DNA from: Zygnema circumcarinatum SAG 698-1b
Taxonomy: Eukaryota > Plantae > Zygnematophyceae
Assembly (NCBI GenBank): GCA_037447605.1
Contig: CM074808.1
Span: forward strand, 3,968,001 to 4,032,000
Length of the DNA stretch: 64,000 nt
Reading direction: 5' to 3'
Shown: in pieces, positions 1 to 64,000 of the stretch
Position numbering within the stretch: position 1 is the stretch's first letter
Layout: every line of letters starts with the position of its first letter
Notes under the pieces: model-generated
Told to the model about the DNA's origin: nothing
The model's input: only the letters and a program-made list of their open reading frames with translations
Databases searched by the model: none
Position numbers and translations under genes: made by a program

Positions 1-84
1 AATCTTTGCATCGACCATGTGAATACTCATGTTTTGTCGTTTGTTTACCAGTGAAATCCACTGCCAGCTGTCTCCTTCTGGCAG

Positions 85-264
85 TTGGATACCAGTACGG
101 GCACCAGTCTGACAGGCCTAAAACGACAAATATCGTACTTTTTTGGACTACAAGAAACGTCAGCAGTCGCTGTGACGGTTGGCTTCAACTCGAAAGGGCC
201 GCCTGTTATATACGACAAACTGACGTTGTACGGGCATGAAGACTTGGACACGTGGCCATTATGA
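85..264 (+). CDS. Probable terminal exon of a gene entering from the left edge; product unknown
   Basis: Acceptor tccttctggcag at 84/85, then open frame LDTSTGTSLTGLKRQISYFFGLQETSAVAVTVGFNSKGPPVIYDKLTLYGHEDLDTWPL to TGA 262-264. Protein-like composition. Absent from ORF track because it has no start codon. Confidence 0.4.
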   Translation: MDTSTGTSLTGLKRQISYFFGLQETSAVAVTVGFNSKGPPVIYDKLTLYGHEDLDTWPL

Positions 265-1098
265 CTCGGTCACGTTGCACTTTGTCGGCCAGGGGTGACC
301 CGAGCGCTGGCGGGCCGCAAACAGGCGGCGGGCGAGCGGGCGGGCGGGTATGTCGTATCTGTCCTGGACAAGGCGCCGGCGACGGGCTTTGGCGGCGGGA
401 GGGCGGTTAACCGCGACGGCGGTCGCCGCGCCGTACAGGGAATCATGGCGAGAGCAATCCTTTCCCCGCCACTTTGTCCTATTCGGATTGCGGACAGAGG
501 GAGCGCCGTTTGTCCAACGCCAAAAAACTATGAGACAACATGTGCCAACATGCGGGTTCATTGGTGTTGATGTTGTTGTTCTAGTAGTTGTTGTTGTTGT
601 TGTTGCATGCATGCGTACAATGTTGCAGCCGCCACCCTATATTTTCGTACGATCGTACGTGTTTGCATCTCCGTACAATCCACGTGTCGATCCTTCGGCG
701 CGGCTGCCAACTTCCGAAAAACATCAGTTGGCGAAATCGACGGCGTTGGATGCATGCGATCGCCACAGGCCCCTGTTCTCACGTCAACTTGTTATCCGAT
801 TCAGGGCGCGTCGCGCCCATGTGAATGGTAAGGACAGTCCCACGGCAGGCCTGGCCGGCCGCACCTGTTCTATGTGAGACAAATCAACGGAGCTCTTTGA
901 AAATCACAGTTTTTTGCAGACAGAACTTCGACACAGTTCGTTAAGCAGTTAACGACCGAACGTTAAGCAGTTCCAGGACAGGACTGGCCAGCTAGACCCG
1001 TTCCATGTGCGATAAATCGACGAATCTGTTCGACCGTTGCAGATTTCTGCCAGACAGATAGAACGGCGCATAGATCGTACGCCACGTGACACGCAATA

Positions 1099-1627
1099 CA
1101 GTGGGGGGTCCTCGTATTTACCACCCCAAGGAGTGCGTCCTCAATATTTTCGCCCCAATTTTGCCGAAACCACTTTTTTGTACGGTAACTTGTGTTAGCC
1201 GTACTGCTCGTACTGCTCGTACTGTTCGTACTGTCCGTACTATCTGTACTAGCCGTTACGGGCTTACGCAAATCGCACCTAATCTCCCCGCTCGTGCCGC
1301 CGTAAGAGGCGCTCGCTCTTCTCCCCGTCTTCTTGACTTCGATACGATAAGATACGATACGATACGGTCAATACGATACGAAACTCCCCGATGGCTGGAT
1401 GACGACAGTATGTACGACAGTATAAGCGTCACGATATGTCACGATACGATACGATGTTAAATGATACAGTACGATACGATACGGTAGGGTACGATACGTA
1501 CGGTTAAACATGAACTCTAACATAATACCGCCCGTCTATTCGTAACACGAACCTTATATATGCAAATTTAATATTTTCGCCTCATTTTGCCCGGAACCAG
1601 GGTGGAAAATATGAGGACCCCCTACTG
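1099..1627. mobile_element. Tc1/mariner-type MITE (529 bp)
   Basis: 28-bp TIRs: CAGTGGGGGGTCCTCGTATTTACCACCC (1099-1126) vs reverse complement of 1600-1627 CAGTAGGGGGTCCTCATATTTTCCACCC, 25/28 identical. TA on both flanks (1097-98, 1628-29). Internal GATAC array and a ~30-bp direct repeat (1143-1172 / 1570-1599). No transposase. Confidence 0.85.
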
Positions 1628-1996
1628 TAGTAGCGAACCGTACGCTCACGATTGCGTCCGTCCGTACAGTGCCGTACCCCGTGCGGACGGGTCTCGCGTG
1701 GGCTTCCTTGTTGTTGTTGTTTGATGTTGTTCATGTTCGCTAGCAACATGAACAGGGCGGGAGAGGGAACAGGGAACAGGAAGGGCGGGAGAGAAGAACA
1801 ATCGAACAACAAGGTATGGGCCAAAAACAAAGGCACGCTACCAAAGGCACCACCAACAACAACCTTCAAAAAATCCCAAAAAATAAAACACACCAACAAA
1901 ACATATTGTTCACAAACTACGAAAATGTCTTCTTTTTCCTTCGTGAAAATGTGTACTCCGCTCAATAACCAACCAACCAACCAACCAGCCACGGCC

Positions 1997-3880
1997 TCAA
2001 GCCCCCCCCCCTTGGGGCGCGCCCTCCCCCGGGCCGGCGGCGAGGAGCGTGTACTCGCCCCCGCCCGGCAGCGCCACGACGAGCGGAGCGCTCCCGAAGG
2101 GCCACGCGCCCTGCCGGTGGGCGGCGAGGGCGAGGAGGGGCAGGAGGAGGAGGAGGGGGAGGAGGAGGAGGAGGCCGAGGACCAGGGAGAATGACCGCCA
2201 GAATGTCCAATATATGACTGTTGAGTGAGAAGGAAGGAAGGAAGGCAGTGGGGATGGTGAGTGAACGAAGGAGATCATGCCCCCCCCCCCCCGGCCTTTC
2301 TATCTCTCTCTCGTTCTCTCTCTTTCCTCTCCTCGTTTGTCACTTTCTCCGACTCTTTCTCTCTCTCTTCTACTCTCTCTCTCTCACACACAAACACAAT
2401 CTTTCTCACTCTCTCTCATTGTCCGTCTGTATGTATGTCTCCATCACCCTCTCCCTCTCTCCGCTCTCCCTCTCTCCCCTTCCATCTCACTGCTCCCTAA
2501 TTCCTCGTTCCGCCCCTATCGCACTCGAACCCTCTCGGGCATCCGTGCCTCCTCCCACCTCCCCTTCTCTCCCCTTTCGTGATAAGACTCCTTTAGCCAA
2601 TCGCTCCCTGATTAGAAAAACATTCTAAGAAGAAGAAATGCAGAGAGATTCTCTCATACCTCGCGTGACTTCAACGCTGTACGTTGTGCTGCGGTGGAGT
2701 GGCGCCACCACCACAATCTCAAAGGTGTGCTTCTCGCCATTGCTCCGCAAATAGACGTCAGGACTCGCCTCGCCGCTCTTCACCTCCTCGCCGTCGACAT
2801 ATACACGGAAATCCTCCTCCTCCTGAACCCCGCCATGTCTCCGTACAGACGTTAAGGGAGAGGGAGGGAGAACGAGAGGAGGGGAAGGAGAGGGAGAGCA
2901 GAGGGTAAAGAGGAGAGAAATGAGAAGAGAGGGGGAGAGAAAGAGAAAAATAGGAAGGAGAGAGGGCGTGCGAAGGGTAAAAAGAAACAGGGAGAGAGAG
3001 AGTGGGCGAGAGGGAGTTGAAGCGACGACGAAGAAACAAGGAGAGGTGATTGTCCTAACAAACTAAAGATATAAACGGGAATAAAAAGTTAAAAAGAAAA
3101 CTGGGAGACGAAGTCCTACGCAGACGTTTCCACAGATGCTTTGTCTCCAAAGCAAACTTAAACCAAAGTGATTAGAAGAACCACATCAACTGCTGATGTA
3201 AAGGTTTGGGAAGGCCCACCTGCTTAACCCCCAAGAGAGGGCGGACCGTCACTCGCGAGAGGCGCACTTCTGCGGAGTATTGGAGGGTTTTGGAATTAAA
3301 GGGAGGGTTCAGGGATCCCGGGTATATGGAAAGACCCTCCAAACGGGCGGGAGAGGGAGGGGGGGGAGGAGGGGAGGGAGGAGGGGGAGAGGGAGGGGGT
3401 GAAGGAGGGGGGGGCGAGGGAGGAGGGGGAGGAGAGGGAGGAGGAGGAGGAGGAGGNNNNNNNNNNGGGAGGGGGAGGGTTGGGAGGGGGTGGAGAAGGT
3501 GGGGGACGAGGAGAGGGAGGGGGGGGCGAAGGAGGAGGAGAGGGAGGTGGGCGAGGAGGGGGGGAAGGAGGGGGAGAAGGGGGAGGAGTGGGAGGAGGGC
3601 GAGGAGGAGGGGAACGAGGGGGAGATGGAGGAGGAGATGGGGGAGGAGGAGAAGGGGAAGGAGAAGAACGGGAGGGAGGGGGAGAGGTCGGTGGAGGAGA
3701 TGAAGGGGATCTATCAGGTGGAGGTGAAACCTCTCTCACATCGAGCGAAAGGCCCTGCAGAGTTTGTATGCGCTGCGTCTGCCCTAAAATTTCCCTGCCA
3801 TGGCGCTCCTGCCTCACAGATGCAGATCCAATAGAGAAGAGGAGGAGAGAGAGAAAGAGAGAGAGAGAGAATGAAGCCAT
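1997..3880 (-). CDS. Type I membrane protein: signal peptide + Ser-Pro(n) extensin-like stalk + cadherin-like beta-sandwich (PF12733-like) + TM + short tail
   Basis: Exons 3880-3220, 2822-2660, 2217-1997 with GT-AG junctions and matching phases 0 and 1. N-term MASFSLSLFLSLLLFSIGSA; SPPP repeats; ARLEGLSIYPGSLNPPFNSKTLQYSAEVRLSRVTVRP...FRVYVDGEEVKSGEASPDVYLRSNGEKHTFEIVVVAPLHRSTTYSVEVTR; TM FSLVLGLLLLLPLLLLLPLLALAA. The frame changes across the 10-N gap, which is of estimated length. Confidence 0.8.
3457..3466. other. Assembly gap (10 N) inside the Ser-Pro repeat coding tract
   Basis: Ten n characters in the sequence. Confidence 1.
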
Positions 3881-5011
3881 GGCTGCGAGTGCAGAAGCTG
3901 CCTCCTCCTCCCCTCTGTCTCTCTCACTTGCGGAAAAGCGAAGGTGAAAAGCGAAGGTTCAAAGCGATATGGCCTGCGGTTACGCCGAGGTCGGCGCAGC
4001 GCTTCGCTTCGTGGCCGGCGTCCCCTACGCATGGTTCTATTGTCCATAATCGTCCTCTACACATAATACATCGTCCGCCCGTTGGTGTACTCAATTTTTT
4101 TTTCTAGAAAGGGAGTACGGTAGACGCGTGGAAAATCCGATTCCGCCACGTGCCGTGCTCTCGAAGGCCTCGTATTTACAGCCAATGAAAACACGCCACA
4201 TGGTAACAAAAAGTCGGTAATGTCGGTACCGGCCGGTTGAGGGCGAAAGCGACGCCGGGACTTGACCGGACATTTGGACGATACTCGAAATTTGGCGAAG
4301 GAATTCTCTGGAATAAATTACAGCAAGGAACAAGTTCTTTGGAGATCCCGTCAGTTGTTTGAAATTTCACTGACGATGGAACTGGCACATAGAACCGTTT
4401 CACGTTGCCACCACGTAGGCTGTCCCGTGCTGAGTCAGCATAAAACTGTTTTTGTCTGTTTCTGCGGAATCTGTACGGTTCGTACAATGCTTCTAGAAAG
4501 TCGCCACTTTTGGTGTCGGTGCGGTACACATGAGCGGTAAGAACCATTCAGGGTTTGCCACGTATAACATTGTACACGTGGCAGTCCAGAATTGGCTGGC
4601 CGGATCCCCTCGTGCCAAAGTTTGGTCCCCTGTGGGCGGCATTGTACTTTATTTTGTGTACGGACGAAGGTACCGAGTTCGAACCTCGGGAAGCGCACCT
4701 TCTGCACCACTCTAGATATTTCAGGAAGGGGGGAGGCGTGTGAAGGGTGAGGCCACCATAGTCGACGTTGACGGCCTTCTTTAAGCTCGTCTTACACAAA
4801 ATTTTTGGCCGTTACATTGAGTAGATAGATACATTACATCTTACTGTATTTTATAGAGGAAAGATTTCTCTTTTTTTCGTTTTTTTCTATTCTAATTTTG
4901 GAGTCTCTTGAGCTGCAACCGCATTTTAGGGTTTGCAAGCCTTTGATAAAGCTTGTATTAGGTTTAGGGTGTTGGAAGGCCGAGGGAGGGAGAGATTGAA
5001 GGACGGTGGCC

Positions 5012-9735
<4,724 letters not shown>

Positions 9736-10240
9736 CTTGACTTGACTTGACTTGACTTGACGGGAGGGATCTGACTTGAGTTGGTTTGTGTAAGAAGTCT
9801 GCTTCAAATCGGCTGCTGAAAGGGCTCCAGCTTTGGTCACGGGTTCAGCGTTCCTCTCTGTGCTTGTATATAAGTGTAAGTTCGTGTTCTATGCAGTTCC
9901 AGTTCCAGTTTCGAGAGCAGTTAGTTTCAGTTCAGTTTGTAAGTTTTGGCGTTATTCTTTATTTTTTGTAAAGCAATGTCTGGTGATGTAGTACCAACCG
10001 CCCATATTCGCACGTTTTGTTTGGTTTGTAAAAGGAGTGAAGACGTATAAGGAGCGTTTTAGTGTGTTCCTAGCGTGGAATTACTTTGGTATAACTTGTG
10101 AGTCATGTGCAATAAAAAATTACAAGAACTTTTATGTAAAATTTTGCTTCCTCCCAATAGTGGAGTTTCTAAGTGTGCGCCCAACCAGAGTTCAGATGTT
10201 TGGAGCCCTTTCGGTTGTGCTTGATTTCAGGGTGCAGAAG

Positions 10241-10242
<2 letters not shown>

Positions 10243-10314
<72 letters not shown>
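10243..10314. repeat. (ATGCCC)12 hexamer microsatellite
   Basis: Perfect tandem array between the convergent 3' ends of PTOX and the Rieske-like gene. Confidence 0.95.
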
Positions 10315-10700
10315 GCTCACCACGACAAAGAAGCAAAGCGTACATCTGTGTGGGCTCCTCAATACTGCAGTCGGCACTGGGGCCAGTTGAGAGGTGATTC
10401 CGTTGGCAATCCAAAACGCAAAACTTCCGTCACATGACGAATCAGTCAACTGATGACAACCCTAATTAATTGAAAATGAAATTTTGGCAAAATTGTATCT
10501 TTCTGGCCTATGTCGCTAAAGCTAGAGGTAAAAAAACAAAACAAAAAACTCGAGTGTTGTTCTACTATAATCAAATTGAAAGAGGAGCTTTGAAATCCAA
10601 GTCGATGAAACCCTAATGAAGAAAATCTCTCTCCCTCCCCTCCCCTCTCTCTCTCTCTCCCTCTCTCTCTCTCTCCCTCTCTTTTTTCTCTCTCTGCCTT

Positions 10701-12351
10701 CTACTTCAAGGAAACATAAACGTACCCTCCTTCCGAGCGAGTAGCGGAATATACCTGCCCACACGAAAATATAATTAGCAAAAAAGAATTCCCAAAAAAA
10801 CAAAACTAAAAAGAAACTAAACCCAATACCGATGTCTCTTTCAAAATATTAAAAACAAAACTCTAGATGAAATTCCTCAAGGTTTTAGGAGAGCACCTTC
10901 ATCTTCTCCCGGTCGGCGTTCTCTTTCAAGGCTCCAATAAAGAAAGTAAGCGGCCCTTTTTTCGGACACCACTCGACCACCGCTCCGTCAAGAAGAGAGA
11001 ATTCGGAGCGGCAGAGAGGGCACTCGAAAGTTGGAACCTTTGCACTATCCTCTTTTACCTGCATACCCAAAGTAAAAAATTACCAAAGAACAAGGGGGAG
11101 GGGGGCTGTGAGAGGGGTTGTAAAACGCATCAGTAGAATCATCCAAAAAGACTGGAACGGAAAGGAGCCATGGATTGGATCCAACTGAAGCGTCTTCCTC
11201 TCCAAACCTCTTTTTCTTCTTCTAACCTCTCCAACCCTATCGCTTTCCAGCTCACTTTCTCTCCACTTTCCCATCCTCCCCTTCTCCTCAACTGGCTCTC
11301 CCTCTCATTATTTCCCTCTCTCTCCCCTCCGCATACATTCTGATTCAGAGAGGAAATTCAGGGTTAACCTTTCCTTCGATAAGCGGAAAACTGCACGCTG
11401 GGCAGTTTGCGTCGACAGCCAACAACATTTCTGATAAATTCACTACGACGTATCTGCACCGAAAATAAAATAAAACTTAACAAAATCATTAGTTTAAAAA
11501 AAAAACACGTTTAACGACATAGGCCTCCTCCCTGCCCCCCCTTCCTCGTCCCCCTCCTCCTATTTAAACAGAAAACCCTTCAAAATTGTAAGAAGAAGAA
11601 TTCAAATGGCTTTCCTTAGGGCCGCTCACCCCTTGCCATTCACTATGGCCGCCTTATTCTTTCCTTCTTCTAGCGAGTCCGTCGGGAATACCTGCACATG
11701 CACACCATTTGGAAACCAAGTACTCTTGATGCTCTGAAATAGTCCCTCCCACTCACACAAAGCAACGTTCCTTTAACCCCATAACCCTGAATCTTCAAAC
11801 CCTAAAATGTAAAGGTCACCTCACCTGCGTCCAGCCCTTGAGATCCTTCTCTGCCGTCAGCCCACTCTCCTTCCCTCTCTTGCCTGCCGCTCCAAACCCT
11901 CCCTGCCTCCCTGTCGCACATTTTGGGCCCTCGAAGTTTCTCCTTAATTCCCTCTCACCCTTCTCTCTCCTCTCCCACAACACCTCCTTCGGAAGCCCCG
12001 CAGAGCGCAGAGCTGAGTGGGAGCTCGACGAGGCTGCGGGCACATTGAAGCGTTCAAAGGGAAGACTCTGGAGAGGAAATGAAAGGGTTTGAGCAGTGAG
12101 AAGAATGTCAGGAGGCGCGACAAGTTATAGAATGTAAATTGTAGAAAATGTGCGCACATGCGCCATGTCTGTAGAAGAATGAATCAGTGAAGTTGCAAAG
12201 GTAGGGGACAGAGTGAGGAGAGAGCGAGAGAGAGAGTGTGACAGAACGACGAAAGGTGAAAGTGAGAGGAGAAGGTGCAGGAGACAGGCGGCACCTTGCG
12301 TGCATTGCAGCAAGCGAGAAGGCCCCGACAAGCGACCTCCGCTGTAGCCAT
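10701..12351 (-). CDS. Rieske-fold (ferredoxin-like) protein with probable plastid transit peptide and CxxC/CxxC ligand motifs
   Basis: Six phase-consistent exons: 12351-12295, 12067-11825, 11691-11630, 11453-11369, 11058-10897, 10754-10701. Mature part GWTQVFPTDSLEEGKNKAAIVNGKGYVVVNLSEMLLAVDANCPACSFPLIEGK...TFECPLCRSEFSLLDGAVVEWCPKKG...MKVYSATRSEGGYVYVSLK follows the Rieske beta-strand pattern. Confidence 0.85.
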
Positions 12352-12441
12352 GGCGGCCCCTCCCCTGAGGAAGGGAGGTTGGGACAGTATGGGAATAGAT
12401 ATGTTTGGAATAATTATATGCGTCTCACAACTAACAACACA

Positions 12442-12515
12442 TCCGTTGTCGTCCAGCCTGGTTAGGATACCTGGCTTTCACCCAGGCGACCCGGGTTCAA
12501 ATCCCGGCAACGGAG
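12442..12515 (+). tRNA. trnE-UUC: tRNA-Glu (anticodon UUC), cytosolic type
   Basis: Acceptor stem TCCGTTG/CAACGGA; anticodon arm CCTGG-CT-TTC-AC-CCAGG; T-loop GGTTCAAATCC; upstream CAA motif; TTTT a few bases downstream. Confidence 0.95.
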
Positions 12516-12558
12516 CACTTTTGCATCTCATAGCAATTTGCTCAATGTAGTCTTTTTT

Positions 12559-13227
12559 AAGGAGAATGATAATCCCCCCCTCCCATTTGAATATCCCGCC
12601 CCTGGAAATCTTTTTTGAGCGACAAAAATATGTCAGGGCCTGCCCGAATACGCTCGGAGTAGAAGATCCGTCCGGCTCGCACTTGCGAGTGAGCGCGTCC
12701 CTCTGCCCGAGATCTCCGCAAAACTATGAGCTGGACCTGCCAGCCTGTGGAAAACTGGAAGCCAATCACTATATGCCACGTGTCATTTTGTATGATGTAG
12801 CAAATTATGATTGGTCAGGCTCTAAATGTACGGTATTTCGCCTTTCCTCGAAGCTGCAACTGTACTGTACTGTTACTGTTTGTAACGAGCTGGATTCGGT
12901 TACCAATATCCGTACGGACGCATCCAGGCGCCGCCCGCGTGCCGTCCGCGATCTTACCGTCCGACCGTCATATTTGTACACGTGGGCGCGTGCCATTCGC
13001 TGGAACCGAGCCCAGCTGCAGATCGAACGGTTGTCGTGGTGCGACTGCGAAAGAATCGACAGCGGATGTTGAAAGCTCGTGTGAAGATGGACAATCGGGA
13101 ACGATCTCGTGGCGGACGAATCTTCCGCTCCGAGCGGATTTGGACAGGCCCTAACATATTTTTGTCGCTCAAAAAAAATTTCAGGGGGGAGGGTATCCAA
13201 AATGGGGGACGGGTTATCATTCTCCTT
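12559..13227. mobile_element. Non-autonomous DNA transposon (MITE/foldback) with ~115-bp imperfect TIRs
   Basis: 12559-12672 (aaggagaatgataatcccc...gagcgacaaaaatatgtcagggcctg...) is the reverse complement of ~13113-13227 with scattered mismatches. Opposite-strand ORFs share the mirrored peptide EIFFERQKYVRACPN. Target-site duplication not clear. Confidence 0.8.
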
Positions 13228-13358
13228 TCGTTTTACCTTTTTGTGTACGCGCGCAGCAAACCTTTTGAACATCTGCGCCTTCCCTTTTGAACTTGATCGG
13301 TTTTTCGGCGACCTTCGCGGCTGCGTCGATTGTTGAGCCGAGGCGTAGCTTTTTGCTC

Positions 13359-13480
13359 CTAGCTGTTTTCTTTTGTCCTTAGGTCCTTTGTGATCAGTTC
13401 CTCGTGGTTCCCCATGGTGCTGGTTTTGGCCATGTACGTTTGATGGCATCATCGCCATCGTGAGATCAATGCCACTTCCT
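13359..13480 (+). repeat. Dispersed ~110-120 bp repeat, copy A
   Basis: Shared core cttaggtcctttg(t/c)ga(t/c)cagttcctcg...ccccatg...tccatgta...ttgatggc...catcgtgagatcaatgcca, also at 19535-19635 (-) and 53983-54100 (+). Confidence 0.85.
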
Positions 13481-14326
13481 TTGCATTGTTTTAAAGTGAA
13501 AAGTGTCAACTCTGATGAAGTCCCTTCATGAGTATCTGCCGGGACGTATGAAAATTAGCCTTTTTCTACAATGTAAAGTAATCTTAATAAAGCTCAGTTG
13601 CAGGTCTTCACATGTCGTCATGTACCGTACTTCTTTATGAATCGCTGTGTCCGCCAACGACATGCATCACCTCGTGGTTCAAGCACCAATTCTAATGTCT
13701 CAACTGTCAGTGCTCCTTCCGAATGAACGAACAGCACATGCGCACCGCTTGTAGAGTACTGGGTAGAGGATAGCGGACAAAATGGATAACACAGTTGGAG
13801 AAAAAATGCTACATTCGGACAAATTAGATGGCACAAGGAAATGGTACAAAAGAGGGAGACTGAGGTCAAGTAATTCAACGATGCAACTAAGAACAACCAC
13901 TAAGAACGTCTGCAGCACCGCCTAAGTAACTCTTAGTACGAGCTTCTGAACCCTCCCTCTTCCCCACCCCTCCCTCACACATGAAAATCAAAGTAACGTT
14001 TCACTTCGATTCAACGATAATAATAAGAAACTAATGATAATAATAGTAATAATAAGGAAAAGACCGCAATCGCTTACAGTAAGAATCACTACCAATCCTG
14101 CAATGGTAAGATTCTCCCGCAATGGACATAGAAAGTTTATGATGGTGGACACTGCTATAATTCTCCTTAAATGTACAATGCAATGACACCTGAATCAAAC
14201 ATCAACACCGAGAGAGGGAAGGGCGAGAGGGGTGAGCAAGAGAGAGGAGGGAGGGGGGGAGGGGGGGAGGGGGGGAGGGGGGATGGGGGAGGGGAAGGAG
14301 ACCTCCGTTCGGCCAACCCCTTGCCC

Positions 14327-20468
<6,142 letters not shown>

Positions 20469-20959
20469 TTGGCGCTCTCAAAGCTCTGCCTTTCAGAGCA
20501 GCAATGTTATTCTGCACATTGCATGCCATATCATTTTTCTTCTAATATCAGTATGAAATTCAATTTTGTGATGATCGGATGTAAGTGACATCTACCATGC
20601 TATTATTGTGTTTGTTGAGACAGGGAAAACTATTGTTCCTGTTAAATGTTTCCAAAATTTCAGTATTCCTCCTTGGCATTTTCCTGGCAAACCAGCAAGC
20701 AGACAAGTGCAGCAGGACTGACCTGTAAATAGGGTTTTGTTCGGAGCAGTTGTTTTTGTATTACTTATGATTATTTGTAACTATTCTCTTCAGCAAAAAG
20801 AAAGAGAAAAGAAAAGGATGAAGGAAACAGCAATATCTTGCTTCAGAAAAAAGTTAACCCTAAAAAGATAAAAAATCAGTTGCAGATACCCCTCATTTTT
20901 CCTTTTTCAAGTAACTGCAACCACGGCTTCCTTCCTGAGGCAGCCATGGCTGCTTGCAA

Positions 20960-21210
20960 TGGTGATCAAGGCCATCCGCGCAGATCTAGAGTGGATCCAA
21001 GCCATCCGCGTAGATTCAGTGTGAATCTCATCTAGATGCAGAGTGGATTTCATGCAGACTCAGAGTGGAATCTCATTCAGAGAGTGAATCTGGGCAAACC
21101 GAGCCAGGGCGAGATCTCAGCCATCACACAGATCCAGAGTGAATCGCATCCGCCCGTTTAGATCCCAAATAAATCTCAGCCATACGCTTAGATCTTAGTG
21201 AATCTCAGAC
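20960..21210. repeat. Degenerate ~30-bp minisatellite
   Basis: About 8 degenerate units; minus-strand consensus roughly ATGGCTGAGATTCACTCTGGATCTRCGCGG. Confidence 0.6.
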
Positions 21211-24200
21211 TCGTACAATTTAATCCATCCCCGAGTCCACCTGGACATTGGCCCCGTGGCTCCCTGAGCGCGCGATCCCAAGCCCGCCAAATCCACTTCT
21301 GCCAAAGTCGTCTTTAGGTTACCACGCGCCTCCGTAAAGACAAATTGGCCACTCAGACATTGCAATATGGATAGGCGTGCGAACAATGTTGAATTGGATG
21401 AATAGGCAAGGTCACCAACATCCTTCAGGAACAGACAATATGGGCATGAAACAACATGCAAGGGCAACTCCATAGCTCCACAAAAGCTGTCTCGAGACTC
21501 TTCTGTGGCAAAATTTCTGGCAATTCCAAGTGGTTGTATGGAGTCAAAATTTGGGTCAAACAACGTCTGATACCCTTTATTAGACCCCATCCCGCTATCT
21601 CTCAAGAAGCCATCAAGTCCCTTGTGGTCCCAGCATTGCTGGTTCACTGAACTGCACCTCCCTTAGCCTCTCTCACTCTCTCTCCCTCTCTCCCTCTCTC
21701 CCTCTCTCCCTCTCTCCCTCTCTCCCTCTCTCCCCCCCCCCCCACACTCCTTGCTGAACTCGAAGCACCTCCGTTTGCAGCTCTCGCCTCCTCCATCAGT
21801 TCCGTTCGCATGTCCTGCCTCATGAATGCAGCCACTCCCATTGGCCCCCCATGGATCCATCCTCTCCTTACGCAATTCACCGCCTACATCACCCTCGTGC
21901 TGGGCGACATCACACTCCCTACCGCGTTCGACATCATTTCCCAGAGGCCTGCCTCTCACGGGCTCTCTCTCTGCCATCCTAAGCTTCCCATCTCCGCCGG
22001 TCAATGCCTCCTCTGAACCAGTCACCATACCCTCATAATCCTCCATCGCTTCTCCCTCTCCCCCCTCTCTCCTGTCATCTCCCAAACCCTTCAATATGCC
22101 CATGCCATCTTCTAACAATCCTTCACTTGCCAGCTCCTCCTCAACCAGCACTCGGAGCGTCTCCTCCAAAGAACTTCCGCCGTCGGAATAACAAAGGCCC
22201 AGTCTCACCGCCATGACTTCATTTTCACTCACCCTTCTCACATCATCCTTCTCCTCCTCACTTTCAGTACGTTTAACCGCGACCTTTGCAAAAGATTTTG
22301 ATTTCTTTGACCCTTTTAATGAGCCAGTTTTCACTCGACGCTCGTCTCTTCCCTCTCTCTCCTCGTTCCCTACTCCTTGCATGGCTTCATCTTCAAGACC
22401 ATTTTCCTCCTTCACATCGCTTCCTTTCCCTCTCTCTTTGTCACCATTACTCAGGAAGTTTACTTCACAACCCATTCCATAATCTCTTCTACGTCCAGCT
22501 TCACTTTCTTCCAAGTTATCAGATAACGCATTTACGTGTTCATGCGACAGATCATGTCCAAAGAGAATTCCTTCTGATCGAAGTGATGAAGTCAAAGAAG
22601 CTGGTGGCCGCATATCACTGTTTGCTTTCACATCATTTGCAATGTGTTCCTTGAGTCCTTTTACTGTCATTAGTCCGATATTCACTGCATGGAAAAGCGC
22701 AACACAGACTGACTGAATTACCTCACCTGGAAACCATCCTGCATGCCGCCTATGTGGAGGAAGATCATAGCGCAATCAAAAGAACAAAGATTTCTCTAAA
22801 TTTGTAAAAAGCCTCAGAGCTGTACAGCCCGCTAATTATGCGACAATTCATCATAGTATTTCACTTGTGTAATGTTGGCCCAGCTCCACTCATAGTGAAA
22901 TCTTTTTACTCACCCACAGCATCTCGATCCATGAGGGCAGGCAAGAATTTTCGAACGTGGGCCTCTGCCTCCTCATCTGCTTTCAAAGTTTCACACTCGA
23001 ATGTGACATCAAGAGGTTCCGACAGCGAATTTGATGCTTCCCTGATGACGGATTCGTCCCATCTGCAAATAGAAACAAAAGACATTAAGATCAATTAGGG
23101 TAGATGAAGTGAAAAGAAGGGGGAAGGTAGAATGGGGAAGGGGGAAGGGGGAAGTGGGGAAGGGGAAGTGGGAAGAGGGGCAGGGGGGAGGGCGGGGAAG
23201 GGGAAGGGGAAGGGGGAAAGAGGGGGGAGCAGGGGGCGGGAAGGGGGATGGGGAGGGAAGGGTCGACCGCGAGAGAGAGATGAATCGGTGCATTAGTGAG
23301 ATTAGATTGAGACCAGAGAGCAATAGTTCGGTGCTGACGATGTTGGTTTCAAATGTTGGCAGCAACTCTAACCCTTCCTTGAAATGGTGATGTTTAACAT
23401 ACCCATGAATATCACAAGCTGAAGTGATACGCGCAGCATCATTCCCACGCCTCTCCACAAGTGTTGTGTTCTCCTCATTCGCCTAACAATTTTGGGAGAA
23501 TCATGACAGAGCACTTGAAGTCAATCACATTGCGTTTTCATATGGATAAAAGCGAAATTTACTAACAAACGAGTTCACAACTCCTGGGTAAATGACAGTT
23601 TCTAGTGGCAAACCCTGAAGTCCTGTCTGTTTTTGAACAGCTTATTAAAATTGTATTAATGAAAAGCTGGTGGGAAGAACGTCAGAGGAAACTTCTAGAT
23701 CTCATCTGTCAGAGATATAGTGATTTCGCAGAATCTCTGTAGATTTCACCAAAAAGAATTTCCGGTAATAAGCGCATAGCTCACCGCGAAGTCTATGATG
23801 GTGAGCGAAATGAGCCGGTAGTCCTCCCCGTGGCTACACTCTCTTTCACAATGCAGCTCTGAACACATGTTCTCCAAAATCCCATATTTTTTCTTTTAGG
23901 ATTCAAATCTGCACGTGAACATCACGAAATTCTCTCTTGTAACGAAGTGGCCCATAAAGCTAAGGCACGAAAAAAACAAGCCAGATTTGTTTAGTACGAA
24001 AAGTATGAAGCTCGGCGCTTTCCTTCTATCGCTCTACTCCCTACTCCCTCTCTCCGCCCATTCCCCCTCTTCTCTCTCACTCCCTCTCTATCCCGCCTCT
24101 CCTCCTCGCTCTTCTCACCCCCTCCCTCTCCCTTCCCTCCTCTCACCTCGACCCATTAGACCGAAGCACTTCCTCGTCCGCACATCGATGAAGTGCCCCG

Positions 24201-24252
24201 ACAGGTTGCCAGATGGCAGCAGGGCGATGGCCGCCACCCCGGAGGCCTCCAT
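21195..24252 (-). CDS. Conserved plant protein of unknown function with a long C-terminal extension
   Basis: Exons give MEASGVAAIALLPSGNLSGHFIDVRTRKCFGLMGR / ELHCERECSHGEDYRLISLTIIDFA / ANEENTTLVERRGNDAARITSACDIHG / WDESVIRE...VTFECETLKADEEAEAHVRKFLPALMDRDAV / VNIGLMTVKGL, matching a remembered land-plant family (GEDYRLI, FECETLKAD, DAVVNIG). Then ~300 aa acidic region and a probable last exon 21652-21195 (phase-2 join, tentative). Confidence 0.8.
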
Positions 24253-24489
24253 CAAACCCTAAACCCTGAATACCTAAACCTTAAGCCCTCAAATTACGCA
24301 AGGAGGATTGGCCCGACTGACTACCCAAGCCAACCCTAAATCCCGAACACAGCATTGCATTGCAAACCAAAAATAAGGTCAAACTTTCAAACCAAGTTTT
24401 CTAATTGCAAACCAGGAAGTGCCCTGAAGAAGGAACCCTAATGCACAAATCGAAACCCTAACCCTAATCTTGGCCTGCAATCCCCTGCT

Positions 24490-25160
24490 TCTGACGTGGC
24501 AGGCGCTGCGGCGTCCAAGCCAGCTGCCGGCAGGACGACGTCCCACGTGGCGGTAATGCCACGTGGCGCTTTTATGTGCGCCAGGTGGCAGGCCACGTGT
24601 GTCACGTCCCCTCTCTGCAGCAGTGGCAGGCGCCAGAAAGTGAGTCCATATCCGTACAGTGTCCGTACTGCGCTTTTCCATTGCGTCACTGGGAAAAAAA
24701 TGGTGAAATTCGGATCATGTCTGTAATACTCTTCCGAATAGGAATTTGAGCATTCAAGGCAAGCGAGAAATGTTTCAGTCTGCCCAAATTTCGGCGTGAC
24801 GACGAACCAAAAGATTCGGTCATATGAGTATCCGTACACGGGCAGAATATGGAAATATTTAATGACTGCCCGCCATCCAGTCTGTCTCGGTCAACCATGG
24901 GCTTGCGAGTCTTGCGAAACTCACATAACATTTGTCCTTGACCGTTCTCCTATCCCTGCCCGCCGGTCAAACCTTTGACTCCACAAACTGAAAATTTCCC
25001 TCTTTCAAATTTCTGCCCGCTTTGTTTGGAGGCGCCGTCAGGAGGCGCTGCAGGCGCGCCGCCCGCAGAGGGCACACTGTCCGCACGTGTGAAGGCCGCT
25101 CGAGCGCGCGACACGTGGCTTGCACGTGTGAGGGAGCCACGCCGTCGCGCCACGTGGCGC
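24490..25160. promoter_or_regulatory. G-box/ABRE cluster in a divergent intergenic region
   Basis: CACGTG at 24544, 24560, 24594, 25084, 25112, 25123, 25151, plus ACGTGGC near 24494. Confidence 0.5.
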
Positions 25161-25873
25161 GTGCCGCTGCATTCCACGGCCCTTCTCTTCCTCGTCTGCT
25201 GCCCGAAGCGGCCGCCATAGAGGCTGCCGCAGCGGGGGGTTGCTTCCCCCGCCCCCCCGTTCGGACTCAGGTTTTAGGGTTTTGGCGACCTTCTATTGCA
25301 AGTAAGCTCTCTCTCTTTCTCGCTCACTTCCCACCCCCTCTCTCACTCTCGCCACTCACTCTCTCTCTTTCTCTCCCGACCCCCTCCCGCTCTCTCTTCC
25401 CCCGTCTCTCCCACTCTCTCTCTCTTCTCCTCTCCCCACCACTCTCTACCTCTCTTCCCATTTCAATCCCGCTCTCTCTCTCTCTTTACCCCCTCGTTCT
25501 CTTCACCTCTTTCTCTCTCCACTCTGGCCCTCTCCGTCCCCCTCCCAGACTCTCGCGACCCTCAAAATGCGATTTTTTTGAACGAACAAACCTGTCACGT
25601 GTCTTCATCCACCGCTATCAGTCCCCCCCCTTCGCCTCCCTCGTCTTTCACAAAATGTGCATCTAAGTTTTAGCTGCCGCGTGGCTTCGTCTGGAATCTA
25701 GGGAGGGGGGTTGGGGGGGAGGAGGAGGAGGGGTGGGGCCGGAGACGGAGGAGGAGAAAGGAGGAGAGAAGGCAGCGCAGGGATCAAACACAATAACGGG
25801 AAGTTCCTGCCAGCTGTCAGGAGCTGATTGGTCACCTTTCTGCGACCTGGAGTGGTGCCACGTGGCAGAATTT

Positions 25874-28800
25874 ATGGCTGCCCCTCGCTGGTACTTGCAG
25901 TTTACGCGCCGCCTCCCGCCGCCTGGCAAGGGAAGCGCTTCTAAGTTAGGGTTTGGGGACCCTCCTTTCTCGAAAAAATGTGGACATCCAAATGTGAACA
26001 GTGCGCTGTCTCAAAGAAACACACGGTCGAAGGATCATAGGTGCGAAAATATGCAGGGTTTGTGTTTGATCTTTTTCTTGGGAGCTTAGTTTTGCTTGAG
26101 CAGAGGTTAAAGTTAAGGTTAGAGACCAAGGTTAGGGGTGTGATTAGGGTTAAGGTTTAGGATGAGGTCAAGGCAAAGACTTGGCTGGGCTTAGGGTTAA
26201 GGCCGAGAGTGAGATTGGGTTAAGATTGGAAGCGAGTTGTTGAGAACTTGGCAAAAGCTCGTGTTTTCTCTTGATCGATAAGAGCTGCAACCTTGAAAAG
26301 ATTGTGTTTGGTGCTGCAAATGTGAAGACTTTCTAAAATTCACACGAGAAAGTCTAGTCATTCAAGTGCTAGGGTTGATTAACAAAGGATGTTGTTTTCT
26401 CCTCTACTCCCTCAGCTAGGGTCACCCTTTTTCCTCTCTCCCCTTCTCTCCCTCTCATACTCCTTTTTAAACCCTTTCGTCACGTTACTTCATCGTTCAC
26501 ATAGTCAAACCTACTAGCCTCCTTTTTCTCTCAGCTCCAAAAACCAGACCCTAAGAATTCCAGAATCTTGAATCCCACATTTAGGGTTGAGAAGGGAGAA
26601 GGAAGGTTGAGGGGAAAAGGAAGGACTTAACTTGCGATCTCGTTCACAAACCTATAAGTCATGTTTGGCGTTCTTCATCGTCGGGTTTTTCATTCCTTCT
26701 TTTAGCCGTTATTCTGAGGAGGCTGTTTGAATGATGTTGAATGCGATCAGTTAAGTTAACTCGTCTGTTTCTTTTTGTTTCTCTTGAATTTCAGGAGAAC
26801 TGTTCTTGGCATGCCGGCCGTCTTTTTCGCCGCCATTATCATTGTGGGGGCTGCTGTTGCTCTAGTGACGTCAGCAGTGATGCTGCCGCATAGTGTGGGA
26901 GGTCTTCGGTACTTTGGAGAATCTATTTATTATAGAATTTATGCGCTATTTGGGTTTGAAGAACCTCTTATGGTGACAGAAAAAGGTGAGAATTTGAATC
27001 AAACTTGAATCTTCTGGGTGATCTTTAATGATAAGTTTCTTGGCATGGCACAATGGACGGCTCTTGAAGCTTCTTGGAAATGGACTTCCATGGAAGTTCC
27101 GTTCCGTTCCCTTTCTTCCTCTTCTGTTGCCTTAGACTATGTCCTCATGTTGGGTGAAGTGGGTCGGGAATGTGAGGTCCAGATTTGCAATTATTTCAGC
27201 GCGCTCTAGATAGCTCAAAAGAGTTTCAAATTCCGCATGGGCCTGTTAAGGTGAGCTTTTCAACTGGGATAAAAGCATTTGGATGTCCGTTGCTGGAGGG
27301 GAGGGCGGGGGAGGAAGAGCGAGAGAGGGAGAGAGCGAAAAAAAAAAGAAAGAAAGGGAGGGAGAGCGAGAACCTTGTGACTTGCTGACCCTGAAATCCT
27401 AAGGCTGCAAAGTTTATGACCCGGAAAGATTGGAAAACTCCAGTTCCGTACAAACCTGAAACTCTGGAAGCTTGCAAAAATCTTCAATCCAGAAAACCCT
27501 ACCAACTTCAAAGTTTTAAACTTGCAAACTTGCAGATTGCTTTCATGTTTCTCACGAGAGGACCGCTGCCACTCGCTCTTCTCTGGGAGCGTTTCTTCAA
27601 GTACGGCTTTTGCCCTAAAACCTAAAAATCCCGAATGTCTTTCAAACCCTAAATCTGAGTTCCATGAACCCTAATACGCTTCATGTTTTGAAGTCATTAA
27701 CATTCATCATCACGAAAATGAAGCAAAAAGAGGTTTCAGGCTTTCCTCTCTCTCTCTCTCTTTCTCACTCCCCTTCCCCTCCCTCCCTCCCTCCTCCCTG
27801 TTTCACCAAGCTTGAATGAATGAACAAAAAGAAAGCCTTGCTGTTTTTTTTGGTGGGCGGGTATATATATATATTCAGAGGCCATAACGATAAATATTCT
27901 ATTTACATTCATGCCGACCCGGGGTATACATATTCCAAAGGAGAGCTACCAAAGTCTTTTGTTGGTCGGGCCATTGCAAGTGAGGTATGATTTTTTCCCC
28001 TTTGCTTTTCTTGGACATTCCCTTTGGAATTTGAGGGGCTATTCAAGGAATTCTTCTTGGGGAATGGTTTTAGGGTTTGCAGGCCTGGTTAAAGGGCGAG
28101 TAAGGACTTTTAGGGTTTCTCAAGCTTATGCAATTCTTAGAGTTTTTTGAAGTTGCAGGGCTTCTAGAGCGTCTATGGCGTATAAAACCTATTGGCTTTT
28201 CAGGCTTCCATCAGATAATTAGGATTTTTCAGGGGTTCACACATTTAAGGTTTTTATGTGCTCTGCAGTTTTTAGAGTTTTGTTTTGGGTTTCCCTTATT
28301 CCTTTGGACTTAGACCATTCCTAGCAAGCGCTCTCTCTACACCCTGGAAGCCTTAGAAACCCTAAAAGCCACATTTGGGGTTCTCGCAAAAACCTCAAAA
28401 ATCTCATAAGCCTGAAAAGTGAGTTTGATCCCTTCTCGCCCCTCCTTCCCCCCCGCCCCTTTTCCCTCCCACTCTCTCTTTTTTTTTTCTCACCCTCTTC
28501 TTTTTGCGGTGGATGAACCTTTCTTTTTTTTGGCAGCCCGTGACCTGGTCCTCCCTCAGCATGGTGGCTGCCGAACGGAGACTATTGGCTACAGCACTCT
28601 TAGACCAAAAAAATTGGTATTTCGTTCTTCTTTCCGAAGCATGCATACCGCTGCATTCCTTCCCCACCGTGTACACATACATTACGAAATCGCGGTATTC
28701 CTTTGTTACCATTACGCAGCAGGAGGACACATGGAAACCGGACATGTTGCCGGAGGTTCCTTTGAGTCGGTGGAGGAAAGGAGATGAGTGGAAGGAGCTC

Positions 28801-29217
28801 CATCGATCGCTTGCCCTAATCGTAATTAACGACACGAAATATTTTAAGAAATTCACTCGCCATTGCGCATGCAGGAGATGTGATTGGCACAAGGTGGGTG
28901 CTTCGGATGAGCACTACATTCCCACTCTTTTGTTCAATTCCAGGTCTCATCTGTTGGCCAATAGGACGCTGACGTGGGTGGATTGGAAGAACCACGACCA
29001 ATGGGAGCACCCCCATACGTACCAACCTCAAGAAGTCACCAAGGCCTTGATAAAGGAGCTCCAAGGAATGACTATTTTTAGGCCCTTCGCATACGATCGA
29101 CCAATCGAATGCTCGCTTAGGGGCCAACCGCGGACTTGTTTTATGTTCGCACGGAAATTTGCAAATACAACGCTGCGGCCACTGTTGAGATTGGCGCCTT
29201 CCGTTATGGGGTACTAG
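25874..29217 (+). CDS. Core-2/I-branching GT14-like glycosyltransferase (BC10/DUF266 family), paralog 1
   Basis: Type II TM anchor GMPAVFFAAIIIVGAAVALV (26795-26985); GPDLQLFQRAL...PVK; [35 protein letters not shown]; final exon WSSLSMVAAERRLLATALLD...VLLSEACIPL...DEHYIPTLL...NRTLTWVDW...CFMFARKF. First exon 25874-25944 is tentative (phase-2 donor mirrors paralog 2); the alternative start is ATG 26811. Confidence 0.9.
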
Positions 29218-29764
29218 CACAACTGTGTATACTTATTCACTATGCAGTTAGGTAGAGAGTTGAAGGGGGGGGGGGGGAATTGGTCAGTGGGAGAGACCAG
29301 AGAGGGGAGAGGGAGGGGGGGGGGGGGAACAGGGAGATCTTGAAATGTGGGGACGCATGAACGGCGCGGTAGGTCGAGGCTCACATGTGGATCAGGAATT
29401 TTGAAACTGTCACTGGCGACATGGAACCCACCGATAATGTGACATTCAATGGCTTAGGACTGTAGGAGGTAGAAGGGAACAAAGTGAGAGAGAGAGAGAG
29501 AGAGAAGAAAGCGCGCGAGAGAGAGAGAGAGCGAGAGAGAGGCGAAGTAGAGCATAGGGATGAAGCGAACCGTCGGCCCGAAGTTTAGATGCAATCACAA
29601 TTGATTTTTTCTTTTTTTTAAATTCAAATCAGACGTTTTGTGTGCATTGAACCCCGTTGGGAGTGTCACTAATAATAAATAATATACCGCGCCCCAGTCC
29701 GATGGTCCGTGGAGCCGTGGCGTGCCGGGAATGGATGGCAGATGAATTTCCTTCTGAAGCTTAC

Positions 29765-29990
29765 ATAGCCACGCATGCATGCATCCCATCAGACATGCAT
29801 GCCGCATGTGTGCTACACCCATGCATGCATGCATGCTGCATCTATGTCCCTGAACCACGCACATGCCTTTAAGCGCATGCATATGTCTTTTCTACATGCA
29901 TGCATGCTTAGCCACCTGCTCACATTCCTACCCAGAGAGGTACACCCCTCCTGAGTCGTGATTCGTGGAATGCATGCATGCATACCTACC
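29765..29990. repeat. CATGCATG/(ATGC)n-rich tract
   Basis: At least six CATGCA-containing blocks between 29773 and 29985. Confidence 0.7.
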
Positions 29991-30197
29991 AAACATACAT
30001 ACATACATCCATCCATAATCATTCTATAGACCTTACAGTACGGAGATAGCGTACGGTGTGGGCTACAACCAATCAAAACGAGGAATTTGTCTACCGTACT
30101 GTCTAACGAAAACAAGTTTTGGAGTGCGCTTTTGCCGCTTTCAGGGTTGGGAGTTGCTCTTTTTGCCACGTGGCGGCCTCTCCTGCTTCTGGCGGCC

Positions 30198-32787
30198 ATG
30201 GCCGGCTCCCTCAGCAGCATGGCGGCCATAAGACCTCCACGACTTTCGCCATGGCGGCGCTGCGAGGCTGCAGTTGCCCCGCAGTGGTGAGACCTACGTT
30301 CCGGGGTTTAGGGTTGAGGGCTTGGAATGGGCGAGGGAGGAATAGTGGAGAGGGAAAGGAGGGGAGGAGGAGAGGATGTTAATGAGAGAGATTAAGGGCA
30401 AGAGAGAAAGAAGGGAAACGAGGGAAGAGTGTGTGTGTGAGTTAGAGAGGAGAAAAGCGAGGAGAGAGGGAGAGAGAGGGGGGGGGGGGAACGAGCTGCA
30501 GATGATGCGGAATGCAGTACTTCCATGGTGCACTTTCCAAACATTATTTTAAGGTTTTCACCTTCTATTGTCCCCCTTCTTGTCCAAATCATGCAGCAAT
30601 ATCAAAAGACCGTGAGATTGTTACGTTATATCTTTGTGCTTGCAAAAAAAGGGTGTTTTAGTGTTTCTTTGCCGGCAATATTTTTGTGTAGGCGCTGCGC
30701 AATCTCATGGAAACCGAGTTCAAGCCTCTGTTCAACTAATCTCGGTGCTGTCGCAGCAGCCTTTTACGGTGGAATCATGTTTCAAAGGTAAATCTCTCTC
30801 TCCCTCCCTCCCTCCCTCGTCACCAACCTGTCATTTCCGTTCCTCCTCCCCTTCCCCTCCTCTCCCCATCTCTCTCTCTTCTCCCCTACATAAAAGAATT
30901 GTGCAGAATTTCAACCGTAAAGCCTTAACCGATATTAAACGATAACAATTACTCCGGATATTGGGAAAAAACCACTTGTACTCAAATGTGGGCATTATAT
31001 CAAGAAAGTGCATGTGATTCCTTCCTTTGAACTGCAACATCCTCTGTTTGATTTGAGGGTTCAGGTCAGCAATGGAGGCATGCGATAGGAAAGCTTGTGA
31101 CTCGTCATGGCGGAAACTCGAAGTTTCGAATGTCGGATGGGTACAGACAAAACTCCCAGAATATCTAATCTCCAGCTTGAAAACAGGTTTTTAACTTATA
31201 AATGGCCTTCTGAATTCTGAAGAGTTTTTACACTTCATGGTCAGCGGATGTCTCGGTTCGTTTTCTTTCTCTAAAGTGGGACTGTTGTTCTTGAAATTCA
31301 TGAGAGTGAGTGTACTAGTAAGAGTGAGGGAAAGCGAGGGGAGGAAGAGAGTGAGTGATACACAACGAGCGAGAGGGAGCGCGCAAGAGAGAGGGGGAGC
31401 GAGAGAGAGCACGCATGAGAGAAGAGGGGGGAGAGAGAGAGGGCAAGAGAGAGAGGGGGGGACGTTATCCATAGTTTCATGCCATAACTCATATATTTTG
31501 CTCTTCCTTATGAACCGCAGGACCCGGAAGGCATTTTGGCGGCCCCTCAGCCGGGCCATATTGCTCGAAGGTCTCGGCAAAAGCAGCTGGCGGAGGACGA
31601 AGTTGTGAAGGAGGCGGAGGCGAAGGAGCTCAAGAGAGAGCAGGAGAGGCGCCAGATTGCCAGAGAGGTGAGTCATCTCTCTCCGTCCCCCACAGTCTCT
31701 GTCTCTCTCTCTCTTCCCTCACTGTCTCCCTCTACCTGTCCCCCTCTCCCTCCGCTCTCCCACTCGCCCTCTCGTTCCTTTCGTCTCTTTCTGACACACT
31801 CTCTCCCCCACTCTCTCCGTCGCCTTCACTTTTGCTCCCCCTCATTCCTTTCTACCCTCCTATAGTCGTCACATAACGCACTTCAACCCTAAATCCTCCT
31901 TGCGATCTTCTCCCTCTGACATGTTCCGAGGTGGACCCGCATTCCACCTGTGCAGGCCCGGGTGGTTCCGAGTTCAACCGTGGATCTGATCGAGTACTTT
32001 CTCCAAACGGAAGTTCAGGAAATTGAGTACGAAATAGCCCGCTGTCGCAGTCAACTTAACAACGTTTTTTTCGAAACAATTCGATCGGAAATGGGGATGC
32101 TTCGCTTTAGTGAAACTCAGTCACAAGAAAATTCGGATCGGTTGGCGGAATTAGAGGCATTGGAAGCAGCTTTGAAGAGCGGTATTGGTGAGGACATTAC
32201 CAAACCCAAAAAAACGAAAAGACAATGTGAACTTTGAAACCCTAAAGGAGCGGTACACTGTAACCCTAAAAACTGACTAAGAATTAGCCGAAATTTGGGT
32301 TTTTGCAGAGGCTTACGACCGGTTTTCCGACGCCATTGTGGGAAGGAAGGAAGCCCTTGAGCAAATATTTTTTTCAAAGGATAAAAAGGCGACTCTTTTG
32401 GAGCTTTCTACCCAAAATCTTCTTGACCGGCCCCTTCTCGCTCTTCTCGACCAAAATATTGCAGCTGCCCGAGCAGCGGAAGAGGTGCGCTTTTTTTCTA
32501 TGTTTCTTCACTCCTCCTTTCCCACTCCCACTCCCCCTCCCTTCTTGACTCCCGTTCTTATCACAGGGTGCATTGCTCAAGGTGGTTTTTTTACTTAGAC
32601 GGCGTGAGTAGAAAGATCAGAAATTAACAGTTAGTGACATTTGTTGTATTGATGTGGTTTGCTGCTGTTCCGTTAAGTCTGTTTGGTTTTTACGGTGTCC
32701 TATGTGTTGCTCCCTCCGTTGCAGTCGCAAGCGGTGGAGTTCATGGAGAAGCTGCGAGGGGCAATCTTGAAATATATTACCGTTTGA
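30198..32787 (+). CDS. Conserved green-lineage, probably plastid, protein of unknown function
   Basis: Exons give transit-like N-term MAGSLSSMAAIRPPRLSPW..., then VGW/DPEGILAAPQPGHIARR, DLIEYFLQTEVQEIEYEIARCR...LRFSE...DRLAELEAL, EAYD...KATLLEL...LLALLDQNIAAA, AVEFMEKLRGAILKYITV*. Matches a remembered land-plant family ending VLKYLTV. 5' exon structure less certain. Confidence 0.85.
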
Positions 32788-34988
32788 CCTTTGCGCTTTA
32801 GAGGACCCTTTTTTTTTTGTTTGGAATCATGAGTTTCTTTCGAAGAAGAAGCACGTCTATTGCCCTTTTTGAGGGGCATGTCCGTACAAACTATTTCCCA
32901 CTTGTTCTGTAGCAGTTTGCGGAAAATGAAGTTCTCGGTGGGCATTGTTATTTTTTAATGCTCATTTTGAGCACTCTGAAAATAAATTTCTCCGCAAATG
33001 CTCGTTGGATGGAGGTCCTCCTGCGGGCTTCGGTGTGGCTCCCCTTTCTCCGTCCCTCCTCCCTCCCTGCTTTCCTCCCTCCTTCCCTCTGATCCCTCCT
33101 CTCCTGCTCTCCTTCGCTCCCCCACTCTCTCATTCTGCTCTCTCTCCCATCTCTTTCTCTCTCTCTGCTCTCCCTCTCTCTCAACTCTCTCCCTGTCACT
33201 CCCCCTCCTTCTCCTGCTGCCTACAAACTAACCAGCACGAGCTTCCTTCATGCGTATATCGAATTTTCAATTTTAACTATTGAATTGTTTCACGTGTAAG
33301 GGAAGAACTCCGTTGAACTTGCTGCAAAAACTACTTGGTCCCTTCGTTACTTTTGGTCTAGAATGGGCCAATCATAGTCGCCAGGGTAGGAAAAGTGCAA
33401 ACGTGGCAATCCCTGATTGGCAAGCACTTAAACAGGGCACATTCAACGGAGACCCACCCTTTCTAGTTTTAGAATTTGTTTTCCCAACAAGAGTCGGACC
33501 GTTATGCCGTGGGTGGCGATCTTGGGGTTTGCGGGGCAGGTCAGGAGACTCGGGACAAGGACACGGGAAGCAGAAGTAAACATGACCACTAGTTTTCTTA
33601 CTAGTTTGCAAACTAGGACCTGTTTGTTTTTAACTAAAAATTGTACCGAGGTTCGAACTGTTAAGTTTAGTGACCCGCTTTTGGGCGGGGCCGTGCAGGA
33701 CTTCGATCGGAAGCGAGTGAAATGTCAGAGTTCCAATGACGTCAGTTCTGCGATTCAATCATTCATCGAATCATCTCTCGTTCGTACATTTGTCGGCCAG
33801 TTAACGGTTCCGAATTTTTTCACCGTACGTGCTCGTGTACGGTACTGTATGGGAAAAAGGAGTGATGTACGGTACGCAGTGTCAGGAGATTAGAACAATG
33901 TAGGTAGAGAGAGAGGGAGACCGGGGGGGGGGGGTGGGGGGGCGAAAGGGGGGAGAGAGAGGAAGGCAGAGTGGGAGGGAAAAGATTCGAGGAAGGAAGA
34001 AGAGGGAGAGGCGTACAGGGAGAGAGGAGACAAACAGAGGTGTACACTGAACGGATGAAAAAAAAACATAATGTAAGATAAATGTCCAAACAAAAGAGGA
34101 CCCAAAAGCCTAAAAAATAAAAGATTGCGAATTGACACGTCCCTTTTTAATGAAACGAAAAAGGTAAGGTATAGACATGTTTGCGCTTGACCTTCAGCCA
34201 ACCTTCAGCGAAGCACTGTCGCTCCTTTACTTGCCATGCACTAAATAAAAAAAAAATGACATAAAAGACGTAGATACTTTCGACGATTCCAATCAGCTAC
34301 CGCTTTATACACGTTGAAAGTAAAAAAATTCATCTGCCTAATTTACATTGCATATCTCCTTAAAAAATTCCCCCAGAGCGAGGTGTTCGCACTCCCGCCA
34401 AAAAGTTTATTATATCGTTACATAACTCCTCTGCACTACGAGAGAGAGAGAGAGAGAGGCCTCTGCCGAGGGACGGTTTGGGGTTCAAGAAAATTGCTTC
34501 ACCAATCGCTGCTTCCTTTCGCGTTTTTCTATTTTTGAACAATCTGCTGTTAACTTTTGGCGCGAATTAAGTGGAGACCAATCGATTGTGAATTAAGGAA
34601 ATGCGCGGAGGAAATGGGACATCAGAAGTTTCGTCAGTCGCTGTGGGGCTCGCCCAGGGAGGGCCGCTGTAGTGTGGTGGAGAGGGAGAGAGAGGGAGGA
34701 GGGGGAGGAGAGAGAGGGAGGAGGGGGAGGAGAGAGAGGTGGGAGGGAAGGGGGAGCCGTAGGGCGCAGACAGTTTTTCCTCGCTCCCCCGTCGCCGTCA
34801 GAAGCGACTGTTCGTCAGTTATCGCCACAAGCATGTCTTCCGCGAAGTAATCTCATGCTCTCCTTAAAAACGTCATTTTTTCTTCCCTCAAAGTCACTGA
34901 GTATCATTGATCCGCACCAAAAACCTGTCACGTGTCTCGCTTGCAAGTCACCTCTCTCTCCTCCTCCTCCTCCTCCCCCTTTCCCTAT

Positions 34989-36083
34989 CTACCCCCTCCC
35001 TTTCCTCCCCACCTCCTCCCTCACCTCCCATTCCTCCTTCACCACCTTTCCTCCCTCCCCCCTCCTCCCCCTCCTCCCCCCTCCCCCTCCCCCTCTCCCT
35101 CTCCCCTCCCCCTCCCCCTCCCCCTCCCCCTCTCCCTCTCCCCTCCCCCTCCCCCTCCCCCTCCCCCTCCCCCTCCCCCTCCCCCTTCCCACCCCCCCCG
35201 GCCCCTCGAACCCCAGCACGTCCCCGAAGCGCGGGTTGAGGAAGGCGCTGGAGTGCCCAAAGTTCGTCCTCGCGGCGGCCCCTCTCACAGCGCGCGCCGC
35301 GCGGTCGTACGCGAGCGCGGCCTCCTCCGCGCTCTCGAACGTGCCCAGCCACGCGCGCACGCCGAACTTCACGTCCTTCAGCTCCGCGATCCACCGCCCG
35401 GAGGCGCGCTGCCGCACGCCCTTGTACTTGAGCTCGGAGGCCGACCGCCGCCGGCGCTTGCGAGGGGGAGGGGGAGGGAGAGAGGAGGGAGAGGGGGAGG
35501 GGGAGGGAGAGGGAGAGGGAGAGGGGGCGGGGGCGGGGGCGGATTGGGAGGCGGCATGGAACGAGGGGGCAGTTCCTCGGACTGTTGGGGTTGTGTCGGT
35601 GGAGGAGACGGAGAGGAGGCGGAGGGGGTTCTTTGTGACGGAGGGCTGTTCCGTCGCGACGGACTGATCGGAGGGGCTCCATGCGGAGGCGGAGACAATT
35701 GCGGGTAAGGCGCTTGTTCCGCTGCTGTCTCTCTCTGAGAGAGAGGGTTCAGAGAAGGTGCATTTGACCTCTCCCTCACTCTCTCTCCATCCCTCTCTCC
35801 GTACCTCCTCTGCATCCCACTCCCACTCCCTCTCCCTCCCTCTGTCCCTCTCCGCCTCCAGCCGGAGCTTCGACTCGCAGAGGAAGTCACTGAGCTCCAT
35901 GAGAGGGGATGGAAGGGATGACGTGGTCTCTGCGGGTTCCACCACGTGGCGCGTGCAGGGCGCGCTCCAGCAGCTTCTGGCAGCGTCCATGGGCGGCAGG
36001 TCGTCCGCGGCGGACGGGAACATGTCCCCCAGCAGCCGCGCCCACTCCCGCTCCAGGGCGCAGTTGAACGGATAGTCGGACAT
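34989..36083 (-). CDS. AP2/ERF transcription factor (single AP2 domain)
   Basis: ATG 36083; NLS RKRRRR; AP2 domain [56 protein letters not shown] (~35426-35258). The C-terminal RG/EG tail may be read-through into an intron or UTR. Confidence 0.9.
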
Positions 36084-36323
36084 GGCGGGAGGGAGAGAGC
36101 GAGACGGAGCGAAAGGCCGTAGAGAGAGAGAGAGCAGAGAGAGAGCAGAGAGAGAGAGCAAAGAAAGAGAGAGAGAAAATATATAGAGAGCAGAGAGAGA
36201 GCAGAGAGAGAGAGAGAAGAGAGAGAGAAGAGAGAGAGGGCAGAGAGAGAGCAGAGAGCAGGGAGGGGGGGAGGGAGGGAGGGAGGGAGTGGAGCGTGAC
36301 GGACGTAGTGGCAGCGCCGGCTC

Positions 36324-36329
36324 TTTATA
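36324..36329 (-). promoter_or_regulatory. TATA box of the AP2/ERF gene
   Basis: Minus strand ctctcTATAAAgagcc, ~240 nt upstream of the ATG, followed by a CT-rich leader. Confidence 0.6.
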
Positions 36330-38208
36330 GAGAGGTGGGCGGCGCACTCGAGTACGTGGACTTCACTGGTTGACCAGGCGGACGAGTCTTGCCGGCCCCG
36401 GACCGCGCTCGTACGGACGAGCAGCGCCGCCGGCCGCCGCGCGGACGCGGCCGGCTGCCGGCGACGGCTGGCGGCCGGGATCGACGAAGTACGAGTTCTG
36501 GATCTCAGCTCGTGGCCGTACGGTACAGAACGAGGTTTCGGGGAGATTCAGGTCTCTAAGGTTAGTCCGAGGCAGCAGGCGGAGCGGACTTTGACTTTGG
36601 ACTTTAGGGCAATTTGGCTCGTGGCGCTCCAGGAAGGGTACGTGGCGAGCGGAGCGGAAATTGAGGGAGGCGGACGAATGAGAGTGGAGATTTGGACACT
36701 ATTGATGGATTTGTGGTATGATTAATTTCTGGATTCTGTTGACTTCGTGCGTATGACGTTTGTCCTTTTGGCGTTGTTATGTCAGGATGGGGGAGAATCA
36801 CCGGCGCGTATGGGCGACGTGACATTCTCTGATTGGCTGCGTGACGCCTTCTCCGTTTTGACAGCAACTTTGCCGCGGACTTTTGCACGCCGCGTGACGT
36901 GTCATGATCCACGTGGCATTCGGAGAGCAGGTGGTAGTAATGACAGTGTCGCTGAGTAATGATCACACTGGTTTCAAATGGACGGTCTCGATGGCATAAA
37001 CTCGTTTCTGTGCAGATCGGACCGTCCATTGCTTAGTCAGTACCAAAATTTGTTGGAGCGCCAAGCAAGCAAGAGCCACCGACCACCTGGTGAAGTTTCC
37101 TGGCAGTAGAGGTCGCCAGGGCGGCAACTTTGTCGTTTTCTGAGTACCTTCGATACATCGCCATATCGCCGGCGCATCGGCGGCGAAGTTGCAGGCTGAC
37201 GGCAGGCCGGTGAAAGTCAGCGGCAGTCAAACTCTGGGCCGGCTCTCGTACAAGGCCGGCTCTCTCTCAACCAAACAACAGCTTGTTCTTGTATTACTAG
37301 ATTTAAACGAAAATCGAACAAAGTAAGAATTATATTTTTATATTTTTTAAAATTTAAAAGAATTAAGCTTGCTGACGATTTGCTTACATCACATGAGCGG
37401 TGCACATGCGGAGGGGTCCAAGTTTGCAACCTGCAAACTGGTTTACGGAGACTCTTAAACTTTGGACCCCAATAGCGTCTAATTGGGCGTACCGCCCTCT
37501 GCCATTTCAGGTTCAAACTGCGAACCAAGTTTGACAGCCCCTTAAATAAAATTCAACTTTCCTCCCCCCTCTCACCCCTCCTCCCTTTCTCCGATTGGGC
37601 CCCTTAAAGAGCGCACCCTCACACCTTCCCTATCGCGGCATTAACAAACAAAGCATTGTTACATAAATGGCATATCCATTTTTATTTCACAAAAAAATCA
37701 TAAATCCGTGATGAAAGTGCGAAGCTATCATGCAGAACTGAAGGCATTCCGCCTCCACCTCCCACACATACACACATGCATGCATGCATGCAGCGCCGTC
37801 TCAATGAGCATTTTGGTACAAGTCAAACCTGGTCAAACTCAGTGAAGTAAGTCAAGCTCAGTCAGCATGTCCCCAGCCCTGACCCCGCGGCGCATTCTTC
37901 GCTCTCAGCCCTCCGCTTCATCGCTTGGCACCGACCAGCTTGCTGCTATGCACACATACATTTGCTCACATAGAACGACATCGACATCTTATGTATAACG
38001 AATCATTACATCTATCTTCCTTTCTCTTTCTCTCTCTCGCTCTCTCGCTCTCTAGCTCTCTCGCTCTCTGGCTCTCTCGCTCCCTCTCTCCCGCGCTCTC
38101 CCGCGCTCTCGCTCTCCCGCTCTCCCGCTTTTCCTCTCTCCCGCGTCCTCGCTCTCGCGCTCTCGTTCTCTCTCTCCCACTCTCTCTCTACACATCTCTC
38201 TCCCTCTA

Positions 38209-39603
38209 TCAGAATTCTAAGGACTTACACCCATTTCCGAGCAACTTTGTACAAGACTCCATACCATCCATCGCTGTCTCCCCAGGCACCTTCCTAACCC
38301 CATTAGACTCCCCTTCAAGCCCTTCTTTCAAGGCCGCGCCGCTCCCTGCACACCCAGTCGACCCGCAGCTCTCTTCGCTTTCCTTCCTTTCAGTGGCAGC
38401 CCTTCTTTCGTCACTGTCGCTTTCGTCAAACAGCTTTCTCCCATTCGAGCAGACCTCCGCTTCCTCGGACTCCCAAAAAGAACTCCTCGGAGTCGAAGGA
38501 GGCGTCTTAAAGGGCGACCCCGGGGGACTGCTCGACGATGAAATGTTTTCTTCCTTGGTCTTCTCCCCTCTCTCTTCCTCTGCCTCTCCCTCTGCAACTC
38601 CCTCTCCCTCTCCTTCTTCCTCTCCCTCTCCCTCTCCCTCTCCCTCTCCCTCTCCCTCTCCCTCTCCCTTTCCCTCTCCCTCTCCCTCTCCCTCTCCCTC
38701 TACCTTCCCCCATGCTTCACCCTCTCCCGCTCCCTCTCTCTCATCAGCTCTCCCTGACCCTCCTCGCTCTCCCTCTGCAGCTCTCATTGCTTTGTTTGCT
38801 CCCATAGAATCCCTCCTCTTTGACAAATTTGGCAGCTCTTGAAGCCCTGCAGTGGGGGAGTCGGAATCAACAACGACGTTTACTTTTGGAGCGACCACAT
38901 TCTTGTTTATGTATTTTTGCAGGCCCTCCACAGAAAACAAAGGAACAGAGCCAGCCGACTCCTCTTCGCTTATTTCATGGTCTTCTTCTTCTGCTTCTCC
39001 GCCTCGTTGTTCGTCCGGCTCTGAATGATCTTCCCCATCAACGATCGCATCTCTCAGGCTTCCATCAGCCCTTAACTCCTCCCCGACTCTCTCCCTCTCT
39101 CTCTTCTCCTCGCCCTCTTCCTCAAGCCCCAACACATCGTTACAGCCATTTGCGGACTCGGCTCCATTACTTGGCAATCCTTCATCATCTCCTCTCACTC
39201 CTGCTCCTTCCTCCTCAGCTTCTTCTCCTATCTCTCCATCACTCTCTTCTCCCTCTTCCCCTTTCACAGAGAACAACTCCTCCATCTGCACAACCCGTGG
39301 CCCTCCCTCGCACTTTCTCCTTCCCTCCCTCTCCCTCTCTCCTTCCCTCTCCCTCATCCCCTCCACGAGCTTCGCCCCCAAATACAGCGCTCCCACAGCA
39401 ACAAACGCGGCGGCAATAGGTGTCGGCACGGCAGCGAGCGCCGCCCCGAGCAAGCCGCCATGGCTGCCACGTGGCGCCACGTGGCGCCTGCTCCTGCGGA
39501 GATCCTCGGAGTCGCGGAGTCGGCGGAGGAGGCCACGCTCCCTCCGCTCAAAGAGGGAGAGGCTGCCTAAAAAGACCAGGCCAGCTGCGGCGTTGTGGGC
39601 CAT
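38209..39603 (-). CDS. Orphan single-exon protein (~464 aa): basic N-terminus, one TM helix, very acidic disordered region
   Basis: Uninterrupted frame from ATG 39603 to TGA 38209. Hydrophobic GLLGAALAAVPTPIAAAFVAVGALYLGAKLV. Much of the remainder is non-repetitive E/S/G-rich sequence. Confidence 0.65.
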   Translation of the reverse strand: MAHNAAAGLVFLGSLSLFERRERGLLRRLRDSEDLRRSRRHVAPRGSHGGLLGAALAAVPTPIAAAFVAVGALYLGAKLVEGMREREGEREREGRRKCEGGPRVVQMEELFSVKGEEGEESDGEIGEEAEEEGAGVRGDDEGLPSNGAESANGCNDVLGLEEEGEEKRERERVGEELRADGSLRDAIVDGEDHSEPDEQRGGEAEEEDHEISEEESAGSVPLFSVEGLQKYINKNVVAPKVNVVVDSDSPTAGLQELPNLSKRRDSMGANKAMRAAEGERGGSGRADEREGAGEGEAWGKVEGEGEGEGEGKGEGEGEGEGEGEGEGEEEGEGEGVAEGEAEEERGEKTKEENISSSSSPPGSPFKTPPSTPRSSFWESEEAEVCSNGRKLFDESDSDERRAATERKESEESCGSTGCAGSGAALKEGLEGESNGVRKVPGETAMDGMESCTKLLGNGCKSLEF

Positions 39604-40870
39604 TGGGGGAAGGAGAGAGAGGGAGAGAGAGAGGGCGGGGGAGAGAGAGGGACAGGGAGAGGGAGTGGGAGTGGGAGGGGGAGTGGGAGTGGGAGTGGGG
39701 GAAGGGGGAGGGAAAGGGAGACGGAAGGGGGAAGTGGGAGTGGGAGGAGGAGAGATAGAAGTGGAGGACGATAGGATGGAGAGGGAGAGGAGGCGAGAGA
39801 GAATGAGTGGGGGGAGAGAGGCGAGGAGGAGGGAGGGAGAAAGAGAGGTCTGGGTTTGGAGAGGCAAGAGAGGGAAGATAGAGATGAAGGAGACGGGGGG
39901 AGGGAGCAAGAGATGGGTGATAGGCAGAGGGAGTGGAATTGAAAGGAAGAAATGAAGCGAGAGAGAGCGAGAGAGAGCGAGAGAGGTCGAGGATGGGGGT
40001 GGTGCGGTGGCCTAGACACAACTCTTTGACGAATCTGGAAGAGGAGGGAGGAGAAGGATGAGGTTCATCGAAGGAGGGAGGGAAAGGACGAGAGAGAGGG
40101 AGAGAGCGGAAGACAGGGAGGGAGAGAGTGGGAGAGGGAGAGAGATAGGGAGAGAGAGAGGGGGAGAGAGAGAGAGATGGAGAGGGAGAGATAGAGAGAG
40201 AGGGAGGAAGAGAGGGAGGGAGGGAGAGGGACAGTGGGAGAGGGAGGGAGGGGGACAGTGGGAGAGGGAGGGAGAGCGAGGGAGAGGAGTGAAGGACGTG
40301 ACGTCTTTCCTTTTTCCCGCGCAATTGTGGACGCCGCACAAAGAAACCCTAAATTAAATTTTACAATTCGCACAATCCTGCCCGAGAGGTGTTTCTAGCT
40401 GCCCGACCGTACACGATTTGGCGAAAGTTGCGGAGTATTTTTCTGTTTTCCTGCCCGATCAGTGCCCGAAAATTGTCGATACAAATTACAAAAATGGTCC
40501 TTTGGTCTGAACCGAGTGCAGACAGCCTTTCGAAAAGCGACGAAAGTTAGCGGGCCAGTTTTGAATTTTTTTTCAAAAAAAAATTGCGATCTGCCCGTCG
40601 TATGTTTTTTCCTTACCCGCGGAAATTTCTGCTTCTTACAAAATTCGAATTGCGGAAAATTATTTACTTTCCTAATTCCGAAATTTTCAATCAAAGGCAT
40701 TCCTCTTGCACTTCCCTCGCTACCATTTTCTTTTTTTCTCGAGCAATTTTTTCGAGGAAATAAAAATTTGTTTGAATCCCAATATATATATTTTAGCTGA
40801 TATTTTGGAAAGCAAGTAAAAAAAACAAAAATAAAAAGAGGGGAGGGGCCTTGCGGGGCCTCCAGCCGGT

Positions 40871-43788
40871 ATGCAGCCGTCGGAAAGCGACAAAAAAAGG
40901 CGCACCGAGACACGCGCCAAAGGGTAGGGTTCAGGGATTAGGGTTCAGGTTTAGGGTGTAGGGTTAGGGTTTAGAGTTTGGGTTTAGAGTTATGGTTTAG
41001 GGGGTTAGGGTTTAGGGGTTAATGGGTAAGGGTAGGGTTTGGGGGATCATGGGGTTTAGGGTTCAGGGTTTGGGGGGCCTGAGAGTTTCAGGGAATTAGG
41101 GTTGGTTGTTTTAGGGTTTTGCCATCGTTTAATAGTTTAGTAGGCTTCGTTAGAATCGGAAAGATTATTTGCCCAACTTTTTCTGTTAGAGAATTTATTT
41201 GCTTAATAAGAGTTCAGAGCGCCTGCTTTAACTCTCCCTCTCCCTCTCCCTCTCCCTCTCCCTCTCCCTCTCCCTCTCCCTCTCCCTCTGCCCCCCTCCC
41301 TCCCTCTCCGCACACCCTTTTTTTCCTTTCTTGCAGGTACCAAGAAGTAAACAAGCTGAGCGCCGTTCTATGTGAAGTGGCGATCATTTTCGCAGCAATT
41401 GCATTCACGACGGCGCTGTTTACATTTGTGAATCAAAAAAGAAAATCTCATAATGTGACAGTTATAAATTCGGATTCATATTTCAAACATGAAAAGGAAA
41501 TTGCAAAAAATGCATCGGTTCCAATGTGGCCTCTTGGAGTGTCGGAAGAAAATGCTTCAGGAAACTGGTCAGCTTGGAAATTTTTTACTCTGCCCGAGAG
41601 GACAGCTGGCAGGCAACCGCTATCTCCATATCGACCTCTAGTGAAGCACAACCTGACAGGTCAGCCCTAAAAACCCTTGAAAGATAAAGAAATCCTGAAA
41701 ACGTTCAAATTCGGGAAATTTTCAAAGTCCGCAAGTGACTCTCTAAGCGCTATCTGTCCCTCGAGTTGGGGCCTCAAAAACCCTAAACTTCCACCAAAAA
41801 GGGAAACTAGACATATAGAGAGTGACAGAGAGAGTGTGTGCGTGTGTGTGAGAGAGAGAGAGAGATGTGAGAGAGAGGGACAAAGAGAGAGAGAGAGAGA
41901 GAAAGAGAAAGAAAAATAAAAACAAGCATCCTCTCTCCGCCTTTGGGATGGTGCTTGGACAGACGAACAACTTTTCGATCGAGCGCTGGCGATGCCAAAA
42001 TTTGAGCCAAAAGTTCCCATGGTATTCGACTCATTCTAAATGCGTTCCTTCATAATCTGCTTAGGAGCGAGCCGGCTCTATTCATTCTCCGAAAAATCAG
42101 AAAACTGAAAACTGAAAACTTTGTACTCTGAAAATACTCGAGAAACTTTCAACACTATGTTTTTAGTCATGGATGTCTGTAAATGGACTCTAGTCATCTT
42201 CCGCCTTGTCTCCCCCCTTTTTGTTAAATCCTTTTTTGCATTGATTGTGAGCCAGATCGCATTTTTATTTTTAACTCGAGGGCCGCTCCCTCTCGCGCGC
42301 CTTTGGGCGGATTTTTTTGGGTAATCCCTTCTTTTTCTCTAACCTTTAATCGATCGTTTTTTTCTTTTGTAAAGAAGAGGTGTTTACATGTTTCTTATTA
42401 ATACAGAACGTGCATGTTTTCGACCCTTTCTATAAAAAAAAGTGCCTTACAAGGTTGGAAGTGTCCAGGATCCTAGAGCACAGGTAGCGGGGGAGAGAGG
42501 AGGGGCGTGAGAGAGAAAGGCCTGAAAAGAGAGAGGGAGAGAGAGAGAGAGGGGTGGGGAGAGAGAGAGAGAGGGAGCGTGAGAGTGAGAGAGAGAAGGT
42601 GAACGAATGGAGCGAGAGCGAGAGACTGAACTGGGAAGGAAAAAGAACTAGTTCTGAGCAATTGTTGAAAATGGGCCAGCGGGCACGAGCTTCAGTACTC
42701 AATCTACATCCACGCAGATCCTCAATACATTTACGGCAGCGATGAAATTCCGGAAATTTTTCGCAACAGGACTATTCCAAGCAAGGTACAGTTCTGGAAC
42801 TTTTTGAGCTTCTAAGAAGCTTTACTACAAAATAGCAAATGAGATAAGAAGAGGAAGACAAAATCATCTCAATCTGTTCTGAATGCTTTGGGCGTGAGTA
42901 ACTCTCTTGTTATTTTGTAGTGTTTTTGGAAGCTCTTCAAAACTCTGCGTTTTCTAGTGTTCAAATCCTTTTGGAGATTTGTTTTTGGGGTATTCTGAAT
43001 GTTATGAACTTAAAATAAAGGGGTGTTTCTTATCTTGATGTGGGGACCTCCCCTCTTTTTTTTTTTTCTTTTTCTTTTTTTTCTTACTTCAGGCTGTAAA
43101 GTGGGGCGATCCGAGCATGGTCTGTGCAGAACGGCGGCTTCTTGCCAATGCTTTGTTGAACAAAAGGAACATGAGATTTGTTCTCCTATCGGAATCCTGC
43201 ATTCCCTTGTTCGGCTTCCAGTTCACATACTCATACATCATGACATCGCCGCACAGCTTCACGCTCATTGCGAGGGACCCCCACGAGAAGGAAACATGGG
43301 GGCCGCACATGCTGCCGGAAGTGAAGAAAAGTGAGTGGCGAAAGGGGGACGAGTGGAAGGAAGTCGAGCGAAGTTTGGCCCTTTTGATCATTCAAGACAG
43401 GACCTTGTTTCCTAAGTTTGAGACTCACTGTCTCCCCCCCCGCGACTGCTTCTATTGGGGATACATCGACGAGCGGTTTGTTCCAACGCTGCTTTCCATG
43501 AAGGCGCCCGAACGTGTGGCTAACCGGAGCCTGACTTGGTCAGACTGGAAGAGACACCAGAAATGGGTGCATCCTTACACGTATGAAGAGAGCGAAGCGA
43601 CTTTGGAGGTTTTGTGGAAGCTGAGGAACGTGACGAAGTACACTCCATTCGGGCTGGGGGAGGAGGAGAGAGAGTGCTTGATCAACGGAGAAGGGCCCTT
43701 TCCGTGCTACTTGTTTGCCAGGAAGTTCGCACCGAGCACGTTGAAACCGTTGCTTGATATTGCGGGCAGGTTGGGAATCAGAACATGA
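40871..43788 (+). CDS. Core-2/I-branching GT14-like glycosyltransferase (BC10/DUF266 family), paralog 2
   Basis: Exons 40871-40923, ~41338-41660, ~41927-42021, ~42256-42320, ~42680-42784, ~43093-43788. TM AVLCEVAIIFAAIAFTTALFTFV; WTDEQLFDRAL; IAFLFLTRGPLPLARLW; GHELQYSIYIHAD; AERRLLANALL; LLSESCIPL; IDERFVPTLL; NRSLTWSDW; YLFARKF. Confidence 0.92.
40921..41117. repeat. Degenerate (TTTAGGG/TTAGGG)n telomere-like array starting at the first-intron donor
   Basis: gggtagggttcagggattagggttcaggtttagggtgtagggttagggtttagag... Confidence 0.8.
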
Positions 43789-44279
43789 TTAGTTCACGGG
43801 CCGACAAAGGAGTGGTGGTGATGCGAGGAGTCATTGATGATGATGTCGACATTCCTGATGTGGACGTTAATGGTGTCGACATTCACGATGTTGAGATTAT
43901 CATGTTTGATTTGCTACTGTCTTGTGTCTTGTTGGGGGACATCAACAGTCGATTCATAGTATAGTAGGGAACATTGAGGGGAGCCAATAACTATTTCTTT
44001 AACGTGTGGGGTCGATTTCAAAAGTCCATGGTCCAATGACCTGCTTCCATTTCATTTTCTTCCCTGTGCAAACAAGTGGCTTAAGCTCGAGCCCGGGCTA
44101 AGCCGTGCAAGAAGGCAGCAGTTTCACATGACAGGCACAAATGGTTGGACAGTAACCCGCTGTGTAACCACAGAACCATGCATCACGTGTCAAAAAAAGC
44201 TCCGCAGAGCAATCGTCAGAAGGAAGCTTAAAAATAGCCCTGAACCCTTGGACCCTTTCACGGCTTACGCAGCTTTCCC

Positions 44280-47200
44280 CTACCCTGACAACTCGAACTC
44301 GTTGAAGCTCGGCAAATGGTACACCGAATTATTGCCTCCCCCGTTGTTGGAGCCATGCGCATGCGCATGTGCATTTGCATACTCCAGCCCTCCCGAGCCT
44401 TGGCTTTGGCCATAGACAGGATACCCCCTTTTGGTTCTTGAGCCGCCATGGTTCACACTTTCTAATTGCACCTCGGAGTTCCGAGACGAGGAAGGTGAGG
44501 GTCTACTTCCCGCTCCTCCTCCAGCGGTATTCCCAGGATCCAACAGGGCTAGAAGTTGAATAAGTTCGTCTTCATCCGCAGCATCGGAGGCCTCCCTCCC
44601 GTCCCCTGCCGCGACATAATGCCCATTTCCACGACTTTGTACATGTCCGTTGCTCGGAACGGAAACGGACTCCCGAGGTTGAGGCTGTGTATGACTGTAC
44701 AGATTTTCGGGCCACGAAGACCGAGTGGGATCCTGCTCTCCACTCCTTTGCACTCGACCCGGCTGAGGCGTAGTGAAAGAGCCGTTAACTTGATTATGCA
44801 TATAGTTGGGAGTACTGGAATTATATGATATAGCAATAGTAGGAGCGTAGCTCGTGTGCTGAGGAATCTGTCTGCTGTGAGACCCTTGACTTGGAGCTGA
44901 GAAACCGTTTCCAACATAAGCTCCTTGAGAAGGTGGTGGGGGGTGGTGGTGAGAGGGGGGTGCACACTGGGGGGGTCTAGAAGGCTGGGTGGAAAAGGGA
45001 GGAGCATGGGAGGGAAGGGGAGGAGGGAGAAAGGTTTGAGGAGGGATAGCTGGGGATTGCGAGGGAACAGAGAGGGGAGGAAGGGCCCAACCAGAAGGGG
45101 CGCCATTTGTGACCCCACCTTGTGGATTTAAAGCTTTACTATGGCTCTGCATATGGGCAGCAGGACCTCCCGTTTGGCTAAGGCTGGAATTATGGCCTTG
45201 GAAAGAGGTAGGTCCAAGAGGAGGAAGCTGAACTCCATCGTTAAAGAGAGCAACAGACTCTTCACCTCTCAAGGAACGCACAGAGAGAGCCGGAGAAAGG
45301 GGAGCCTGCGGAGACGAGATAGCGGAGGAGGACACAGAGGCAGGGCCGACCTTCGAATTGGGAGGAGCTGTTCTGTCAGATATAGAAGGACTTGGGGCGC
45401 TTTGAGCTTGGTCCAAATGACCATTTGGAGAATCTATTCGCGCTTGAGCCCTCTTCACCTGATAGCAGTCATTCCCCACCCAGGATGTGTGACAAGGTGC
45501 GGGCCTCTTTGAACGACACAAATTATCAACATTAAAGAGGGAAAGAACAAGGCAGTAACAGAGAAAAGGGAAGAGGCCGGGGCAACGAGGGAATATAGGA
45601 AGAGATCACAGGAGGCTGAAGATGACTGGAGACGAAAGAGAGGGGAGGGCGAAAGAAGCGGAGAACATGAAAGGGACTGCTCACCTCTACTCGTCTTCCA
45701 GCAAGAGCTACCCAATGCTTCTGCACGGCCACCTCAGCATCACTCGGGTCTTCAAAGAGGACAAAACCGAACCCCCTTGACCTCTGACTTCCATCTTCAT
45801 CCATTCCACAAATTACAACAGCATCCCGAACTCGGCCAAATTGCTCTTCGAAGTGCTCCCCCAACTCCTCTGACTTGATAAAGTGCGGTAATCCGCCCAC
45901 GAAAACCTTTCTGAAACCCAGCAACCCCACAACAGTCTTGAAACCAGGTCCAAAGGAGCTTAACTTTCCTAAGAAGTCAACACATATCCTCATGGAGATA
46001 TGTTGTCAAGGGGAAGTGAAGGAGCATGGCTTTGGTTCCATTAGCCAATCGATATTAAACCATTGTATCCAGAAGAATGAAGAAGAGGAAAGAGAGAGAG
46101 GAGGTGCTCCCCCGCCAAAGAAAGAAGAGGGAATGAAGTGATACTATGAGTGTCATCATAAAACCTGGAAAACTAAAACTGTGTAAAGGAAAAGTCTAGC
46201 TCTGCATGAAAAAACCAAAGCGAATTCAACGCAAAACGACTAGTAGGCTTCATATGAAGACCCCAAAGAATTCACCTTGCCGTGTACTCTTCATCATCAC
46301 TCCCACTCGAGGCAAGGCTTGAAGCAGTTGAAGGCCTCCCTGTAGCACTTCTGCCTGCAAGCAAGAAGGGCCTGAGCTCCGTCTCTCCATGCGCAAATTT
46401 ACATTTGGTTCCATGCGGACAAAGTCCCTTTTCATAGTGCTGGCAAAGCTTAGTCTTAAAATTCTTCACTGATGTGTCCCCTGCCTTTGCTCCACTGCTC
46501 GACCCCGAAGCCCCTACTCCTCCGTAAAACCGCAGCTCCTCTTCACTATGTGCAAAATGGCACTTGCTTCCATAAGAGCAGCCCTCAGCCGTCCCGTAAA
46601 ACCGGCACATTGCGGTTCTATATGCGGGGAGATTCGCAACTATTTCCGTCTTAGCTATGCTACTTCCATCAGCTACTTCTCCAGATATCTTGGACCATTG
46701 AGCAGCTTTACCATCCCATGCTTTTTGTGGATCCGTGGGACACGTGATGGGGGGCTCGGGCTCTTGAAGAAGAGCCCTCATTTCTGGGGAAGGTGCAAGC
46801 TGGCCGGGTCTCTGATGTCTCAAACTGACCACATGGCGGTTGGAGCCATAGTGGAGGAGGACTTGCGTGCATTCCAAGTGATTGTTCTGCCATACATAAA
46901 ATGGTGAAGACGTTAGGTTTGAAAGTAAAAGCTGAATGCTTCATATTGACCTGTGCTCTCACTCTTAGGACTGAATAACTGGAGATCAGTGAAGGGCTAC
47001 AAATACAAACATGGATGAAAAAAAGCAAGAACCATCTCTGCGAACTGGCACCCCGGAATTTCAATAGATTCACCACGTTTTCTAGAATTCGTCGGGTTAC
47101 CCTGCGCCTGAGTTTGAACCATATTCGTACCTTAACAGCATAGTGAAGGGGAGTCTCCTTAGTTGCAGCTAACACATTGGCCCCTGAACGCTCCTTCTCC

Positions 47201-50200
47201 AAAATCATTCTCAGAGCTTCAGCATGGCCATGGCCTGCAGCTGTATGTACAGGAGTTGCCCCCAACTTATTCCCCATCAATACATTTGCTCCACCTTCAA
47301 GGAGCTTCTTCACCAAAGTGTTGTCCACTTCTCTTCGATTGCCGGGAGTTGCCTGCAGGCATCCAAAAGTTAAATGGTTAATGGGAAAACGAGTTGTATA
47401 AGGGCGAGCATAGGAAACAGAGGAGAATGGAAGGACATGGTTACAAAGTGGCTCACAAGAGAAAGGAGGGAGGTGGGATAGAGAGGCATGGAGAGAAAAC
47501 ATCAATTAAACTACTCAGTAAGTTACCTGTTCGGGAGAAATCAAAACATTCTTTTCCTCCCTTTCTCAGAATGATAAAATGCTTACCCCATGGTGCCACA
47601 GAGACGACAGAAGAGGGGAGAGGAGACGAAAGGGAGAAAACATGGGAGATGAAGAAAGCGCGAGATGAGAGGAGGGAGATGGAGAGAAACAGGAGGTAGA
47701 GGAAGAGGAGAGCAAAGAGGTGAGGAGGATAAAGACAAGCGAAGAGGATCACAATAATGACAAGATCGGCAGACCATAAGGGTATTCACGAATAAACAGG
47801 AAGTTCCAAATAAACGCAGAAGTTTTCTGAAATGAGCAGATGAAAGAAAATCGTACCTGTCTCAATACCCAATGAAGTGCCGTATTTCCATCAGCATCTG
47901 TCTCATTCACTCCTGCTCCGGCGCCTAAGAGGAGTCCCACAAGCACTCCATCATTCGCTTGTGCTGCTCTTAATAAAGGAGCAATCTCTGCGCTTTGCGG
48001 ATGAGCTGAAAGCTTTGGATTGAAACATAGTACGGCTTCCAGCACCCGCATAGCATCTTTTCTCAGAGGGCTTTCTTCAATACCCATGTTCTGAGTTGGC
48101 GAATTTTCTAGAGAAGTTCCCCAAGCTTGGATTGCAGCTATATCGAACGACTTTTGCCTTATTCTATCATGGAGATTACTCAATCGAATAATCTTCCCCA
48201 AAAGTAGGTCTATTAGTGTACCAGATCCCTCATCTTCACAACCTGTATAGTCAGATCCGCGAGCTATACTATTGACGAAGGAACTGCGGGTGACAAGAAG
48301 AAGAGCTACTAGGGGCACTAGTTGAAGTTGTGAGGCTAACTGAAATGCAACTCGTACAAGCTGATCTTTACTTTTCTGCAACCATAACGTCACCCACAAA
48401 AACAGGTTTAGAAACGGTAACCACAGGAGCATACAAGAATCAAATTTTCAAGTAGTGCGGGGACATCTGCTCTCCATGCCAAGCCCTCCAGTGTACGATA
48501 ACGCAAACAGTCTATGCTATAGGACTCAAGGAGTATCCCAGCTCTCTTGAATAAAACTAAGATTTCGTTTGCTGCTACAACGGAATTTCAGAGCATACGA
48601 ATCCACATTCGCTATCATGTACGCGCTGAAAGAACGAGCAAATAATCGAGATAATCTCTTAGGCTCGACGTTTCCATGGTTGGATGCTCCTATGCTGAAG
48701 CAATCTTAACCTATTTTCCAATTCAAATATGACGTACATTCCACAATCATGTGCTAATTACATGAAAATTTGCCAAAAAATATTCAAACTTGATTGCGGC
48801 CTGTGTGCTGTAAACAAGCTTGCCTTTGACCAAATCCAAAGACATAGGTTCCTAAAAAATATTGTAACAAAACAACTTCCTTGTTTACCCTCTGCTTAAG
48901 CTGCCGTATTCGCTATATAAGCTAAACTATTGTCACTGGTTGCACAAATAGATGTTCAAACCCAAATCGAATAGGTTTGATGCGCATTTCCAGTGAACTG
49001 CAGAACTCACTTCAACAATTATGCGAACAGCATTCAAGTCCTTTGCTCGGAGCCTCTCCACAACAGCTCTCGAAGATGTTTCTGGCCCGAAATCAATCTG
49101 CATAACAATGCAATTTCATCAAGAGTAACAATACAGCGTTATACTCTTATAATTTATTTTGATAGTATATGTGAACACTCTTTCTGCCCATCGAAGTAAA
49201 GAATTCCAAATAAACCTGCAACGAAAGTGTGGGGATCTGCCACCTTCGCACAAGCCAAACAGTTCATAGTAACTCTGCTAAGGAGTGAAACCTATAACAA
49301 AATGTCAAAATTGGTAAGTTACGGAAAAATCTACCTTCAGTTTTGAACTGTAAAGTGCCTCCTCTAGAGGACAAAGACCTTGCTTACTCCTTAAAGCAGA
49401 ATTTGCCCCACTCTGGAAAAGGAGCTCTATACATTGTGTGCTGTAAGGACACATAGAAAAGCCATACCACTAATATCAGCGAAACGGTAAAAATCAAAAA
49501 GGGAAAAAATTGGTCTCAAGAACATTCACGTTACGCAAATTCACACACATGCAAACGAGTCCAGACTCGTTGAAATTCTGCCCATTCAATAAAGAACTCA
49601 ATCCTCAGAAACAAGTATCACCAAGCAACTTGCTTCTTTCATTCGTAGGATTACGATAGAAACAGATAAAACTAATGATTCAAAAGCTCATCATTTCGCA
49701 GCTATCACTGGACCTCTCTACAAGCTCATTGGCCTGCACACGGTACTAGACAAATAACCGGACGGAGCTCTGCCACCAATGCTTCAATATGCAGGCCTAT
49801 GAACTACAAACAGGAAACTACGCGCATATATGCATACGAACATGAAACAATAGTCTCTCGTAACGTCCACACGCAACTTGTGAGGGCTGACACCCTTCCG
49901 CCACAAGAAATCGACCTGATTCGCAAAGTCCACTTGCATAATGTGTTTCACAAATCCAGAAACCTCACAAACATACCTCTGGTTCAAGGCAGCATGATGA
50001 AGAGCTACACGTCCATCTAATTCATCTACTGCATCCACCGGAACCTGCACATTAAAATTTAAAGGAGCCGGGATTCAGCACTTGAAGGAAAACCTGGACG
50101 AGACATTTCTGATGTTCTGCATATTCACTGGGATCCGCAAGTAACTGAGCGGACTCATGTTACGATATTGTCCGGAATGTTCGTCATTATACAAAGCTTT

Positions 50201-51275
50201 ACTAGGAAGATTTAGCTCCCGCTTTACGTTATCAAATAATTTGAAACAAATCTCGCAACACATTAAATGCAATGTAAGTGACTGCGTTAGATTGATGAAC
50301 TTACACCTCACAACCATTTCGTCATGCCACTACATCAACTTAATGCGAGCACTATCCTCCCTTCATAAAGGGGAAAAGCTAAGTAATCAAAGAGCTCCCA
50401 AACTCTTTGCTCTACGAAACTATAATTCTTGAGCACAAACATACTCGATCCTAAATTTCATTTCACTAAGAGTCAGCCAGACTCAGTCATCTCTAGTGAA
50501 GCCTCGTTCCTCCATCCCTTATTCGAGAAATTGATGAAATTATTCATTGTAAGATCTTAGAGATTCCACCAATTGAGTTCAACAAGCATACTCGAAGTTC
50601 ATTCTGTACTACAGTTCACCTTCTCCCTGTCCTCGTCTCCTTCTCCTACATCAGTTTGCCCCAATCCTGAAAGAAAACCCTAACAGTAACGTATACAAAT
50701 GTATTGCATGCCATTGACAAATACTCTTAGACCCTTGCATCCTCGCAGGGGTAAAAAAATGCTCCTCATGATACACCTAAATTGTGTAGCTATCGGTTCT
50801 TACTCATCCCAGACCGCCTCTTGCTCTCGGTACCACCCAAAGCCTAATTTTGGCGCCTTCATTTCGCTACAAGATCGGCATCTGATGTGCTACAAAAAAA
50901 ATTGAAGAAGACGCTCACCTGCAAATGCTCTTCTTCGCCAGATATTAGCAAGCGAACGCAGTTAACCGCTTCATGCAAACACGCATAAAAAAATATATGC
51001 CTCAAAAATGTCGTATACGCGTTGTCTTCTTTATAGAACGTCGCCTTCTCCTTGGAGCCCTTCTTTTTCTTGCTTGCTGAAGGCTTTGAAGCAGACGTTC
51101 CAAACCCTAGCCTGCCTCGCTCTGCTTCCGCCAATTTTCTGAGCTCTCTAACATCGTCCTTCTCAATGCATTCCCTAATCTGTCGCTGTAAGTGCGCTGA
51201 CGCCTGCACAGCCACCCTCTGCTCCATTATTCCGCCGTTGGCAGACGACGCCCGGCCTTCATTATCCGACGCCAT
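44280..51275 (-). CDS. Ankyrin-repeat + tandem CCCH zinc finger + RRM protein with a Pro/Gln/Ser-rich tail
   Basis: Ankyrin motifs DGRVALHHAA, ETDADGNTALHWVL, NKLGATPVHTAAGHGH, KETPLHYAVK. CCCH fingers YRTAMCRFYGTAEGCSYGSKCHFAH and FKTKLCQHYEKGLCPHGTKCKFAH. RRM KVFVGGL...RSRGFGFVLF...VE/VKRA. Exons between ~49100 and 49800 not resolved. Confidence 0.88.
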
Positions 51276-52556
51276 GAAAAGATCTACGCCCTGAGATGCT
51301 GCGGTTCTGCAGGAGCAGGAGATGCAATTTTTTGCCCTAAAAAGAAAGCAGTTCCTAAAAAAGGATGAAGTGATGATGCCCTCTCACATGTACCTCTTCC
51401 TCACTCATTATCCTGCACTGCACCTTTCAGGATGTTCGCTTGCCTTCAGGGGGCCTGGCTGGGAGGGGCAAACCCGGCCCACAACGACGGGCCCGCCGTC
51501 CGTATGAACACTTTCTGGAAGACCTGTACGGCGCTTTATCTGGGATCGCGTCTGAACGGACAGATTTTATCCACTCCGGCTCAAAAAGTGTTCGAAGTTC
51601 AGCGAGGTCAACAATGCATGTGGATCCTCCCAGATCAGCAGATTCCACGGTAGATCGGTGGATCCGTATCACGACAAGAGGCGGGCTTTTGCGAAACGAA
51701 GCGAAAAACAGAGAATTTGGTGGATTCACAAATCGGGAATCGGGATCACAAATTCGAATTTGGGATTTTTCCGAATTCGGAATTCGTTCGGCCCGGCTCG
51801 GCTCATTATGGCTTCGAGTGCGACGGAAGAGCCTCACGTTTGCATGCGCACAATGACATTTGTGTCGCAATATGAAACTTAAGTCTTTTCTTTTACTTTT
51901 CCAAAAGTCAGAGAGAGGGTGAGGGTGAGAGAAAGTGAAAAAGGGGAAAGAGAGGAGAGAAAAAGCAAAAAGGGAGAAAGAAAAAGCACATTGCCAGCAA
52001 TCAATAGACTTGGCCATGCGTATGTATACAGGTAGTGGCGCAGGTATGGCAACGCATGCGATGGCATGACCATACCACGTCCAGCAATACTCGTCATTGA
52101 ATGAGCTGCAGGCCTTCGATTGCATGGATCACAGAGCACCTCCACAGGCAAAAGCGTTTTTGTTGAAACAAAAACTTGCCAACATATACTTACTGCAAGA
52201 AGTATTAATGGATATAGCAGACCAGCGTTGGTGGCACAACTGGACTCCAAAAAGGGCTTGCTTATCATGAATTACAGCTAAAGATTATTCTTACTCACTG
52301 TCAGGAGTACACTACATGAATATATCAAGGACAGCTCCATGTACAAAATACAGCTCATCAACCCTAATCTTTCCTAGTTCAACAACCTAGCCTCAGACCA
52401 CTTTCAAGTAAGGAAATATACAAATGTTTGAACCGGACATTCACCCCGCAATTGCATTGATCAGCATTAAACTGACCACTTTTGACCAGTCTGTACGTAC
52501 TTCTAAATTCTCAACTGCCACAAACAAGGAGCTGATATTTTTTTTCTGAAACAACC

Positions 52557-53324
52557 TTATGAGGTATCTCCACCTTCTGCAGCAGCAGAGGATGAGCCTC
52601 CGCCGCTTTTCTTTGGGAGAAGAACAGAGTGAATGTTTGGAAGCACTCCTCCTGCAGCAATAGTGACTTGACCTAGAAGCTTGCTGAGCTCCTCATCGTT
52701 CCTTACTGCCAGCTGGACATGGCGGGGAACAATTCGAGTCTTCTTGTTATCGCGAGCAGCATTTCCCGCCAGTTCCAAAACCTGCGGAGATAAAAGAGAG
52801 GCGGAAAAAAGGAAGAAAAAATTACAAACAATGAGAAACAGTAAGACAGTATTGCAGCATCCTTCCCAAAAATAAGAGAAAAATAAAATGTACGACAAGG
52901 TAGACATGAAAGCTGATCATTATTATAACCTGTCAGTGTATGTTTACTTGCAAAGCGATGCCTACTTATATAAAATAATGATTGTTCCGGTCCCATGCTT
53001 TTCAAGCACTGACCTGCATGTATGTAACATCAAGCAGCAATACGTGTACTAGATTAGCATTACTGAAGCTGAGTGAAACAGAAAAAGAAAGAATCTCGCA
53101 AGAAAAACAAATGCAAGTTCATAAAGAAACAATCGCCGCTTTCTCACCTCAGCAGCCAGATACTCTAGTACCGCAGCAAGGTAAACAGGTGCACCCGCTC
53201 CAACACGTGTCGCATACTTTCCAGCTTTCAAAAATCGAGCAATTCGACCGACAGGAAACTGGAGACCGGCCTTCGCAGATCGAGAGACCGCCTTCTTTCC
53301 TGCGCTCTTTCCTCGCCCCGACAT
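52557..53324 (-). CDS. H2A: Histone H2A (canonical plant type, one intron)
   Basis: Exons 53324-53148 and 52781-52557. [59 protein letters not shown]|[21 protein letters not shown]...[21 protein letters not shown]. Confidence 0.97.
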
Positions 53325-53982
53325 GGCTGCTGGACTTGCTGCGTCAAGAATAAAGAGTGCAAAAAAAAAAGGCGACAAAACCGAAATACCTTCAACAAGC
53401 ACAGTAGACTGTGTGACGCTCAAGATGCTCACTGATCAAATGATATACTACGTGCACGGTAAATTCCAGGAAATGACTGCAGTGGAAGATAGGAAGTAGT
53501 GGGCTCAAGAGGCGGATGAAAGTAGCCTTTTCGTTTGCCCTAATTTGAATGCATTGCGAAAAGTGCAACAGCTTTCGCGCGTGCGGACGTTCCTCCAATC
53601 AGAACGCGCGACTCGGCGACGCAGGATCGAAGTCGCGAACGCAGAACCTCTACGACTGCGACCGTCGATCTCTGCCACGGGCCCTCGCCTATCGACGGTC
53701 GTTTCCTTTGTACCGGTCAACCAGTGAAAAACGGAAACTTTAAATTCCAAGGGCCGGCCTGTTCGGTAATAAATTGCGTCACAAGTCTACGATACGTCGT
53801 ACTGAGCCGCGATACATATCCCGATAGGATATACTGTAATTGGGATATATCTATAGTGACACCATGGATCGTGACCTTTATGGGTTCTTTTTCCAATTTC
53901 GTTAACTGAATGACATTGAACATTACCAAACTGAGCCTGAGTTTCCTCGCTTATCCATTGAACATCTGGTGAAGAACCCTTT

Positions 53983-54100
53983 CTAGCTTTTTTCTTTTGT
54001 GCTTAGGTCCTTTGCGACCAGTTCCTCGTTTTTCCCCATGATGCTGTTTTTGTCCATGTATATTTGATGGCCATCGTGAGATCAATGCCACGTTCCTTTT
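53983..54100 (+). repeat. Dispersed repeat, copy C
   Basis: Matches copies A and B. Confidence 0.85.
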
Positions 54101-56318
54101 CTTCAAAGAAGAAGATAAATGCCGTAGGAGGACCTCAAGAAGAAGAAACTGTCATTTTCATTGCCAAAGCCTTAATCGGTTCATTTGGTGCAATCATTTC
54201 ACATTTTTAATATTGTTTTTTCATTTTCCAGACGTGTACATGGACAATTCCCATTGTTTACGGCCTAATCACAGTGACAACTCGGTTGGCAAAATAACTA
54301 AAACTAACATAATCTCGACCATCCATGGGGTTCGGCCCTAATTTAGACAAACTTCTCTGACTCTTTGTGGCAACCCCGTCTTATGCCAAGAGGCCCTTGA
54401 AACTGAGACCTTTAAACGGGTGGTGCTGTATCACTCTCAAATATCAACATGCTCAAATATCAGTATTTCATGCGTGTGGCTTTCCATTGCATTAGTACAT
54501 GGCAACATATACAGTCTAAAGATACTCATTATTTATTTCTTTCTCAGACAACCCTTTTTGTCTATTTGGAGACGTTATAAAAAACAGAGGAGAAACGTCG
54601 AGTGCCAGCAACAGCCAAAAAGGTAGAATGGAAAGGTAGTGCTCTTAACAGCCCAGTTCAACGCATAGATCCTATTGGGTGGTCCACCTCCACCTCGACA
54701 GAAATTACTGAACGGTTAGAATTCTACTCAGCACATTATACAAACAGGTTCACCACTTCTTCGACATTTCTGAAGTGTTGCAGAGAGTTGGGCACCAGAG
54801 CTTTCACAAACTCAGCCTCCAACCTCCAACCGGCCCCTCCCTTTCCCCTCCCCCCTCTAAAGGCAGAACCCTAAAAGCACAGAAACACGCTTCAAGTATC
54901 AGGACAGTCCGATTAAAGCCACCACAGATGCAATTCGAAAACGAGGCAAAAGCCCTCGAGAGAAAAAAAAATGATAATTGTAGCTGAAAGTCAGCAGAAC
55001 AACACATTTTCCTCTTGTGTCCCACAAAGTCAGCCCTAGTAACTTGGCTATATACAGTGACCGGCGGTTTCACTGCCGTCTTCCTGAGATCACCTCTATC
55101 TCTCGCTCCCTCTGTTCCTTCTCCCTCACCCCTCACTGCCTCCCCCCCTCCCAATTCCCAAAAGAAAACAGTGAAAATAAAACTCTATTTTGTACAGCTT
55201 CACAACGAGCCCATTTCAGATATGTCGGCAAATAACTTGAAGAACTTACCTCCCTTCTTCACCATCAATGAAGACCCTCCACCAAAGAAATAGGCTGCGG
55301 GCTGAGTCGTACCCTCTTTGAAGAACGATTTCCCCAACAGCTTTAACCGCTCGTGGATTCTCCCAATGGTCCCAACTTTTACACCAATTATACGTCGCAA
55401 GGAGATAGTTTTTCTCTTTCGTTTGCGAAACGAAGCCCGAGTCCAGTATCCAGACACTTATTTGAAAATAATAGACCACATCATCCCCAGTTTCCGAGTT
55501 GAATAATTCTGAGAGGCAGGATCTACCCCCTTCCAAATGAAAGGAGCTTTCGGTGGGCTTCTCTTCCAGTTCCTGTACGTGCGACTGTCTTCTTCGAGGT
55601 ATTTAGTACTACAAATATAGCCTCCCAACAGTGCGATAGAAGCCAGTCATACACACCCTAAGAGCAAGCCCTTTGTTGTCACTCAGGGTCATGAAGGTTA
55701 TAGCTCAGCGAGGGCGTACTCCCCGAGGCCCTCTTTTGCTCCCTCGTTTCCCGAAGGATGTTGAAGTAGTGAAACCAAACTCTTCATCGTACTCCTCAAA
55801 TGACCCTCGCCTGCTGCTGCTGAGGCTTAACACTGAGCGTTCATTCATAGTCATATCCTTATCCGGCACATGCCCTGCAAAGCATGGAAGGTATCAAGCT
55901 GAACCTTCATCAGCTGGGCTCGATAAAGTCAAACATGCATTGAATACCCTCATTCCTACCTCATTGAATAGGGAGAGAATAGGTCAGCTGCACCTACGGG
56001 AGCAGAAGACCACCCTCGGGCCCAATCAGCCTCATAAGAATCCAGTTGGTATAATATCAAACAGAGACAGGCGAGTGAACTCTATCATGTATAACTGAAG
56101 GCGACTAGCCAAAGACAAATCCTCCTCGGCGAGCTGTATGATCGAATCATATTGATAGGAGGAATTGACTTCACTAAGAGGTTGAAACACATCAACAATA
56201 GGTGCTGCACAGTTAACTATAAATCTACTCTGCTTCACCGACACTTAATTTAAAAGGCGAGAAATAGGGTGTTTTTGGTTTAAGTCGTAACAAGTTGCGG
56301 TATTCTAACAAAGCTCAC

Positions 56319-59300
56319 CAAGTTTAGCTGCCCAGCTGTAGGTACGGTCGACCTCCTCTTCTGCAGAAAAACCCACCATTCCCAACACAGGATTCCCGAG
56401 ACTGTACTCGAAGTCGCCATCAAGGCGCCCATTTCCACAGCTGTCGTAAAGCTTGCGCTCCACAACAACATTGTATTCGTCATCCCGACTGCGAATCTGT
56501 GCACCAAAAAATCCATCTTGGATTACTCGTTAGGGTATCCCCCGCCTCAAGGCCTAAGAAACGTGTGAAAGCAATCAAGCCAAGGTAATGCAAAGCAATG
56601 AAAAGCAGAATGCGATTGTAATGGAAACTAGCATTAACAGAGAAAAGGAACAGAAGACAAAAAGGCAAATCAGCCTGGCAGTAGGTACACATCTACCGGC
56701 AAGCATTTCAAACATTCATGAACTGAGTCAAATTGGGCAGCCAAAAATATCATACCCTCAATTACACAAAGAAACTTGAAAAAAATTCTAGAGCTTAAGC
56801 AAAGAAGAAATGGGATCGTTTGATTAACACTACTTGAGTTCTGCAAAAAAAAAATCTGAAGCTAACCTCGACATAGGGCCTCTTGCCATGGAGAAGAGCG
56901 TCTACACTCCTATCCGTCTGCAAACATAGGACAAAAAATGTTAGTGAGAAAATGTGCTGCTTATCCTCCAAAGAAACCTCAAAGCCCGATGCTTTGTTGA
57001 AATATTGATATTCAGGTGGGATGCACTATCTTACCGCATGAGCGACCCAATAAGAACGTTCCCGCATTTCAATTAGAAGCGGGAAAGTGGGTGGAGCTTT
57101 CCTCTCCAGCACACTCTTCTGAGTTCCTCGAGCCCTTGCCTCATCATCTCCCAAGGTGACCGTCTGCACACCTCCAACCTGGCCGGCCAGAAGAGACCCT
57201 CAAATGAGAGAAATTATTTCACCAGCACAGCGACGAGCAGTGATCCAGAACTGTCGTGGATCTCCAATCAACACAATGACAGTGCCCATTGAAAGAATCT
57301 ACTAAAAAAGGGCCAGCGATCATGAGCTGTGGTATAATTTTAAACTTTTTGGTGGTTGATAAAAAAAACCTCGACAACCATAACAATATTCAATAATCCG
57401 TGCAAACTGTTTTCGGGGACTCCAATGTTTTTAGTGTTATGGGGCTTTCACCATTCCGCTCTGAACTTACCAGGTCACACAGAGTGGGATTCTTTATAAG
57501 ATTTTCGAGCACTTGCCCATGGGCAGTTCCGACCAACATTACACCCCTCTCAGCAATGGTACGACAAGCCAGGGCCTCCGCCTCTGTTCCAATCTCGTCC
57601 ACTATGACCACCTCCGGCATGTGATTTTCAACTGCCTCCACCATTATTTTGTGCTGCAGTGCTGGATCCGGAACCTGCATTCTCCGAGCTCCGCCAATGG
57701 CTGGATGTGGAACATCTCCATCCCCACCGATCTCGTTACTTGTATCCACAATGACCTGCATAACAAATCCAGGAATTAAATTATATAAGGTATCCGAGAC
57801 AGCGCCTCTATTCGACTGACAGTTTTTGAGATTGTATGAACACTGCTAGTGTCGTGTTTACGAAGGAATCTCTTACGCAACCAAGTAATGCCTGGTAAGC
57901 TTGAGTAGTTGACCGTAGTTGAGCAAATTCAAGCGAATCTATTCATATGTCCAAAATATGAATAATTTGACAGAGAACAGTATCTTACAATTCTTCTTTG
58001 AATAACTCAATACTAGTTAACTAACTTCTGGTGGTACTCAAGCAGCACCATTGGCATCCATTACCTACAGAAAATCAGAAACACCAAAATCATCCGACTT
58101 TTCTGAACTATCATATAGATTAACCTGAATGTGCGTCAAAATGAGACCAACATGAGTGCTTCAAATAAGGAATACACATGAGTGTTTCACATTACGACAT
58201 GATTGTTTTGAAATTCTGCCTGACTTCACATTCGAAGTGCGATCACCGAAGCAAAAGGTAACCTTAAGAACAGGCAGAAAGTCCTACCACGCGCTTGTGA
58301 AAGTCATCAGATAGCACTCGGGCTATTTCCCGAATCACTGTCGTCTTTCCCACTCCGGGCCTGCAACATCAAAGCAAGTGCTATCGTTAGGGTCTTCAGA
58401 CGTCTCCCTTCTGCCTCCTTTCAGCATCAAGATTTGCAGCAGCTCCCTCAGAGTATTCTGACATATAGAACAAAATTCCGGTAAACAGACAGAATACAAG
58501 CAAGACTGAATTCAGCATGTAATTTTCCTGTCCTGAGTTTCCTGTCCTCTTTACATTCATCTTCTAAAATCTCCAAGGTAGCTCTATTTTTCGAGCAGGA
58601 ACGCACTGCACACACCTTCCAAGGAATAGCAGACTTTGGCCCCCTCCAAGAACATCTCTGATCATATCCACATGGCCTGTGACTGCTCGTCCCACTCGAC
58701 AGGTGAGACCGACAATGGCTCCCTTACGGTTCCGAATGGCAGAAATTCGGTGCAGAGTGCCTTCAACCCCAGCGCGATTATCTCCTCCAAATTCGCCAAC
58801 CGATATTTGTGCTGCATCTAAATCTGCCCTTGTGATCTGCAGTTCCATCCATATTTCCCAAATCACAGCCAATGAGAAGGAAAGCTCATGCATACGTCAA
58901 GGCTATAGGGCCAGAATCTTTTCAGAGGCATTATTGATGACCTTGTAAACCACTGCTCCAGCTCGAGATTGATTTTTTAAAAAAGAGGGGGGGGAAGCGG
59001 CTCACTGAACTACTCAACCCTTACCTGTTCCCAAATGATTTATCCGATAGACCATCTGCTTAAATATTTCAGAAGGACTTCGAACAACAAAACTACTAAA
59101 CTTGCAATAGGCCATTCCTCACTTAAGCCATATAACGGCCATAGACTAACCTTCCATTCAATGTGCAGACGTGAAACAAAGCGGTCTCCTGAAAATAGTG
59201 ATCTCTTACTACCACTTGCCAGGCATCTGCAAGCACAGCTCCGGGAATGTTTAAGAGCTTAGAAAGACTTCAGAAGCAGCGAAACTAAGGACACAGTATG

Positions 59301-60731
59301 CACCTCTTCATCCCTTAGGTACTCCCCTCCACCATCCCCAAGAAATCGAGCTTCAGGTCGCCGGCCGAGATCCAGCACTACCTGGACAGAGCGGCCAACC
59401 AAAACTTCACGATCCAAATGATACATTGCTCCAAACGATCAGGCCGATTCATTCCACTTTTAGACGAAGTTTAAGTTAAGAATGGAAATCATTTACACAG
59501 AACTTTATAAAGGCCCGTCACTCTTCAGCATCGCTCTTCAAGCACAAACGAATAAGCAATTAATTTGATCGGCAACCGTTGTAAAATCCGAAAACTCATC
59601 ATAGGCAAGTGTTGAGACTTCTGCTGTCAATTAGCAAATGCCGCCAATATTTCAGCAACCTATCATTTAACAGTTTGAACAAGAAAAAGGTGATTTGAAC
59701 CGACAAACATACCTCCAGTAACTCTGATCGCCTCGGATGCTTCAGGAGCTTGTCGAGTAGATCCTCCGGTAAACACTGCAACGACCTGACAGAGGTCAGA
59801 ACTTAACAGAATACAACAGAAAGGTCGCATCCACAGACAATGAGACGACCTGATTGGGAGTAAGAACTGCTGCAAACGCAGCCATGGCCTTCCGATAGCT
59901 CATCGCTGAAGCAGAAGTCGGGAAACCTTCGAAGCTTGCCCACCAGCACTTCCAAACTAGCACATATTGACGCCTGATGAGCTTTTAGAGGTCTTTCTAT
60001 CAAGTAACGAAAAACAAGAATACTGGAAGATCAGCCAATCTATGACCTGTCGAGATAGAAGAAGCAGGAAGTCATTTCGAAGTTTGAAGACTGCGGATCC
60101 AAGCAGCATGATCTCGTAGATTCCATAGACACAGACAGACGAGCGAGAGAAAAAACGACAAGAAAAACAAACAAACTAGTCCACTCGGAGGAAAAAGCGA
60201 GCAGACGAGGACTGCGCAGAAAAACGTGTCGCACCATACAGACATCTCACTTACAGCAAGCAATCTATTGCAAGTGAGTTGCCTGCAAAACCTTCAAATT
60301 CGATAAAGTTGTATGATTACCTCAAGCAGTCTATTCAAGTCGTCACGCACTACGACAGCTCCCTCTTCTAGGCAGCCTCTCTCCGTCTCGCAGACCGCCT
60401 TGCCCGGAGCACTTCTCGGGGCCAACATCATGTCCTCCTTCACTTCAATGTCGAGCACTCTGGGTGAAAATTCATCCTCTTCCAAACCTGCTCTCACACC
60501 TGAGGTCCTGCTCCCCTCTTCAGAAGCTCGACAACGGGAGCCTTGGCGGATTCTTCCACGAGCACCTCGGACACTTGCAACATGCACAGAGCGCCATTTC
60601 TGCATGTTTTGCGATAAACTCGCAGAACAGACAACAGGAGTATTTGCGGGGTTACTACTGCGTCCTACAGTTGCGATCTCTGCAAACTTCCGGTCAACCA
60701 GCCACACTGCATCCCCTAATGCCAGGGCCAT
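56319..60731 (-). CDS. ycf45: Ycf45-like (SpoIIIAA-related) P-loop NTPase with transit peptide; 3' end unresolved below 56319
   Basis: [50 protein letters not shown], Walker [34 protein letters not shown], Walker [50 protein letters not shown]. Confidence 0.92.
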
Positions 60732-62481
60732 ACCGGCACAATACATAATCCGACAATATATATCGATAATGATACCAGTCAACCGCGCCCTGCAAGAATG
60801 CCTGCAAGCTTTCTCAATAGTATGGTGAATCCGAGTAAAAAGGTCTGCAATACCGATCAAAGTGATGGAGCTTTCTAAACAGAAAGGCTCCCAAGCGCCT
60901 ACGTCATAGGCAGGGTGGGTGGCCTACGCGTAGGCTGCCAGGTGGCGCCCCCGCGTACCGCAGAACGGCGGCAACCGCAGATTTTTCTTCGGTCACTTCG
61001 AGGGGGATATGCCGGGGAATATTACGCACAATTTTTACAACCTTTCTAAAATTCAATATATGGTGGAAAGTCACCAAAATGATCCGCAAAAAATATGAAA
61101 TTTGTCAAATATGTGACGTCATTTACTATATAATCCACATGGAAAGCCCTTTTTATGCACAATTTCTGACGCATATTTGTAGTTTCATAGTTCGGGCAGA
61201 AAACAAAAATTAACAGACCTGCAAACCAGAGCGAGTCCTTCCCACTTTCCAGTTTGTAATTTAGGTGCGGGAGCGCCCACGTGATACTTAATAGTGTACG
61301 TGGCGCCCACCTATTGGGCCACGTATGCAAAGCCATCAACCCAGCACGACGTGGCTCATCCCTATTGGCAGAATTAACCGTTCTGCGATTGCCAACATCG
61401 AAAAGGGATCCCAAAAATACCGTTGGCTTCTTTTTTTTTTCCCCATTTTTCGAGTTCCGTAGGGGGGCGGGCTCCAGAAAAGGACGAGATCCAATTACCG
61501 GAATTTGACCGCCCGGCCGTTCGTCTGCTTTTGGACCCCCGTCCTCCCGGGTCAAGGCGTGTCCGCCAATCAGAGGCCGACACTCGCCCGGAAAGGGCGC
61601 GGCGGCCAATGAGGAGCCGCCACCCGCCGAAAAGATTCCGCCCGAGAGGGAATCCTGGCGTGGCTGGCTGGCGAGGCCGCAGAGCTCCCACGTGCTGCGC
61701 CAGAGAGGGACCACGTCGCCCACACATTCAGCCGCATGGATTGGCCCGTTCGCTGTGGAAAATTACTGTGACGGCAACTGGACCCGACATCAGCACAGGT
61801 AACAGCTCGCATGGAGTCGTTATATATCGGGATATAGTATCGATCACGATGCTTTGTTACCCAGTCATACGTGGCAGGTACTCATTGGCTATGATATGGA
61901 AAGGCAGCGCCTCGTACGGCGAGCTGGGGATTCGGAATACGAGTACCGTATCGGGCGACTCCGGTGTTCGATATATCGCGGGCACCTGGCCCATAGTCGT
62001 CCCATCCTCGTGCTGAATGAGCGCACATGGCCATTTGTGAGTGCACGAACCATGCATGCAACAAGAAGGTGGTGACAAGGATTTAGGGAAGCTAACCATG
62101 TTTTAGAAAGCCTACAAGCCTACAATAGCGAAAGCTTCAGGTGGAGGATTCAACACAGACTGCAGAGTCGGCCACATAAAAAAAAGGAAGAGTAACTATC
62201 GCCAGAAATTATTATCTACAGTCATCTTGAAATGACATAATGTAAAAGAATGTTGACAGGAACTGGAGGGCATTGTCCTAAAAAGCCCCGTTCAGTCTGC
62301 TAGCCGTATGGTGCGAAACCATGATACACTGATAGTTACACGATGAAGACCATCCTGGTTTTGCCAATAGGCACATCTGAAAGCATTCCTGCTGCGGACA
62401 CGCGGAGGCAACACATTCCCTCTCCGGCGCCAACTGTAATGGCGATTCACAAAATAAATACGACCATAAAATGACTACACA

Positions 62482-63864
62482 TCATACAAACGCCTCCGAG
62501 GTGGAGGCGAGAGAGCGCTTCATTTTCTTGCCCAGCACTGCATCCAACCTTTCAGGCAGGGATGCAATCTTCATCTCCTGCAAAAAGAGAAACGACCAGA
62601 GAAACAGATACCCAGCAATACAGACAAACAATGACGTAAGAATAAGCACAGCATAAGGAATACATGCACGCTCATCTGGAAAGACGAAGTCAAAAAGGTC
62701 ATCGAAAAGCTGGCAGTACTACTAACCTCTTGGAGAGTCAAGTTTGCTCGTTCAGAAGGACTAAAGATTGCCTTGGCCGCTGCAAAGTCAAGCTGCAATC
62801 ATATAGAAAGCAGCGAAAGCCAAGGGTTGAGCCATTTCTCAAAACGAGCTCAATAAGGTTGAACTCATAACTGCTTTATACAATCCTATTTGAAGGAGCA
62901 GAAGTCGTACTTGAACATACGCATGAACAAGCTGAAACTTCGCATGCTGTGGCTTATGACTAAAGATACAGATCAGTACCTTAATGTTTGTGTCTTGATA
63001 GACAGTTTCGAATATGGCTCTGGAGCGGTTCACATGGAAATCTGACGTCACCACCAACATGTCGGTGACTCCCCTTTCAACAGCCAGAGGAAGTATCTTT
63101 ATCGCATTCTGTTCCAATCCAATACAAACAGCTCAGGACGTAGATTCCATAAAGACCATTCCAGCCTTAACCAGAAACTATAGCATAAGTCTCAAACAAA
63201 TACAGTTTGACATGCATTAGCTAAATATTCGCCACCTCCACCCTATTTGGCTACCTCAATAGTGTTGCTGGCTTCCATTTCCAGCACGATTGCCTGCCTC
63301 CTGACTCCGAGCTCGCAGCAAAGTGCTGCCGCTGCCTCTGCTTCGCTTACTGCATCTCACCCCACACCGGCAACTCGCCTCCTTGGTTCAATTTCAGCGA
63401 CACTTGCATGATTTTTTCTTTTATTTGTTAAAAACAGCTAAAAAAAGCTGATCGGGATTTCTTCTATTACAGATTTTGTCTCAGGTGCTCTCCTGAATAG
63501 CACGCTTACGTTGATAAGAAGCATAAACAATAAAATAATGCCGAAAGCTTGCGCTATTTCAGAAAAAAATGAAGTATCCCTTTCCCTCTCTCTCTATCTT
63601 ACCCTCTGCCACTTCCTTGTAGGCTTTCACACTTGCAGAATGCGATCAGAGATCATTTAAATAAACTCATTTAACACCTACAGACGTCTAAGTACAAGCC
63701 TCACCTGGTCCAGAACCTTTATACCCTGAAAGTATAAGAATCGCATCACTCTCCTCTTGTATCTTCTCAAAGCATTTCACAGCCAGTTTCACTCTCTCTT
63801 CCAGCTGCGCGGAGCACCTTCCGTCGCTGCTAACCATGCAGCCCAGCACCGCCACAGCCTTCAT
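62482..63864 (-). CDS. DUF218 (YdcF/ElyC/SanA-like) protein
   Basis: Five phase-consistent exons: MKAVAVLGCMVSSDGRCSAQLEERVKLA...LILSGYKGSGP / VSEAEAAAALCCELGVRRQAIVLEMEASNTIE / NAIKIL...MLVVTSDFHVNRSRAIF / LDFAAAKAIFSPSERANLTLQE / EMKIASL...AFV*. These are the classic DUF218 motifs (VLG, SG, EA, LE..A.NT.EN, VTSxFH..R). Confidence 0.88.
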
Positions 63865-64000
63865 CCTTTCCTTTGCCAACTTTTTACATGCGAGAAGTAA
63901 ACTCTACGACGGCTCCCCTACAGCTCCCCTGCGGGACGATCTTGACGACCTCGAGGCCACAGACACCTGCAAAAACTCATTTCAAGATCTAAAACTGCCA

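What the first reader, a model, noticed from the sequence alone, without database searches (positions are those of the whole stretch)
1997..3880. Extensin-stalked, cadherin-like beta-sandwich type I membrane protein
Seen: a spliced gene joining a signal peptide, >100 aa of Ser-Pro2-5 repeats, a ~95-aa domain split over two exons, one TM helix and a ~35-aa tail. Established: the domain pattern (L..L...G.L.P.F......Y...V......V.V...V.V.G..V.SG..S....L......I.V.A.....TY.V.VTR) fits the cadherin-like beta-sandwich best known from bacterial surface proteins, and SPn tracts are Hyp-arabinosylated in green-lineage HRGPs. Inference: a wall-plasma-membrane adhesion or sensing molecule of possibly bacterial domain origin. 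I do not know this architecture from plants. The order is also odd: the stalk is distal and the folded domain is membrane-proximal.
Basis: partly seen in the sequence, partly recalled or inferred. Interest (0 to 1): 0.75.

Follow-up and report, generated by a model that had tools for sequence, protein, structure and literature searches.

The report
Proline-rod membrane protein with bacterial-type domain
This is a real, transcribed three-exon gene of a green alga near land plants; it encodes a single-pass membrane protein that carries a long Ser-Pro rod in front of one bacterial-type "cadherin-like" beta-sandwich domain, a rare build whose function is still only inferred.

Summary
On the minus strand a three-exon gene (3880..3220, 2822..2660, 2217..1997) encodes five parts in order:
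- a signal-peptide-like start;
- at least 123 aa of Ser-Pro(n) repeats;
- a ~96-aa domain split over exons 1 and 2;
- a transmembrane helix;
- a 40-aa tail.

Both proposed splice junctions appear in assembled RNA contigs from two studies. Exon 2 alone passes Pfam's threshold for PF12733, the cadherin-like beta sandwich.

The N gap (3457-3466) lies inside the Pro-rich repeat. As written, its 10 N break the frame. RNA contigs confirm the sequence up to both gap edges, and one runs 35 nt into the gap. The letters shown are compatible with one open frame, but continuity is not proven.

Among 1.84 billion representative proteins only one has the same core, P0010 (190 aa). It is colinear with all three exons at 44-57% identity but lacks the rod. 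Every other named hit is a bacterial multi-repeat surface protein.

The rod is therefore a lineage-specific addition to a small, rare type I membrane protein family. The tail motifs AWPFGxAPLV and YxLL are shared by both members.

The wall-to-membrane tether or sensor role is inference. Bacterial origin is plausible but untested. I rate this a new variant of the algal chimeric-extensin kind, of moderate interest.

The parts
3818..3880 (-). Start codon and signal-peptide-like segment (aa 1-21, MASFSLSLFLSLLLFSIGSAS)
   Evidence: It is the first ATG after an in-frame stop, in a GCAGCCATGG context. The hydrophobic core scores KD19 1.92, and small residues sit at -3 and -1. No signal-peptide predictor was available.
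3728..3817 (-). N-terminal cap of about 30 aa (VRQERHGREILGQTQRIQTLQGLSLDVREV). It matches no family.
   Evidence: no Pfam hit.
3467..3727 (-). Ser-Pro(n) rod, part A (87 aa, 12 S-Pn motifs, several Arg, no Tyr or Lys)
   Evidence: RNA contigs cover 3559-3834 and 3467-3588 without differences (records 13, 14, 20, 21).
3457..3466 (.). Assembly gap (10 N) inside the rod; true length unknown, at least about 20-35 nt
   Evidence: One search shows it is the only gap in the window. One search shows a contig running 35 nt into it from 3467. One search shows those letters differ from 3422-3456, read [10 protein letters not shown] in frame, and end in the same (CCT)n phase.
3346..3456 (-). Ser-Pro(n) rod, part B (37 aa), in frame with the domain
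   Evidence: The RNA contig continuing from 3341 carries exactly these letters.
3220..3345 (-). N-terminal half of the cadherin-like beta-sandwich domain (42 aa, end of exon 1, phase 0)
   Evidence: It is 48% identical to P0010 residues 32-73, E 2e-12. It has no Pfam hit on its own.
2823..3219 (-). Intron 1 (397 nt, GT..AG)
   Evidence: the joint 2821/3219 (cut +1) stands in X1, X2 and X4. Unspliced contigs also occur in X2 and X4 at lower depth.
2660..2822 (-). Exon 2: C-terminal half of the domain (54 aa plus 1 nt, ends in phase 1)
   Evidence: PF12733 at 28.4 bits, E 2.4e-6. It is 57% identical to P0010 residues 72-125.
2218..2659 (-). Intron 2 (442 nt, GT..AG), with a GA-rich low-complexity core
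   Evidence: the joint 2217/2660 stands in X1, X2 and X4.
2120..2217 (-). Start of exon 3: juxtamembrane V-I-Y-WTFWR and the transmembrane span (SFSLVLGLLLLLPLLLLLPLLALAA)
   Evidence: KD19 2.93. It aligns with the P0010 segment modelled as helix 129-162.
1997..2119 (-). Cytosolic tail of 40 aa (HRQGAWPFGSAPLVVALPGGGEYTLLAAG...) and the TGA stop
   Evidence: AWPFGxAPLV and Y-x-L-L are shared with P0010.
1700..1996 (-). 3' untranslated region; it runs about 100 nt further, beyond the stretch laid
   Evidence: records 8 and 15: contigs are continuous from the coding part of exon 3 to below 1700.

Best explanation
Shown: the locus is an expressed three-exon gene for a type I (N-out) single-pass membrane protein. 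In order it has a cleavable signal peptide, a 30-aa cap, and a Ser-Pro(n) rod of at least 123 aa whose true length is hidden by the gap. Then come one PF12733 Ig-like beta-sandwich directly above the membrane, a WTFWR aromatic collar, a TM helix and a 40-aa cytosolic tail. The core of sandwich, collar, helix and tail is a small, rare family. A second member from another organism (P0010) has that core without the rod.

Inferred mechanism: the protein sits in the plasma membrane. By the rules known for green-lineage HRGPs, contiguous prolines in the rod would be hydroxylated and O-arabinosylated. That would give a stiff polyproline-II rod of roughly 40 nm reaching into the cell wall. Its Arg residues could bind acidic pectin non-covalently, since there are no Tyr or Lys cross-link motifs. 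The beta-sandwich at the membrane face and the conserved tail (AWPFGxAPLV plus a YxxPhi-type YTLL sorting motif) would then couple the wall-embedded rod to a membrane or cytosolic partner, or to endocytic cycling. On this reading the protein is a wall-to-membrane tether or wall-state sensor without an enzymatic output domain. The domain type is otherwise overwhelmingly bacterial, so an old transfer from bacteria is plausible.
For: - Gene model and expression: both joints stand in RNA contigs of two studies. Exon and junction contigs are far deeper than intron contigs, and X1 has no intron coverage.
- Colinearity: exon 1, exon 2 and exon 3 match P0010 residues 32-73, 72-125 and 128-188 at 48%, 57% and 44% identity. 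The exon 2/3 junction has the same length in both.
- Domain: PF12733 is above the gathering score for exon 2 and for P0010. The P0010 domain aligns end to end with bacterial repeats.
- Structure: AF2 of P0010 gives pLDDT 83 overall and above 90 for residues 31-126, with 8 strands and then helix 129-162. The nearest Atlas models carry PF12733. PDB matches are Ig-like sandwiches.
- Rod composition.
- TM hydropathy: 2.93.
- Rarity: 29 phmmer hits, of which only P0010 has this build. Word-based searches find only P0010.
- Kind: a review states that green algae have long chimeric extensins not found in land plants (PMC10762512).
Against: - No localisation, glycosylation or binding data exist.
- The family has only two known members, so motif 'conservation' rests on one pairwise comparison.
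- P0010 works without any rod, so the conserved function cannot depend on reaching into the wall.
- The rod lacks the Tyr and Lys motifs that insolubilise classical extensins.
- Continuity across the gap is unproven.
- The signal peptide and topology were judged by eye and hydropathy only.
- The joined domain of this gene itself was not folded. The homologue was folded instead.
Confidence: 0.5

Rival explanations
1. The protein is an accessory or trafficking membrane protein. The conserved core (single Ig-like domain, half-conserved TM helix, tail with a YxxPhi motif) acts as a subunit or chaperone of another membrane protein, or as a cycling cargo receptor. Animal single-Ig TM proteins such as basigin with MCT1 are the model. 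The Ser-Pro rod is then a functionally neutral low-complexity expansion typical of this alga.
For: - P0010 has the whole core and no rod.
- The N-terminal half of the TM (WTFWR-F-L--GLLL) and the tail motifs are the parts conserved outside the domain.
- Foldseek aligns the model, helix included, to basigin in the MCT1 complex over 164 columns, but weakly (E 0.035).
- Earlier scan notes report rods attached to many unrelated domains in this genome (unchecked).
Against: - A rod of at least 123 aa kept in frame and highly expressed is costly if neutral.
- No partner is known.
- The structural match to basigin is generic Ig plus helix.
Confidence: 0.2
2. The protein is a cell-cell, mating or substrate adhesin. 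The rod presents the N-terminal cap outward, as in HRGP agglutinins of Chlamydomonas or Algal-CAM of Volvox, and the protein mediates adhesion during conjugation or attachment.
For: - It has rod-like HRGP architecture with a non-repetitive 30-aa N-terminal cap at the distal end.
- AGP- and HRGP-based adhesion is reported in charophytes (PMC10762512).
- PF12733 proteins of bacteria are surface proteins.
Against: - The folded domain is at the membrane, not at the tip.
- The cap matches no binding module.
- The gene is well expressed in four runs of one study and in another study, with no sign of mating-specific expression, although run conditions are unknown.
- The relative lacks the rod.
Confidence: 0.1
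3. The model is a scaffolding artefact. The gap joins two different genes, so the signal peptide and rod part A (3467-3880) do not belong to the domain-TM gene.
For: - The 10-N gap has unknown content.
- As written the frames disagree.
- No contig was shown to bridge it.
Against: - Both sides carry the same repeat type on the same strand.
- The downstream part has no start codon of its own and is open up to the gap.
- The contig entering the gap reads on as Ser-Pro repeats in frame and ends in the same (CCT)n phase.
- The depth ratio of upstream to downstream contigs is similar in three runs (9.3/5.9, 413/234, 618/373). The tool warns that depth is a weak measure.
Confidence: 0.07

Closest known systems
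P0010, an unnamed 190-aa protein from a 1354-nt Logan transcript contig of run SRR8128905 (organism not retrievable here)
   Same: It has a signal-like N-terminus, one PF12733 domain, WTFWR, a TM helix, and a tail with AWPFGxAPLV and YxLL. It is colinear with exons 1-3 at 44-57% identity.
   Different: It has no Ser-Pro rod, so the domain starts about 10 residues after the signal peptide. Its GC3 is lower (0.50 against 0.64-0.90), so it comes from a different organism.
Bacterial cadherin-like beta sandwich (PF12733) surface proteins, e.g. Paenibacillus WP_248928881.1, Lysinibacillus and Chromatiales MAG proteins
   Same: The domain family is the same. Single repeats align end to end at about 32-41% identity with the P0010 domain and 35-45% with exon 2. 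The predicted fold matches.
   Different: They are giant proteins of 600-5600 aa with 3-14 tandem repeats, and some carry fn3 or T9SS sorting domains. They have no Ser-Pro rod, no eukaryotic type I TM and tail, and no introns.
Chimeric extensins and HRGPs of green algae (pherophorins, Algal-CAM, long chimeric extensins of Liu et al. 2016 as cited in PMC10762512)
   Same: Both pair a signal peptide with a Ser-Pro(n) rod joined to a globular non-HRGP domain, and the kind is common in algae. My own knowledge covers pherophorins and Algal-CAM.
   Different: Those are secreted or wall-bound proteins without a TM anchor. Their heads are pherophorin or fasciclin domains, not PF12733.
Land-plant PERKs and class I formins (e.g. 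AtFH1): extensin-like ectodomain, TM helix and cytosolic effector
   Same: The topology is type I with an N-terminal Pro-rich extensin-like segment outside the cell. They are proposed wall-to-membrane linkers (own knowledge, not tested here).
   Different: They carry a kinase or FH1-FH2 output domain inside and no folded ectodomain. This protein has a 40-aa tail only, with an Ig-like domain between rod and membrane.
Animal Ig-plus-mucin-stalk type I receptors (TIM family, CD8)
   Same: Both have one Ig-like sandwich, an O-glycosylated Pro/Ser/Thr stalk, a TM helix and a short tail (own knowledge).
   Different: The order is reversed. In those receptors the stalk lifts the Ig domain off the membrane, whereas here the domain is membrane-proximal and the rod is distal. 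They are unrelated in sequence.

Membership tests
Pfam PF12733 Cadherin-like beta sandwich domain | Score at or above Pfam's gathering threshold (24.2 bits) | tested here: met
Exon 2 alone scores 28.4 bits, E 2.4e-6, profile 39-88 of 89. The homologue P0010 scores 26.6 bits, profile 6-88. The exon-1 half alone gives no hit.
Pfam PF12733 Cadherin-like beta sandwich domain | All-beta Ig-like sandwich fold of about 90 aa | tested here: met
   Tested on the homologue P0010, not on this protein. AF2 gives pLDDT above 90 over residues 31-126 with 8 strands. Nine of the ten nearest ESM-Atlas rows carry PF12733, with TM-scores by the query of 0.47-0.53. PDB matches are Ig-like sandwiches at Z about 7, including glucodextranase domain B.
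Classical cadherins (animal Ca2+-dependent adhesion repeats) | Inter-repeat Ca2+-binding motifs (DxNDN, LDRE, DxD) and tandem EC repeats | tested here: not met
   There is a single domain, and none of these motifs occurs in the translated domain. No Pfam Cadherin (PF00028) hit was found. 'Cadherin-like' is only the name of the Pfam family.
Classical (cross-linking) extensins | Repeated Ser-Pro3-5 motifs behind a signal peptide | tested here: met
   There are 17 S-Pn (n of 2 or more) motifs in the 124 aa read, at 42-43% Pro.
Classical (cross-linking) extensins | Tyr-based cross-link motifs (YxY, VYK) between the SPn blocks | tested here: not met
   There is no Tyr, Lys or Val in either part of the rod. 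It is therefore an extensin-like rod and chimeric HRGP, not a classical extensin.
Classical (cross-linking) extensins | Hydroxyproline O-arabinosylation | not testable with these tools
   This needs glycoproteomics. It is inferred from the Hyp-contiguity rule (own knowledge).
Type I single-pass membrane proteins | N-terminal signal peptide, one TM helix and a C-terminal cytosolic tail | tested here: met
   Hydropathy peaks are 1.92 at the N-terminus and 2.93 in exon 3. The aligned segment of P0010 is modelled as helix 129-162. No dedicated signal-peptide or topology predictor was available, and localisation is untested.
New small family: sandwich-WTFWR-TM-AWPFG tail (this gene plus P0010) | Colinear similarity over domain, TM and tail | tested here: met
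   Identity is 48%, 57% and 44% over the three exon pieces, E 2e-12, 7e-18 and 7e-11. Only two members are known.

The most novel reading that the evidence does not exclude
A bacterial cadherin-like surface domain was captured by an ancestor of conjugating green algae and built into a new, lineage-restricted type I membrane protein family with its own conserved cytosolic motif. In this alga the family member then gained an extensin-type rod, which created a wall-to-membrane coupling device with no kinase. That would be a kind of wall-integrity or adhesion module not known from land plants.
Probability: 0.2. Interest if true: 0.6.

Novelty: new variant of a known kind. Interest (0 to 1): 0.4.

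Why it matters
Streptophyte algae close to land plants are studied for how the plant cell wall and its surveillance arose. Known plant wall-to-membrane linkers (PERKs, class I formins, WAKs, CrRLK1Ls) all carry enzymatic or cytoskeletal output domains. This gene would be a minimal, kinase-less linker built from an HRGP rod and a bacterial-type Ig-like domain.

It also shows how this alga's habit of grafting Ser-Pro rods onto unrelated domains reaches membrane proteins. It is one more candidate for bacterial domain capture in this lineage.

The practical value is modest. The family has two known members and no functional data.

Tried and rejected
1. Pfam and NCBIfam scans of the cap, rod, exon-1 domain half and exon 3 found nothing usable. 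The only result was a sub-threshold LIC_13387 hit on the TM.
2. A PDB sequence search with exon 2 gave only a chance hit.
3. tblastn of the exon pieces against the 64-kb window found no paralogue, only low-complexity matches.
4. Word-based protein searches with P0010 and with an alignment of P0010 plus the window pieces returned only P0010. The length band of 105-332 aa excludes rod-bearing kin, and the second search was saturated by Leu-rich words.
5. ESM-Atlas feature searches gave weak leads only (0.83-0.90), all pointing to PF12733 or Bacillota clusters.
6. Paper searches for PF12733, for 'cadherin-like beta sandwich' plus algae, and for the run id of P0010 found nothing relevant.
7. I considered an upstream 5'-UTR exon because contigs break at 3916 with a common loose end. 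I rejected it: the 30-mer is not in the window, and the depth ratios of those contigs are discordant with the gene (70 against 9 in X1, 33 against 413 in X2). They come from another transcript sharing a GGAGG-rich stretch.
8. The apparent contig breaks at 3834 and 3341 and the zero depth at 3380-3463 are effects of the tool's repeat masking. They are not splice sites.
9. I did not attempt a phylogeny for the donor. The short query recovered only 29 proteins and no other eukaryotic PF12733 sequences, so a tree would not be informative.
10. The organism of P0010 could not be determined.
Full report
**What is there.**
- Exon 1 runs 3880-3220. It opens with ATG in a GCAGCCATGG context and a hydrophobic, signal-peptide-like segment, MASFSLSLFLSLLLFSIGSAS.
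- A 30-aa non-repetitive cap follows, then Ser-Pro(n) repeats: 87 aa before the N gap and 37 aa after it.
- The repeats hold 17 S-Pn motifs at 42-43% Pro. They contain several Arg and no Tyr, Lys or Val.
- Exon 1 ends with RLEGLSIYPGSLNPPFNSKTLQYSAEVRLSRVTVRPLLGVKQ, in phase 0.
- Exon 2 (2822-2660) encodes EEEDFRVYVDGEEVKSGEASPDVYLRSNGEKHTFEIVVVAPLHRSTTYSVEVTR plus one base.
- Exon 3 (2217-1997) encodes V-IYWTFWR, a Leu-rich membrane span (KD19 2.93) and a 40-aa tail.
- The splice sites are canonical GT..AG.

**The gap, tested first.** The gap at 3457-3466 is the only one in the window and lies inside the Pro-rich repeat.
- As written, the ORF from 3880 continues behind the 10 N in an SSSSSL... 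frame and stops at 3296.
- The frame that leads into the domain starts at 3456.
- Ten N is a placeholder, so this mismatch means nothing.

Contigs of public runs laid on 1700-4200 help in two ways.
- First, the X2 contig that covers 3219-3341 continues for 116 letters. The tool had masked the repeat and laid those letters on 3467-3559 with 21 differences.
- A script shows that all 21 are exactly the assembly's own letters at offset -106, that is 3361-3453. All eleven differences that one search lists by place and letter are among them.
- So RNA confirms the Pro-rich stretch 3342-3456 in frame with the domain, and the contig breaks at the gap edge in an (AGG)n run.
- Second, a contig in X2 and in X4 enters the gap from 3467 by 35 nt. 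Its letters are not those of 3422-3456, so the gap contains real sequence.
- The 30 letters shown read [10 protein letters not shown] on the minus strand in the upstream frame and end in (CCT)n. This is the same codon phase as the (CCT)6 that opens the downstream frame.
- That reading assumes the 30 letters shown are the ones next to 3467.

This is what one continuous ORF predicts. No bridging record was shown, so continuity remains likely but unproven, and the rod's true length is unknown.

**Expression and splicing.** Joints 2821/3219 (equivalent to 2822/3220, 397 nt skipped) and 2217/2660 (442 nt skipped) stand in contigs of X1 (study P1) and of X2 and X4 (study P2).
- X1 has no coverage of either intron's unique sequence, so its joined contig is RNA and not a genomic copy.
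- X2 and X4 also hold unspliced contigs, at 13-159 against 311-984 for the joints. This fits RNA-seq with some pre-mRNA.
- Contigs run at least 400 nt beyond the stop, which marks the 3' UTR.
- The 5' end is not pinned. Contigs end in the CT-rich codons just behind the ATG.
- The contigs that break at 3916 belong to another transcript.

**The domain.**
- Exon 2 alone reaches 28.4 bits (E 2.4e-6) for PF12733, above the curated 24.2, and covers profile positions 39-88 of 89.
- The exon-1 half is too short to score alone.
- phmmer of exon 2 against 1.84 billion representatives gave 29 hits.
- Of these, 28 are long proteins with 3-10 matched stretches. Every one of them that carries an organism name is bacterial: Paenibacillus, Neobacillus, Lysinibacillus, Eubacteriales, Chromatiales, Gammaproteobacteria and Inquilinus.
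- The remaining hit is P0010, a 190-aa protein from a 1354-nt transcript-like Logan contig.

P0010 is colinear with the whole C-terminal part of this gene.

| Window piece | P0010 residues | Identity |
|---|---|---|
| Exon-1 domain half | 32-73 | 48% |
| Exon 2 | 72-125 | 57% |
| Exon 3 | 128-188 | 44% |

- The spacing at the exon 2/3 junction is identical in the two proteins.
- This independent spliced sequence confirms the gene model.
- It also shows that the collar WTFWR, the first half of the TM helix, and the tail motifs AWPFGxAPLV and Y-x-L-L are shared.
- P0010 passes PF12733 over profile 6-88.
- Its domain aligns end to end with bacterial repeats.

**Fold.** The operators' rule forbids joining exons, so I folded P0010 with an alignment of the window pieces and bacterial repeats (A2).
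- The model has mean pLDDT 83, above 90 over residues 31-126, with eight strands and then a helix at 129-162.
- Nine of the ten nearest ESM-Atlas rows carry PF12733, with 98-122 residues aligned at rmsd 1.9-3.5.
- Solved structures give generic Ig-like sandwiches. Foldseek's best is 8yk1_A (E 6e-4, 99 columns, rmsd 3.6). VIA-align gives Z about 7 for HTCS Y_Y_Y, MDGA1 Ig and glucodextranase domain B.
- The fold claim holds at the level of an Ig-like sandwich of the PF12733 type.
- It is not a true cadherin. It is a single domain with no Ca2+-binding motifs.

**What it most likely is.** The shown part is the architecture, the expression and the family relations.
- P0010 has no rod. Its ORF is bounded by an upstream in-frame stop.
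- The old unit is therefore a small type I protein whose whole ectodomain is the sandwich.
- This alga's copy gained the cap and rod between the signal peptide and the domain. That explains the 'odd' order.
- Earlier notes of this scan (unchecked) report Ser-Pro rods grafted to many different domains in this genome.
- A review states that green algae have long chimeric extensins absent from land plants (PMC10762512).
- The kind is therefore known. The PF12733 head and the membrane anchor are the new features.

The mechanism is inference. A Hyp-arabinosylated polyproline-II rod of about 40 nm would reach into the wall and be held non-covalently, since it has Arg residues and no cross-link motifs. 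The membrane-proximal sandwich and the conserved tail would couple it to partners or to endocytic cycling through the YxxPhi-like YTLL.

**Rivals.**
- An accessory or trafficking protein whose rod is neutral. The rod-less relative favours this reading.
- An adhesin.
- A scaffolding chimera.

**Novelty.**
- No paper on PF12733 in algae or plants was found.
- Only one relative was found in very large protein sets.
- Three caveats apply. The 54-aa query has limited reach. The word searches could not see proteins longer than 332 aa. This genome's own proteins are apparently not in those sets.
- Bacterial origin is plausible but untested.

I rate this a new variant of a known kind (algal chimeric HRGP, here membrane-anchored with a bacterial-type domain), of moderate interest.

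**Left out by rule.** The three exons were never joined into one protein for any search, scan or fold.

Noticed in passing
window 2372-2539 (intron 2): A GA-rich low-complexity core of intron 2 is matched by very deep contigs in all four runs (depth 124-3675). This includes X6, which otherwise lacks the gene. One-base indels occur at 2460 and 2463. It looks like a common simple repeat shared by many transcripts or loci.
   Followed up: no
window 3884-3916: Contigs in X1, X2 and X4 match 33 nt of the GGAGG-rich 5' leader and then run on with the same foreign sequence (CCGCTCCACCTCCGCTTCC...), which is absent from the window. Their depth ratios differ from the gene's, so they probably come from another transcript. 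The true 5' end of this gene is therefore not pinned.
   Followed up: partly
window 2403-2689 and 2796-3248: Unspliced contigs covering both introns occur in X2 and X4 beside the spliced forms. Intron 2 appears to be retained relatively more often than intron 1 (159 against 311, compared with 48 against 408, in X2).
   Followed up: no
window 34901-35236 (+): A second Pro-rich open frame of 112 aa (39% Pro, SPPPPSPP and SPSPSPSP runs). It may be an exon of another HRGP-type gene or just low-complexity sequence.
   Followed up: no
L001 1-268: The 5' leader of the P0010 transcript carries CCCTAAA-type (plant telomere or telobox-like) repeats at about 61-110. It also has a CT-rich upstream ORF (MYLHHPSLPLPPSLPLFLLTPV). 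The Pro-rich reading lies in another frame than the main ORF.
   Followed up: partly
window 1997-2217: Exon 3 has extreme GC3 (0.90), against 0.64-0.72 in the domain exons. Its TM helix is encoded by CTC/CCC repeats that give two Pro inside the span, so the membrane segment itself looks shaped by simple-repeat slippage.
   Followed up: no

What the first reader, a model, noticed from the sequence alone, without database searches (positions are those of the whole stretch)
10701..12351. Rieske fold whose two His ligands are absent: CPAC ... CPLC (four-Cys site)
Established: Rieske clusters use CxH...CxxH (2 Cys + 2 His). Seen: box 1 is NCPACSFPL (11404-11393) and box 2 is ECPLCRSEF (11022-11011); no His remains, and there are two CxxC motifs about 20 aa apart, plus the WCP motif. 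Inference: it could bind an all-Cys [2Fe-2S] cluster with a much lower potential, a rubredoxin-like mononuclear Fe or Zn, or act as a thiol switch in the plastid. That would be a biochemically distinct Rieske-like class.
Basis: partly seen in the sequence, partly recalled or inferred. Interest (0 to 1): 0.7.

Follow-up and report, generated by a model that had tools for sequence, protein, structure and literature searches.

The report
Rieske-fold protein with four-cysteine metal site
This expressed six-exon plant-lineage gene encodes a small Rieske-fold protein whose two histidine ligands are replaced so that two CxxC motifs remain, a pattern conserved from streptophyte algae to ferns that most likely holds a single iron or zinc ion rather than an iron-sulfur cluster.

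Summary
A minus-strand gene (12351-10701) has six exons. All five introns are confirmed by spliced transcript contigs from two studies, and no alternative splice form restores histidines. Box 1 reads CPAC (11404-11393) and box 2 CPLC (11022-11011), 20 residues apart. The four domain exons hold five Cys and no His.

It is not a one-off. Uncharacterised homologues in Klebsormidium, Chara, mosses, liverworts and ferns all keep CxxC[K/Q]FP ... CPLCH ... CPKDGP. They pass Pfam Rieske_2 and Rieske thresholds. A confident AlphaFold model of the Sphagnum member superposes on Rieske ferredoxins (Z 17, rmsd 1.4 Å).

Profile alignment puts the four Cys exactly where an engineered archaeal Rieske ferredoxin (H44I/K45C/H64C) acquired a rubredoxin-like mononuclear Fe/Zn(Cys)4 site. 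The plain double His-to-Cys mutant of that protein failed to assemble a cluster.

Best reading: a natural Rieske-fold protein with a mononuclear Cys4 metal site, probably plastid-targeted. Metal, location and function are untested.

The window's copy is the most divergent member (39-51% identity) and the only one lacking the otherwise invariant His after the fourth Cys.

I call it a new variant of a known kind, of moderate to high interest.

The parts
12295..12351 (-). Exon 1: start codon in a GCCGCCATGGC context, 19 codons (MATAEVACRGLLACCNARK), start of the presumed targeting peptide
   Evidence: Translation. Joint 12295/12067 is seen in contigs of runs X2 and X3 (28 letters on the short side). 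Run X4 holds an intron-1-retaining contig.
11825..12067 (-). Exon 2: 81 codons. A Ser/Ala-rich stretch is followed by a charged linker that ends in KDLKGWTQ, the first strand of the domain.
   Evidence: Translation. Contigs cover it without a break in all four runs, and joint 11825/11691 is present in four runs. GW is invariant in the family.
11630..11691 (-). Exon 3: 20 codons plus 2 nt (VFPTDSLEEGKNKAAIVNGK-G), carrying the family motif EGKNKA
   Evidence: Translation. Joints 11691/11825 and 11630/11453 are present in four runs. Alignment A1.
11369..11453 (-). Exon 4: 1 nt plus 28 codons, carrying ligand box 1
   Evidence: Translation. Joints are present in four runs.
11393..11404 (-). Box 1, CPAC. 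The first Cys aligns with the Rieske Cys ligand, Ala sits at the Rieske His position, and the second Cys is one residue later.
   Evidence: profile alignment to 3gce, 2qpz and 5bok: C-t-s-C against C-S/T-H-A/G. Both Cys are invariant in the family.
10897..11058 (-). Exon 5: 54 codons, carrying ligand box 2 and the family-specific CP loop
   Evidence: Translation. Joints are present in four runs. This exon alone found the family in the phmmer search.
11011..11022 (-). Box 2, CPLC. The first Cys aligns with the Rieske Cys ligand and the second Cys sits at the Rieske His position. It is followed here by Arg instead of the family's invariant His.
   Evidence: (C-P-L-C against C-P-L-H).
10951..10971 (-). 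WCPKKGP, the fifth conserved Cys in the loop that corresponds to the Rieske 'Pro loop' (family consensus [YWFH]CPKDGP). It begins a conserved 20-residue insertion that the model predicts with low confidence.
   Evidence: (block pLDDT 58-72). Cys-less relatives P0022 and P0023 also keep it.
10701..10754 (-). Exon 6: 17 codons plus stop (VYSATRSEGGYVYVSLK*). It forms the last two strands, with no C-terminal membrane helix.
   Evidence: Translation. Joint 10897/10754 is present in four runs.

Best explanation
This is an expressed nuclear gene for a protein of about 220 residues: an N-terminal targeting-like extension followed by a single soluble Rieske/NirD-fold domain of about 120 residues. It is a divergent member of a conserved, uncharacterised streptophyte family found in Klebsormidium, Chara, mosses, liverworts and ferns.

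In this family the Rieske ligand set CxH...CxxH has been rewritten to CxxC...CxxC. The two loops at the tip of the fold each present a rubredoxin/zinc-ribbon-type knuckle. The four thiolates most likely hold one metal ion tetrahedrally (Fe as in rubredoxin, or Zn as in zinc ribbons) instead of a [2Fe-2S] cluster.

If the metal is Fe, the protein would be a one-electron carrier with rubredoxin-like rather than Rieske-like properties. If it is Zn, the site is structural and the domain acts as a docking module, as NirD and PSB33 do. In that case the conserved CPKDGP...K.K loop next to the site is the likely contact surface.

Shown here: the gene model, its expression, the fold (on a homologue), the positions of the Cys relative to Rieske ligands, and their conservation. 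Inferred: metal binding and its type, plastid location, and function.
For: Gene and expression. Spliced contigs confirm all five introns.

Family. The phmmer search with exon 5 and the word search with the Sphagnum protein returned homologues from Sphagnum, Ceratodon, Physcomitrium, Marchantia, Riccia, Calypogeia, Adiantum, Ceratopteris, Pteridium, Chara and Klebsormidium.

Motif conservation. The 16 full-length members share 31 invariant columns, including five Cys. Every member reads CxxC[K/Q]FP, CPLCH and CPKDG.

Fold. Pfam Rieske_2 scores 50.4 bits against a cutoff of 27, and Rieske scores 24.7 against 20.3. The AF2 model of P0008:92-223 has pLDDT 86.4, with about 90-93 over both boxes. 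Foldseek's top hits are NirD 4aiv and the Rieske ferredoxins 1fqt and 2e4q, with TM 0.82-0.89 normalised by target. VIA-align gives Z 17.0, rmsd 1.4 Å over 103 residues to 3dqy, and all 45 rows above Z 6 are Rieske folds.

Ligand register. The profile-to-PDB alignments place C-t-s-C on C-S/T-H-A/G and C-P-L-C on C-P-L-H.

Precedent. [quoted passage not shown] The Rieske loops were already noted to resemble rubredoxin and zinc-ribbon knuckles (PMC2946596).

Weak side evidence. Zinc-ribbon and zinc-finger Pfam models give sub-threshold matches across the two boxes.
Against: No metal, spectroscopic or proteomic data exist for any member.

The engineering precedent comes from one archaeal scaffold. 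The same review notes that a rubredoxin variant can assemble a [2Fe-2S] cluster, so ligand spacing is not an absolute predictor.

All other members carry an invariant His after Cys 4, whose role is unknown. It could take part in ligation in those members.

The window's own joined protein was neither folded nor scanned. By exon, Pfam gives only E = 0.17 for Rieske_2, so its family assignment rests on alignment to homologues (39-51% identity).
Confidence: 0.6

Rival explanations
1. The four Cys ligate an all-cysteine [2Fe-2S] cluster in the Rieske scaffold, giving a plant-ferredoxin-like ligand set on a Rieske fold with a lower potential.
For: The fold and the two inner Cys ligands are those of Rieske proteins. 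[quoted passage not shown] A C42A rubredoxin can assemble a [2Fe-2S] cluster, so such loops tolerate both site types (PMC2946596).
Against: In ARF the double His-to-Cys variant largely failed to assemble a cluster. The variant with exactly this family's spacing (Cys moved one residue beyond the His position) bound a single metal ion. CxxC...CxxC is the classical mononuclear knuckle pair.
Confidence: 0.17
2. The site is metal-free. The two CxxC motifs are redox-active dithiol/disulfide pairs that act as a thiol switch or as thioredoxin targets, on a NirD-like Rieske fold without a cofactor.
For: CxxC is the canonical redox-active motif. Rieske-like domains without a cofactor exist and work as protein partners (NirD 4aiv and 2jo6 are among the best structural matches; PSB33/TEF5). 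Cys-less relatives of this family exist (P0022, P0023), so the scaffold does not need a metal to fold.
Against: The Cys occupy precisely the ligand positions, or the position next to one, on the two facing loops. All four are invariant together over the Klebsormidium-to-fern span. This fits a shared site better than two independent switches.
Confidence: 0.15
3. The gene is decaying, or is a mis-modelled Rieske gene whose real product keeps His ligands.
For: The window's copy is the most divergent member and has lost the family's invariant His. One run holds an intron-1-retaining contig.
Against: Spliced transcripts occur in four runs at high contig depth with an intact reading frame. All five family Cys and most invariant residues are kept. 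No alternative joints were seen. No exon of the domain encodes a His in the reading frame used.
Confidence: 0.03

Closest known systems
Engineered S. solfataricus archaeal Rieske-type ferredoxin, triple mutant H44I/K45C/H64C (Iwasaki et al. 2005, as reviewed in PMC2946596)
   Same: It has a Rieske fold. The ligand set is rewritten to C-x-x-C ... C-x-x-C by removing His 1, placing a Cys one residue later, and replacing His 2 with Cys. The natural family has exactly this register. The mutant bound a rubredoxin-like mononuclear Fe/Zn(Cys)4 centre.
   Different: It is a laboratory construct in an archaeal protein. The family here is natural, eukaryotic and conserved. It also carries an extra conserved Cys-Pro loop insertion and, except in this window, an invariant His after Cys 4. 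Its metal content is unknown.
Low-potential Rieske ferredoxins of aromatic-ring dioxygenases (TodB 3dqy, CarAc 3gce, NDO ferredoxin 2qpz, BphF 1fqt)
   Same: They are the best structural matches (Z 16.6-17.0, rmsd 1.4-1.6 Å over about 103 residues). They are the only PDB sequence hits of the family profile. They share the size, the IECPL context of box 2, and the absence of the bc1-type disulfide.
   Different: They have CxH...CxxH and a [2Fe-2S] cluster, and about 20% identity. They lack the CPKDGP...K.K insertion and any N-terminal extension.
NirD, small subunit of NAD(P)H nitrite reductase (Pfam Rieske_2, PF13806; 4aiv, 2jo6, 3c0d)
   Same: It gives the best Pfam model for the family and the top Foldseek hit. 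It is a small soluble single-domain Rieske-like protein.
   Different: NirD has no metal ligands at all and works with NirB. This family has four invariant Cys at the site, and no NirB link is known or tested.
PSB33/LIL8 (Arabidopsis) and TEF5 (Chlamydomonas)
   Same: They are green-lineage, plastid-targeted proteins with a PF13806-type Rieske-like domain that does not carry the Rieske ligand set (PMC12164590; PMC8003979).
   Different: PSB33/TEF5 lack any metal ligands and are anchored by one or two C-terminal transmembrane helices. This protein ends 17 residues after the last intron with the final β-strands and no hydrophobic tail, and it keeps four Cys.

Membership tests
Rieske [2Fe-2S] proteins (PF00355) | Rieske three-sheet β fold with a cluster-binding subdomain | tested here: met
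   Tested on the Sphagnum homologue, not on the window's joined protein. AF2 pLDDT is 86. Z is 17.0 with rmsd 1.4 Å to 3dqy. Foldseek gives TM 0.82-0.89 normalised by target. PF00355 scores 24.7-28.8 bits against a cutoff of 20.3 on homologues.
Rieske [2Fe-2S] proteins (PF00355) | Ligand motifs C-x-H ... C-x-x-H (2 Cys + 2 His) | tested here: not met
   Box 1 is CPAC and box 2 is CPLC. The domain exons contain no His. Alignment puts Ala/Ser/Thr and Cys at the two His positions.
Rieske [2Fe-2S] proteins (PF00355) | Bound [2Fe-2S] cluster | not testable with these tools
   This needs metal and sulfide analysis and spectroscopy.
Rieske_2 / NirD-like (PF13806) | Profile match above the curated cutoff | tested here: inconclusive
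Homologues pass (36-50 bits against 27). The window's protein could only be scanned exon by exon, and exon 5 alone gives E = 0.17.
Rieske_2 / NirD-like (PF13806) | Works as the small subunit of a NirB-type nitrite reductase | not tested
   No NirB gene was looked for, and gene neighbourhood is uninformative in a eukaryote.
Rubredoxin / zinc-ribbon type M(Cys)4 sites | Two CxxC knuckles on facing loops | tested here: met
   CPAC and CPLC lie 20 residues apart. The spacing is 19-27 residues in homologues, and 56 in one Marchantia model with a likely retained intron. There are sub-threshold zinc-ribbon Pfam matches.
Rubredoxin / zinc-ribbon type M(Cys)4 sites | Rubredoxin or zinc-ribbon fold of the whole domain | tested here: not met
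   The whole domain is a Rieske fold. Only the loop geometry is rubredoxin-like, according to the literature.
Rubredoxin / zinc-ribbon type M(Cys)4 sites | One tetrahedrally bound Fe or Zn | not testable with these tools
   No model coordinates were available and there are no experimental data.
PSB33/TEF5 | C-terminal transmembrane helix or helices after the Rieske-like domain | tested here: not met
   The last exon encodes VYSATRSEGGYVYVSLK followed by a stop. Homologues also end within about 10 residues of the domain.
Streptophyte CxxC-CPLCH-CPKDGP Rieske-like family (unnamed; e.g. Physcomitrium A0A2K1IX80, Klebsormidium KFL_000090750, Chara CBR_g3933) | GW...EGKNKA...ANCxxCxFP...CPLCH...[YWFH]CPKDGP...K.K...VY motifs in order, after an N-terminal extension | tested here: met
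   Each exon aligns in register, with 39-51% identity over 119 residues. There are three deviations: S for K/Q after Cys 2, R for the invariant H after Cys 4, and KKG for KDG.

The most novel reading that the evidence does not exclude
Streptophyte algae and spore-bearing land plants carry a natural 'Rieske-fold rubredoxin': a plastid Fe(Cys)4 one-electron carrier built on the Rieske scaffold. It has no named seed-plant counterpart among the hits returned here. This would be an unrecognised redox component of non-seed-plant plastids, and a natural replay of the Rieske-to-rubredoxin conversion so far known only from protein engineering.
Probability: 0.25. Interest if true: 0.75.

Novelty: new variant of a known kind. 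Interest (0 to 1): 0.6.

Why it matters
The Rieske 2Cys-2His ligand set is one of the most constant signatures in metalloprotein biology. Known departures are losses of all ligands (NirD, PSB33).

Here nature has made the same three-position rewrite that protein engineers used to turn a Rieske ferredoxin into a rubredoxin-like centre. The result has been kept invariant from Klebsormidium to ferns.

The family gives a direct test of the idea that ligand type and spacing on the surface loops decide which iron centre a scaffold assembles. It also adds an uncharacterised, probably organellar, metal protein to the inventory of streptophyte algae, bryophytes and ferns. Genetic systems (Physcomitrium, Marchantia) are available for all the follow-up work.

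Tried and rejected
1. Pfam by exon gave only sub-threshold hits: Rieske_2 at E = 0.17 plus zinc-ribbon noise.
2. The word search with exon 5 found nothing, because its length window is 30-95 aa.
3. phmmer of exon 5 against the PDB returned only chance CxxC zinc-finger matches.
4. The word search with the Cys-less relative P0022 gave only two further unnamed fragments. Their metagenome contigs carry no informative neighbours, so whether the Cys were gained or lost stays open.
5. Cluster look-ups of the unnamed Logan and ENA hits gave no organism names. Absence from seed plants, lycophytes and hornworts is therefore only 'none named among the hits', not shown.
6. Six literature searches found no paper on a natural Cys4 Rieske-fold protein or on this family. 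The library is open-access only, so this is weak evidence of absence.
7. A search for what the red-algal chain 8jng is led nowhere.
8. A PSB33/TEF5 identity was considered and rejected, because there is no C-terminal membrane helix and the Cys are present.
9. A pseudogene or mis-splicing reading was rejected.
10. I did not measure Sγ distances, because model coordinates are not exposed.

Full report
GENE MODEL AND EXPRESSION

The region 12351-10701 on the minus strand reads as six exons with GT..AG introns:
- exon 1, 12351-12295
- exon 2, 12067-11825
- exon 3, 11691-11630
- exon 4, 11453-11369
- exon 5, 11058-10897
- exon 6, 10754-10701

I derived these from the sequence and translated each exon by reference. 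Summed, they give 220 codons.

Laying contigs of four public runs of the same organism on 10400-12450 returned spliced contigs. Their joints are exactly these boundaries:
- 10754/10897, 11058/11369, 11453/11630 and 11691/11825, each in all four runs (two studies)
- 12067/12295 in two runs of one study

All skipped stretches begin and end with CT..AC on the plus strand, which is GT..AG on the gene's strand. Exon 2 is covered without a break.

One run also holds an intron-1-retaining contig. No alternative joint appears. The runs are only guessed to be RNA, but contigs lacking canonical introns can hardly be anything else.

THE OBSERVATION

Exon 4 encodes ...AVDANCPACSFPLIEGK and exon 5 encodes VKEDSAKVPTFECPLCRSEFSLLDGAVVEWCPKKGP.... 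The four exons that make the domain contain five Cys and not a single His.

RELATIVES

By exon, Pfam gives nothing significant (Rieske_2 at E = 0.17 on exon 5). The length-limited word search was blank. I therefore ran the exhaustive phmmer search with exon 5. It gave 23 hits.

Among them are full-length proteins of 143-223 aa. Cluster look-ups and a second word search name these as unannotated or automatically named 'Rieske-like [2Fe-2S] domain-containing' proteins. Their sources are:
- mosses: several Sphagnum species, Ceratodon, Physcomitrium (A0A2K1IX80)
- liverworts: Marchantia, Riccia, Calypogeia
- ferns: Adiantum, Ceratopteris, Pteridium
- streptophyte algae: Chara (CBR_g3933), Klebsormidium (KFL_000090750)

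No seed-plant, lycophyte or hornwort protein is named among the hits. Several hits come from unnamed assemblies, so absence from those groups is not shown.

Aligned (A1), the 16 full-length members share 31 invariant columns. These include the GW that opens the domain, both Cys of box 1, F-P after it, C-P-L-C-H of box 2, D-G, and C-P-K-D-G of a following loop. Every sequence that covers these regions reads CxxC[K/Q]FP, CPLCH and [YWFH]CPKDG.

The window's exons align in register but are only 39-51% identical to any member, with Klebsormidium the best match. The other members are about 55-65% identical to the Sphagnum protein. The window's copy deviates at three otherwise fixed places: CPAC-S, CPLC-R and KKG. 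It is a long-branch member.

Earlier notes of this scan (s1-337027, s1-406432) call this genome a streptophyte alga distant from Klebsormidium. My data fit that (an AP2-domain ORF in the window; best match Klebsormidium) but do not prove it.

FOLD

The homologues pass Pfam Rieske_2 (36-50 bits, cutoff 27) and Rieske (cutoff 20.3).

An AlphaFold2 model of the Sphagnum domain (P0008:92-223, with alignment A2) has mean pLDDT 86.4 and pTM 0.77. Confidence is about 90-93 across both Cys boxes. It drops to 58-72 only in the family-specific stretch after CPKDGP.

Foldseek's best PDB matches are M. tuberculosis NirD (4aiv) and the Rieske ferredoxins BphF and BphA3. The Foldseek-independent VIA-align search gives Z 17.0, rmsd 1.4 Å over 103 of 106 residues to toluene dioxygenase ferredoxin. 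All 45 rows above Z 6 are Rieske-fold chains.

The ESM-Atlas shape search finds chlorophyte 'Rieske-like' clusters of about 210 aa as the nearest neighbours.

The fold claim is thus established for the family. For the window's protein it is inferred through the alignment.

REGISTER OF THE CYSTEINES

The family profile hits three Rieske ferredoxins in the PDB. In these alignments the family's C-t-s-C lies on C-S/T-H-A/G, and C-P-L-C lies on C-P-L-H.
- Cys 1 and Cys 3 are the two Rieske Cys ligands.
- Cys 4 replaces His ligand 2.
- His ligand 1 is replaced by a small residue (Ala here).
- Cys 2 sits one residue beyond the position of His ligand 1.

WHAT THE SITE MOST LIKELY IS

This is, position for position, the H44I/K45C/H64C design of Iwasaki and co-workers in the Sulfolobus Rieske-type ferredoxin ARF. 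According to the author's open review (PMC2946596):
- The simple H44C/H64C double mutant largely failed to assemble a cluster.
- H64C alone kept a low-potential 3Cys-1His [2Fe-2S] cluster.
- The Rieske loops have rubredoxin/zinc-ribbon-like geometry.
- A rubredoxin point mutant can assemble a [2Fe-2S] cluster, so the rule is not absolute.

On this basis I put a mononuclear Cys4 site at about 0.6, without being able to choose between Fe and Zn. I put an all-Cys [2Fe-2S] cluster at about 0.17, a metal-free dithiol/disulfide switch at about 0.15, and decay or mis-modelling at about 0.03. Nothing here measures a metal.

OTHER FEATURES

The fifth Cys (WCP here) begins a conserved insertion of about 20 residues, CPKDGPLxWxIGTLKxK, relative to Rieske ferredoxins. 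It corresponds in position to the Pro loop that covers the cluster.

Relatives that lack all four site Cys also keep it (P0022, P0023, P0040, P0059...PLDGT.Y.L.TG.V..WCP(K/R)(D/N)NPL...). Its role is therefore probably not ligation. I take it as the likely docking surface, which is an inference. Whether those Cys-less forms are ancestral or derived could not be settled.

All members have an N-terminal extension of 80-100 residues. In the window it starts MATAEVACRGLLACCNARK-SLPFERFNVPAASSSSHSALRSAG..., which is Ser/Ala-rich and poor in acidic residues at first, then highly charged. This looks like an organellar transit peptide, but no predictor was available. 'Plastid' remains an inference.

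There is no C-terminal membrane helix. This separates the family from PSB33/TEF5, the other green-lineage PF13806 proteins, which also lack any ligands.

NOVELTY

The sequences are in public databases under automatic names. I found no paper on this family or on any natural Cys4 Rieske-fold protein in six searches of the open-access library. That library misses most subscription journals.

I class it as a new variant of a known kind. It is a Rieske/NirD-fold domain, but it has a rubredoxin-type ligand set that is conserved across streptophytes and was anticipated only by an engineering experiment.
Noticed in passing
window 12442-12516 (+): A nuclear tRNA-Glu(UUC) gene lies 91 bp upstream of the gene's ATG on the opposite strand. 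Contigs of runs X2 and X3 that include exon 1 run on to at least 12450, so the 5' UTR or promoter region overlaps the tRNA gene antisense.
   Followed up: no
P0022, P0023, P0040, P0041, P0059 (database proteins; locus L001 2006-2308): These relatives lack all four site Cys (box 2 reads (V/T)PLDGT.Y) but keep the WCP(K/R)(D/N)NPL...LK.K loop. They come from unnamed metagenome and SRA assemblies. The ESM-Atlas shape search points to chlorophyte clusters of about 210 aa as the nearest neighbours.
   Followed up: partly
family alignment A1, column 266 (His after Cys 4): CPLCH is invariant in every other family member, and only the window's gene has Arg there. No explanation so far accounts for either the invariance or the loss.
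   Followed up: partly
PDB 8jng chain A (structural match to the family model): A Rieske-like subunit of the Porphyridium phycobilisome-PSII-PSI-LHC megacomplex, deposited as 'methanesulfonate monooxygenase ferredoxin subunit', is among the best structural matches (Foldseek rank 4; VIA Z 13.5 over 115 residues). This hints that soluble Rieske-like proteins dock on photosystems outside the green lineage too. The literature check gave nothing.
   Followed up: partly
P0057 (Marchantia polymorpha AXG93_291s1110) and P0050 (Adiantum nelumboides): These two database gene models carry 35-40-residue insertions inside the domain and, in P0057, a divergent C-terminus. These look like retained introns or mis-annotation rather than real variants.
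   Followed up: no
window 10240-10330 and 10626-10697: A (CA/TG)n microsatellite reads as CPCPCP/HAHAHA ORFs, and a (GA)n-rich stretch lies in the gene's 3' UTR. The reads tool skipped the (GA)n stretch as a repeat.
   Followed up: no
window 34992-36347 (-), 28504-29214 (+), 16751-17758 (-), 46711-47505 (-): Long ORFs with Pfam matches: an AP2 domain, a core-2/I-branching enzyme (Branch), the cytosolic domain of the OSCA/PHM7 family, and ankyrin repeats. These show a plant-lineage nuclear context.
   Followed up: no
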